Assembly: GCA_965637545.1 (NCBI GenBank)
Contig: OZ281501.1
Coordinates: 806,001-870,000, forward strand
Reading direction: 5' to 3'
Length of the DNA: 64,000 nucleotides
From: Phallusia mammillata
Taxonomy: Eukaryota
Both the position numbers and the translations under genes were made by a program. Numbering within the stretch: position 1 is the first letter of the stretch; each line of letters opens with the position of its first letter. Of the stretch, positions 1 to 64,000 are shown piece by piece. A model generated the notes under the pieces. That model was not told the origin of the DNA. It ran no database searches and worked only from the letters and a program-made list of their open reading frames with translations.

Positions 1-3000
1 GAGGACCGCTGTGATATTAACAAGGTTGGCCTATGCTCGGCAACACAGTGCGGTAATAGATCGTACAGGTGGAGACTTGTTACTCAACCATCAAGACTCA
101 TTATGTCGACGCCACAAAGCCTGGGAAAAGCTCAGGTTGTGGTCAAACCCTGCTGTAATTTGCGGTATCTTCTACAAGGGGCGAAGGGCAGAAGCTCGGC
201 CCGACGTGAAAAGGCTCATCGTAGTGAACAAAGCGTTTTGATGTGGAAATTATAGTGGCTTTGATACCGGGATCAAGATTTACCTCTGATAAGTGCACTG
301 TCAAAATATACAAGCCTAAAATATACAGAAATTGTGTCAATTAACGCAGATATCAGAAACCTTATGCTGTGTTCAAAACCAACCAATCTCGATTTTTAAT
401 TGCCTGTTTTCTGATTGCTTTTAGTCAAGCCTAAGAGGAATATAACGGCCCAAATAGACGCAAAAAGCGGCTTTATCAGTCAAACGTTTCGACAAATGCT
501 CATGCCATCATTGATGATATAAGGGGTCACATCAGTTCTCTCAACCTATTTTACTAATCCATATTTAATACTTCCTTTTCGCCTTGCTTTAATTTAAATT
601 TTAAAAAATGTACACATGTTCTTTCATCAACATTTACTAAATACTTAACCACTTGCATAACCCTTGCAACACGGTGGCCATCTTCGTCTAAGCTGGGTTT
701 TCTACTTCTGCAACTGACTCGCAATCCAATTGCGTTGACCAAAGGAAGGAAGTTCCCGCCAATAAGTTAATGTACGTTCGAGAATTGATTACTTCGTCAC
801 AATCGATTTCAACAACGAAACAATCGTTACATCGACAACAATCATTAAACCGCCAATTTCAATTACTTGTTGCGGCATTTTAGCAACAAGATTTAGTCAG
901 AAAGAAGATTATGAGAGAAGTGGCTAGTTAAGTTATGGCTTTTCAATTTCTTGTTCAAAAATAGATTTGAGGCTCACCACGTGTTGTAAAGGTATTAACA
1001 TATTTAAAATGTATTGTCCAGAGCTATTCTTCACCACCGTCAAAACATAAAAACTTATAATTTCGGAGATAGTACGATTTGCCCAAATAGACAGTTGATC
1101 ATTTACAAATGCTTACGTGGCCAACAGTTTATAAATCTACCAACACAAAACGAAAGATTTGGGAACACTTTGCAAAATTAACAAACTCTAACCTATGAAC
1201 TGATGAGGCATCCAAATGTAAATTATAACACAGTCTTCTTAAAAACAAAAGTCTAAAGAAAAGTATGCCAGGTCTAACCTTCAAACTAACGTAATCGAAG
1301 CAATTCATAACGACGTCTTCTTTATGAACAGTGAAACAACGACACGTAGAGATTACAAGGTAAACACGAAGTGCAACCGCAACCTTCACGAAAGAACAAA
1401 TCCAACATAGGCAAAATGTAAACAGGACTTGTCAGTTCAGACACGCGGGCGCCGATTATCCGGCTATTATGGAAATTCGGGATCGACGCTAATTACGCGA
1501 ATTATTACGTCATTAAATCATCGCGTTATGGCGTCATAATGTAAGTGCTATTATATTGGATTGTTTTGCAATAATGAATTTTATGAATTATTAAACTTTC
1601 ATTAACGATATCTGTTGGGTAAACACGTCATTTATTAAAGATCAATGTACCACACCAATATATTAATGCATCGTCAGCACCTAAATCAAAATCATTTCCA
1701 ATCCAGTTTATTCTTCTTAATCAACTGTTGACCGTGTTAAAAAGCTTATCCTCTTGTTTACATTTAAATGCAATCAATAGTGAAAATTTTGTTCGATGTT
1801 TTACAAAATGCATTAAAAAATGCTTTTATTCTAGACCCGTTCTAATGCTTTCCCACTTCCCACTTGCGACTTTTTCCCCACATAATTCTTGTGTGATACG
1901 ACGCCGCTATTTTACAACAACCCTAATCGTTTGGTCTCATAATGCAGAGCCATAAATGACCAACATGCCAACAAACTCAAGGACAACATACATTGATCAT
2001 CAACTTTCGCGTTGAACGAAACTGTCACGTTGAGCAAATCAGGTCTGCATAGTCACTTTTCTTTCACATGCGGTTGCTTCAGGGCAACTGTAACGTGACG
2101 ACTTTCGCTAAACAAACTCAACTCAACTTAAAGTTGCTAAATCGCGAACTCAGCTCAAGCAAATATACTTTCCGCCATTTTTAAACGAATTTAATTCCCA
2201 ACAGAGTTGATTGCAAACTGACTTGACTGTCTTGATTTACAGCAATCTAAATTCTCAACTTATTATATGCGACAAATATCCACAACACAGTGTTCCACCT
2301 TTCGTTGAGGTAAGCTCGTTCTCGGCCAATAAACGCGTGCCTCTGAAGAAACACAAGCCCGAGTTTGAGCTGTGGTCGGAAAACCCATGGGAAAAAGGGA
2401 AAGCGTAACAGAACCTGGCTTATTTGAAGAGACAACAGCTAAGTAGGCAGGAATGGGCGAAACACCGTGAGACACCGGCGACGGTGCACAGAGAGGCCAG
2501 TCAAACTGACGCCGCGACGCGCTATCTGTTTCAAGTGGCTCAAAAGCGTTTCTCGCCTCGCGGGACACACGCGCAGGAAACTTTTGACGCGGGTTCGAAT
2601 CCCACCGGGGGTGGATTTGATTGGCTGGTTCCTTGTTAGAAGATTGGTGATTAGATTATGACAGCCGGTGCACAATCGCCTGGCGAGATAATTTCACTAC
2701 GCTATATGCGCCCTGTTGTGAGGTCAGCCTCTCTAAAACGCGGCGCTTTTTGGATCAGTGTTTCTCAACCATTTCAGGTCTTGGACTAGTTATGTCTTCT
2801 CACATTAACCATTGGTGTAATGGTGTAAAAATTACATTATAATAAACACAGTATGATTGAAACATTAGTTGTCCATAATGAAGACGTATTCGTCACAAAA
2901 AAGCAAACATACTGCTTTAAAAGTTGGGAAACAATAATTTTAGATGTTGACACCATTTTTATTTTTAGAGCGTATTACAAAAAAGTAAATGGGAAACAGT

Positions 3001-3605
3001 TTATGAACGTAGGCTGTTTTTAACGCTCTGTAGGTGAGAGATCAACTTGTGGTAAGTGCGTAAGCCAGTTGTCCTGTGGCGCTCCTACACAATTATCAGG
3101 GGACGTCACCTGCTACAAGGGGCGATGGCGAATTAACCTCAGAAAATTTAATTGACCTCTGGCGTCTCGAGTCGAAATTAATATCGACTGGACACTGGAG
3201 GGCGGAAAGCTGTGTGAGCAAACTTTGAAGCTCGACCTTAAGAACGAAATAGAGAAAAATAATTCAGTATTTTTCAAATTATTACGCTTGTTTTCCTGTG
3301 AATCATTGTGAGAATAAAGGTTTTCGGATTATGACGTCGAGCATTTGCGAGTAATAACTTCATGATGGGGCTTATTATAGCGAAAAGACTTCGAACGTAG
3401 CAAATCGGGCGAAGTAAATAGCTGATTTTTTTTATCCCTGATGTTGTTGTAAGGCATGTTCGTTTGTGCGTCAAAAAACAGGTTTTACTTTCGAACATTC
3501 AAAAAACAAATAAAAGAAAACAAAGTACAGCACATTGTTGTTATCTTTATCTCAATTTTGAAGGTATTTTTTCAAACGCATATTTTCTTCCTATAATAAC
3601 ATACA

Positions 3606-3673
3606 TGTGTTTTTTGACGTCTTGTGTTTTTTGATGTCTTATGTTTTTTGATGTCTTATGTTTTCTGATGTCT
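3606..3673 (+). repeat. 17-bp minisatellite x4
   Basis: T(G/A)TGTTTTTTGA(C/T)GTCT repeated four times. Confidence 0.9.
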
Positions 3674-6600
3674 TCTGAAGTTATTTGAGTTGGTTTAATC
3701 ATTTAGAAATAACCGCGTTCCTACAATCAAAACATACACAAAAAAACAAGTACGACATAATCTAATTTGCAAATCAAAATTTCCCATCCACTGCACACAA
3801 GCTACCGACTGCAGCTTACACAAACACGACCTTGTAAACGTTTGCTTTCCAAACACAAAATTTCGGGCATTGGCGACAGTGAGACTGGGGCAAGACCCTT
3901 ATGACAAGACAATACCAATTATCTTCGTCAGCAATCAATATCCGCTGAGCCAATGATGCCCTAATCTACCTTTTCATCGCTTCCTGTAAAGGTTAGGACA
4001 TCGATGTCTTCGCCTTTGCGTATATTCTTCAATACGTTAATGCTTTAAATTGAAAAGTTATCGCGTAATGAGCAGTTTAGTCTGGTTAAAATGTTACCGA
4101 CAAATGACAACCTTATGACAGTAGAATGTTGTTTTAAGTTTTCTTTTAAGCCAAAAAAAAATCGAATTTACCCCAAGATAAATTTTTCTAATTCCCAAAC
4201 CTAATCTTCTATACACGAATAAACGATTAATTACAAGAGTTTCACCGAATCGGGATTTAAATTGCTTATGAGATCATGCAAAAGCCCGTACAGGATGTGC
4301 TGAACTTTCAAAGGCTAGTGCACATTAATGCAATGCACATTTTTGCATGTTTAAGGGTTTGAGGGATGAAACCTGATCCTAAACCTAATCTTACGTCGCG
4401 ACATTCTGACCCTAGGAGGATATCAGTACGCGTCTTACGGTTAAGCTGAGGCAAAGTTGCACGAGTTTGTTGGTGTAACTTACAACCCATAATCCAAAGC
4501 TCACAAAACTCCATCAACATGGAAATCACGTTAAAACAACCAAATAAAGTTCTATTCGAATAAGACATCACAATTTTCAACATTACACTTCGTTTTTCCT
4601 CAAACCTCAACGAAGTCTTTTGACCAAACAAGGTTCTATTCGAATAAGACATCAATTTCCTACATTATAACTTAATAGCGAACAGATTTTATATAAATCA
4701 CATTTTTTCTCTAAAAACCCAACAAAACAGTAAACTTCAAAAAAAATTCTATTCGAATAAGAAATCACAATCTGTTTTCATTTTTACTTCTTAAATGTTT
4801 GTCATTGCATAGTTTTTTTTAGTTTTGAAGTTGAAAGATTCAAAAAGCCCAGAGAGTAAAAAATCTCAGCGCTTTAAGTCTCGGGTTTGATGATCGCGAG
4901 TCACCAGGTATCGCGGCGTCATCTGGTGCATTATGACGTTGTTATCGTCGACAATCATAAGAGAATGTTGAACTGTTCGCATTCGACGCTGCGAGTGGCG
5001 ACGATGGAGAAGAGGTCGCGCGCAATTAGTTTTGAAATCAAATAAACAAAACATCGCTGAAACCGCCTATCTAAAGTTCTAATCGGCCATTAGGAGTTTC
5101 AAAGAAGAAAATGAAGCTGGTATGACAACTTTTCCGGGTCTGTGGGGGATATTTTTGGAAGCTACAGCATCGGATTGCGCGACTATAATTAATATGTTTG
5201 AAATGTTAAAATTTGTTCGCATTGTTGGAAAGGCATTTTTCACACGGGGAAAATGTGTTAAGGCGGTGAATTTTTAAGTTAACTTGTATAGATTATAGGT
5301 TTAGAAACAAAGACGAAGAAAGGAACTAATGTTGTATTTCGGTGCAATAACGACCGATGAAAAAGTTCGCCACAAAACGAGATCAAACTCCATCAAAGAG
5401 AGTTGAGCAAACTGCCGCAAAAATTGGAATATTTTAGAGATAAAATCGCGCAGATTTTCGACATTTAACTCTCGCGAAAGGTCATATTCCGTGCTCGCCG
5501 ATTTGAACACGGTTTTCAGCTTACTTGGGTCTAAATCAAAGTTTTCAAACTATTTCTGACTTTAGACCAAACAAGCATTAATAAATACATTTTTTTTCAC
5601 CACAGCAAGTAATTTATACTTAAGAAACAACGCCTTGTAAAACATGAATCTATTTGCCCAATCTAAGTTTCGAAAACTTGTTTTACCTTAAACTTAGATC
5701 AAACAAGCAACAATGATTTATTAATTTTACAGCAACAGCTTTACTAGTGCAAAAACACGCTACTTAAAACATTCAGCCTTAACATTATAAGGTTTTAAAC
5801 ATTTGCCGAAACGAAGGTTGAATCAGGTCACTTACAAGACAACATCCACACAGGACGACTACAAGTTTTGAACCGTCTAATGACCGTTTTAGACACAAGT
5901 TGCTGTCAGGCTGAGTAAGAGCGATCGAGCTATGGAAGGGCGACGTGTTTGTAATGCAGAAGTAAGGTAGTTGTGTTTGCTTATACGACAAATCAGTTTA
6001 GATTATCAAAGTGTCAATCACCAGCCGATCCCGCCCGCTGACGAAGGGTCACTCAGCTCTCTGGTTTCATGTGAACGATGGTTTATGGAGATGTTGTAAA
6101 TCATACGGGCCTTCCGGGCGGTCGGGCGGTCAACTGGCGATTACCATCCAGAGTAGGTTTAAGTAGGGCGTCGTATGTCTATTCATATATAGGCCTACAT
6201 GTCTGTATTTGGTTGAAGTGACAACCATGAATTCTAAAGATCTATTTTCCTAATCAAATTGCACAACAAAGTTCTACAAGCATGGAACAAAAATTTAACA
6301 ATACTTTGAGACTGATGTATTTGACATATCATGTGGCCCTTTTACGGAAAAATGGATCAGTATTTTTTACTCAACTATGTCATGTGTTAAAAACTAAAAA
6401 CAATTTCGAATTTATTTTTCTCCACATTTCATGACAAAAAAAAAACACTTTCCGCTGTTGAAACGTAAACCACAAAATATAACGAAAGATCAATCAAACT
6501 GAAGACTTCAATTTACAAAAGTCAATTGCCGAAATTTCAAGCCGTTCTCGACATTTAATACCCCCTCGGAATGCTGTCGACCGCTTCTTAACAGTCTGTT

Positions 6601-7384
6601 GAGTCTGGGTATGAAGCACCATCGATCAAACCATCATTGTGACACCTAACATGTTGTCCACCATTTTGTATTTCCTATCTCATTCTGACCAACCTCGATT
6701 AGCTATCGAGCGTTTCAGAAAACAAGTAACAGCCAGTGTGACCGATCGGGTGGTAAACAAACGCGGCGAGAACGGGCATTCGAACAGCGAAACGCTATTT
6801 CGCGAAGGCGTCGACGCCGTCGAGTGACTGTATCTTTCACCTCCTTGTTGACGCCACGCGCTCTGCATTGCCTTCAACACCCGTTTTAGAAAATATAGTA
6901 GTAATTTTGTTTTACCCTTATTACTGCGGCGAATTAGCTTATCATACAAAAGTTTGCCGTATTTTGAAGAAATAAAACTAGTTTGCAAAAGCTTTCTTGA
7001 CAGTTTGATTTTTGATCAAGCTAACTTTGAAGTCCGTGTTTAGGGTGAATATAAATCCACAAAAACAATGAAACACAAAACACTTTACCATCTAATCATA
7101 AACAAGTGTCAAGGAACTGGTGTATATAGTATATAAATAACTTTACAATCTTTTGTCGATGTTTATAAATATATGGTTTGTGTGTCGACACAATTTACAA
7201 ACAGTTAAAAAAAATCAAACCAGCAATGATCCTAAAAGCCGCCATAAATTTGCCTAAAATCGAAATTGACAACATAAAGTTCAACAACAAATACATTCCT
7301 AAGTTTGATGACGAATATAACGGCCCAAACAGACGTAAAAAAGCGACATGTTTTATTATTCAAACGTCTCGGCAAATGCAGTGA

Positions 7385-7430
7385 TATTACTGATGATGGC
7401 ATGAGCATTTGCCGAAACGTTTATATAATA
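7385..7430 (+). ncRNA. Minimal hammerhead motif, second family
   Basis: TATTA-CTGATGA-T-GGCA[TGAGCATT]TGCC-GAAA-CGTT-TATATAATA. Confidence 0.65.
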
Positions 7431-10400
7431 AATGATGAACAAAAGTTATTCAAGCAAACTTCAACTTTGCCCACATTTGACGAAAACCGATCAATTGTCA
7501 AACGAGACACGGAAGTGTTTGTTCTGTGGTGGTTGTATCAACATTACACACCCCACGTGCTAAGATGGGCCCGGCAGTTTTTTACAGCCCAATTATTTCG
7601 CAGATTCTAAACGATTAAACGTGTTTACGGCACAGTGAAAAAGCTCTGGCCTCTGCAGCCGGCAAACAAACTACGACGGGCGCTCGACGTGGATTGTATT
7701 TACACCAACATTTGCTCATCAATCTGCTTGTTGTAACAACGTTGCAAGATCAATTAAAACACTTCGTAAGGACAACGGCGAAAGGCTTGCTTAAAAACAT
7801 ACACAAAGTTGGTTGTGTTAGCTATCATTTGGCATCCCAATTACTTATCAATGTGTTAACAGTATACATTTCCTACACCCCACAAGTCGCTTCAACATGA
7901 AAATTGCTTTTTTCATATATTTTTCTCAAGGTTTTAGTGATTAACCTTGAAAATTAATTTACAACAGTTAGGAAGTTAACATTAATTTATTTCTAATTGT
8001 CATCGCATTAATGTACATAAATAAACTTAACTCAACTCATCCTTAGTGCGGCGCCGTGAGTCGTGTGCCTTACTAAGTGGCACAAACAGAGGATTAAGAG
8101 TGGCGCGGCGGGGTGAGGAACTCGTGTTTACCGAGAACTCGACTTTAGAATAACTCGGCTCGTGCGACAAAGGTCAGGCAGATTTAGCGGCGACGAAAAA
8201 TCCGGATTAAATTTCCTCCCAACTTCGACCAAACTGGCTCTCTCCGTGCTTTTTTCAAGGTTTTGCGAACAACTTTAGGTCGGTTCATGCATTCTGATTA
8301 TCACGTGGGGTTTATACACAATTTTAGGTGTTCAAATTAAGTTTCTAACGAGAAAATAAACGAGCCAATATATTTGCCATAGAAAGCGACGTTTCGCAAG
8401 AAACCTATGACACAATTTCAAAGATTTCAAAGGGTTTGTTTCGATGCTTGATAAGCTGCTGTCGAAACGTAATGTTCTATAGAAATATATTGGCTTATTT
8501 GTTTCTTGTTAAAATCTTTACAACCCTACATTGTGTAAAAATATGTTTTTTTCACAAAAGTGTTGTCAAACAGGCCTATCTTCCACTGGATTGCAATGGT
8601 TTGTGTCATTCTGACCTCATATACATGCATTTGTTCATGAACAATAGTTTGTACTAGAAGTATTTTAAAGAGTCCTTCATGACTTTCTTGTTGGGTCATT
8701 TGCGTCTTGAAAGTGTCAGGGCATATTTCCAAGCCTGCACCTGGCTTTGCAAGCTGCAGAAAATGCGGGGTTTTATGCATGGCCAGCTTTAAACCGCAAA
8801 GTTGGATCACTTGAAACAAGAAAGCAGGCGAAATAAATACCCTTGTTGTTCACAAACTTGCGTTGAGGGCGCCGACCTTAGGCCTAGAGGTTTCCTGGGT
8901 ACAGAAAAAGTTGCTTACGCTTCCCAGTGAATGATGAAAAGGTGTTTTGTTGCACAAGAACATTCTGCTGTCGTGTCATCAACAGTTGGTTTTGACAAGT
9001 TATCATGTAAAAAAGGCGAAATATAAAGCAAGCTATTGTTGTGTATAACTCGCAATGTCAACCACCTTTCTCCGGTCTAATGTTTTTGGACAACAAACCA
9101 AAGTACAACCGCAATGTACAGCATGCAAACTTCCTATAAACGGGACCAAATTTCTCATGTTGTCCAAACCCGGTTTCTGTTGTAACCAGGCCAGGTCGGT
9201 TTGTGCTTTCCACATGAAGGATTTAAACGCGGATGTTTTTGAAGCCAAGTGCGGTGTAGCGCGGTCAGCGGGTTGGCGCCACCATCCCCAGCAAGTCTTG
9301 CTGCTTCGGCAATTTTAGAGCCACGACACACCTTACAACAACCCGCCCTACATAATCGGGTTCACAAGCGAGCATGTGCAGTCATTTGTGTAGAGCTGCA
9401 TAAGTCAGCATAAACAATGGTCAAATATGCGCAAACGCAGCTATGACAAAGCTTGCACAACGTTCTGTTCTGAAACGGATATTTAAAGTTGGTTTTCTCA
9501 CAAAATTTAAATGTTAAAACTAAGCAGAAAGTCTATTCCAGTGTGGATTATGGTCGTGTTTTTATGCATCAAGTAATCAAAAAAATTGGAAGTCATCTTT
9601 CCGGGGACTTTAAAGCTAGCACAGTCGTCGCGCCTTAATTACGAACAAAATGCGGGGAGAGTGGGATGAAATTGGTGACTGTTTACCAAACATATCTCAC
9701 AGAGCTCCGTAAAGGCTCGCGGCTCAGCCAACTGTCTCGTGTCCGGACAATTACCTTCAGCAAAATTGCTCGCAACCTTTTCCGCATGAGCGCAGCGTGA
9801 TCCGTGTACGCCCTGTGGCCACGTAAAAGTACGTTGTAAGTGCGGAAATTGAATCAGCCGACGATGAATTCCTGCGTCCAGGAAATTTGCGGACCGCTCG
9901 TAAAACCGAGAAAATCACAATTCACCGAAATTGTGACACCAACCACATGTTTATGACAAACACATACATATTGGTAGATCTTTGCACTGACAATAAAAGA
10001 GATTGTTGAAACGTCTACGGAAACGACGGCAAGAATGTATTCACTACAAGTACAAACAAACTCCGTGTCAATTTTGCTTTTGACCAAGTTAGATCATTGC
10101 TTGAAAGTGTTACACATTTTTTGAAGCTTGGGACGTTTGTCACTGTTTAAAATGTTTTGTTCTTACTCAACAAGCGGATAAACCACCTAAGTCGTAGCGC
10201 ATGATTATTTGACAAAATTTTAGTCCCGAACAACTTCCGATTAAGTGAACATGAGCTGCTGTTGCGTGAGACAGAGAGATAAAAAAAGCTTTGCCATACG
10301 ATCCTAAGCAAACATAACCATTAAGTTTTTACGACGGCTGACAACGTGGCTTAAAGAAGCGGGCAAGTTTACTACACAACCAACAGCGTTTAAAGTCGTG

Positions 10401-10577
10401 CGGTAAATAACAACGCTCAACTGTCAAGTCTGGAGCCGCCTCTGTCTCCGATGACGGATTGACAGTTTTACAAGTTTAGAATTTGACCTCAAATTTTGGA
10501 ATGTTATTAAGCAGTTTGTGTCCAAAATATTCCCTGGAAATCTTTCAGTAAGTTCTCTGTTTAAATGTTGTACGAAA

Positions 10578-10690
10578 GGAACACTATATACGGATCTGTT
10601 GATAAGTTTAATGGTGAAAATAACGGCCCAAATAGATGTAAAAAGCGACATGCTTTATTGTTCAAACGTTTCGGCAAATGCTCATGCCAT
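10578..10690 (-). repeat. Dispersed ~110-bp repeat carrying the family-2 hammerhead end; other copies at about 442-520, 7317-7380, 21334-21405 and 53747-53838
   Basis: Shared ATAACGGCCCAAATAGA(C/T)GTAAAAAGCGACATGCTTTATTGTTCAAACGTTTCGGCAAATGCTCATGCCAT. Confidence 0.85.
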
Positions 10691-13600
10691 GTACGAAACA
10701 TGTGAAACAATGGGGCGAAAAACTAAGACAGTATTCCTGTCGTAAGTTTTGTTCCAGTCGGACATATTAGCAGGATTTAGAAAACACTGAAACGATTCGC
10801 TCAACCTTATTTGGGAAGGTTGCCGTTTTTCGTTCAATGCAAACATAATCCGAACCTGTGCAAGCCCAGCGTTAAGTGGCAAGTTAGGATTGTTCCCACA
10901 ACCAGAGGGCTTCGAGGGCGGTTACTTTTACATAATAATAGAGCAAGGGTGACCGTATAGGCCGAGTCGGAACGCATGGAGCGAGCCAAGACCACCCAAA
11001 CCGTTCGCTTTTCCTCGGCCCCACTGTGGTCGACTTAACGATCTCATTACAAACAGTCTGGCATAGTTCAAGTTGGGCCTTCGTACTTGTCTGCTGACTT
11101 TCGCGTCTTAAGTAAAAGCCTAACATCGTGTTTGAAGTTGACTTTGCAATGAGGCGCAGTCGGGTGCTTTTCTCCCAACTGTAAACCGAGTGACGATACC
11201 AGGGGGACAAAGTTTTATGCCTGTTTTCACTGGGAAAATATGCTTCGTCCTAGTCGTGCTGGAAATTCGTATCATAGCGTTCATGCCAACGCAACAAACT
11301 TGAGCACTACGTTATTTGTTAATTCTAATAGCTTACTGACAATTTCGTAATCGAACAAGTGTTTAAACAGCTTGTTTTTTGTACGTGCTTCAACAACTAA
11401 ACATTAAAAACACAATCCATTGCTCACTTGCACTCGCCACAGTCAATTTCTGTCACTTTTGTACACACTGATATGGCCCACGATCATAAACCAAGAACCT
11501 TGATTTGTCGCCAAGTAATCACCATAAGCAAAGCATTCACTTTATACCAAACCTGCAAAAGTTTCAACCATCCACAAACATTTGTGGCCAAACGCAAAAA
11601 TCCAAAAATCGACCTTGATTTGACAGAAACAGCAATTCAGCGAGTTCGTAAATTACTTGGACACGCGTTCGACCTAACCTGTGAGTTTCTGCGCCGAAAA
11701 GCCACTAAAGATTAACGATTAACTGAAATTGCTTGATGTTGTGTTATGACAAACTAAAGCAGACGCAGAGTGCAGCGTTTGGCGCCAAACAGGCCAACCT
11801 GCCGCGATTTAAAAACTAATTAGTCGCTGGGACACGAGCTTTAGCACGGCATTATCGTCACCTCAAACACATCGCTAATAAAATGCGGCAAAAAAAGGGG
11901 GGGCCAGCAAGAAGGGTGGATTAATGGGGATTAGAGGATAAATCGCTTCAGTAGAAAATGACAGGGGCGGATGGCGTGGTGAATTTTAAGTAGGATACTG
12001 AACATGAAACCTAACAGTGCATGGCTGATCCTATAAATACCATGTGAAAGTATTAAAGTTGTGTGAGATAACACAGATCCAATTTCGTGTGATTAATCAG
12101 ACCGGATTTATTTCATCACGCTTACACAAACAGTTTACTGTTTTTGCCATTTATGGTTTACAGACCGATTACAATACAAGTCCAAATTAGGCGATATAAT
12201 TAACACTTTGGCAAAACCAGTATCATGTGTATCATACTAGTTGGTGTAAATCTCGTTTATCGTGGACAAAACTATTTGATTTTTGCCAAGCCTAACATAC
12301 GATGGTAAATTTGGGTTTGATTCTGTTTTATTGTACTCCGACAAAGAAAGAGGGGTATTAAAATTTTCAACACAAGTTTGCCTAAAGCATGTTGAGTTTG
12401 CTAAACATGATTGCTAGCCAGCATAACTGCATTACGAGACAGTCATAATATCGTTTGGAATGTTGTTAACGCACAAATTCTCCGGCTGTCATTTGGCCCA
12501 AAACTTTGCTTAGTATCAAATTTCCCTTGTGAGTTCAAGGTTCTGGGTTAATAGAATTAACAGAGGTCCTTTCACACAGGGATACCGGGTGAAATTGGGG
12601 CTAGCGGGGTTAAGTGAATGGCCCTTGGTCTACGCCCTGTCTAACCCACTGACGAATGGGGGCCGTGACCCACATGGGGCTTATGCTCGCACTAAACCCC
12701 ATTTGAGACTTGTCAATCACAAGTCAAAGTCAAACACGAGATTTTCTTAGGGATTAAAAATAGATTTGTTTGTATTCACAATTTGACAACATTGTTATGT
12801 CTAAAAGTCAGACTGCGTTCAAGAAATCTTTTAAGATCTAAACGCTTTTAAGCATTTATGTGCATTTTTACAGTTACAGTTTTGTGCTTGCTTATAAATG
12901 ATACCGATGATGCCGCAAAGGCGAAACATATTACATAAATTCATAAGGATGAACGACTAAATGCATAAAGTTGAATCGCTTCTTCTACATAATGATTACC
13001 AGACAAAGCGAATAGATAAGTACAAACACTTTAATCCTCCGTAAATTGAACGAAATCGTAACTATAACGACCTCTAATCCATCTTAACTGAGGGGCATCT
13101 TCAGCCGTTGTAAATAACCCGGCAAATCTCTGCAATTATGGTTTGGCATCCATGCAACCGCGTGTTATAATTCGAGCGAAATTAGCGGAGCAATTACATG
13201 AGAATCTACACAGTTCTATAGTTCAACGCTTTCTTTCACGTAACCGATTCGCGCAGGTGCAAAAAGCCGCGCAGTATTAGCAGCTGGGCTCGGGGAGTAT
13301 TAGGTAACACCGGCAAAACCACATCTATAAAGGTAAATCAATGTGCACGGGGTTAAAGCGGAAAGCATGAAGTTGCGTGACAAGGCAACAGGTTGCTTGG
13401 ATCAAGAACAGTTATTTGCAAAAAAACATAAGTAATTTAATCTATACGCGATTTAAAACTAATCGGTTATTTTAACAAATAAGCCATCGGACTTTCTAAT
13501 TTAGAAGAGGGTTCAATCGAATTCGTCCATCCAGGTTGTATATTTAACAAATTTGTCGTTCAACTGGTGTAATGCTATACACAATAATTTTTTGTGCATG

Positions 13601-16600
13601 TTTGCACTCACAACGGTACTTTAATCGCACCTTGGGCGGTCTTAGGCTTTAAAACATTGATTCCCAAATGACAAACTGGAGAAAATGAACTTAGAAAATA
13701 CCGAACAAGCGTTTTGTCAACATGTTAAGAGTTTAAAAAAATTGTCGTTCAACTGGTGTAATGCTAAACAAAATACTGTAGTTGTTTATTAAGAACTTGT
13801 ATTTTTGCTTGTTTGCTCTTAATGATCCGTTTTGCTTCTAGAGAAAGTTTCCGAAACCGGATTTTTAAAATTCTGTGGGAACATTACAAACCAAGCATAA
13901 CGTGTTCAAAACAAACTTGCAAAGAATGACAAGGCCTATTTTAGCGCGGTCGTTAAAAACTTGCAACAATGCAAAAACAACATACGAGCAGATGGCCTGT
14001 CAAGTTTGTATGCATGGAACAGTGGACAACGGGCGCCGCGAGACGTGCATTATTATTTTAGCTGGAAGCGCTCAATTTATCGTGTTACCCCAAGCACTAG
14101 TGGCTTGCGCCGGGACGAAAAGAGTCAGAGTAAAAACGCCTGATCCTTATCAGAACTGAAGAGCGCGTTGTAAAAAAGACCCTTGAAATGTTAGGAAGGC
14201 ATGACGGTAAGGAACGGTAATGAGCTGCGCGGAGGGGAAGGCTAAGACGCGAAACAGCCCGGCCGCGCCACCGGGACCCCGTTACAAGTGCCCCAGGGGT
14301 GAGGCGTCTGTGGGTTAACCCACTTGCGAGGGGGGAGAGTAAGACCCCTGTCTCCGTCTCGCTTATGATGGTGCAAACAGTGAGATAAACGAAACACCGG
14401 AGCGGATAAGACGACGGCTTTCAGGGGAAGAAATAGTCGACACGCAAACATAATCTGAGCGTAACAGATGGGGCCAAAACGGGGTAACGAAGCGGGGTCG
14501 AAAGGCTGGTAATTAGGTCCCATTTTACCCCTCTAAATCATCCGGTTTCGTGCGACAAACACAGCGCATGTACATCACTTGTACTTACTACTGTTTATCA
14601 CTTTCAAACGAGTTTCTGCCTGCGCTTAAGTTCACGTTCTGTTACTGAAGGAATACAGATTAAAGTTCACATTGGAGCAACAGAAAATAAATCACCCACG
14701 ACACTGTTACGTCACAAAGCTGTAATAATAGTCAAAGAATGTTGTTGGATTACTGGGCATTAATCCCATTGTTGAATCGATAATTAGCTAATCGTGCAAT
14801 TCCCTTGCGGGTAAACAGCTTGTGGAGGGAAACGGGAAAGTTGGTTCAAGTAGGGATAATCAGTGTTAAGTGTTCATGCGCAGGAAACGGCTCGCATCTG
14901 ACGGTTGCCATGGGGACAATGCAATTATATTGTGCCGGTTCGCTTAAAGGCGATTGATGCGATAGATACGTAGCTTCAGAGTAGCAATAATCCCCAGCGG
15001 TGCAGTGAAGCGTGGTTAAAGACCGACCAAACCGATTCATCAATGCCGAAGCAAGTTAAAATATTTCTGAGATAAAGTTTTTCTTGTTGCAACTGGGCTC
15101 TTCGCTAATTTTGGTACTTATTTTGGTTAATTTATTATGTTATGCCACCAGTTACGTTACCACAGCTTCCACTAAACCAGTGTTCGTAAGTGGACATTGT
15201 TACAAAAGCAACTAAAATTTGTATCTTAAATTCCGAGAATCTAACTTTTGTCTCGCAAGCGCGGTACAAGCGACTGGGTTCGCAGAAAAAACGAAACTTT
15301 CAAAATTACCGCAAATTTTAATGAGCACCTGACAGGCTAAAATTGCAAAACAAAACGCGCAGAGAAAGGTTCAGGGCAGTGGCTTATGACTGCGGTAATT
15401 TGAGACTTGGCGTCAACACTGTGATGTGATAGGGGAAAGGCGCTCTTTGTTTTAGTTCGACCCTGACCTTGTGAACCTAAGGGAGCCGCAGGTTACCTCG
15501 TTTCTCACTCGAACAAGCAACTAAGGTTCTGCACATGCATTTTGGCGCGACAACTGCTGGGTTGACTCGTCGAAACGGAAATGTTAAGTTTACTGAACAA
15601 AAAACCCGACACCGCTAAACCGAAATTGTTCTGTTTTCGAGCTGTTATATCCTCCATCTTAAGTTGCGTGTTGATGCACTTGTTGCAAAATCCCTGGATG
15701 ACATCGAATTAAGTGGTAATAATTGAACGATATAAGGAGGTTGTCGCGACTCGCTTAAGTGACCGTTCGATTTTTAGTCGCAAAGATTGGTTGCATAGGG
15801 AATATTTTCACCACTATGTTGAAATCTAAAGTGAGTGCTCTTGGCTAATATATGATTTTCGTTTACGACTTGCTTGCAGGTGTGAAGAAAACACATAATC
15901 CTGTTTCATTTTGTGTTCATAGCAGCGATTGTGTAATTGTGTTATATAATGTGCTTTTACCCGGACAAATTGTGAACAGATCAAAATGTGCCAATGTAAC
16001 ATATCTGGCGTAATACTTGTATAATATACACTTGTATATTTAGCTTGCATATGTTACTGGGGCACTACGTAATGTGGGTTTTCAAAGCATTCAATCTCAT
16101 AGAATAAAACTTACTTATATTTTCCCCATAGTCTGAAGCCGTCAATCTATAATCCAATCCGCTTTTGTTCGTTGTACTCAATTAACGCATTGTTACGTGT
16201 TGAAAGCGCTCCCTCAGTCATACATCGTCGGTACGCCCCCGATGACCCAGAGTGACCCCTCGCCCCACTCTCATGGCCCCAACCAGGGAACTTGGGGCCG
16301 AATTGACGCCAAAGACCACTTCGCTAGAAATACCCACAAGGGGCTTCGACGCCTCAAAAAGTGGCTTTAAAATGGAACAGTTGCCCCACTTGCACTTTTA
16401 CTGGGGGTGACATTTTATCTTTCACCCTTTGGGGTCAACTTGCACTTAAAATATTCCAGAAACCGCCACGCTCTCTTGCACTCCAGCAGCGCCACGACTT
16501 CGCCCATATTTGTGTTCGAAAACGTACACATGTCGCGTCGGCTCGGGTGGGCAGAATTGTTCAAAAAGATGCATTACTTTGTGTGGGGCAATGTCAGCGC

Positions 16601-17934
16601 AAATGGCAAATTATGGCAAGCGGCCCCTTTTACCGACAAAACCACAACAGAACGCCCACTCGTGGGAAAAGTAGGTCCGCAGTGATAAGATGGGCTTACT
16701 AATTTAGGTTCTGCCGGTACTAAATCAATCAAAGCGTTGTGTTCCAGTGAATGCAGCCACCTGCTTGTTACTGAAACCCTGAGATTGTTATCGTTGTTTG
16801 TGGCTACCAGGCTGAAAATCGTATTACTGTCGGCCGGTGAGATTACGGGCCCGACTGATTTAAAACATTTGTTATGGTTCGAGGTAAAAATTGCGAATTC
16901 TTTAAACAGGAGCCAATGATTTTTAGGGGGTGATTTGTGGTTTCGAGGTGTTTGTTTTACATTTAAAAAACACTATTTATGCCACTTCTAAGTGAGATTT
17001 ACTTTCAACACCTTTGTGTTTTTTAATAACATTATTACATACCAAGCAAAACCTACATTACCCAATGCAAACTAAAACAAATAATCTCTTACATATATTA
17101 GCAAATATTCCTGAATTTGGATTTGTGAGTATGAAGCCAAGAGTTTTGTCACTTTTTGCACTTTACTATTCATTTTCAGGTGTCGTTTAAAACTGAAACC
17201 ATTTCTTGTAATAACACAGGTGACCCCAGTGCCGCATTAGTTCAAAAAAGTGGAACGTTATGAGTTGGAGAGGACTCAGCAAGCCGGCAGGGCAGTTTAG
17301 GGTATAAACAACCTACTGGCGCCAGCTTGCCCGAACAGAAGTACACCGCCTTAGTTTCACTAGCCTGTGCGCTTGGGAAAAGGTGCTTCTTATCGCAGGG
17401 TGTTTGCCAAATATATACTCCGCTTTGTTATTAGGGCATGTACATACACAATGGGTGATACGACAAAAACTTCACAAAACGCTTATCTAAACGTGACGAT
17501 GTTTTCTGTTCGTGCAAATGTCGTTACTTTAATGTCAGTTTTGCTACGGCGTGCTGTTGCAATGAAACTACAATCATTTCGTTGGACCACAAGGCTTGCC
17601 CCACAACAAACGCTAGTTTCAGGCATATAGAACATTTTGGTAAGCATAACAGTATAGTTTTGCGCAACTTTACGATTTATAAACAAGAGTGTCAATTGAA
17701 AACACCACCTACAAAATCTACAATTAAAATGCAAATTACAGACGTTTGGCGGATAAATGACTTAATTGACAACTTAGCTTCGATCAGCAAATCTGCAAAA
17801 CTCAAATTGTTTGCACAAAAATCATCAACTTTGCGCACAAACGTTATTTCCTCTGTGTTCGGTTTGGTTCTAGTTTCATTCAAACGATTTCTCTAAACAG
17901 GTTAAGCAAATAACCAAATAAGCAAAACACTTAC

Positions 17935-18088
17935 GTATGTCTTCCTGTGGAAATCCTTTGTTTCCGTGAACGCTCACAAATAGCATCAAAGCAATGATGA
18001 AGAGGTCGAGTCGTGCGTTGCAAATCGGCCGCAATGCAAACACTTGGTTCCCGCGCCGGACGCGTGCCACACCCGATGATGTCCACAT
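17935..18088 (-). CDS. First coding exon (signal peptide) of an unidentified secreted/membrane protein gene; remainder lies leftward, probably beyond the window
   Basis: Translates as MWTSSGVARVRRGNQVFALRPICNARLDLFIIALMLFVSVHGNKGFPQEDI, then a perfect GTAAGT donor in phase 1 (154 nt). Hydrophobic core LFIIALMLFVSV. GC-rich promoter-like region at 18100-18650. Confidence 0.6.
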
Positions 18089-19903
18089 CGTTGCTTCGTT
18101 CCTTACTGTCTCGCTGCTTTACTGATTGACACGCGAGGGAAGGCGCCGCGCTTCTTCGCGTAAAAGCAACGAAATATTATCTTCGTCGATACAGTGCCGC
18201 TTGATCAACACAACATGCGTCTTTGTTTGAGTTAGATGTTTGCTCTACTGTCGCCTCGACTCTAGCAGCGACCCAGCTCTGCCAAAAGATCTGAGCTCGT
18301 CTTATCAGTCGATGTCGCACCGCTCAAACACAGCAGAATAATTTATGCCTTATTGACACAAACTGCACCGAATCCACCCTTTTCAACTCACACAAAAATC
18401 GGCAACTAGCAACAGTTGTGGCTTCGCGTTTTCCTCAGTCGTGTGCCGTGGTTTCTGCCCGTCACTGCAATGCGACAATTCAGCTTAGGTGTCCAAATTC
18501 ACGCGCCGTATCAAATTCAGCGCAAACCCCTTCTTTGTGGCTACAAGCACGCACCGATTGATAAAGGGTTCCCGACGAGTCGTTGACACTACGGCGTGCG
18601 CGGCGTTTATGACGTTGCAGCATGTAAACCAGCAGGGTCGTTGTTGACGAACAATGTATGCATTATCTTAATTGTCGGTTTCGAATGCAAAGCGGTGTGC
18701 TGCAGGAAACGAGGATCGTTGCAAAGGTGATAATAGCGCTCCATTGTCTAATGTTGCAACATGTAGACATCGCCGCCATCGTAAGAAGTTGTTTTGTTTT
18801 GTGTTTTTCTTTTCTTTTTTGTATTCATAGCACACAATGCAATGAAGGAAATGTGTCACAATCACCCACTTATTGAAATGACCGCCGTACACCATTTTAA
18901 ACAGTTTGTGTAATTCTGTAAAAAGATAAAACCACTTCGATTTAACCTATCTGCAAAAAGTATACCCAAACCATCCGTAAAATGCCACTGTCAGCATTTT
19001 TTGTGTTTGGATTTTACTTTTTATAGCTCCTTCTTAGATTACATCCGCACAAAAGCCTGTTTGGCGCCACATCGCAACAGACAAATACAGGTTTAACCAC
19101 ACTGATTTGGCCTTATCTGGAATGAATTGAGCCATTCAATTTACTTGATGGTTAAGTTTAGTTTTAATATTCGACAGATCTTATTGCCAAACCAATGCCA
19201 CATATAGTGTAAACCTTCCAAGGCATTTTGTGTTCAAAACACAGTATTTTGCATCTTTGTTTTCTTGTTATCTAAATGTTAACAAGCTTGAATCTTAGGT
19301 GTTGGTTTACCTATAAGTTTCCAAATTAATGAAGTTTTATCACAAAAATTTAGAACAAAGTAATCGACAATAAAGAAGGAACCAAAAAATAGACAAGCTG
19401 GACAACAAACCGCCAAAAATGTCTAATTACAAACAAATTTACCTTGTTTTGTCTTTGTTATCAACTCTCAAGGTTAAGAAGAACCGCCACTTTACAATTA
19501 TCACACCGTATCATGAAATCTTAACAATCATTGGGAATTTTAGTTTTTTAGATCTATACTGGCAGCTTGTGACCACATAAAACTTAGTAAAAAGGAAGGA
19601 GAAGTCAAATTTATAGATAGTAAATGGAATTTAGCAAGTTTTGACGTTTGCTCGAAGTCCAAAACCTTCCATGAAAACACACTTACCCGAAGATAATGCA
19701 AAGTATGTCCAAGTTATAAATCCATAACATTGTAAATGAAACGCCCGCTTTTAGAATTGAAACTGTGTTTTAATATCATTATAATAAAACAATGAAATAT
19801 TACTTTGAAAATACAACATGCTTATTCATTTTTTGGAAAATGTTTCTATATTTTCTATTTCAAGTGTATGATTTCTATGAATAGTTTGTCGCTTACCATG
19901 ATG

Positions 19904-19917
19904 GTTGCCATGGCGAT
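19904..19917 (+). promoter_or_regulatory. RFX X-box in the ARMC4 promoter
   Basis: GTTGCCATGGCGAT about 125 nt upstream of the ARMC4 ATG; matches the X-box typical of ciliary gene promoters. Confidence 0.75.
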
Positions 19918-20039
19918 ATTGCGAGGGCGCTATTGCCAGATTGGTAAACTTTCGAGTTGCCTGAAGTAAGAAGCTGTTTGAGTCAATTTTAAGTGCAAGT
20001 ATTTTAATTTTGTTCAATATATAAAGTAGATAGACCAGC

Positions 20040-23000
20040 ATGGGAGCTGCTTTGGCCCGTGCAGCGCAATGGACTTCGGTTCCCGGCAGTGGAAAGGGAA
20101 AATTGGAGCTTTCCCCAATGAATGAAAAACTTCTCAATGATATTATACAGGTATTGGAAATAATATTACACAGCTTATATACTCTGTCAATTCACTTTGG
20201 TGTAGATGTGTGTTAATGTTTGCAATTAATAATGTACGTAGGTCTTAACACGTGTTGTTTTAATTTTATGCATCATGGTTTTAGCTCAAATACATTTCTT
20301 TGGCTTAGCAAACTTTTTGTGGATAAGAGCTATTCTAGTTAGGTTGACCAGGTATTTGTGTCACTGTATGTGTCAGAGATCCCCTTTCTACATAATCATT
20401 TGCAAGTAGCAAATGACAGATTGCAAAATGGTTCATGAAAATGCATCTAATGCAATGTTTGACAGTTAATACATTACAGAATGCTTTTTTATTGGTTTGT
20501 ATACATACTGATTTACTCTGCTACTTGCTCAGGTTGATATTAGCAAACCATACCTGTCCAATGTACAGTGAATCATTTAAGTTTATTGTATACTTAACCA
20601 ACTACAGGTAGATTTACATTGCAGATTTTGTACATATAAAGGCATTAGATAAAAAAATTTTTACAAGCCTTAATATTTTATTGCAGTTTGTTGAAGGATT
20701 TTCAGGCAAACATCCAGAAGAAGGAAAGTTGGTTTTCAAAGAAGCTTTATCCTGGGAGAGTTCACTCACATCTTCAGCATTTACATCTGGCTATGACATT
20801 GGGTTAGTTATTGAAAAACATATGCCCGAAATATTAATGCTAAGGAAAACAAATGTAAGGCAAAAATGTTTAAAAAACACTCATAAATATGACCATGTGA
20901 TTGTATTAGTTCAAAGTGTCAAATCATTACTGGAAAAAAAACTATTGTTGCAGTTGTTATCAGTTCAATATTATCTTAAAAACCAGTTTTGTGATTCAAA
21001 AAAAGGATATTTAAGATTTAAAATTACTGTAAGAACGATAGAATATGTAATTATAATATTACCATGGTATGTAGAATAAAGTTTTCATAACACTGTTTGA
21101 AGCTCCTATTTATTCACAGTGCAACTGAAGTGACTTCACAAGAAAAAGATGAGAGTGGTACAGCATTGTCTGAACTGTCTGGAGGAATACTAAAGATTCG
21201 AAACCTAGAACAAGCCTCAAATGTACTGAAACTTGCCAAAGAAAAGCGCATCATCGAAACACGAATGTGCCTGGAAGGTGAAAATTTAACCAGTTCTGCA
21301 ACATAAGGATTTGTTCATAAGTGTCATGAGAATATAACAGCCCAAATAGATGTAAAAAGCAGCATGCTTTATCGTTTAAATGTTTCGGCAAATGCTCATG
21401 CCATCAATTTATGTTTGTCAATGTAATATAATTTTGTCGGAAGTGAATTTATAGTTTCCAGTAAAAAGTCAGTAACCGAGTTTTACTTACAATATCATGT
21501 CTTAATCAATTTGAAAATCATTGTTTTTGCAGCAAATCGTGATCCACTGGTGAAGATTCTTGGGCCTGCTTTTGCTACAGTTGATTCTGAAGACTCTACT
21601 ATTATCAGGATGGTAGAAAAGGTAAAAACTAGTGACATGTTTTTGACCTGTTCATTATTAGCTAAATAAATGTTTAACACTTTCCAAAAAAGGAAATTGC
21701 AATAAAACTAAATTGCAATAATTTGATCATGTTATTTTACAGAGTAAAACTGATGAGTCAAGAGAGTCAGCCCTTCAGCTCAACTTGTATCTGATGTTTC
21801 AACAATTTGACAAACGTCTGCTGGACTCTTCAATGCAAGAAATTTCAAAGTAGGTATTTTGTGATTAAATCAAATGTAGCTCTATTATCACACAACATGT
21901 TAAAAACTTTTTTGTACATCCTATGGGAAAACATTTTCAGAGTAACAGAATCACTCTTATATGTTCAGTACAAACACTCACAGCTTTTTTATACATGTTT
22001 GTTGTGTAATTGAGTGGAGTTGAGTTTTTTTGAATTAGTTGAATTATTTATTTTATCCAGTGGTATGTTATATTGAATGGCAAATTATTATACAGGCAAG
22101 TGAGATTGAATCCAGCTGCAATAAATGCTGAAGTCCAGTTGTTGAAATCATTTTCTGGCGATGGCGGAAATACCCCGTTGAAGGAAATTGATTTTACCTC
22201 CAGTAAGTTTTTGTAGAAATGTGTATTTATCACAGCTAAGGAGACTATATGACAGGTAAAGATCAAATATGATTTGGCAATAACAACACTCTAATTCCTA
22301 GGAGCTGTTATATAGGAAAAACATTGTATTGCATATAATATATGCATATTATACATCATAAATATTTGAAACGGGCAATTGTAAAAAAAATCACTTCAAA
22401 GCAATAATCATTTGATTAGAAGACCCTTTAACTACAACAACAAACCAAAGAAATAATGTTTTGTATGTATGTTGTAAAATACCTTTCTTGCAGAGGATAC
22501 ATTCTCAAATGAATGTCGGGCATTGCCATGGCGACAAGTCCATGGTGATATTTGCTACATCTTGGTGAAGCCACACGATGGGGACAGATTCTGTGTAACT
22601 GCAAGCACTTATGGATGCTATGTTAATGGAGTAAGTTCGAGTTTCTAACGTATAATGGCCGACAACATATAATGCTGCCAATATATCAAAACAATTTTGT
22701 TTAAATGTGCTTAAAAATGTGTTTTATAACCTGGTCTTGGTTATAAAAGACCAAGATCCAGGTTATAAAAGATCACATTATTGTAAATTACAAGACATTT
22801 TGTGATCATTGTAACTATATTTAAAATAATATAGGTGTATTTAACCCCATTTCTGTTATTGGTGTGACATAAAACTTGTTCTTAGACTAGAATAGGAAAG
22901 TGGTTGTCCTTGATATAGACTTGACCTTGTATGAGCTAAGTTGAAAATGTTTAAAGGGCTTTGAAGAGGAAACTCAACAAGTAAAGTTTGATAAGTGCAG

Positions 23001-26000
23001 CGAGGTTTACAAGGACCTTGTTACCTTGCTCAGAGAGAAATCAAGCAAGTTTTCTGAAAACATTGCCAAGAGGGTTGGTAGTTTTTTTTATTCTTAGTTT
23101 TATTTTCTGTGTTTATGTGCACTTTTTCGGGAATTTTAGTGAAAAACTAAAAACCACTAAATTGGTTGCTTTAGTTTATTTGTTTGTAAAACAATTAATT
23201 GGTTTTTATGCTGAAATTTCCTAAATTTGATTTAATGACCCTGAAAAGAAACATACACGCCAATATATTTGTAAATAACATGGCCAGTCTCTTTTATTTT
23301 TTACTTTCATTTTGGGACTATGTTGTGAAAAAAGCATTTTGTATTTAATATACACAGAGAGACAAAATATGGAACCGGCTATCCTAGTAAAATGTTTTGA
23401 TTTTTTTAAATACAAACCAAATGAAATCACCCAAAACTGATAAACCAAGATTTTATTGTTTGCAGGAGTTTTCTATCCAAGAAGATATATCGAGGGAATT
23501 TGAGAAAGAAGCGACGATAACTTCGGATCAGTCGGCTGAGAATGAGAAGGAAGAAGATGCGCCGTCCGAGAAACAGCAGAAGACCTTGAAAGATGGTGGA
23601 AAGAAAGGTGAACGAAAGAACAAAGCGACACAATTGCACTAAAACAATCACCAAGTCGGAAATAGCTGCGCAACGTTATGGAGCGCAAAACAGTGATGGC
23701 ACAATTGGTATAACGCGCTGCAGCCACACCGTGTTTAAACAATATCCGAATGCAAAAAATGAGAATTGTAAATAGCCTGTAACCTATACAACAACGAAAC
23801 AACAAAAAACGTAAACGCCTGCGAAACTACACATCTACTCGCGTTAAGGCTGTTCTGCTTTTGTGTTCCTAGCTAAGGAACGATTGAATAACGTAACAAT
23901 TATTTTCAGGTAAAGCGGGCAAGGATAAGAAACGGACCATGCAACCGTCTCTAAAGTGGAAAAGTTTGGAGGAAAGTCGGAAAACTGAGAAAATTACGGA
24001 ACAAAAGCGCAAGAAGTCACAACCAACGACCAATCAGATCGCACCAAGGCGTCCTTCCTACTTCAAGTAAATCAACATTAGCTACCGTTTTTTTTAGATT
24101 ACAGAGTGTCCATTACTAACCGAAGGCCTTATTAGTTTGGCGTTGATGTATGCTTCAACTATAAGTAAAAAGAAAGTGGTTAAGATAAACATATACATTC
24201 ATACTGGGATCAGCTCTATGTGCCTATGCAAACCACCGACCGTGGCATACTCATATACCATAGTACGTTAGGTCTATTAAAGGCGTTACCGATATGTCAT
24301 GGCGTAGGCTAGAAACATCTCAATCCCACAGAAAAATCTAGCCTGTGCATTGCCATATGCAGTGCCGGATTAACCATTAGGCAAACGTGCCTACAGGCCA
24401 GTCAAAAATCCAGGCCACTTTGTAACAACGATCTTTGCGACAATGATTTGGCAACACTGATAATTATAATTTTTTAGTTGGCAACCATGATTTTCGGGCC
24501 ACTTATAAAATGTGCCTACAGGCCAGCAGACCCTTAATCCGGCACTGGCCATATGGGAATGCTTGGTGGCCGACTGATTCGGTATAACGCCTTTAATACG
24601 CCCGGCGTAATATGGTTTAAAAAGAAGGCGATTAACGTGGACGTTTTGGGCAACTTTAAGCAAGTAAATAGTTTGTGAAATGAATATTTGTTGAAAATCA
24701 AAAACAGTCCCAAAACGTTGTCGAAACTATGTAGCTGCAAGGTGCGATTATTACTTAACAGCAGGTCACAGACGAGGTTATGACGTAACAGACGTTTTAT
24801 GTTTGTTTGTTGAAAGAAATTCAGTTTTATTGGGAGTTGTTGCAGTGAAAAGTTTTCAGGCAGAATTTGTTTCAGGATTTCCCAAAATGGACGATCATGA
24901 GTTGGACGATGCTGAGATTAGAAAGAGTCTCGTTTATCTTAAGCAGCTGTAAGTACAATATGTTTGGTTTGGTTCATTAGTTTTGTAGAAAAGGTTTTTG
25001 ATTTAAAGTAAGTTTAATCGTAGAGTTATAGCTTAGCACAGCATATAAAGTGAGGCAAAGTTATGAAAGGTAATGAAGTAAAAAAGTGATTTCGTCCATC
25101 AGATATCCAGTCTCAAATATATTTTAGTGATCTTATGTTTACAATCCATCACTTATAGATTTATTAGAAAACGGCAGAAATGAGAATAATATTTTTTGAA
25201 TTTGTTTAATGAAATTTGGCCGATTTTTCTTTTAATTACATTCACGATATAGAAGTTGTAATGATGACCAAGACAACACTGTCTGTCATATACCAGAGGT
25301 GTTCGAAGTGCGGCCCGTGTAGGCTTATATTCCGTGGTGGGATTCAGCCGGTTCGAAATTTAATGAGATCAGCGAACCGGTTAGCATTACTGGTAACTGT
25401 CAATGGACTTTTTGTGATAGAACCGGCTAAAAAATATGACTTTTGTGATAGAACCGGCTGAAAAAAAATTTGAATCCTACGCCATAGTTTGGATTAAGTT
25501 TTTGGGTTGTGGCGACTTTCTTTAGCAGTCAAAAAGGAAATATACACGGTGCTGACGCAACAAAATCTGACAATTTCTTTAAAGCCCGCATATTTGTCTT
25601 CTAATTCCACGATTAAAAACTTCCAATAAAGGTCGGCCCGCGGGCATCTTCGCCTGATAAACATTTGGCACTTAGCGGAAATTCCCAAACCTGGCTACTG
25701 TGAGTTCTTACGTTAGTAGTTCTACCTAAAAATTCCCCCATTTAAAAAGTTTGTACACCCCTGGTCATACACGCTCCATAATTCTTTATTATTATCTCCT
25801 ATTTGTTACGTCACAGCCGAAAAACTCCTCTAGAGGATGAAGACATGAGTGAGAGTTCGGATGAATCAGATGAAGAAGAGGAAATCCAGGATCGGAGGCA
25901 GGATGCTGGATCAGACCTTCCATCGGAGTACTGGCAGATTCAGAAGTTGGTAAAGTATTTGAAGGGAGGCAACCAGACTGCCACCATCATTGCTCTATGC

Positions 26001-29000
26001 TCGATGCGGGATTTTAATCTGACTCAAGAAACTTGTCAATTGGCAATCAGGGATGTTGGAGGTTTAGAAGTCCTCATCAATTTGCTGGATACGGATGAAA
26101 ATAAATGCAAGGTGCGCAATACCAAATGACTATTATGTGGCCATGTGTTGTTTGTCTTGCTGTCTAAATAAGTCAAGCATATTACTGATATTTAGGTTTA
26201 GGCATTGTGTATGCTAAAATAATTTTCATGAATGTGAGTGCATCGTGCATAGTAATATATTTCAAAAACCACTTTTTCACTCAGTACAATTTTGAGAAAA
26301 AATGAAAAAGAATTTGGAAATATTTGGTGATTAATAGGTAGGAATATAAAAGCACCAAAATAGTTATTTTGCTGCACCGTGTATGACTTAATCATCTTTA
26401 CATATAAAATGTTATATATCTAACCAACAAAGCATACTTCCAGTACACAGATTCTTATATGCAGCCTGCACTTGCCGAGCTTAACGAACACCATACTTGG
26501 TTTAGATCGGTTCACTGAAAATCCTGAAAGAAATCAGCCGCAACATTCAAATTCGCCGAGCAATCGCTGATCTTGGTGGTCTACAAACCATGGTTAGAAT
26601 ATTGCAATCGCACAACAAGGAACTAAAGTGTTTGGCGGCAGAAACCATTGCTAATGTGGCGAAGTTCAGACGAGCTAGGCGAACTGTGAGACAACATGGT
26701 GGCATCAAAAAACTGGTAACTCAATCTACTTCAGTGTTATTTACCCTGATAAAGGCGACTTGTATAGGACGCCGAAACGTCGGTATAAATAAACGATTGC
26801 CAAAAGGGCTAAAAAGTTAATTTACTTCCGTTAGTTATATAAACTTCGTTAAATCATATATTCTCGATAGGGATATCATTACATACAGAAACGCAATTTA
26901 TTGGTTTCACAGTTAATTTTGTATTGTAAGTATTAGAATGAACATTTTCTTACGCTTTAACAATGCTCTACCCCAAAAGCTGAAAACGTGCCCGGCTTAA
27001 AGGTTATTATATTTCCAAATGAAATGAAATAGATTTAAAATTGGCTTTAACTATCCAAATATAAGCCCTATCCACCAAAACAGCATTGTGTTGTAGTAAC
27101 CTCACAGTGATATTTTTGTACACCAGGTGGCGTTGTTGGATTGTCAGGATACGTCCTCGGATACGTCGAAGGATGTACAAGTGGCGAGGTCTGGCGCGTT
27201 GGCGTTGTGGAGTTGCAGCAAATCAACCAAGAACAAACACGCAATCCGCAAAGCAGGGGCGATTCCTATGCTTGCAAAGCTTCTCAAATGCTCGTATGAG
27301 GAAATGCTTATTCCCGTGGTTGGAACATTGCAAGAATGCGCATCGGAGGTCAGTATTGCGTTGGTGCTGTAGACTAAAAAAATATATGTTATGGCAATGG
27401 TTTGGTCAATGAAGGTATTTTGAAGCATTTTAAGTAATTTCCAAACTTTTTTGGAAAGAAACCTTACACCTGACTTTCATTAATGTTATCAACTTTCTAA
27501 GAAACCTGGTTTATTATATACTTTGTGCCCGGTTAGTCAACTGTCGTGGGTTCGAATCCCACACACCACAGACTTTATTCAGCTTTTAATGTGGAGTTAT
27601 TTTATGAAGCAACACGTATCGTTTTGTTTCAAGTGTATCCAACTAATCCGTTAGTTTGTGGACACTGTAGCGCTACATGTGGTAGGAAATATAACGTCAC
27701 GTGATATTCTCGCAGCCCAACTACCGGCTGTCGATTCGAACTGAGGGAATGATTGAAGACCTTGTGCAGAACCTGGGAAGCAAAAACAGCGAACTTCAAA
27801 TGCATTGCGCCGCAGCTATATTCAAGGTACAGCATAAAAATGACCAAACCTAGTACAAGAAAATTCAGTGTGAAAAACCACTAAATCTGACGCTGTGTTT
27901 TATTTGTTTATCAAAACAAATGCATTTCGCTTTTTTAAGCATCATCAATGTCTTATTCAAATAGAAACCTAACACAGTAAATGTTTTCATGGCATTTGAA
28001 AGGAAACTTAATCAAAAACAACTTTCAGAGAGTTATACCAGACCATAAAAAGTTAAAATGAATCATTCACTATATTCTAAATTTGTTTTTTGGTTGAACT
28101 TTAATCTAATGTTTTCGTTAGTGTGCCGAGGACAAGGAGACAAGAGACCTCGTGCGGCAATATGGTGGTTTGGATCCGCTAGTGGCGCTGTTGCCCCAGT
28201 CGGACAACAAGGAATTGCTGGCTGCCGCTACCGGCGCTATATGGAAATGTGCCATCAGCCCGCAAAACGTCGAAAGGTAACAACCAAAATTGTCCCTCAG
28301 TCGAGTACGTATAAGTGCATTCCTGTGTTTGACGTAGTTTTGAAATTAGTCGCATTCTTTTGATGTCATCACAGTTTAGTTTAAAAAGGTCATTGGGATC
28401 AAAAATGTGAAAAACCATTTGAATCCCTCACAGTATGATAGGCCTGCTGAAGGCGTTATACTGTACCAAAAAATCTAGCCTGAGGTGGGACTCGAACCCA
28501 ACCTATGCCTTGGCTTATGGGAATGCTTGGTTACCGGCTGATCGGTATAACACCTTCAATGGGCCTGGCGTACTGCGATTTATATATGAGTGTGCCGTGA
28601 TCACTGGTCTGCATTGACCAGTGGTTCTCAACCTTCCTTGGACCGTGGCCCCCTAAACGTAACTTTTGGGCCTCGTTTTGGAATTCGGTACTAATTTCAG
28701 TCTTAAGCGGGTCGAGTAGACTACACAAGAAACCTTAATCGTAAAAAACCTCAAAATCGACAAATTGTATGTGAAACAGTCGGTTAAATTAGGAAATAAA
28801 GTTATTTGCAACACACACTTATTTATGTGCTTTAAAAAAGAAAATGGCTTTTAGTGGGTGTTTCTGGTGAACCCCCTGGGGGACCATGGGCCCTGGTTGT
28901 GAACCACTGGCATAGCAGTTATGAATTTATGTTCTTTTTATAATCACATTATGTTCAGATTTCAGCAACTGAAAGCAATAGAGCAGCTTGTTTCATTGTT

Positions 29001-31094
29001 GAACGACCAACCAGAGGAGGTATTAGTAAATGTGGTTGGTGCGCTTGGCGAATGTGCCCAGGAACCTGCAAATCGACTCGTGATCCGTAAAGCTGGCGGA
29101 ATCCCATCCCTGGTACATCTGCTCACTGGAACCAACCAAGCTCTACTTGTTAACGTCACAAAGGCGGTTGGCGCATGCGCAACAGAGCCTGACAACATGG
29201 CGTAAGTAGCAGCCTCTAACGTTACTTTTCTTTTTTTAAACACGCACACAGCGTGACTTTAGGGTGAATGTAAATAAAAAACAATGTCGGTAAATTTCCT
29301 AATACAGCTACAGCCATTAAACAAACATTTTTCTTTAAACCCATTCTATTTGAATGAGGAAGCTAAAGACAGACGAATCTTGTTACTTGCGAACCCAATT
29401 TGCCAATACTTTTCTATGCGATTAGGAAAATTTCACGTATTAAGTCAATTAAACGGATTATGCGCTTAACCGGGCATTATGTCTGTATAAGTACATATCA
29501 TTACATATATCTATGTTTTTTATGAACTGAGATTATATAAGGTCCTAATTCTTTTCACCCTACACAACAGCCTGTATTGCATTGCCTCTGCATCAAAACT
29601 TCTTTTCACCTCAGAATCATCGACAAACTTGACGGTGTGAGGCTTCTGTGGTCGCTACTGAAAAACCAGAACCCAGAAGTTCAAGCCTCAGCAGCTTGGG
29701 CAGTTTGTCCTTGTATTGAGAATGCGAAAGATGCGGGAGAAATGGTCAGATCGTTTGTGGGAGGCCTCGAACTCATTGTGTCTCTCCTTAAGTCCAACGA
29801 TCTTGAGGTTCTTGCGAGCGTGTGTGCAGCAATCGCTAACATCGCGAAAGATGAAGAGAATCTCGCGGTTATAACTGACCACGGTGTGGTGCCGATGCTG
29901 GCCAAGCTTGCTACTACGGTAAGCCTAAATGCTAGATTAAGCGTCAGGGTATAATTGTGCTTAAAATCCGTGTAGTAAACGTTAGTTGAGGTTTGTAAGC
30001 GCAAGAAATGATAGACATAACAATGCGGCAAAGTTTAAACACGAAAGAAAACGATAAATAGGTGATCAAAGTACGCAAGGCGGGACATTAAATGCGTTAC
30101 GCCTGACTTAGTGTAGCGTGATCACTGGTCTGCATAAACGCTTCAGGGCTGATCCCAGTAATGAATTCGTGTTCTACCGATAAGTAGTTGTTTATTTTTT
30201 GTCATCTCATATGTAGCCCAAGTCTGAAACAACTACAACTAGTTCTAGCTAGCGGATGCAATCTTTTCTTTTTCAAAACGAAAACAAATAGGTAAACATA
30301 ACATCCATTTCGTCACAGACCAACGACAAACTTCGGCGCCACCTAGCGGAAGCTATTGCTCGCTGTTGCACTTGGGGGAATAACCGGGTGTCGTTTGGCC
30401 GCGAGGGGGCAGTCGCACCTCTGGTGGGTTACCTCAAGTCGAATGACCCCCAGGTTCATCGCTCCACTGCGCAGGCGCTCTACCAGCTGTCACGTGATCC
30501 GGATAATTGCATCACAATGCACGAGAATGGCGTTGTCAAGGTAACATGAAAATAGCTAAATTTCTAGTTAGAGCTATTAACACCATACCTCGCGGGTGAT
30601 CCACACTTTCACAAGGTGGCGTAAAGAGCTGAATTTCTTATTTAGCGGCTAAAGAGGGGTTGGATTGGGAAGTTTTTAAAAGTTTTACATTAGTAACTAA
30701 GTTCTTTTGCTTTTTCTATTGAATTGTAAATGCTAATACCTTACCCCGACCCTAATAGCTCTAATCATGAGCATTTTGGGAGATATAACGTTTTAAGTGT
30801 GAAAAGTGCTCTTTGCGCCACCTATCGAAAATTAGCTAAATGTGGGTCTCCCGTGGGGTATGGTGTTAGTAGAGTTTCTCATAAAGATAGCAAGATTTCC
30901 AACTTGACTCAAACTAATTTCGAACCCTGTATGTGAGTTCTTCATTTTGAACTTTGCGGTCAATGTGAATTTGTTTCCAGATGTTGTTGAACATGGTCGG
31001 TTCTTCTGACAACGCTCTGCAGGAGGCCGCAGCCGGTTGCATTGGAAACATAAGGCGCCTCGCTCTGGCCAATGAGAAGGCCCGATACACCTAA
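20040..31094 (+). CDS. ARMC4: Armadillo repeat-containing protein 4 / outer dynein arm docking complex subunit 2
   Basis: 19 GT-AG exons join in frame: 20040-20150, 20687-20802, 21120-21277, 21533-21621, 21743-21849, 22096-22202, 22494-22630, 22957-23073, 23466-23607, 23910-24066, 25817-26111, 26506-26715, 27127-27348, 27716-27826, 28122-28276, 28959-29201, 29615-29918, 30319-30540, 30981-31094. Diagnostic peptides include [58 protein letters not shown] repeats and the C-terminal [15 protein letters not shown]. Confidence 0.96.
24360..24547. mobile_element. hAT-type MITE (family A), shorter copy
   Basis: TIR CAGTGCCGGATTAA...TTAATCCGGCACTG with 8-bp TSD GCCATATG; inserted into another repeat. 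Confidence 0.92.
24887..24948 (+). CDS. ARMC4: Putative alternative first coding exon of ARMC4 (short ARM-only isoform)
   Basis: AAAATGG start context, [20 protein letters not shown]+CT, then a perfect GTAAGT donor. The phase-2 end fits exon 25817. None of the nearby acceptors I tested allows in-frame inclusion after exon 10. Confidence 0.55.
25294..25763. mobile_element. Old hAT-type MITE containing a nested family-C MITE
   Basis: CAGAGGTG...CACCCCTG ends with near-duplicate flanks GTCATATAC/GTCATACAC; nested element at about 25332-25484. Confidence 0.7.
26736..26792 (+). ncRNA. Hammerhead motif of the same family, core-mutated (CTGATAA)
   Basis: Shares flanks with 37862-37916; stem II is GGCG/CGCC, compensatory relative to GACG/CGTC. 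Confidence 0.62.
28430..28615. mobile_element. Foldback element with a central tRNA-like (B-box) core; related fragments at about 24195-24615, 30110-30165 and 61197-61310
   Basis: Inverted arms CAGTATGATAGGCCTGCTGAAGGCGTTATAC / GTATAACACCTTCAATGGGCCTGGCGTACTG enclose minus-strand GGGTTCGAGTCCCACCTCAGGCTAGATTTTTT. Confidence 0.65.
28619..28909. mobile_element. hAT-type MITE
   Basis: TIR CAGTGGTTCTCAACC...GGTTGTGAACCACTG; TSD degraded. Confidence 0.75.
30578..30868. mobile_element. MITE in the last ARMC4 intron
   Basis: Terminal inverted TAACACCATACC...GGTATGGTGTTA plus subterminal inverted AGGTGGCGTAAAGAG/CTCTTTGCGCCACCT. Confidence 0.75.
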
Positions 31095-31402
31095 TGACGC
31101 AATTGTGACGTCATCACTTGTACACTCCAGTTTTTCCACCGTGTTTTTATGCATTTTTGTGCGTGTAGAAATTATATTTTCATCGGATGTTTGTGATACA
31201 AATACACGATTGCTTATAGCGCCTCTACGCCTGATAGGTAACCCTGTAACAGCGAACTTGCAATCCACAAAACAACATTCCGTTAAACCTTTGCACGCAG
31301 AAATTTTATGCACCCAGTAATGGAGGTCTACATCTCGTGTATGTGGTTGGTAGGGACGTCATTTTGACCTTTACAGGCAATTTTGCTTGTCAAACCATAC
31401 GT

Positions 31403-31673
31403 CAGTGGTTCTCCACTCGTTTCAGGCCATGTACCACCAGCTCAATTACATGAGTGTCATGGACCAGTCCATTGTTAAGTAAGGGTAGCGAAAGCACTGG
31501 CTTAAAACATATTCCTTCGATACAAAATTCCGAGGAGTGACATCAAACTGACAGCTAACAATAAATAACCTAATCTTTCATACCGAATATTCAATAAACT
31601 ATATGCAACTATTTTGAGTACGTCCTGAAAAAGTAAAAAAAAGTCATCATAGGCCAGCAGTTGAGAACCACTG
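31403..31673. mobile_element. hAT-type MITE downstream of ARMC4
   Basis: TIR CAGTGGTTCTC...GAGAACCACTG with degraded TSD CCATACGT/CCACAAGT. Confidence 0.72.
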
Positions 31674-34600
31674 CCACAAGTAACACATGTTGATGTACAT
31701 CACACTGTCAACGTGAGTTAACCTCGGTTAAGGTCGTTTAACCCAAACTTTGCATGTTAAACCAGCGCAACGGCCGCTCGTATATTCGTTGAAACTAGTC
31801 TTGCTTACCTCGTACTTCTGTTATCTTCCATCAGCTTGCAAACCACTATAGCCGAGGCTACCAATTACGGAAAGTGCGTGCAACGTGAATCACTTTTACG
31901 TCAGACAGCACATTTCGTTGACGTTGCTCACGTGACATGTAATCGTTTTGAAACTGGAGTACCTGTTCCGAAGTTCGCGGGATGTTCTTTAAAGGTTAAT
32001 GTGAATCAAGTACTTTAAACTTCCGATAACAAGATGTTTTAAAGGTGAAACTTTAGGTACAAAAGGAAGTTTTGAAAACGAACCTTTTTTGTGATTCAAT
32101 AAAGTTCACAATAAAGATTTTTGCAAGCCTGTTTCAACTTTAGACAACATCATAGTATAAAGTTCAAAGAAAAGCTAAAAATAGTTTTATTCGCATTTCT
32201 GAAAAATCTGAGCTTGCACGCACAGAAAGACAAACGACTCAGGACGCGGTAAACTTTGTTTGTTGCTGCCATCAAATAATTCTGCCTCTAAGATCGATCA
32301 CTGGTTTATAACATTTGTTTGTCGTTTGTATCAGGGATTAAGCAAGATTTTGCCTGTATTCAATCTGACCATGAAAATTGAAGGTATGCAATGTTCTGCG
32401 GTTGCAAAGTTTGCACACTAATCCCGAATCATACGTTGCTTGAAACTGATTATACGATTTTTTAGTTATATGTTGGTGGAATGCAAATACTCTGGCCTTT
32501 TTTGCGTTATTTATTTCAGAATTATATTCTTGCATACAAAATGTCTTCAACCAACAATGAGGCAAACCAAGGAGTAAACGACGTATATTGCAGTCGCTCA
32601 GTAAAGATAGCATAATAGGACATTTAGAAATTGTAGAAGTAAACCATTGCACCATACATCCAGGAGATTACTTTACATCAAGTTAACCAAACAAAGATTA
32701 CTTTAACCTTTAACCCCTCAATCTCTCGGTTTATGTGTCGCATAAATAGGCCTGGGGCGTTTAAACCGGACGTTTTTCAAACTTGGCAAGAAACGCGAAA
32801 AATGGCCGAAATTTTGGTGAAAAAATATCCCTATTTTTCCCCTGCAATCATCTTTCGAAAATGGATCACAAAATTTAGATACTTTGAAGAAGTCACTAGA
32901 AGAACGCACGTAGTACAATGACACAGTGACCAGAAGGACAATAAATAGAATTCTTGATATTTTCTATCTGTCAAATCGTATTGACGTCATCTAACTTTCA
33001 GAGCGTAATGTTCTCGTCGTGTCATTGTGACGTCAGAGCATACTTTGATGACTGAACGATCGACGTTCGACAATAATGAAGTCACGTGATCGGCTATGCT
33101 GGCCGCGGGACGACTCCGTTGCAAATTCTGCGAAAAAATACCTGGTTTGAAATTCTATTCGAATAAGGCACTGAAGATGTTCCTTATAAGTGAAATATAT
33201 TTGTTCTTATAAAGATAGCTAAGTGAGTTTAACCTGGAAACAAACGTTTCCAAACGTGTGGTTTGAAATTGTTGGTCTACAAATAATATGATTTTCTACA
33301 ACTAAGTATTTTATTATCTTATTCAAAATCGTTTATGCAACATTTAAATAAATGATTCACTGATTTCAGAAATGATTCATTCATAAAAAAATAACGACAA
33401 CCTTTTTTTGTTTTTTTCCCGCAAACTAGATTTTCTCATTTAAACAGTAAAGAAGTTTTGAAACTTGACACAACATTTACCAAAAACGCTTTTCTCACCA
33501 ATTTGCGGTTCTATTGTTCACGTCACAGACACAAAGCGCAGAATTTATATTTAGCAAAAAGATTACGTGCCCAACAGCTGGAATGATGTTACACTGCGGC
33601 CGGTTGTCATGGTAACGCTGATGTTTTTCAACAACAGGTTTCTATATTTGTTACCAAACCCGAGGAAGGCATCAATTTTCGATAAACTATCCCGTGTGTC
33701 GGTTTCCATAGGTTTTAATGTGACCACAAACATGTAATTACTACAGTTCTTCGGTTATAGCGTCTATAGTTCTGTTTGTGGGTCTGTCTTGGGCCCTTCT
33801 CATATATAGTTTTGACATTCCGTAATACTAACAATTGCGCAATTATAATAGTCTGTTTATGTATAATACGTTTGTCTTAATGTTTAAGTTCGACGAAAAG
33901 TCTAATAGCCTATTAAGAAAATTATAATTTCACTAATATGACCGGTTTTGTTCTTTTACTTAAAAACAAAAAACAAATTTCTTTTTAACAAAAAACAAAT
34001 CTATTCTCTTTGAAAATAAAAAACATTCTGCCCGTTTACTACAGTTGGATATGCGTTATCATTTCTAACACCATCACATTGTACTATTGGAAGATATTTT
34101 CATTTTATCGTAACTATTTCATGGCTTGGCGTGAGTTGAAAACTTGGCGAAAGGTCACACACCTTGTGCATTGTAGCAATAATAGTTGCTTTCGCTGCCT
34201 TTGGTACGTGACAACAGAACACCAAGCGCCGTGGGAAGAAAATTTTGGAAGTCACCAGTTTTTGCGCGTGTTTTGCATCACGAACATTTTAATCGTTGCC
34301 CAGCAATCACCACGATTTTGCTGCACATGTTTCTGTGCTTTTCAACGGCTTTAGGTAAACAATAATCTTTGTTAAAAAGTTTTTAGGTATTCGTTTTACT
34401 ACTGCGTAAACTTTGGTGTCTGGTTGGACAAATTTGGCAATTAAAATAATTTAAAAAGAATGGGAATAAAGGCGGATCATTAACCCTTTATGTCATTTAT
34501 TTGTTTAAAAAGCATTAAACATGAGAAATAACTGGCCTAAATAAACTTACAAAACTATACTTGTTTTGCTTTTTAAATGTTTCGGTAAAAGATCATGTCA

Positions 34601-36229
34601 TCAGAAGTCATATAAGTTAAGTTGGTTTTATCACAGTTTTGCATTGGTAGCCAAGCATTCCACACAAATTGTAATGCATCGCAATTTTTTTACGCACGTG
34701 GGTTTTTTCCGCAGGTTCTGCAGACCCGGATTAAAACACGAAAGTTGTCAACAAAATTTTGAAGGTCGCATATTTCCGATATTTATGTCCAGGCGTTTTT
34801 TGAAACGACCACTTTACACGACTAATCGCTACATTTCCGCCCTGCTAAAGGACGGGTTATGCCAATGTACACACTGCGTGGAACTTAAAATTTCCCTTTG
34901 ATGTCTAAACAAAATATAATCTGATTGGCCCGTTTGACGAACTACGTCTATATAGTAAACACACTTAAATATTTTTCAGTTTCTTTTTAATCATTTATCC
35001 AGTTACTATCTATTTGGTATTTGTTTGCTCGCTTTTGTATTGCTACGTTTTATTTATGGGCACCAGTGCTCTGGAACCGATTTGAGACTTAATTATAATT
35101 AAAACTGTATGCCAAGGAGCTTGTACATAACGGTGTGCTAAGATAACTATAAATTGCATTTAGCAATAATGATGACCAGCGATTGTAGGGACGTTTTCGA
35201 TGAAGTCGCAGGCATAATGCGTATGTTACAAACTTAACACCAGAGCTTCTGTTCAAAACATTTATTACTACGCGAGTTGTAGAAATTGAATTGGGACTCA
35301 TCTGAGTTTATACTTGCTGCAAAATGTTAGCCAAAACTATGTGGCATGATTGCACAGTCGGCTATAGTAACTGATACATTTGTCAAAAACAAAGATTATG
35401 TAATATATTGGTCTCAAACACATAAAATCCGCAACTTATGCACTGTGAGCTGCATCCGAAGTTAAAGTGAAAAAAGTGCATTGTTGGTTGCATGACGCAA
35501 TTGGCTTACAGCAGCTATTTTGCGCACGGCGGCATTGCGCAGTTCAATGCCCTTTTACTTCGATAAACTCACGCCCCTTAGGGTACAGGATTTGTCACGT
35601 TCGCTTGCAATTTCCGCCGCTTGCGGTCTAAGTAAAACTGCATGGGAATCATTTGACGCCCAAAAATTATGCCAACTTTCGGCCTGGGGCAAAAAAACTT
35701 TGCAAACGTGTTGGTGAGATATTTAATTGAGCCCAAAATTTTAAGCTCAATTTTATTTTGAGTTGGAAAATTTAAAGAAAAAACACCGAAAGTTTCGGAG
35801 CGTCGCCGCTTTTACACAATGCTATGTCTACGTGCCTTAATATTTACGTATAGTTACCTCAACATGATGGGAATTTCTTGAATAATTCGGTCTCTGAAAA
35901 AGAAAGAAAACAATTCGGTAATTTTGTGACCAAAATCGTGAATTGCGAAATTTAAATAATTTTGCCCAAACCCTGCTCCAAATATAAACTATAAGGCCAA
36001 GATTGTCGTGGTAGGACAAAGCGGTTTTGCCGCAGGTATCAACAATATTGGATTTTATATTCAGACTTCGTTGTAATTCGAAAACCGGGCCCACAAAAAA
36101 TATAACCATGCAATAAAGCAGTGCTATTGACAGAGAGTATGGGCCCCTATTTTATCGCCCCCTCAATAAAGACAGCAACAAGTCATATATGTGTAACTTC
36201 ACTTTCCATAATATTGACCCAGGGTTGCT

Positions 36230-36490
36230 CAGTGCCGGATTAAGGGTCTGCTGGCCTGTAGGCACATTTTATAACTGGCCCGAAAATCAGGGTTGCCAAC
36301 TAAAAAATTACAATTATCAGTGTTGCCAAATCATTTGTTGTTGCAACTATAACACAGGGTACCGTGCAAAAACTTGGTCATATGCAAAATAATTATTTTG
36401 AAAACATGACTAAATATCTGATTTTAAAGTGGCCTGAATTTTTGACTAGTAGGCACGTGCCTACTTTGCCTAATGGTTAATCCAGCACTG
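36230..36490. mobile_element. hAT-type MITE (family A), longer copy, opposite orientation
   Basis: Same TIR (one mismatch) and 8-bp TSD GGGTTGCT; internal sequence shared with 24360-24547. Confidence 0.92.
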
Positions 36491-36642
36491 GGGTTGCTGT
36501 ATAGTACGCTCAGACGTTTTAAGATTCCAGATGTTTTCGTGCGCGAATCTATCTACTACATGAGCTTAGGCTTTATTTCATGGTTGTAGAGTTTTTTACT
36601 TAAAATTTTCTTCATCATAACTTAAGGACAAATCTTTTCCAC

Positions 36643-38926
36643 TCAACAAACCTGCATTATAAGTAGGTCAGCTAGCTCCCCATGCAGTTTACGAACTTTT
36701 AACACCAAAGGTCGTAGAACCCGCGATGAAACAGATTGACGATGTGTGCGAGCGTACGCCTGCAAAAACTTCTCAAAATCCCGCAGAAATTCGATCATGG
36801 CTTCAATCGATAATTCCGGGTTTCCTGCCTGAGACAAAAACATTTGTTACGTCACAGTTTCATAAAGGAAGCTGTGAATTGTGACGTCATAATGGTTATT
36901 TATGTGACCTTATGATGGTGTCACAATTTACATGTTACATCACAGTCAAAATCACACATCTATTATTTCCCCATATTGTTAAACTTTCTACAATTTTCTT
37001 ACAAATTACAAAACAAACAAATTGTCATCATGGTGAAATGTAAATAGCTTCTCATGTCACAAATCAACGAACATTTTCCAACTTTTTAAACTCACGTTTT
37101 TCACTACAGAAAACAGGAAATGCTTTCTTGTTGACACGTAAAATCTGTTATTTGCAAGGGACCTAATTCAATCCAAAAATATTCCCCAAATGGCAAGCAA
37201 AGGGGCATTTCACTGTACAACATATTAGGGACAAAAATATTGGCGTTTTAGGTTTTAGAGAAGACATCCTCTACTCATTTAAGTTGTAGAGTCCTAATCA
37301 TGTTTTTGCCTTGACCGTCGGGAAAGACCGCCGACTATTTTGCACTCGGCAATGGAAATGAGTGCATATGCAACTGCAATCTGCGATAAGTTAAAATCGT
37401 CAACGCAAGATCCAACATTCCCAGATCTTTGTAACTCGGGTTTAACACAACCTATGGCAAATTTAAATCATCGCAAGCTTGTTTTTGTCCGGGACATTTT
37501 TTAAATTCTGAACCAAGGTTTTTTGTTTATGAAGCGATTTCGGGCGTGCCACTGTATCGGGGGATGATACTGTTATGCAAGCCTTGTAATCGTGATTGTA
37601 AGTGAGATAACAGATGGACATCAGCGCTTGCGGCATCGTCGCGCCTTTAACACTCTCAGCTTCCAAAGATCGCTACTGTCACACCGACTATTAAAGTCAG
37701 TTGTTTAAATCGGAAACTATACAGCATTGCTATTATCTACAATTTTTCGCATAATTGAGCACAGCACCGGGCCCATTGAAGGCATGAAACCGAATCTAGG
37801 TTTTACCGAAAGAAAATCTTTATTCCTTTGTTTATCGTGCACTGTACTAGTCGCATTCAGTGTTATTTACCCTGATGAAGACGACCTGTATATAGGACGT
37901 CGAAACGTCGGAATAAAATCACATTTGCCAGAAGAGCTCTTTAAACTTGATACTATGCCTGGCAGCAATAGCTTATACATAGAAAATCTTTATCTTTTAC
38001 AAACGTTTGGTTTTCCTAACTTCGAAAATATGTTCGTGGACATTTTACGAAACAACAAAGCTAGCCAAAAATTGACAAAAACAAAATACTTTACAAAATT
38101 ACTTGTCTTAGCTAACTGTGTTTTAACCATAATACTACAGAGATCGACACTTCGTGGACCAACATCTAACACAAGGGCTCCTTCATATTTTTATCCCACC
38201 TTCCACGTTCATATTATTCTTTCAAAATAGAGTGTTTATGACCGACATGCTTGTGCCAGCTAAAATTGAAAAATCACCAAGGTGTTAGCGGCTGTTACCC
38301 CGGGTGAAAAGCTTCAGTTTGGTGTTCTAAAGTCAATTGATTTATTTTGACTTATTGACATAAGCTCTTTTCAGCAATATAGGTTTTATACGTACACGAT
38401 ATGCAGTACAGTAAGTTTCCTATATTGAAAAACCGTTGTTTAAATTAAATCACATCCAAAACCTGTGTATACAAAACTCTTGACAAACTGAATGAACTGC
38501 CACATATTGTTTACTTGTTTGGCAACAACTGGTACATCAGTTCCTTATTCAAATAGAATCTATTTATACTCGGAGTTTCATTGTTATAACACTTACCGTG
38601 ATTCGCGTATGTTCGGATGCGCTCAGGTTTACTCCGTCAGAAATCCAAATCTCACGACTAAAAGTTCTCGCATTTCGCGATAAAATTGTCTTTAGAGCGG
38701 CAATGTCCCTTCTGGCTCGCTTGCACAAAGCACCAGCCGCGTGTTGAGATGAAACTCCGCGTTTTGTCCGCGACAACTCCATTTTGTTCGTGGACTCCTT
38801 AAAACTGGAGTGGCCGAGAACGTACGCTGCTGACGCAAAGGAGGTTGCTAAATACGCCAGAAGAAGAGAAGCGACGATCACTCTGCTCGGGTTCTCGATC
38901 AGTGACGCAGCGACAGGTATTCGCAT
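36643..38926 (-). CDS. Orphan secreted helical protein (cytokine-like or prohormone-like); C-terminus uncertain
   Basis: Exon 1 38926-38597 (110 codons) has a signal peptide, RTKR at residues 53-56 and a GTAAGT donor in phase 0. Exon 2 starts at 36828 after TTTTGTCTCAG in phase 0 and reads AGNPELSIEAMIEFLRDFEKFLQAYART...VRKLHGELADLLIMQ. It ends either at VC* (36643, AATAAA at 36577-36572) or at a GTTTGT donor after 36652. Confidence 0.7.
37862..37916 (+). ncRNA. Minimal type-I hammerhead ribozyme motif (Penelope-like variant)
   Basis: TTATTTACC-CTGATGA-A-GACG[ACCTGTATATAGGA]CGTC-GAAA-CGTC-GGAATAA: intact core, stem II, palindromic ACGT in place of stem III, GUC cleavage triplet. Confidence 0.72.
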
Positions 38927-39024
38927 CGTTTTCTGCGAAAGTTAAACCCACGTGGTTCGTAAGGTGCCTGGCTCTACCTGCTGCTGCCGTGCCCTGCCCA
39001 CTGGCATGAGTCTACTATGGAAGC

Positions 39025-39031
39025 TTATATA
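39025..39031 (-). promoter_or_regulatory. TATA box of the orphan secreted-protein gene
   Basis: TATATAA on the minus strand about 100 nt upstream of ATG 38926. Confidence 0.55.
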
Positions 39032-39847
39032 CGTTGGAACCGCTTTCGGTCTTGGTGTGTTTTAACTCTTTCTAACCGAATTTTCGGTTCCACGTAAATT
39101 TACAAGTTTTTAAATTATTGTTATGTTATGAGAACAGACTATTGCCGGGAATACACAATCTATATCGGGGACTGCTTTATATAACGGATCTGCCGCTTGC
39201 ATTTGTTGTTACATCACATGCATTACCCCCCAAGTTTACCCATTGCCAAGCATGTAAGGTCAAAGACATTTCTGTGCATCATAATTCTAAATCTGTCAAA
39301 AATACTCACAAATCGTCAAAAGGAAACAAACTCCCGACGGACATTTTCTTTTTATTTCCTGCTATCCTGCTTTGACCCGCCACCAACAGAGAGAGAAACT
39401 TGAGAGTGAGGGAGAGCAGCGAAATTATATCATTGAATCCGACTGAACGACGCGCCTGAAATGACTGAAAAACTTTGCTGACAGTCGTCGTCGCACGGCG
39501 GTTTGCCCCTGGGGTATGCAACAGGCCCTCTACACGCCGCAGCCAAAAACGTCGGCGGGAACGGTCAGTCGAAATATAGACGTGGTGTTTTCTTCCGTAA
39601 CGAGCGCCTCGGCGGCCTGTGCACGGGGATTGCGGCAATTTCAACCCGCCCCGAAAATGCCCGGATCGTGATATGTGCGATGAAATTGAAATCAATCGGT
39701 TCCTGGGAATAGCTCAGGGCGCTCCCTGCACAGCCAGTCGCATCAACTCGGAGATTAAAACCCCAAGGGCTGCAAATATTTTCCAAACTCTCCCCTAATT
39801 GTGTTAAGTTTCAAAACATGTGATGTGATGAATATTTAGCATGTGGA

Positions 39848-40091
39848 CAGTGGTGGGATTCAGTCGGTTCGCACCGGTTCTACAGAACCGTCTCACGAAA
39901 TTTTATGAGACCAGCGACCCGGTTAGCATTACTAATTACTGTCAATGGACTTTTTGCAACAAAACCGGCTGAAAAATATGACGTTTGTGATAGACCTGGC
40001 TGAAAAATATGACGTTTGTCATAGAACCGGCTGAAAAGTATGACGTTTGTGATAGAACCGGCTGACAAAAAAGAAATGAATCCCACTACTG
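39848..40091. mobile_element. MITE (family C) with internal ~30-bp tandem repeats
   Basis: TIR CAGTGGTGGGATTC...GAATCCCACTACTG; about 4 copies of GATAGAACCGGCTGAAAAATATGACGTTTGT; a second, decayed copy at about 25332-25484. Confidence 0.85.
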
Positions 40092-41576
40092 CCAAGGGTT
40101 GCAAATATTTTCCAAACTCTGCCCTAATTGTGTATAAGTTTCAGAACATGTGATGTGATGAGCATGGTGGCAGTCGACCGCTCAGCCTCGGGCGCCGAAT
40201 AAATTCAAGTAACTGGTATTAACATCAGCGAGCTAAGTCGGAAGCTTTCAGGTCTGACGCCGGCTCGCACAGTAATACGTCACTGAGTAATAATCTACCT
40301 CATTGCCCGGAATAACGTTGACCTCCGTTTCACCTTGAGACCGATCAAGTTGTTGTGTTATGCAGTCATTTGTGGTTGATGTATTTTTGGTGAATATCTG
40401 TAAGTATGGATGGTATAAAATTTCCTGAAAAAAAACAAAACGCATTTGCAAATAATGTATAAATAAACAAAACAATGTTTTCTACAATTAATTTATTAAA
40501 TATTTTGGATTTCGAAATTATTAAGACCACAAATTAGGATCAAGGTAATTTGTGTTTGTAAACATATTTTTCAGAAGCGGAAAAAAATGTTTGGTCAGCA
40601 ATTTAGAAAGTTGTGCAAATTACTTTCATGATAAACTTTCACCTAGATCTCTTTGTACGCTTTAAATTTCAAATTGTTGCGATTTTCCCTGATTGAGTCT
40701 ACGCCCGTTAAAGTTTCATTTTAATTCACAATTTGGATGATTACGGTTTCTCATTGCAAAAATTTTTCCAACGCCAAAACAACTGCATAAGTTCAAGTTC
40801 AGTTAAGCTGTATTAAGAACAAACCAGGGATGCTTAATTCCCGAAAAGATACATTTCTTAGTTCAGCCTGATGCTCCACCTAACGGTTAAAAATAGAAGG
40901 AAAAGTCAGACTTACATTAAATCGCTAAAAAATACCACTTCGAACTATGATTGAACAGACTAACACTTTTTGAAGTTTACAGAAATGTTTTCATAATTAA
41001 AGTGTATCAATGTACAAACATTTCAAGATTGAGTTCGTTTCAAAAATACGGACTATTTTTATCAAAAAATAATGTTTTCAGTTAAAAATAACCATGACAG
41101 CAACAATTGACCAACTTATATCACGACAAAACGTTTCACCGACAAAATTACAGAACATGCCGATTTTATCTTTTGTTTTGTATGTCATAAACTGTATTTG
41201 TCTGTGACGCAAACCCTCCTACAAGTGGATGATTTTAAAAAACAATATCCGAAACATATATTGTTATGTCATTGTCAAAAGCGAAATAATGGCCGACCCG
41301 TTTATGATGATAACAACCGAAATAGCTATTCGTCGTATGATTTTATATTTGTCAGACAGCATCAACAAAAATAGCTGCTTCTTTTTATTGCTTGTCTATT
41401 TTTATGTTGCAAACTGTCTCATGGAAATAATACGTTTATGAAAAACTTATTACATGGTCTTTGCTTAAAAATTAATTTTGAGTTTCTGTTTTGTAAGTCA
41501 TGATGGTATGGTTCATTTTGTCACGTGGTATAGTTATATCGCAGTGGTATCATATGGTCAAGGTTGCTTACACGCT

Positions 41577-44500
41577 GGGTTAGGGTTAGAGCCTTGGAGT
41601 TAGGGTTAGGGTTAGAGATGGAGTTAGGGTTAAGGTATGTTGCGATATAGTTATGAAATTTCAACGTTATAGTTTTATGTAAAGTTGAAGTTGTGAAAAT
41701 CTGATGTAAAAACCATGGCATGGAATCAACACACATGACATCATGTTTGTAAGGTTAGGGTTAGAGCTAGGGTTAGGGTTAGGGCATATTGCGATAGTGA
41801 TGAAATTTTATCGTTGTAATTATATGTAATGGTAAAGTTGTGAAGATGTGTATGTGCATACCATGGTATGAAATCTGCCCAAATGACATTACGTTTGTAA
41901 GGTGAATGTATAGGCTTTTGGTTACTTAGGGTTAGAGCTAGGGTTATAACCCTAACCCTATAGGATTACAGCTATTTTTTACAGCGAGTTATGGTTAAAG
42001 CTATAGGCGTTGGGGTTAGGGTATCTGTCATATAATTTCAACGATGGGAAAATGTATAAAATTACCACCATAAAATTTCATCGCATGATAGTATTTTTAT
42101 CTGGTGAAGATAAGGTTTTCTGTTAGTTAGGGTTGGAGTTATTGAGTTAGGGTTAGGGTATATAGTTATGAAATTTTATCGATGTGATTTTATGTAATGT
42201 TAAAGTTATGAAAATGTGTAATATGTAAAAGCCATGGCATGAAATCAACATGCTTGACATCATGTTTGCAAGGTAAACGTTATAAGGCTTTTTGTTACTT
42301 AGGGTTAGAGTTGTTGAGTTAGGGTTAGGGTTACATATTTAGGGTATATCAAGAAATAACCGAGCTACTACGCTGCAAAATGGAAAAAAAATGTTTATAC
42401 CATGGCATGAAATTGACAAGATAAACTTTCATCACATAAAAGTATATATCTAAGTTGAGGGTTATGAGTTTTCGTTTGGTTAGGGTTGGTGCTATTGAGT
42501 TAGGGTTAGGGTTAGTGCTATGGAGTTAGGGTTAGGGTTGGTGCTATGGAGTTAGGGTTAGGGTATATCGCGATATAATCACCAAGTTATGAAAATTTAA
42601 GGCGTTAATACCATAGCATAAAATTACCACGATAAAGTTTTAACTCATGACAGTATTTCTATTAGGTGAGGTATCGTTTTTTTGGTAGTTGGGGTTGAAG
42701 CTATGGGGTTAGGGTTAGGGTTAGAGCTAGGGTTATAACCCTAACCCTATAGGATTACAGCTATTTTTTTCAGCGAGTTATGGTTAAAGCTATGGGTTTA
42801 GGGTATGTGCGATATAATTTCAACGTTGGGGAACTGTATAAAAATAACCACTGTAAAATTTCATCGCATGACAGTATGTTTATATGGTGAGGATGAGGTT
42901 TTTATTTGGTTAGGGTTAGAGCCTTATGCGGTTAGGGTTGTAGATTTAGGGTTATGGTATATCGAGAAATAACTAGGCTACTGCGCTGCAAAATGGATAA
43001 GATGTTCATGCTATGGCATGAAATTGACAAGTTAAACTTTCATCTCATTAAAGTATGGATCTAATTTGAGAGTTTGAGGTTTTCAGTTTGTTAGGTTAAA
43101 GCTATTGCGTTATAGGGTTAGGGTTGAATCTATGAAGTTAGGGCACATCGCGCTATATTTACAAAGTTATAAAAAGGTATGAGACGTAATTACTACAGCA
43201 AAAATTGTCCCGTTAAAATTTCATCGCATGGCAGTATGTTTATTAGGTGAGGTATCAGTTTTTGAGTAGTTAGGGTTAAAAGCTATGGAGTTAGGGTTAG
43301 GGATATGAAGATAGGGTTAGGGTTGGTGCTATTGAGTTAGGGTTAGAGCTATGGAGTTAGGGTTAGAGCTATGGAGTTAGGGTTAGGGTTCGATCTATTG
43401 AGTTAGGGTTAGAGCTATGGAGTTAGGGTTAGAGCTATGGAGTTAGGGTTAGGGTTGGATCTATTGAGTTAGGGTTAAAGCTATGGAGTTAGGGTTAGAG
43501 CTATGGAGTTAGGGTTAGGGTTGGATCTATTGAGTTAGGGTTAGAGCTATGGAGTTAGGGTTAGGGTTGGATCTATAAGTTAGGGTATATCGCGATATAT
43601 TTACAAAGTTATGAAAAAGTATAAGACCTAAATACCTTAGCATAAAATTATCCCTGTAAAATTTCATCACGTATGACATGTTTATTAGATGATCAGGTAT
43701 CAGTTTTTGAGTAGTTAGGGTTGAAGCTTATATGAACTTAGGGTTAGGGAATGTTATGGTATATGGACATATAAATTAATACAAGGTTGTGAAAATGTAT
43801 AATATGTGAATACTATGACATGAAATCAACACGAATGACAATATATTTGTAAGGTGAGGAATAGGCTTTTTGCTATTTAGGGTTAGAGGTAGAGTTATAA
43901 CCCTAACCCTATAGGATTACAGCTATTTTTTACAGCGAGTTATGGTTAAAGGTATGGAGTTAGGGTTAGGGTATGTGGCGATATAATTTCAACGTTGGGA
44001 AACTGTTTAAAATTACCACTATAAAATTTCATCGCATAACAGTATGTTTATAAATTGAAGGTAAGACTTTTTGTTAGTTAGGGTTAGAGCCAGAGAGGTA
44101 GGGTTTGGGGGTGTCTAAGAAATAACCCAGCTACTACGCTGCAAAATGAACAAGATGTTCACACAGTGGGATGAAATTGACAAGATACAATTTTATCACA
44201 TCAAAGTATGCAGGGTGAGGGTTAAGGTTTTCCTTCGGTTAGGGTAAAGCTGTAGAGTTAGGGTTAGGGTTGGAGCTATGGAGTTAGGGCATATCGCGAT
44301 ATATTTACAAAGGTATGAAAATGTTTACCCCATTAAAATTTATAATCACATATGATATGTTTATTAGGTGACAGGTGAGGTATCAGTTTGTGAGTAGTTA
44401 TAGGGTTGAAGCTATGGTATTAGGGTTAGGGTTGGACTTAGGGTTCTTGTAAGTTGTGAAAATGTATGTAATAAAAACCATGGCTTAAAATTGTCACGAT

Positions 44501-45040
44501 ACAATTTCATCGCATCGTAATATCATTGTGAGGGTTGTAGGATTAGGATTTATGTTAGTTAGGGTTAGTGCTATTAAATTAGGGTTAGGGTTAGGGTTTG
44601 GATTTTTAGGGTATTGCTATATTGCGATATAATTACAAATTTATAAAAATACTTGAGATGAAAATACTATAGCATGAAATTACCACCTTAAAATTTCGTC
44701 ACTTGACAAAATGTTTGTAAGGTGAGGGCAGGTTTGTACTTGATTAAGGGAGTAAGGGTTAGAAATAGAGTTAGGTTTGGAGCTAAAATTTTGTTTTCGA
44801 TTCGTTAGGGTAAAACTGTGGAGTTAGGGTTATAGGGTATATCGCGATATAATTACGGGGTTAGGGTATATCGCGATTAAAGTTGTGAAAATGTATAACA
44901 TGTAAATAACATAAATTACATTGCATGACACAACACTATAAAGATAGGGATATATAACTTTAGAGTTTTTTTTGGTTAGCTAGGGTTTGGAGCAGTAGAG
45001 CTAGAGTCAAAGTTGGGTTGATGTTGGGGTGAGGTTAGCA
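41577..45040 (+). repeat. Interstitial telomere-motif (TTAGGG) composite satellite with higher-order repeats
   Basis: Roughly 20 diverged monomers of about 140-200 bp. Each is a short TTAGGG/GAGCTATGGAG block plus an AT-rich core (ATATCGCGATAT...AAAGTTGTGAAAATG...CCATGGCATGAAATT...AATTTCATCGCATGAC...AAGGTGAGG). A 20/26-bp minisatellite GGTTAGAGCTATGGAGTTAG is expanded at about 43270-43585. Confidence 0.93.
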
Positions 45041-45315
45041 TACATTGCAATACAATTAGGCTACCTTCATATTAAAATTGCTAATTGCATGGCATGTTTT
45101 TTAGCCTTTTAGCTTAGTTTTGTTGGTCGGCGTTAGTTGGGGTTTGATTCAGTGTAAAAAAATCTGAGAAAATGTATGACACCCTGGCATAAAACCCAGA
45201 TGGTTTTAATTCTTGATAATTTAATGGCGAAATAACTCGAAACTTTGTTACCAACCTTGTCCATTTTTTTTTATTTTTTTTTACCAACCTTGCTCACAAG
45301 TAGGCTACAAAGTTA

Positions 45316-45365
45316 TTTCGCTTATCAGATTTGCTCATTGTTTCGCTTATCAGATTTGCTCATTG
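45316..45365 (+). repeat. Perfect 25-bp tandem duplication
   Basis: TTTCGCTTATCAGATTTGCTCATTG x2. Confidence 0.95.
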
Positions 45366-45455
45366 CAAATATATTTTAATTTGGTGCACAAATGAATACA
45401 AAAACTGAGATTTTTCAAGATTTACACTCCCCAAAAAGTTAAAATGACATTTGTA

Positions 45456-45463
45456 TGACGTCA
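45456..45463. promoter_or_regulatory. CRE/ATF palindrome in the EIF1 promoter
   Basis: TGACGTCA just upstream of the non-coding first exon. Confidence 0.5.
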
Positions 45464-45962
45464 CAACTATTTAGTCTCAAACCCTATGAGCAGCCGTCGC
45501 TTAGGGTTGTTTGTGCAAAAGTGAATTGCGTGCAGCTGCCGGTAAGGTTACTGTCACAAATTTATTTTATTACGGTTTGTATGTATAATATGAATTTGTA
45601 ATGTAGAGATCGTGGTTTAAATTTGGTGAACTGTCTAACTTTTTTGTTACGGCTTTAGAAAATGAATCATTCGCATGTGAAATTTTTGATAAATTATTTG
45701 AATGTTTTCCAGTTTATGAGATTTTATTTCCTTGTGCTTTGGAAGTTCGTTGTTTTGAAGAAACACATTTTGACAACTTAGCCCACTACCTTTCAAAAAT
45801 AACTACTGTATAATTCATGTTTTTGTTTTAACTTTTACTTATTGTTCCTGTTTTTTTCCTTGTCGCACAGATTTAAGTTGTATCAAACTAAAACTGTGCT
45901 AGAAGAATTTTTGCAGTCAAGAATACATTCAATTGCTTTTAAGCTTCAATCAAGAGTTCCGC

Positions 45963-47596
45963 ATGAGTGATAACGTACTTAATCTGCAAAATTACGGTAA
46001 GTTATATTACATTTTATTTTAAAAACCTAACTTGTTACATTAGTTTGGCAAAAACATTTTCCACCTGGCATTGAGCAGTAGGAGTTGGAGTGAGGTAAAA
46101 ATATTTTCTGATTGACTTCTTTTATTAGAAGTTGTCCAACTGTGACTATGGACATTTAAATATCAGTTGGCGAAGTGGTAGCTGTTTCTTTGGAAGTGGT
46201 GTTATGTTCAATGGCAGATGTTGTATCAGACTCCCTACAATTGTGCAACACAGACATCAATATTTGTTATATCAGTCTGTTCACCTTAAACTGGACATAC
46301 TGTTGTTGTAACAATATTTAAAGAAAACTCAAGTCTTGCTGCAACCATTTAATTGCGTGAGGTTTTGTTTTAGATCCTTTTGCTGATGCAAGCAAAGGAA
46401 ATGATGCTGGAAGCCAAGGGTCTGTGATTCACATCAGAATTCAACAAAGAAACGGTCGAAAAACCTTGACCACTGTACAAGGGATTTCTGAAGATTATGA
46501 CAAGAAGAAAATTGTGAGAGCCTGCAAAAAGGCAAGAAACCATTACTGTTACACTTTTAATCATTTGACTAAATTCTTTATTTGCCACTCATTTAAACGG
46601 AAATAAATTGTAATGATAATTTGGGTAACCAATATTTACATGACGGGGTCAGTGAAAGGCCAAACATTGGCCATTGGGCCAGTGACTCGTTATTGCCGAT
46701 TTAAAGACCAGGAAAAAGGTGGTAATATGGAATGTCGCTGTTGGAGCAGCAGAACAAAACGAGGGAGTGCAAGAAAACAAAGGGGATAACATTGCAAAAA
46801 AACTAAATCTAGAACAATGATCATCATCTAGATTTTATTTAATTAACATGTTGCTGGCATTTTTTAGGAGTTTGCTTGTAATGGAACGGTGGTAGACCAC
46901 TCAGAGTATGGGGAAGTTTTGCAATTACAAGGTGACCAGAGGCAAAATATTGCTGAATTTTTACTGAATGTAAGTACATATGTTTGCTAGTAAATGGTTT
47001 TTACATTTTGTCCCTAAATTAGTCAATATTTACATTAAACCAGTATTTCTCAAACTGTGCGCCGCAACGCCCAAACTGTGTTGTCGCAACACCCAAACTC
47101 AAACTGTGCGTCGTTTTAATTTTCCAAGGGCATCGCAGAATAGTTCCGTTTCGCGCCTTTTTGTTGTTGTATCAATAAACTCAACTTTAATAATAAGTTT
47201 CCTCATTAACTTTTATTTGGTGGTCTGTCACAAATCTAGAAAACTTTTCCAGAGGCGTCGCAATAAAAAAAGTTTGAAAACCACTGCATTAAACAAATGA
47301 CTAAACCAGGGACATGTAGCATATCGCCTACGTCAGCTATTTATGTGAACTTTGTCATGTAGTTGATTGTTTTAGACTTTTCACTGTTAAATCGTAGGAA
47401 GTTGTTATTTGCACTGTTCCATTAGCTTTTTTGACATTGTATTACAAAGTAAAAGTTTGCCCAATCCTCTGTTTAGAAATGTTGTCTTCATGCTCCCCTG
47501 AAACCAATCATAAATTGCACCTTGTTTTGATGACATTTTTTTCTTTTCCAGGTTGGATTAGCGAAGAAGGAACAAGTTAAGATTCATGGATTTTAA
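45963..47596 (+). CDS. EIF1: Eukaryotic translation initiation factor 1 (SUI1)
   Basis: Exons 45963-45996, 46374-46531 (GC donor), 46868-46969 and 47552-47596 give MSDNVLNLQNYDPFADA...IHIRIQQRNGRKTLTTVQGI...KEFACNGTVV...LQGDQR...KIHGF*. A non-coding first exon ends near 45541 (GTAAGG donor). Confidence 0.97.
47041..47286. mobile_element. hAT-type MITE (family B) in an EIF1 intron
   Basis: TIR CAGTATTTCTCAAACT...AGTTTGAAAACCACTG with TSD CATTAAAC; homologous to 51801-52011. Confidence 0.9.
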
Positions 47597-48344
47597 GTGT
47601 CGCTCTGTTGTTGCTTGTACAACTGTAAAATGTGTTGCTTTTCCAATACAATTTGGTGATTTCAAAACGTTTTTTAAATGGACATGTTGTGCATACAAGG
47701 CGTAATTTTGCTTCTCGCGTTTTAAATCAGTTTTTGCTTTTGCTGTCCAAAATTTTCAATGTGTTACTTTTTGTGTTGGTAATGTGTGAAAACCAAAGTT
47801 GCTTCAGATTAGAGGAGCTGTTGACTTCTCCTGGTGGCAGAAATGTACAATCCGGTTTTTATGTAACCTGTTATCTTCCTGTGACACACAACAGAACAAT
47901 AAGTTTTTGCAATAGAAGTGTCAAAATTTTGCATTTTGTAATAACATTAGATAACATAACTCAGCCTATGTGGTTGTACTGTCATTTCATAGTAGGCTTT
48001 CTATGTAGGTGTTTGCAAAACAGTAAATCTAGGTTTCGGATCTTCCGCGGAGTTTAGTTAGCAGTGTTTTTTCAAAAAGTGGTTGAAAAGGGATTAAGTT
48101 TCTGCAACGTTTGTGCGTTGACTCCTACCCGTTTTGCTGGTTGCAAAATAACTGGTACGGTGCAATTGCAAACCGTGGGTGGCACTGCTTTTTATCTCTA
48201 TGTCAACATCTTAAAAACTTGTACAACCAGAAGATAACTGAAGGCAAGTACTGCAAACCAAACCCTGGGTTTAAGAGGTTTATGTAATGTAGACATTATT
48301 GAGAGGTAGTTCAAATCTACGGTATTGTCACGAACAGTCTACTC

Positions 48345-48682
48345 CAGTGGTGGCCAACCTATGGCGCATGCGCCAAACGTGGCGCATTGGATGATAAAGG
48401 GCGCATTGTCTTCTTTTCATAATCATGAAAATCAAAGTAATAAACTAATAAATAAATAAAGTAAGCCATCCCTATTGATTATGTATATATACATAGTATA
48501 TCAGAGTTATTTTTTACTTAATAGTTCTTATTACTATCCTTCTCATGCAAAAGTTGTTTCTTTCTCTTTCTCTCTATATACAAGAAGTAGTCATAAAAGG
48601 TGGGGTTACGAGACATTTATGGCGCATCCAACACAGCATGTTAAAAGTTGGCGAATGGTATGTAGTAGGTTGGCCACCCCTG
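48345..48682. mobile_element. hAT-type MITE
   Basis: TIR CAGTGGTGGCCAACCTA...TAGGTTGGCCACCCCTG with 8-bp TSD GTCTACTC. Confidence 0.9.
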
Positions 48683-48928
48683 GTCTACTCTATACCAAAT
48701 GTTTTTTGATGCGTACAAAGCAACTACCATGCTTCTAAACTGAATATACGTAGTTAACCGTCAAAAATCCAGCGAAAGTGGGCTTGCATAGATATATTAG
48801 CATGTGATGAGTTTGGGAGCATGCGGATGCATTTAAAAATCGACGTAATATTGACATATGTGTTGTGTATCTGAAGACACAATTCATTTCCAGCGAAAGG
48901 TCTGTGGTCATATGACCTGTGTAACATC

Positions 48929-48945
48929 CACGTGACATGACGTCA
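48929..48945. promoter_or_regulatory. E-box (CACGTGAC) plus CRE (TGACGTCA) in the IST1 promoter
   Basis: Adjacent CACGTGAC (48929-48936) and TGACGTCA (48938-48945) about 310 nt upstream of the IST1 ATG. Confidence 0.45.
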
Positions 48946-49256
48946 TTCGCATCATATGCTTCGGTCGTGACTCGGTTTGTGTGATTGTGAATCAGATGTC
49001 AGGGAATCATTCTTTACCAAAACATTGGACAAACACAGGAACTGTGGGCAGTAGTATTAATTAGTAGACGTTCATAACGAACATTCAGACAAAGGTTTGG
49101 GAGCTTGTGTGAAATACTAAAGTTTTTTGTTGATAGAAAATTCAGTACAACTTTACAAGCATCAGTAGTCAGTACTAACGTTGATCTATTTGTATGTGTG
49201 TTGGTCTGTGTATCTTTTATATTTCTGATATTTTTTGAAGGTTAACATTTTACAAA

Positions 49257-50453
49257 ATGTTTGGTCCACGATTTAATGAACAAAAACTAAAAGTCAACTT
49301 GGGTTTGGTTCAAACCCGACTTAAACTGATTGAGAAAAAGAAAACTGACCAAGCCCTTCGAGCAAGACCAGAAATTGCAGATTATGTCAAAAATGCAAAA
49401 ACGGATCGTGCTCGCGTCCGTGTGGAGCACATTATTCGAGAAGATTATCTAGTTGAAGCAATGGAGCTGGTCGAAATGTATGCTGATTTGCTAGCGGGAA
49501 GAATTGGGCTTATGAAAAGGTCCAAAGTACTTGAAGAAAGTCTCAAAACACCAATTTCAACCTTAATTTGGGCTGGCCCACGTCTTAGTCAATATTGTCA
49601 AGAGCTCACAACCGTTCAAAACATGCTTGGTGCGTATTATGGCAAGAAGTATGTGGAAGCGTGTATGTCAAATCAAGTTGGCACGGTGTGTGAAAGGGTC
49701 ATGACTAAAATGGATCCTTCGCCACCAAAAAAGATTCTTGTGGAACGGTATCTTATTGAAATTTGTAAAGCTTCAAATGTTGACTTTACACCCGATCCAA
49801 GAGTCATGGAAGAGGAGTTAGAAGGAAGTCGGCCCGCTATTGATACCGACTTCATGGACTTCAACAAGGACTTTCCAACGGGTGGTGGTGGCTCTTTTCC
49901 TGGTGGAAGTGGAGGTGGAGGGTACTCTGGTGGGGGAGGTAATGGCGGCGGCGGTGGCGGCGGTGGTGGCGGAGGGGGACAGGTTGACCCGATTCCATCT
50001 TTCAGTTATGCAGCTGCTGCTTCAGCTCAATACCAACAACCACAGGCTCCATACCAACAACCGCAGGCTCCATATAATCCTGCCCCAGTACAACCAAATA
50101 ACCTACCCCCATATTCTGCAACTGATCCCAACCAACAGGAAGAAACAAAACAAGCTCCTCCACTTCCTCACAAGGATCCTGCTGGTCCTGGAAAAGTTGA
50201 TCTGTCAAATGAACCAGAAGGTGTATCTGCTTCATTACCAAGTTACAACGATTCACTCAACGCTCCTGGCAGCAGTCGTCCAGTGGCAGCTCCACGCAGT
50301 GCCTCTCCAGGAATACCAAACCTGCCTTCAGTTCCAACTAATCTTCCTCATGGTAGCATACCCGGGCCGGATAATAATTCAACTGGTAACAATGATGATG
50401 TGGATTTTGATGACCTCTCAAGAAGGTTTGAAAACCTCAGGAAGAAAACCTAA
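49257..50453 (+). CDS. IST1: IST1 homolog (ESCRT-III-associated), single coding exon, 398 aa
   Basis: Ist1 domain (RLKLIEKKKT...ARVRVEHIIREDYLVEAME), MIM2-like PNLPSVPTNLP and C-terminal MIM1 DFDDLSRRFENLRKKT. Gly-rich and Pro/Gln-rich linker. Confidence 0.97.
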   Translation: MFGPRFNEQKLKVNLGLVQTRLKLIEKKKTDQALRARPEIADYVKNAKTDRARVRVEHIIREDYLVEAMELVEMYADLLAGRIGLMKRSKVLEESLKTPISTLIWAGPRLSQYCQELTTVQNMLGAYYGKKYVEACMSNQVGTVCERVMTKMDPSPPKKILVERYLIEICKASNVDFTPDPRVMEEELEGSRPAIDTDFMDFNKDFPTGGGGSFPGGSGGGGYSGGGGNGGGGGGGGGGGGQVDPIPSFSYAAAASAQYQQPQAPYQQPQAPYNPAPVQPNNLPPYSATDPNQQEETKQAPPLPHKDPAGPGKVDLSNEPEGVSASLPSYNDSLNAPGSSRPVAAPRSASPGIPNLPSVPTNLPHGSIPGPDNNSTGNNDDVDFDDLSRRFENLRKKT

Positions 50454-51800
50454 ACAGCTTGTCAATGTACTGACCGCCTGAACAAAAATGTCACTGCTGT
50501 TTGAAAGATTGTTTGTGGGCTTATGGGTCCACATGCGATATATTATGTTATGTTACTCCACATGCAGTATAGGATTATACCTTGCTACTTTTTCTCCATA
50601 ATTTTCGCAACTACGGTTCTGAAACAAAAGTTTCCTTTGAATGTAGGATCTCAAAACCTGAACAACACTTTTAAATAATGCAAACTCTTATGAGTTACTG
50701 TGCTATTGTAAAACTGGTTGAGCTGTGTAAGAAAGGCTAATGTAAGATACATGCTTTACATTTGCATTTGTATAACATTAGGGCAGTGAACTATTACTTA
50801 TTTAAGATTTGCCGAAGCTGCTATGTTTGTTGAAATATATGACCAAAAGTTAATGTGGTACATGAAGGGCTATTTTAAAATTCAAACTGTAATTTTATGT
50901 TATGTAACTAGGCATTTCTGTTCAATGTAACTTGGACTGGAATTGTGAATGATTGAATTTTGCACTTAATTTCTGAAAAGACACCAACATGTAAATAAGT
51001 TTTACTTCGTTTCTAAATTTGCCTTGCTCTTAGATATTTTTTGCAGCGTTTGTTGTACTAATGTTTACTACTGGTTTGTGTTTTGTTGCGCATATTATGC
51101 AAAAAACACATATATGGTAGTTCTGTTTGTTTCCAATGGTCATGCTTGTAATTAGTCAGGTAATGAGTTTCTAGAGCATTTACAATCTGTAGGTTATTTT
51201 TGTCCTATGCAAGCTAGCATCTAAAAAAACAAAATTAATTTTAACTACATTAAGTTTGTTTCTTTGTTTTATTTAATGTCGGTTGGCTTTGCAATACCTA
51301 AAAGCATAGTGCTTTGAAATAAGAGGTGCCTGCCTGTCCCTAAACTTACAGAAGTTACTTATTTCGCTTGTAAAAATAAATCGAGGGACACAATTGCAGT
51401 AAACAATCTTCAAGCTAGAGAAAAGACATAGCTGCGCAATGTTAAGAATTGATTCACCAGGGTTGTGCGTTGTATAAGGGAAAGCACAAGAGATTGCACG
51501 TGGTAGTGGTTGGCGACGTAACGTTACGCCTTACGTAAAATGCGGCTTTCGTTAAATAACCAACGCCATAAGAAACACCGACAAAAGCTCGAAATGTACA
51601 ACAGATATTGCGAGCTTGAGTTGAGTTTATTTCGCCGGTGAAGCAAAGAGGGAGAGGTACTCACATGGGAGGGCTACAATGGTGGAACCAGTAAAGTTGA
51701 GACAGAAAAAGAAACCCTGCCGGATAGTTTCGGGCGCCGGAAGAAAGGGTGCAGGACGACCGTAATCACGCCAATGAACATGTCATCGATCAAACTACAG

Positions 51801-52011
51801 CAGTAGTTCTCAAACTGTGCGTCGCGACGCCCTGGTGCGTTTCAATTTTCAAAGGGCGTCGCAGAATAGTTCCGTTTTGTGTTTTGTTGTTGTATCAATA
51901 AACACAACTTTAATAACAAGTTTCCTCATTAACTTTTATTTGCTGGTGCGTCGCAAGTCCAGAAAACTTTTGCAGAGGCGTCGCAACACAAAAAAAGTTT
52001 GAGAACCACTG
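51801..52011. mobile_element. hAT-type MITE (family B)
   Basis: TIR CAGTAGTTCTCAAACT...AGTTTGAGAACCACTG with TSD AACTACAG. Confidence 0.9.
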
Positions 52012-52179
52012 AACTACAGTGATGTGTGCTACAGTGAACTTCGATAGAAACGCCAATGACAAACTATAATGTGTTTCTTTTTGAATCATTAGTTTGTGTT
52101 TATGGTTTGAAGAAGTAATAAAAACTGGTAGGTGTTATGAAGTAGCCGTGATTTGCGCAAAATCGAAGAGCTATTTTTT

Positions 52180-52520
52180 TCGTGCACTTATAATGTTGCT
52201 TATTGTGTCCTCAGTGCAGGCTACTCAGGAGACTTGTCTGTGTATCGCAATATAAACTGGTGTGTAGTCGCCACGTGTACGATTATAATGTTTCAAAGTA
52301 GTCCTCAGTGTACTCAAGGAGCTTGTGTATGACCAGACACATGAAAATGTATGCTGAACATGGTGTGTGGTCACAGCGTGCACACCTAATGTTGCTCACA
52401 CCGGTCCTCAGTGTACTAAGAGAGTTTGTGTGTGTGTCATGGACCTCTGCCCGTCTATGCGGCGTATATACTGGTGTGTGGCCACAGCATGCATGTCTAA
52501 CAATGCTCACAGTGGTCATC
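52180..52520 (+). repeat. Degenerate ~100-bp tandem repeat x3
   Basis: GTCCTCAGTG at 52207, 52301 and 52404, each followed by TGGTGTGT(A/G)G and an AATG(TT)GCTCACA-like block. Confidence 0.75.
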
Positions 52521-52534
52521 AAATATGCCTAGAC

Positions 52535-52854
52535 CAGTCCTTACCAAACTGTGGGCCATGGCCCAGTACTAGGCCACCAAGACATTTTCAATGGGCCACA
52601 GAGCCATTTGAACAGATTCTACTGTTTTGTTATACTGTAGATATTATGCACTTTGTTTTGAAAAACACAATATTTGCAAAGAATTCCGAATCTTGTAGCC
52701 AAATTTCAGGAGCATGTATCTCATTAAAAATAGTTGCTAGAAACCATTTCGCCTGTTTTTGAGTTATTTTTTTTGTTTGTGCCGAAATTTACAGCACGTG
52801 GTGAGCCACGAATCGCTATTAAATAGACATTTGGGCCACATACCAAAAAGTCTG
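52535..52854. mobile_element. hAT-type MITE with eroded right TIR
   Basis: CAG...CTG ends, 8-bp TSD GCCTAGAC, repeated GGGCCAC motifs. Confidence 0.75.
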
Positions 52855-54054
52855 GCCTAGACACATAAGGGACAGTCAGAAGGCAGAGAGATCAGTCATT
52901 TCACTCCCAACGCGCGGGAAATTCCCTATCGTAGTCTGTCATAACGTTTCCGTTTTGTAGCCGGACGGAACCGTTATTTGTATTCACACTAATGTTTGCC
53001 CATGTGCGTAAACTATGGACCAACAATAATAGCACTGGACAAATCACAAATCGCGATGTATACTTTACAAGGATTTGGAAAATAACCTCTTAATTCGCCG
53101 ATCAAACGTAAAAAGCGTAGCTATTGATTTTATTGGTGCCTTTTTTCTTTCGAGTTCTTTGTGGTTGACTTGCTCTGCGCACGTTCTTTTTAGCTTCTTG
53201 CGGTGTTTGTTGATCGTATTTCAACGGTACGAAGAATTTGGTCATTACCTAACACCGTTTTTTGGTGATTAGGAAAATGTACTTGCGGTTGTGTATACCA
53301 GCACCTGGTTCAAGTTATGTAATGCTTACATAACGAGCTGGTCGCTAAAAACGGCATGACGAATAGAATTTGTTATGCAACTACAACTTGCTTCGAAATA
53401 AAGACATTTGTTTTCAGGACAGACGCATCAACTGTTGCGCTAAACGTATTTTATCAAGTTATAGTGTTTCATGTGTGCAGAGTAGCGTGTTTATTTATGA
53501 TTTATTGATTTTGCCATTATCGGGAAGGTTGTGCGCTGTTATTATCCGTTTAGGCAAATATTTTAGTATTTTGTGAGACCCGTTTGTAAACTTTAAAGGA
53601 TTATCAAACTGAATAATAATGTTAAAAGCAAACAATGGTTACTTTTTACCAAAGCTTTCATGCTAAATGCACTCTAGAGTAGTTATGTTTGGAATTTATT
53701 TCATGTTCTTTGTCATTTTTATGTTTTTAAAAAATACATTAACTCAGGAACACTATACACGGATCTGTTCATAAGTTTAATAATAAAAATAACGGCCTAA
53801 ATAGACGTAAAAAGTGGTGTGCTTTATTGCTCAAATGTTAACGTAATTAATGACTAATTAAATTCAGCTTAGGGAGTTGTTTGTGAAGTAAACAAGTGTA
53901 TTCTGTGTGTCTTAAAGTCTGCTTAAAATAGACTTATTTCCTAATTAAAGCAAATTCTTTGTTATTAATTATTCACCAGTTATTGTTTGACACTTGTCTG
54001 TAGAAGTAACTGGTGTATTTTGTTAAACAGGTTTTGGAAGGGACTATTTCTGAA

Positions 54055-58548
<4,494 letters not shown>

Positions 58549-59912
58549 AGTTCTGGAAATATGTCAATATTGTATAGGTAATGAACCATTGTCTAAAACA
58601 ATGACATATTATGAAGGCGAACAGCTTTTGGAACTGTTGTATCAAGAAAGTTGTGAAAATTGTGGCCTCCACCAATTGACAACTATTTCCCAAATTCTGT
58701 GGATAAGTTACCACAAAGAGAAGCTTGCAAGTCTTGTTTTTCATCATTTGGAAGCAGAAGTTTCCGGTACATGGTACTTCTTACATGGCTATATTTTGTT
58801 GAGTTTTTTTTCCTATCTTCACATTTTTTGATAAAATTTTGATGTTACACCAACTCTGAGAAACATTTCCAAAAGCATAAGCAAAACAAACTTTGTGTGT
58901 TTCCCATAAATGCTGTGTTAGTTTTCCATCTAGCCATTGCATTTTAAGTTTTCTTTTTATGTTTCTCATTTTCTTAATTATAAATTCTCATTTTCGCCAT
59001 AACTTTTGTGAGATTTTGTCTTTTATCACAGCAAACGAGAACGGTGTGATAAGCCAAAGAATATGCCATTTAATTGGCGATCATGATTTAAAAGAGATTA
59101 TCAAGGTTTCTTGATATATTGGTCTAAAATATAGTCAGTTTATAGTTTAACAAGATAAAACACTGATCACTAATTGTTGATTAGCTCTTAACTGGCTAAA
59201 ATTGGTTTTGAAACTTTTAACTTACAGACATACTTGCTGAAGTTGAACATAGAGACGTGTATAAAGTTTTTCTGTCCCTTTGTTTCCTAGTAAAAGCCTC
59301 ACAAGCTTGCCTTGGTACTAGCACACACTTACTAGGCGACAAAACTGTGTTTATTTGTCTTTGTTATTTCCCGCGACTGGCATCATACACGCAATGTGCA
59401 GTAAAAATTCTGTTTGAAATAAATTGTTGGTGACAATTTGGTGCAAATCATCTAGAACAGCGGTGCTCGGGCATTTTCAGTGCCTGCCCCCTATAACGGC
59501 TCGTTGATTTTAAAACGGCCCTTTAACAGAAAAATATCGACACAAATGTGGCCACTTTCACGACCACTTGACTTGAGGCACAGCTGCACTATGCATGTGA
59601 CCAACTAAGTAAAGTTTTTTGTGCAAAGACGCACAATAAAAACAATTTTTTTGTTTCATAACATAACAACAGACACTTGTTCAATATATGGCCTGCATTA
59701 TTTCACAGGAATGCTGATAGTTTGCTGTGTTTGTATAATCAATCACAACTGACTCAATAAAATAACTTCATTTCACAGTTAACACATGATGAAGCGTTTC
59801 TAAAATCTACACGATAAGCCAATGAGCACAACAAAAACAAGGTAGTACAGCTGGGGTTTCTGACTTTACCCTCTCATGCCACGATTGTAATTAGCTTCTA
59901 ATCTGTAGCAAT

Positions 59913-62900
59913 TCATGGTAGAAAAGGTTTGTTTGAAATCATTTTCTTATCTCCAGATGATGTTTGGGCTTCAGGTTCTGCTCTGTTTTGATCTTTATGG
60001 TCTCTTATAACATCTCTATTGAAATCAAAAATATATGGAATAGTTATAGCTGCCAAGGTGCAAATAAGTTTTGTCAAAACATCAATAGGCCCTACCTACC
60101 AGGCTTAATGGGTTATTGTTAAGTTTTATCACTGGATTTAACAATCACTGACTATTTATTAATGATTAAAATCATATTTGTTTCTTTAATTGTGTTTTCT
60201 ATCCGATTAAAATTTAGACTGAAACATTTTTCTTTTAATACTGCTGGCATAGCATTAAGTACTGGTCAGCAAAAACTTCATTTGATCATTATTTAAATAA
60301 CCTGAAGTGCCTTGCTTGTGTCAGAAACTTGCGACCTTTTGTGATCTCGTTGTTAAGTTTCCGTAGGTCATCCCCCTCAAATGATGGAAGGTTTGGATCC
60401 TGTGTTAAATAAACAACAAAACATTGTTCGCCAGTTCTAGAGATATTGGGAAAAATATTACACACAAATGATGCAAAACTAACAATTGAAAGTTTATTTT
60501 CAGATTACAATGAGTTAGCTAATTTATATAAAACAAATATATTTCACTTATAAAGGTATCATTAGTGTCTTACAAGGTAACACAAGGGGATTAAAATTAG
60601 ACACGGCTAACATAGTATGGATGTATGTGGTGTAGCTGCAGCGCGTTTAATCATGATCCACCAATTGTGCTATCCACTTTTTACGCTCCATAACAGTTAA
60701 CCCTTGCTATTGCATTGCTATGATTTCTTTTACTAAGCAAAATAAACTCAACTCATTTTATATAATATGAAAGGTGGAAATCATTACAAGAATGGTAACA
60801 GAAAAGGGAATTTACTAGGATTTAAAACCCAACGTTACAATATATGTGTACAAAACTACAGCTTTTTTTCTTTTCTTGGTGCCGCTATAAATGCAAACTG
60901 CTAAACAATACATACATCCTCGTCTAAGCATCCATCCTGCATGAGTCGGTGTGCAGCAAAATGTGCGTCAGCTTCACCATGGGAGCGATGGAATCGTCCA
61001 CCAGATGTTGCTGCCAGCTTTTTCAGGAAATCATTAGCAGTCCTGCACAGAAAAAAAATCATTTAAACTTTTTTGCAAAAGGTACAAATTACTCTGAAAA
61101 CTTCGTGTCAATAAACTTTTGCCATACCAAAAGTAATGACTAATTTCACAGTTCAGGTTCAGCCCTAAAAAACTATTTAAGATTGAGTTATGATAAACAT
61201 ACATTCATACTGGGACTAGCTCTGAAGCATTCATGTAGACCAGCGATCATAGCACACTCACATATAAATCATAATATGCCAAGCACATTGAAGGTGTGAT
61301 ATCGAATTGGGACGGTCACAAAGCATTTCCACATGGGAATTTCAATGAGCCTGTCATATTGTATCTTCGATTAAATGCACATTTTCAACTAAAGAAACTT
61401 TTCACTATCATTACAGCACATAGATTTTAAAAACACTGTACACTGATAAACACAAATAAAACCTGTCATCGCAGTTAAACGAGATTGTGTGCACAGGTAT
61501 CTTGCCCTTGTTTAACTCATGTGCTTTTTCAAGAGTCAGTTTGACACTTGTGTCTGGTTTGCCATCAGTCATAAGGTAGATTGCCTCTGCGTCTTTGTCT
61601 TCAAATGCTATCTGAAATACACACATAGAACTGAATGTAGCTTTGTAAGGCAACACTTTTTGAAACCAACACCTACAGTAATATAGATTTATGATCGTAA
61701 TTGAGCAGTAAGCAGCTTTGTGTACACTCTGTTGGTTTGTACGGAATGGTTTAAAATGTGCTTTAAAACTTGACTTGATTAACATTAAATAACAGAACCT
61801 AAACTTCTTAATATATAGTATATAAAAAAGAAAATTTAAATAGGTGTTTTATTTTAATCACTGGTTTTGATTTTGGACCAACTTGTGGTGAATGTTTAGA
61901 CTTGACAAAGATGACATGTTAATTTTGTTTTTGATAAATACTGTATGCTGTAATTTCCCCAACCTCTCTGTTGTGTGATAGTTATCATGAATCCCAAGGT
62001 GCAGCTGCTGTGCTTTTTCTACCATTGAAACCCATGTTAGTTTTAAATTAGCGTATTTTTTACAGTGAGGTTTTGGCAGCAGTTTCCTGTTTCTGTGTTT
62101 TTGATGCAAGTGTTGCTTCTTAATCTTAAATGGAATCCGCAGAACTGAAATGCAATACCATTCCAGTATACTGACCTGCAATGCATCCAAAGTAGCAGTT
62201 CCCCCGAGTGGTTTAAGTGACGACACCCACTGTACTGCGTCATGACATGATGTCTCATTAGCTTCAGTGACACTTTCCTGCCAACTGTTGGTTGCGTTTG
62301 AGAACGAAATAAGATTGAATCTATAATCCAAAACATTAAAACAGTTGCGAACAAGCCTTCTCCTTTGGTATCACAATATCTGATGGCAACTATTGTGACA
62401 TAGGCAACAATATTGTTTTTAAATCAAGTAATTCATATGGTCGTTCAAATAGAAAATGCATGGCCAGTTTTTACCTTTTGGCTAAGCATTTAACCTTATT
62501 TAACCTACTGTAGCCCTTAGTTTTGCACATCATAATGGTGAAACGGCTCCACAATACACTTTAGTGCATTTGTGCTACTACGATTTGTTTCACTTGGCGA
62601 AATAAAATCAAATCAAAATACCTGTTCTATTGGATGACCATGGTTTTGTTCACTAATATAAAAGAAAAATATGTTTGTGTTTATCCACTCACGCTATCTT
62701 GCTGGCATTTAGTTGTTCCCAAATCAGCGAAGTCATTTCCTTCTTTAGCTCCTCCATGTAGAAGCTCATGGAGCCAGATATGTCAATCAGAATGACAACC
62801 TGCAAATAAATACAAGAAGGTGTTGGTTGGAAAGCTCAGACACACTTTTGTTTTGAGTTTTTACGCAAAGTCAGTCGCACTTCAGAACACACAATCTCTT

Positions 62901-63483
62901 TGTTATTGTTAGGTGACATTTAGTGTTGCTTGGTTTGTTTTACTTTTACACCCGATGTTTTGCAGGTCGACTGATGATGCCCTTTTGGGTGAAATATATA
63001 TCGTTAAACAACTCTGTGGACTGATTTTGATTAGGAAGCACTGTTGCTTCGTTAATTATTGTTATTGTTGGGTTGTGCAAAAATGTTAATACAACAGTGC
63101 AAAGCTGTACATTTGTTAATTTACGGAGAGGGTACACTGCGAAAGGACAGACAAAGTATGTACTTCATACCTGGTTCTAACCATTGTTAATTCATGCAAA
63201 GCTCTCTGAAGGGTGAAAAAGCAACAAAAACAGGCCCTAGCAATTGAAGAATAGGATTTCTTAATTCAAATTAAAACCAACAGTTGAATTGATAAGCTTG
63301 GTGATTCGTTTAACTATCTTTTGTTTTCCGACTTACGTTGTTTTCGAGTATATTTCCGAATAGTCTTCTGCTTCCAGACAACAACCACTGCAGCCTCTTA
63401 AGATATCTGTGTATTGCAGATGTAACATGTAACTCATAATCGTCCATCTCGCTCTCCTGCATGTCAATGTGTCTGATTTCTCC
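59913..63483 (-). CDS. VWA3A: von Willebrand factor A domain-containing protein 3A, 3' seven exons (gene continues beyond the window)
   Basis: Exons 63483-63337, 62799-62693, 62320-62176, 61611-61463, 61042-60916, 60399-60302 and 60015-59913 join in frame. Peptides RLQWLLSGSRRLFG, MIDAS-like DISGS, YLMTDGKPDTS and DPNLPSFEGDDLR. Confidence 0.92.
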
Positions 63484-64000
63484 CTGCAAGTATGTAACAA
63501 ATGATTACATATACATATGTGGTCTCTTAGACATTTGACAGTTGCTTGCCCAATATATTACACTTGCATGTCATAATCGTATACACAACTGCAAATAAAT
63601 ACGATGTTGATCATATATATTCTACATAAAGAATACCTTTTTAGCCAGTTAGCAATATTAGGTTTTGCCATGCAAACAAATACAGTTATTTGCATACCAG
63701 TTATACTCATCAATCATTTTTAAGGCATAAAATCCTTGCCAAATCGGTCATGCAATTAATCAGATTAATATAATCATGTGTCAATGCAAACATAACCTTT
63801 AGGACATGACCTGTAATGATAACCAAAGTGAATGATGCTGGGAAAATAAAAACTGGATATATTATTTGATTTGCCATGTTTTCAACAGACAAGGTTATAC
63901 ATGCTATAATAGTAATTAAAGCATCAGGCAGTGTCAAATTGTTGGGTTGCTTTTCGGAAAAGCAGCAACTGTTATTAAAGTTAATTATAAAATATCGCTT

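What the first reader, a model, noticed from the sequence alone, without database searches (positions are those of the whole stretch)
35234..38926. Orphan secreted protein with the architecture of a long-chain four-helix (IL-6/LIF/CNTF-like) cytokine
Seen: a spliced minus-strand gene with TATA box, signal peptide, short pro-segment and furin site RTKR. Three amphipathic helices follow: A (ALCKRARRDIAALKTILSRNAR), then a long loop, B (SIEAMIEFLRDFEKFLQAYART), then a short loop, and C (RVLRPLVLKVRKLHGELADLLIMQ). The first intron is phase 0 and a possible phase-0 donor falls exactly at the end of helix C. Established: long-chain class-I cytokines have a long A-B loop, a short B-C loop and phase-0 introns, and diverge too fast for BLAST. 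Ligands for gp130-like receptors are poorly known outside vertebrates and insect Upd. Inference: this may be an undescribed invertebrate-chordate JAK/STAT ligand. The alternative is a prohormone cleaved at RTKR and RARR.
Basis: partly seen in the sequence, partly recalled or inferred. Interest (0 to 1): 0.85.

Follow-up and report, generated by a model that had tools for sequence, protein, structure and literature searches.

The report
Sea-squirt orphan four-helix cytokine candidate
This is a real, spliced sea-squirt gene for a secreted protein with no detectable relatives, whose four long helices, loop lengths and single cysteine pair are laid out like the hormones erythropoietin and thrombopoietin, so it is a testable candidate signal for sea-squirt cytokine receptors that have no known ligand.

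Summary
The gene is real. Transcript-like contigs from two studies splice four coding exons (phases 0-0-0) plus a 5' exon; the same joints are absent from a DNA run. The finding missed the last exon (33127-32987), which supplies helix D. The 227-residue protein has a signal peptide, a furin site and a 171-residue mature part. That part has four amphipathic helices of 21-25 residues with loops of 30, 7 and 21 residues; only 2 of 2000 shuffles match this pattern. Its only two cysteines sit at the start of helix A and the end of helix D, as in thrombopoietin's A-D disulfide. The genome is Phallusia mammillata. No homolog, Pfam family or informative fold match was found. The whole chain could not be folded or searched (joined step left out), so the cytokine fold is inferred, not shown. 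The IL-6/LIF/CNTF label is not supported: there is no site-III aromatic on helix D, and the FEQKLW motif is intronic. The TATA box lies in the first intron. This scan earlier noted a different IL-6-like gene and gp130-like receptors in this genome (unchecked). Four-helix cytokine-type fold about 0.65; class I JAK/STAT ligand about 0.45.

The parts
39310..39455 (-). 5' exon (146 nt, not coding for the main protein); begins right after an AG acceptor, so it is trans-spliced or has a further upstream exon; holds two upstream ATGs
   Evidence: table 8 record 16 (record 1174-1319 contiguous with 38932)
38899..39344 (-). Upstream ORF of 22 codons, starting at 39344 in the 5' exon, spliced across the first intron, out of frame with the main ATG and ending 28 nt past it
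39024..39031 (-).
38597..38932 (-). Coding exon 1 (ATG at 38926; aa 1-110): signal peptide, pro-segment, furin site, helix A, most of the A-B loop; phase-0 donor
38828..38926 (-). Predicted signal peptide, aa 1-33 (no signal-peptide predictor was available)
   Evidence: hydrophobicity; small residues at -3 and -1
38759..38827 (-). Pro-segment aa 34-56, ending in the furin consensus RTKR (38770-38759)
38666..38737 (-). Helix A, aa 64-87, basic and amphipathic; Cys68 at 38725-38723
   Evidence: (pLDDT 86-92 over aa 67-86)
36652..36828 (-). Coding exon 2 (aa 111-169): helix B (aa 118-138), short loop, helix C (aa 146-168); phase 0 at both ends
   Evidence: helix-loop-helix, mean pLDDT 87
35858..35893 (-). 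Coding exon 3, 36 nt (aa 170-181): first part of the C-D loop; phase 0 at both ends
   Evidence: table 5 (joint 35893-36652)
32987..33127 (-). Coding part of the last exon (aa 182-227 and stop): rest of the C-D loop, helix D (aa 190-214, 33103-33029), Cys211 at 33040-33038
   Evidence: table 7 loose end matches 33127 onward
   Evidence: table 8 (624 and 618 letters beyond exon 3)

Best explanation
A secreted long-chain four-helix (up-up-down-down) cytokine of a sea squirt. Shown: the spliced gene and the 227-aa frame. Predicted: signal peptide removal, furin cleavage after RTKR, and four helices with long A-B, short B-C and long C-D loops. Inferred: the helices pack as one bundle, with Cys68-Cys211 tying the start of helix A to the end of helix D as in thrombopoietin and erythropoietin. 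Inferred further: the basic mature protein (pI 10.65) stays near its source on matrix glycans and pairs two chains of a class I cytokine receptor (gp130/Domeless-like or CRLF3-like) through site I (helix D and A-B loop) and site II (helices A and C), switching on JAK/STAT. The overlapping upstream ORF probably keeps translation low.
For: Splicing in three RNA-like runs of two studies, absent from the DNA run. Four amphipathic helices of 24, 21, 23 and 25 aa with loops of 30, 7 and 21 aa; pattern score 0.48 against 0.22 +/- 0.10 in shuffles, 2 of 2000 reach it, and 0 of 120 all-helical IST1 domains do. AlphaFold gives exon 2 as two helices, pLDDT 87, and helix A with pLDDT 86-92. Only two cysteines, at the ends that neighbour each other in such a bundle; thrombopoietin has an A-D disulfide (PMC10850085). 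Three phase-0 introns, none inside a helix. Length and signal peptide meet the first two criteria used to find lamprey IL-6 (150-280 aa, signal peptide; PMC13081863). Ciona has gp130-like and CLF-3-like receptors (PMC1963337), and no leptin or IL-6-family ligand is annotated in tunicates (PMC12284397).
Against: No sequence or profile link to any cytokine or to anything else. Fold searches with the B-C hairpin return only generic hairpins and no cytokine in the top 50. The whole chain was not folded, so topology is inferred from loop lengths; the A-D disulfide would fit an up-down-up-down bundle equally well. The spacing rule was set after seeing the sequence. No ortholog was found next to EIF1 or IST1 in Clavelina, Ciona or other ascidian contigs, so conservation is untested. 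No intron follows helix A, an N-terminal furin pro-segment is unusual for vertebrate class I cytokines (own knowledge), and there is no enrichment of AU-rich elements, NF-kB sites or STAT sites.
Confidence: 0.45

Rival explanations
1. A class II helical cytokine (interferon/IL-10 type) signalling through the sea squirt's class II receptors.
For: Four coding exons with phases 0-0-0 is the layout of two lamprey interferon genes, and classical interferons are 0-0-0-0 (bioRxiv 10.64898/2026.05.30.728932). A small exon between the two-helix exon and the last-helix exon recalls exon 4 of interferon/IL-10 genes (own knowledge).
Against: Only four amphipathic helices; the 21-aa C-D loop shows no helical moment, whereas interferons have five helices. 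A structure screen that included the tunicate Styela found no interferon-fold secreted protein. No Pfam or PDB match.
Confidence: 0.13
2. A four-helix secreted protein that is not a receptor ligand of the cytokine kind, for example a cationic, furin-activated antimicrobial or tunic/matrix protein specific to this ascidian lineage.
For: Mature pI 10.65 and helix A region net charge +6; signal, pro-segment and furin site are common in defence proteins; no homolog anywhere searched; amphipathic helices alone do not show a receptor.
Against: Long-short-long loops, phase-0 introns between helices and a single end-to-end cysteine pair are not needed for this role and all fit the cytokine plan. The gene is single-copy in the window.
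Confidence: 0.25
3. A prohormone cut at RTKR, KR/RARR and other basic sites into short peptides.
For: Signal peptide; RTKR is a perfect furin site; KR, RR and RxxR motifs recur.
Against: KRARR lies in the best-predicted helix (pLDDT about 90) on its polar face; the peptide released between the sites would be a 12-mer ending in a cysteine with no amidation glycine; no repeated peptides; the rest forms ordered amphipathic helices.
Confidence: 0.07
4. A four-helix ligand of a receptor tyrosine kinase (IL-34, CSF-1 or SCF type) rather than of a JAK-coupled receptor.
For: These ligands share the up-up-down-down fold (own knowledge), so the helix and loop pattern cannot exclude them.
Against: Helices of 21-25 aa and a 171-aa core are long-chain dimensions; no membrane anchor; no Pfam match.
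Confidence: 0.07

Closest known systems
Thrombopoietin and erythropoietin (group 1 long-chain class I cytokines)
   Same: Four long helices; disulfide joining helices A and D (Tpo C28-C172, PMC10850085); no site-III aromatic; one exon of about 60 codons for helices B and C (EPO exon size from own knowledge); upstream-ORF control of translation is documented for thrombopoietin (PMC3045505).
   Different: No sequence similarity detected; no second disulfide; N-terminal furin pro-segment; no intron in the signal peptide or after helix A; an extra small exon in the C-D loop.
IL-6 family (IL-6, IL-11, LIF, CNTF, OSM), including lamprey IL-6
   Same: Size range, signal peptide, four long helices with long-short-long loops; three coding introns inside the helical domain, and no signal-peptide intron as in lamprey IL-6.2 (PMC13081863).
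   Different: No Trp or Phe at the start of helix D for site III (PMC7378365 describes the Trp hot spot); different cysteine pattern; intron positions shifted (none after helix A, one in the C-D loop).
Drosophila Unpaired ligands of Domeless
   Same: Invertebrate, secreted, basic, helical JAK/STAT ligands without detectable sequence similarity to vertebrate cytokines (own knowledge).
   Different: Longer proteins; no similarity detected; not compared directly here.
Amphioxus GH-like protein and lancelet/lamprey interferons
   Same: Helical cytokines of early chordates, found through gene layout and predicted fold rather than BLAST.
   Different: No GH/prolactin cysteine pattern; no fifth helix as in interferons.
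IL-6-like four-exon gene noted elsewhere in this genome (s1-408606)
   Same: Same genome, four phase-0 exons, secreted, proposed helical cytokine.

Membership tests
Long-chain class I helical cytokines | Secreted: signal peptide, no membrane anchor | tested here: met
   Hydrophobic core aa 16-33 and no other hydrophobic stretch; judged without a dedicated predictor
Long-chain class I helical cytokines | Mature length about 160-200 aa with four helices of 20-30 aa | tested here: met
   171 aa; helices 24, 21, 23, 25 aa; A, B and C also predicted by AlphaFold on single exons; D by hydrophobic moment only
Long-chain class I helical cytokines | Long A-B, short B-C and long C-D loops | tested here: met
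   30, 7 and 21 aa; 2 of 2000 shuffles reach the score
Long-chain class I helical cytokines | Up-up-down-down four-helix bundle in three dimensions | not testable with these tools
   The joined spliced chain has no reference and was left out; single-exon models give only a generic hairpin
Long-chain class I helical cytokines | Phase-0 introns within the helical domain, between helices | tested here: met
   Phases 0-0-0, all outside helices; positions differ from the usual plan in lacking an intron after helix A
Long-chain class I helical cytokines | Sequence or profile similarity to a known member | tested here: inconclusive
   None found exon by exon, but lamprey IL-6 also escaped such searches and the queries were only 46-110 aa
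Long-chain class I helical cytokines | Binds a WSXWS-type receptor and activates JAK/STAT | not testable with these tools
   Needs binding and signalling assays; receptors exist in Ciona
IL-6/LIF/CNTF (gp130) family | Site-III aromatic hot spot (Trp, or FxxK) at the start of helix D | tested here: not met
   Last exon has no Trp or Phe; its only aromatic is Tyr222 near the C-terminus; the FEQKLW motif is intronic
EPO/TPO group | Disulfide between the start of helix A and the end of helix D | tested here: inconclusive
   Cys68 and Cys211 are the only cysteines and are placed for it (PMC10850085); the bond itself is untested
Interferon/IL-10 (class II) cytokines | All introns phase 0 | tested here: met
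   0-0-0, as in lamprey Ifn2 and Ifn3
Interferon/IL-10 (class II) cytokines | Five or six helices | tested here: not met
   Only four windows of high helical moment; the C-D loop is low; a short non-amphipathic helix could be missed
Peptide prohormones | Short peptides flanked by exposed basic sites, often repeated or amidated | tested here: not met
   No Gly-Lys/Arg-Arg signal, no repeats; KRARR inside helix A

The most novel reading that the evidence does not exclude
This is one of the first long-chain class I helical cytokines of a tunicate: a furin-activated, EPO/TPO-like ligand with an A-D disulfide and upstream-ORF control, serving the orphan gp130/Domeless-like or CRLF3-like receptor. 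Together with the separate IL-6-like gene noted in this genome, it would mean the sister group of vertebrates has more than one kind of class I ligand.
Probability: 0.4. Interest if true: 0.85.

Novelty: new variant of a known kind. Interest (0 to 1): 0.66.

Why it matters
Tunicates are the sister group of vertebrates and have class I cytokine receptors, but no leptin or IL-6-family ligand has been annotated in them (PMC1963337, PMC12284397). Ligands were only recently found in lampreys and lancelets by gene layout and structure. A complete, expressed, single candidate gene makes the question directly testable in Phallusia, an established embryology model. It also gives a possible ligand to try on CRLF3, an orphan receptor that responds to erythropoietin in insects (PMC6797617, title and abstract only). 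If the fold is not a cytokine, this is an ordinary lineage-specific secreted protein.

Tried and rejected
Blank searches: phmmer of exon 1 against 1.84 billion representatives; word-based search with exon 1 (sees only proteins of 60-192 aa, so full-length kin were out of range); Pfam on exons 1, 2 and 4 (only a sub-threshold ribosomal L29 helix match); PDB sequences; ESM Atlas features. Fold searches of the B-C hairpin gave generic hits, best Z 7.4 and best Foldseek E 0.59; the helix A model was not searched. The one metagenome hit (L001) lies antisense to a bacterial copper ATPase gene and is chance. Synteny through IST1 and EIF1 orthologs: Clavelina keeps EIF1 next to the ubiquitin-conjugating gene, but no match to the three large exons lies within the flanks fetched in Clavelina, Ciona or five other ascidian-like sets; a 166-aa Clavelina gene 8 kb upstream of EIF1 shows no significant similarity. 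Rejected last exons: the acceptor at 35683 and the FEQKLW stretch near 35250, both intronic. Promoter and 3' UTR motif counts were at background.

Full report
Organism and setting. The intronless IST1 gene at 49257-50453 is 99% identical to the Phallusia mammillata protein, and an EIF1 exon is 100% identical to the Phallusia protein, so the window is from this solitary ascidian. The gene lies on the minus strand between ARMC4-like exons (plus strand, about 23-31 kb; read from ORFs, not searched) and EIF1 (plus strand, about 46-47.5 kb).

Gene structure. Contigs of three RNA-like runs from two studies join 38597 to 36828 and 36652 to 35893 with GT-AG ends on the minus strand; the DNA-like run shows neither joint. 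Two of the runs carry a loose end beyond 35858 that matches 33127 onward letter for letter over 30 bases, behind a normal acceptor. One contig also joins 38932 to an upstream exon, 39455-39310. The runs are only guessed to be RNA, but joints that remove introns exactly and are missing in DNA are what splicing gives. The coding exons are 330, 177, 36 and 141 nt, all introns are phase 0, and the product is 227 aa. Contig lengths put the 3' end near 32504-32510, at an AATAAA. Low-depth contigs cover the first intron and intron 3, consistent with unspliced RNA. The coding contigs show no letter differences from the assembly, while intron contigs show several; this is only a weak hint of constraint, since contigs break at variants.

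Protein anatomy. Residues 1-33 look like a signal peptide and 34-56 a pro-segment ending in RTKR. The remaining 171 aa (19.4 kDa, pI 10.65) have two N-glycosylation sequons, both in loops, and exactly two cysteines, 68 and 211. Four amphipathic helices span about 64-87, 118-138, 146-168 and 190-214, with loops of 30, 7 and 21 aa. A score for four ordered amphipathic windows with long-short-long spacing was 0.48; shuffles gave 0.22 +/- 0.10 and 2 of 2000 reached it; none of 120 helical IST1 domains did. The spacing rule was taken from cytokine geometry after I had seen the sequence, so this shows real ordered helices, not family membership. AlphaFold on exon 2 alone gives two helices with mean pLDDT 87; on the mature part of exon 1 it gives one helix, confident over aa 67-86. 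Helix D rests on hydrophobic moment alone.

Search for relatives. Every search was blank or generic: representatives, word search, Pfam, PDB sequences, Atlas features, fold searches with the hairpin, metagenomes and synteny through two neighbours. These were short, single-exon queries, so the blanks show neither absence nor novelty.

How it most likely works. Long A-B and C-D loops are what an up-up-down-down bundle needs (PMC7378365). In that fold the start of helix A lies beside the end of helix D, where the two cysteines are; thrombopoietin has this A-D bond (PMC10850085). I infer a secreted, furin-trimmed bundle that pairs two receptor chains through sites I and II. It lacks the aromatic residue at the start of helix D that IL-6 uses for site III, so it would work more like EPO, TPO or growth hormone than like IL-6, LIF or CNTF, unless the hydrophobic patch early in the A-B loop (aa 89-95) serves instead. 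The basic surface suggests binding to matrix glycans and short range (inference). A 22-codon upstream ORF starts in the 5' exon in a good context and overlaps the main start out of frame, which normally lowers translation; thrombopoietin is a documented case of upstream-ORF control (PMC3045505). Steps shown: transcription, splicing, frame. Steps predicted: secretion, cleavage, helices. Steps inferred: bundle topology, disulfide, receptor, JAK/STAT.

Rivals. A class II (interferon/IL-10-like) ligand shares the all-phase-0 layout, and lamprey interferons with four exons exist, but only four helices are seen. A cationic defence or matrix protein cannot be excluded. A prohormone is unlikely, because the second basic site is inside helix A and no amidated or repeated peptide results. 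A tyrosine-kinase ligand of the IL-34/CSF-1 fold is possible but has no positive support.

What is known. Ciona has two class I receptors, gp130-like and CLF-3-like (PMC1963337). As of 2025 no leptin or IL-6-family cytokine was annotated in tunicates (PMC12284397). Amphioxus has a GH-like protein (PMC9546618); lamprey IL-6 and lamprey/lancelet interferons were found in 2026 by structure and gene layout. My paper searches found no tunicate four-helix cytokine, but the library lacks most subscription papers. This scan has noted another IL-6-like four-exon gene, gp130-like and class II receptors and JAK genes in this genome; I did not check them, and they are leads only.

Verdict. The gene is confirmed and completed. 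I put a cytokine-type four-helix fold at about 0.65 and a class I JAK/STAT ligand at about 0.45. It should not be filed in the IL-6/LIF/CNTF family, since the one family feature I could test is not met. Interest 0.66: a clean, testable candidate for an open question, held back by having no homolog and no whole-chain fold.

Noticed in passing
window 38559-38544 (-): An exact copy of the 16-nt Ciona spliced leader lies in the first coding intron, not followed by a GT donor, so it is not an SL RNA gene; possibly the 5' end of a retrocopied trans-spliced RNA (leader sequence from PMC7986045).
   Followed up: partly
window 39455-39475 (-): The transcript contig ends exactly after a pyrimidine-rich AG with no RNA depth upstream to 39700; this fits SL trans-splicing or an unseen upstream exon.
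   Followed up: partly
window 37820-37977 (+): Very high-copy repeat in the first coding intron (depth over a million in the DNA run) holding a hammerhead-like core (CTGATGA at 37872, GAAA at 37902), antisense to the gene; Rfam did not score it. Matches note s1-545908.
   Followed up: partly
window 36230-36490: Second very high-copy element in the intron after exon 2; a related stretch lies near 24400-24660 (shared ORF text).
   Followed up: no
window 41577-44289: Satellite of TTAGGG-containing units with periods 20-66 between this gene and EIF1, with strong G skew. Matches note s1-545870.
   Followed up: no
window 49257-50453 (+): IST1 is a single uninterrupted ORF here and in Clavelina and four other ascidian-like contigs.
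   Followed up: partly
L011 1-1597 (+): Clavelina lepadiformis has an unnamed 166-aa gene with helical-looking exons 8.4 kb upstream of EIF1; it runs off the locus and shows no significant similarity to the candidate's exons.
   Followed up: partly
L011/L012 10001-14862 and L007: EIF1 and the ubiquitin-conjugating gene are neighbours in both Clavelina and this window, and IST1 lies next to the VWA gene in both, with changed order and orientation; the two Clavelina pairs are 1.5 Mb apart on one contig.
   Followed up: partly
window 34539-35887 (-): A low-depth RNA-like contig reads from exon 3 into intron 3; if it is a stable isoform it would stop six codons after exon 3 and lack helix D.
   Followed up: no

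Follow-up and report, generated by a model that had tools for sequence, protein, structure and literature searches.

A probable degenerate interstitial telomeric array, with higher-order repeat structure, beside EIF1 in Phallusia mammillata

The 64,000 nucleotides of Phallusia mammillata DNA analysed here (the window, G000:C8:806001-870000) lie within the 19.79-Mb contig C8 of a 240-Mb assembly, in which TTAGGG telomeres cap both ends of C8, as they do most large contigs. A 3.6-kb array of TTAGGG-laced repeats occupies the 6-kb gap between the plus-strand EIF1 gene and a divergent, spliced minus-strand transcript. It lies 0.85 Mb from the nearer C8 telomere, with its G-rich (+) strand oriented away from that telomere. 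A reading of the letters by themselves (the sequence-only reading) had placed these repeats about 400 bp from a housekeeping promoter and away from any chromosome end. Both points were borne out, since an RNA contig puts the first exon of EIF1 (45521-45541) 380-480 bp downstream of the end of the array, and the array is internal to C8. The principal landmarks, in window coordinates, are:

36652..39339, minus strand: spliced transcript divergent from EIF1, starting at about 39339 (RNA contigs)
41577..45140, plus strand (G-rich strand): the whole array, about 17-18 monomers, degenerate at its right end
45521..47910, plus strand: EIF1 (SUI1) gene (SUI1 match and spliced RNA contigs)
45521-45541, 45870-45995, 46373-46529, 46866-46969 and 47552-47910, plus strand: EIF1 exons (RNA contigs)
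49257..50453, plus strand: IST1 gene, 99% identical to Phallusia mammillata IST1

The RNA contig at 45521 carries a 12-letter loose end, which we take to be a cDNA adaptor and which would then mark the EIF1 start site. One EIF1 contig (X16) stops at the exon-2 acceptor (45870) and another (X20) has the short first exon, a difference that could reflect either trans-splicing or incomplete contigs. The single ORF scanned in the minus-strand transcript gave no Pfam family. High-copy dispersed elements with terminal inverted repeats lie on both sides of the EIF1 region (39848-40072 and 47000-47270), at a depth about 1000-fold over the flanks, and the former contains a 31-bp tandem repeat. Within the array itself there is no ORF over 74 codons, no tRNA was found, and an Rfam scan gave nothing over threshold (best E 0.27).

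Each monomer of the array combines a TTAGGG-rich block (G-block) with an AT-rich core. The cores, delimited by splitting the array at the G-blocks, measure 98-140 bp, and the ordinary monomer spacing ranges from 135 to 247 bp, to which the near-nucleosomal periodicity proposed earlier corresponds only loosely. The array holds 73 of the window's 84 plus-strand TTAGGG hexamers, arranged as 36 single, 17 double and 1 triple runs, so that the longest perfect run comprises 3 hexamers; it contains just 3 CCCTAA, and its GC skew of +0.43 to +0.52 gives the highest 1-kb bins across 264 kb, which agrees with the one-strand G-richness noted from the letters. It includes 19 double hexamers, which are otherwise rare inside the chromosomes of this genome: among the matches listed for C1 they make up 8 interstitial loci in the 36 Mb before the telomere. 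On the right the array fades out to about 45140-45200, where model scores are at the upper edge of the background.

Along the array the monomers follow the order a b H c d e f H g h i j k H l m n o p q r. Pairwise comparison of 18 cores gave a mean identity of 58%, against 50% for a shuffled control, and 73-83% between sisters of a class. A tree of 17 array cores and one solo core from elsewhere in the genome recovered A, C, E and F as groups, at bootstrap values of 90-100 (only E and one sub-pair being starred), with the right-edge monomers standing apart. Because the classes recur in order and are grouped by the tree, the higher-order unit is read as [A]-H-C-E-F. The classes thus behave as in a higher-order repeat array, sisters being closer to each other than neighbours are. 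The three old copies of the unit are 72-84% alike over 330-660 bp, and their markers are spaced 789 and 1162 bp apart, reproducing the earlier figures. The marker GAAATAAC is found in all three units, at 42353, 42966 and 44119, and the motif that follows it is exact at 42364 and 44130 and differs by one base at 42977, as expected from the marker pair first noticed. The three-level anatomy of G-blocks with a minisatellite, monomers and higher-order units is confirmed. Its parts are:

41577..41924, plus strand: left-edge pair of class-A monomers (a, b)
41924..42316, plus strand: 393-bp block (H-C-A) skipped by contigs in three of four DNA runs
41927..42004, plus strand: H copy 1 (78 bp), with palindrome TAGGGTTATAACCCTA, opening higher-order unit 1
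42022..42125, plus strand: class-C core; sisters at 42805-42908 and 43972-44076, 82-83% alike
42345..42478, plus strand: class-E core with the GAAATAAC marker; sisters at 42958-43089 and 44110-44237, 73-82% alike
42716..42793, plus strand: H copy 2, opening higher-order unit 2
43268..43586, plus strand: apparently young 20/20/26-bp (66-bp) minisatellite, an expansion of one G-block, with 20 TTAGGG
43878..43955, plus strand: H copy 3, opening higher-order unit 3

The minisatellite comprises 13.6 copies of a 20-bp period (43268-43564) and 4.5 copies of a 66-bp period that are 94% alike, and is read as young because of this likeness. Six monomers contain a perfect splice-donor-like AG-GTRAG (42664, 43245, 43852, 44059, 44373 and 44720), often followed by a T-rich AG within about 25 bases, with a density of 1.7 per kb in the array and 0.03 per kb in the remaining window. 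These sites are inherited from one ancestor and show no special conservation. An array of SL-RNA genes was considered for these monomers and dropped, because they differ by 17-50% and AG-GTRAG is kept no better than other columns.

The H unit departs from the ordinary monomers. All 3 CCCTAA of the array lie inside its 44-bp cores, and the plus G-strand resumes after each. In reverse complement H reads like a G-block, and it has short inverted repeats on its flanks, features that together suggest a micro-inversion; to judge from its letters, it is likely a micro-inverted G-block. The H copies differ from one another at 1/77, 3/78 and 4/78 positions, and the adjoining monomer at 19/115, 19/120 and 17/114 (Fisher p 4e-4, 0.01 and 0.04, for a boundary chosen after looking). 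The palindrome that the sequence-only reading had assigned to the monomers is present, yet ATATCGCGATAT is exact at 4 places only. The hairpin it had proposed did not hold up: ATGAAATT occurs at 7 places and AATTTCAT at 6, never both exact in the same monomer, and the two arms pair in the consensus only. For two ATGAAATT...AATTTCAT stretches the predicted folding is no stronger than that of shuffled sequence (z 0.02 and -0.94), and RNAalifold returned 0 pairs. The only stretch folding well above shuffles is H copy 2 (42716..42793; z -4.5).

Genome searches place the array at one locus. Exact-motif searches returned 7/7 and 4/4 matches at the array, a one-mismatch search 8/9, a further pattern 5/7 (against 9 control matches) and another 2/2 loci; of the 11 matches to a core pattern, 4 were at the array, 1 was a true solo core and 6 lacked a convincing model match. 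A search with the whole array recovered itself, telomeres and TTAGGG-type repeats, with 24 candidates scored. In four DNA runs from 3 studies, one of which may be the source of the assembly, all 30 bins across the locus were covered in every run, at flank-like depth save for one left-edge bin. The genome-wide copy-number check that had been envisaged thus yields a single locus at flank-level depth in 4/4 runs. The array is not a high-copy repeat, and the word satellite used for it at first was an overstatement. Its coverage in four DNA runs makes it unlikely that the array itself is a product of mis-assembly. The samples nevertheless differ structurally from the assembly. In 3/4 DNA runs contigs connect 41923 directly to 42317, the skipped 393-bp piece being present at about half depth, and all four runs contain two elements that the assembly lacks, namely a monomer and an E variant with a 5-bp deletion; the assembly's own junction at 41923 was not among the listed contig pieces. 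We read the haplotypes of the samples as differing by whole monomer blocks, on the basis of contigs short of full haplotypes.

With respect to known repeat classes, the array consists of the genome's own telomere repeat at an internal site, TTAGGG being found at contig ends and the array 0.85 Mb inside C8. It differs from several kinds of interstitial telomeric sequence (ITS): 1) short ITSs, which are 24-130 bp of nearly perfect repeats, have no counterpart in its single, double and triple runs; 2) fusion ITSs, with a head-to-head TTAGGG/CCCTAA polarity switch, are not matched by its 3 CCCTAA, all inside H cores; 3) heterochromatic ITSs or satellite DNA form large, high-copy blocks, and the array is 3.6 kb at one locus with flank-level depth. 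Alpha satellite is the familiar complex satellite with higher-order repeats. The array resembles such satellites in its diverged monomers of about 170 bp, its ordered classes and the placement of its most diverged copies at an edge, and differs in being confined to one locus of about 18 monomers in gene-dense DNA, with old units only 72-84% alike. PMC6800518 defines an ITS by 4 or more perfect telomere hexamers that share a strand and lie no more than 100 nt from each other. By this rule 264 kb contain 6 clusters, with 4-20 hexamers each, and every one of them belongs to the array. The closest likeness is to degenerate ITSs, those of C. elegans (PMC6800518) and the short, subtelomeric and fusion ITSs of human (PMC6410037), which have perfect and degenerate hexamers on one strand in a chromosome arm, are mixed with non-telomeric sequence and vary in length. 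The ITSs of C. elegans measure at most 1204 nt (PMC6800518), as against the 3.6 kb seen here, and the array further differs in that its hexamer runs stop at 3 and its monomers have 104-140-bp cores and are set in higher-order units. We place the array in a known class, that of degenerate interstitial telomeric arrays, as a member that has higher-order structure. Among openly searchable papers on telomeric repeats of ascidians, Phallusia or Ciona, no title or opening of an abstract among those listed describes this locus, which may nonetheless have been annotated before.

Few relatives of the array were found. A degenerate solo core, 88% alike over 49 bp (E 1.3e-7), lies mid-chromosome at C5:10.42 Mb, beside an apparent exon. 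Because this core was built into the core model R1, the score that R1 gives it is not independent. The count of one solo core is a lower bound. Eighteen other TTAGGG loci and the left end of C8 proved to be telomeres, a MITE, other elements or a 48-bp minisatellite, and among those other loci only L054 gave a clear core match. The G-block motif TTAGGGTTAGAG-N2-6-GGAGTTAGGG occurs 29 times at 3 loci only (control 0), namely 8 times in the array, 9 at C3:31.75 Mb and 12 at C8:19.66 Mb, all within 0.85 Mb of an end. The latter two loci are a TTAGGG-derived 48-bp minisatellite with shared flanks (L052:1811-5940, C3:31.751-31.755 Mb; L051:2210-4516, C8:19.657-19.659 Mb). On C3 it reaches about 90 copies, and the C8 copy is split by an inserted element with terminal inverted repeats. 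It has the G-block motif and a distal position in common with the array, and differs in its homogeneous 48-bp unit, the lack of an AT-rich core and flanks unlike those of the array. The link comes down to words of 12-14 bp and may be convergent.

Other TTAGGG-bearing repeats include a roughly 500-bp MITE, seen at 6 loci (L021, L055-L059). It has terminal inverted repeats and, between them, a (TTAGGG)n tract of variable length, and one copy (L056) has an apparent 8-bp target duplication. A complex TTAGGG-laced repeat on C1 (L019:4500-5000 and L020:4000-4500; 9.60 and 9.615 Mb) forms an inverted pair 14 kb apart, with an upstream flank common to both copies and an end adjoining CCGGAAGT, presumably an ETS site. 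Since the MITE and the C1 element also carry them, TTAGGG-laced repeats appear to arise often in this genome.

We think it probable that the array is a degenerate interstitial telomeric array that grew in place by unequal exchange and slippage, without a selected function. The seed would have been a TTAGGG-derived block with a core of about 120 bp, its G-block likely related to the 48-bp minisatellite of the two other distal sites. Duplication of this seed would have produced several monomers, which then came to differ as classes; part of one G-block would have been micro-inverted to give H, the block [A]-H-C-E-F would next have been triplicated, one G-block would recently have expanded as the 20/26-bp minisatellite, and whole monomer blocks would still be gained and lost. 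Amplification of ITSs via unequal crossing-over, conversion and slippage, with length polymorphism as the usual state, is described in PMC6410037. Against growth in place stand the near-invariant H beside a diverged monomer, the 73 perfect TTAGGG retained despite cores diverged by 17-50%, and the substitutions in one run. In a comparison covering three of the four runs (X1, X3 and X4), each time among the longest pieces, X4 had other letters at 13/1774 positions in the array vs 56/2288 in the flanks (p 2e-5), X3 at 14/2063 vs 13/1413 (p 0.44) and X1 at 4/1884 vs 14/2889 (p 0.15). The invariance of H and the low variation in X4 are weak hints of constraint, and could come from conversion, hairpin repair or local genealogy. 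As an ordinary ITS the array would document, tidily and on a small scale, the formation of higher-order repeats, and it would supply a model ascidian with a length marker.

Two other origins bear on the same comparisons. That the array is the relic of a subtelomeric block, which a move or an inversion brought to its place 0.85 Mb from the end and which later expanded, is a minor possibility: the restriction of the G-block motif to three distal loci, two of them a minisatellite with shared flanks, speaks for it, so that the relic-subtelomere idea raised earlier is half supported. Against it, a true subtelomeric satellite is absent throughout 264 kb and the orientation of the G-strand is away from the near telomere; moreover, the non-telomeric words shared with the C3 array are at most 14 bp and could be convergent decay, the flanks lack homology to either distal locus, and the solo core is mid-chromosomal. 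It seems very unlikely that the array represents the tandem repeats inside an old MITE or Helitron-like element, a non-autonomous transposon that would have lost its ends to decay. The solo core and the TTAGGG MITE at 6 loci lend it some colour, as do satellites known to derive from internal repeats of MITEs and Helitrons (Xstir, BIV160 and DINE-TR1; PMC6947457), with which the array shares tandem units with internal inverted repeats and a dispersed relative of the unit; unlike them it has no element ends, and no family of dispersed copies was found. The sequence-only reading had included a mobile element among its options, which is unsupported because the array ends lack a terminal inverted repeat or a 7-12-bp target duplication (old ends may have decayed) and the flanks are at single-copy depth. 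Furthermore, a search of limited sensitivity for dispersed copies with shared ends gave one solo core only, without shared flanks and possibly seeded by the array; 8 other pattern matches lacked a convincing model match, and the TTAGGG MITE has no homology to the array outside the hexamers.

A different proposition, compatible with growth in place as the origin, is that the array acts in cis, its spaced TTAGGG pairs binding telomere-repeat proteins or forming G4s or R-loops, so that it would serve EIF1 and the divergent gene as an enhancer, a boundary or an origin of replication. We regard this as unlikely. It would fit the position 380-480 bp from the first EIF1 exon amid divergent genes, the near-invariant H, the low variation in X4 and the concentration in the array of 57 of the window's 62 YTAGGGTTR sites, which we take to be TRF half-sites. 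When loops may extend to 12 nt the array has 4 G4 motifs, and with a limit of 7 nt it has none; G4Hunter reaches 1.2 or more in 1.8% of its windows vs 0.3% elsewhere, so that the predicted G4 potential is raised yet modest. Entire blocks are gained or lost between samples, and H is explicable by conversion or hairpin repair. A narrower version, in which spaced TTAGGG pairs and the thrice-kept inverted unit form a selected landing pad recruiting telomere proteins or G4s beside the EIF1 start, with length alleles as natural tuning, appears quite unlikely. Plant telo-boxes would be the counterpart of such a landing pad; if the reading were true, a translation-initiation gene would be coupled to telomere-factor supply in an animal version of them. 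If the array proved constrained and active on EIF1, the control of a housekeeping promoter by telomere repeats could readily be tested on it, because Phallusia embryos take reporter constructs and natural structural alleles exist. Published work points both ways: some human ITSs are occupied by TRF1/TRF2/RAP1, but TRF binding depends on ITS length and conservation (PMC6410037), and the longest perfect run here is 3 hexamers; C. elegans intergenic ITSs are enriched for enhancer states, whereas promoter states are depleted at ITSs (PMC6800518). Most improbable of all is a non-coding RNA locus, be it a lineage-specific miRNA cluster, a TERRA-like RNA or telomerase RNA. Its size and spacing recall the 4-kb, 25-miR cluster of Ciona (PMC2884542), H contains the template-like TAACCCTAACCC, and telomerase RNA was not found in Didemnum or the other tunicate genomes searched in PMC8704543. 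However, pre-miRNA-like windows number 13 and 4 of 367 on the two strands vs 3-24 in six control scans, repeated above-shuffle folding is limited to H-spanning windows, there is neither a consensus structure nor an Rfam match, and TAACCCTAACCC is present three times, in each case with adjoining sequence to which it can pair. The miRNA cluster was rejected on folding, there being no stable pre-miRNA hairpin per unit and no pre-miRNA excess over controls. Four RNA-like contig sets leave the array almost uncovered, which has no bearing on its expression.

A search for EIF1 near IST1 in metagenome contigs gave no match among 38 IST1 loci. In L074/L075 a degenerate CCCTAA-laced array at a contig end (L074:1-300) lies 4.3 kb upstream of a 65%-identical IST1 with 4.6 kb of upstream sequence. 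As a candidate syntenic counterpart this tract was taken as chance, because it is on the opposite strand, has no EIF1 and gives no core-model match. The IST1 coding region is intronless both in the window (49257-50453) and in L074/L075 (L074:4599-5732). Long perfect telomere tracts also lie inside scaffolds (L053:2159-5001 and L060), at C6:172 kb, beside an N gap, and C3:31.68 Mb, and are possibly scaffolding joins. The right end of C1 and the left end of C8 have in common a satellite next to the telomere (L026:8300-9078 and L027:2350-3300), in which GGGCAGG-rich blocks accompany an AT-rich core; it is unrelated to the array. Finally, a homogeneous 110-bp tandem repeat of 18 copies with 96% matches lies at C8:764966-766973 (L153-L154).
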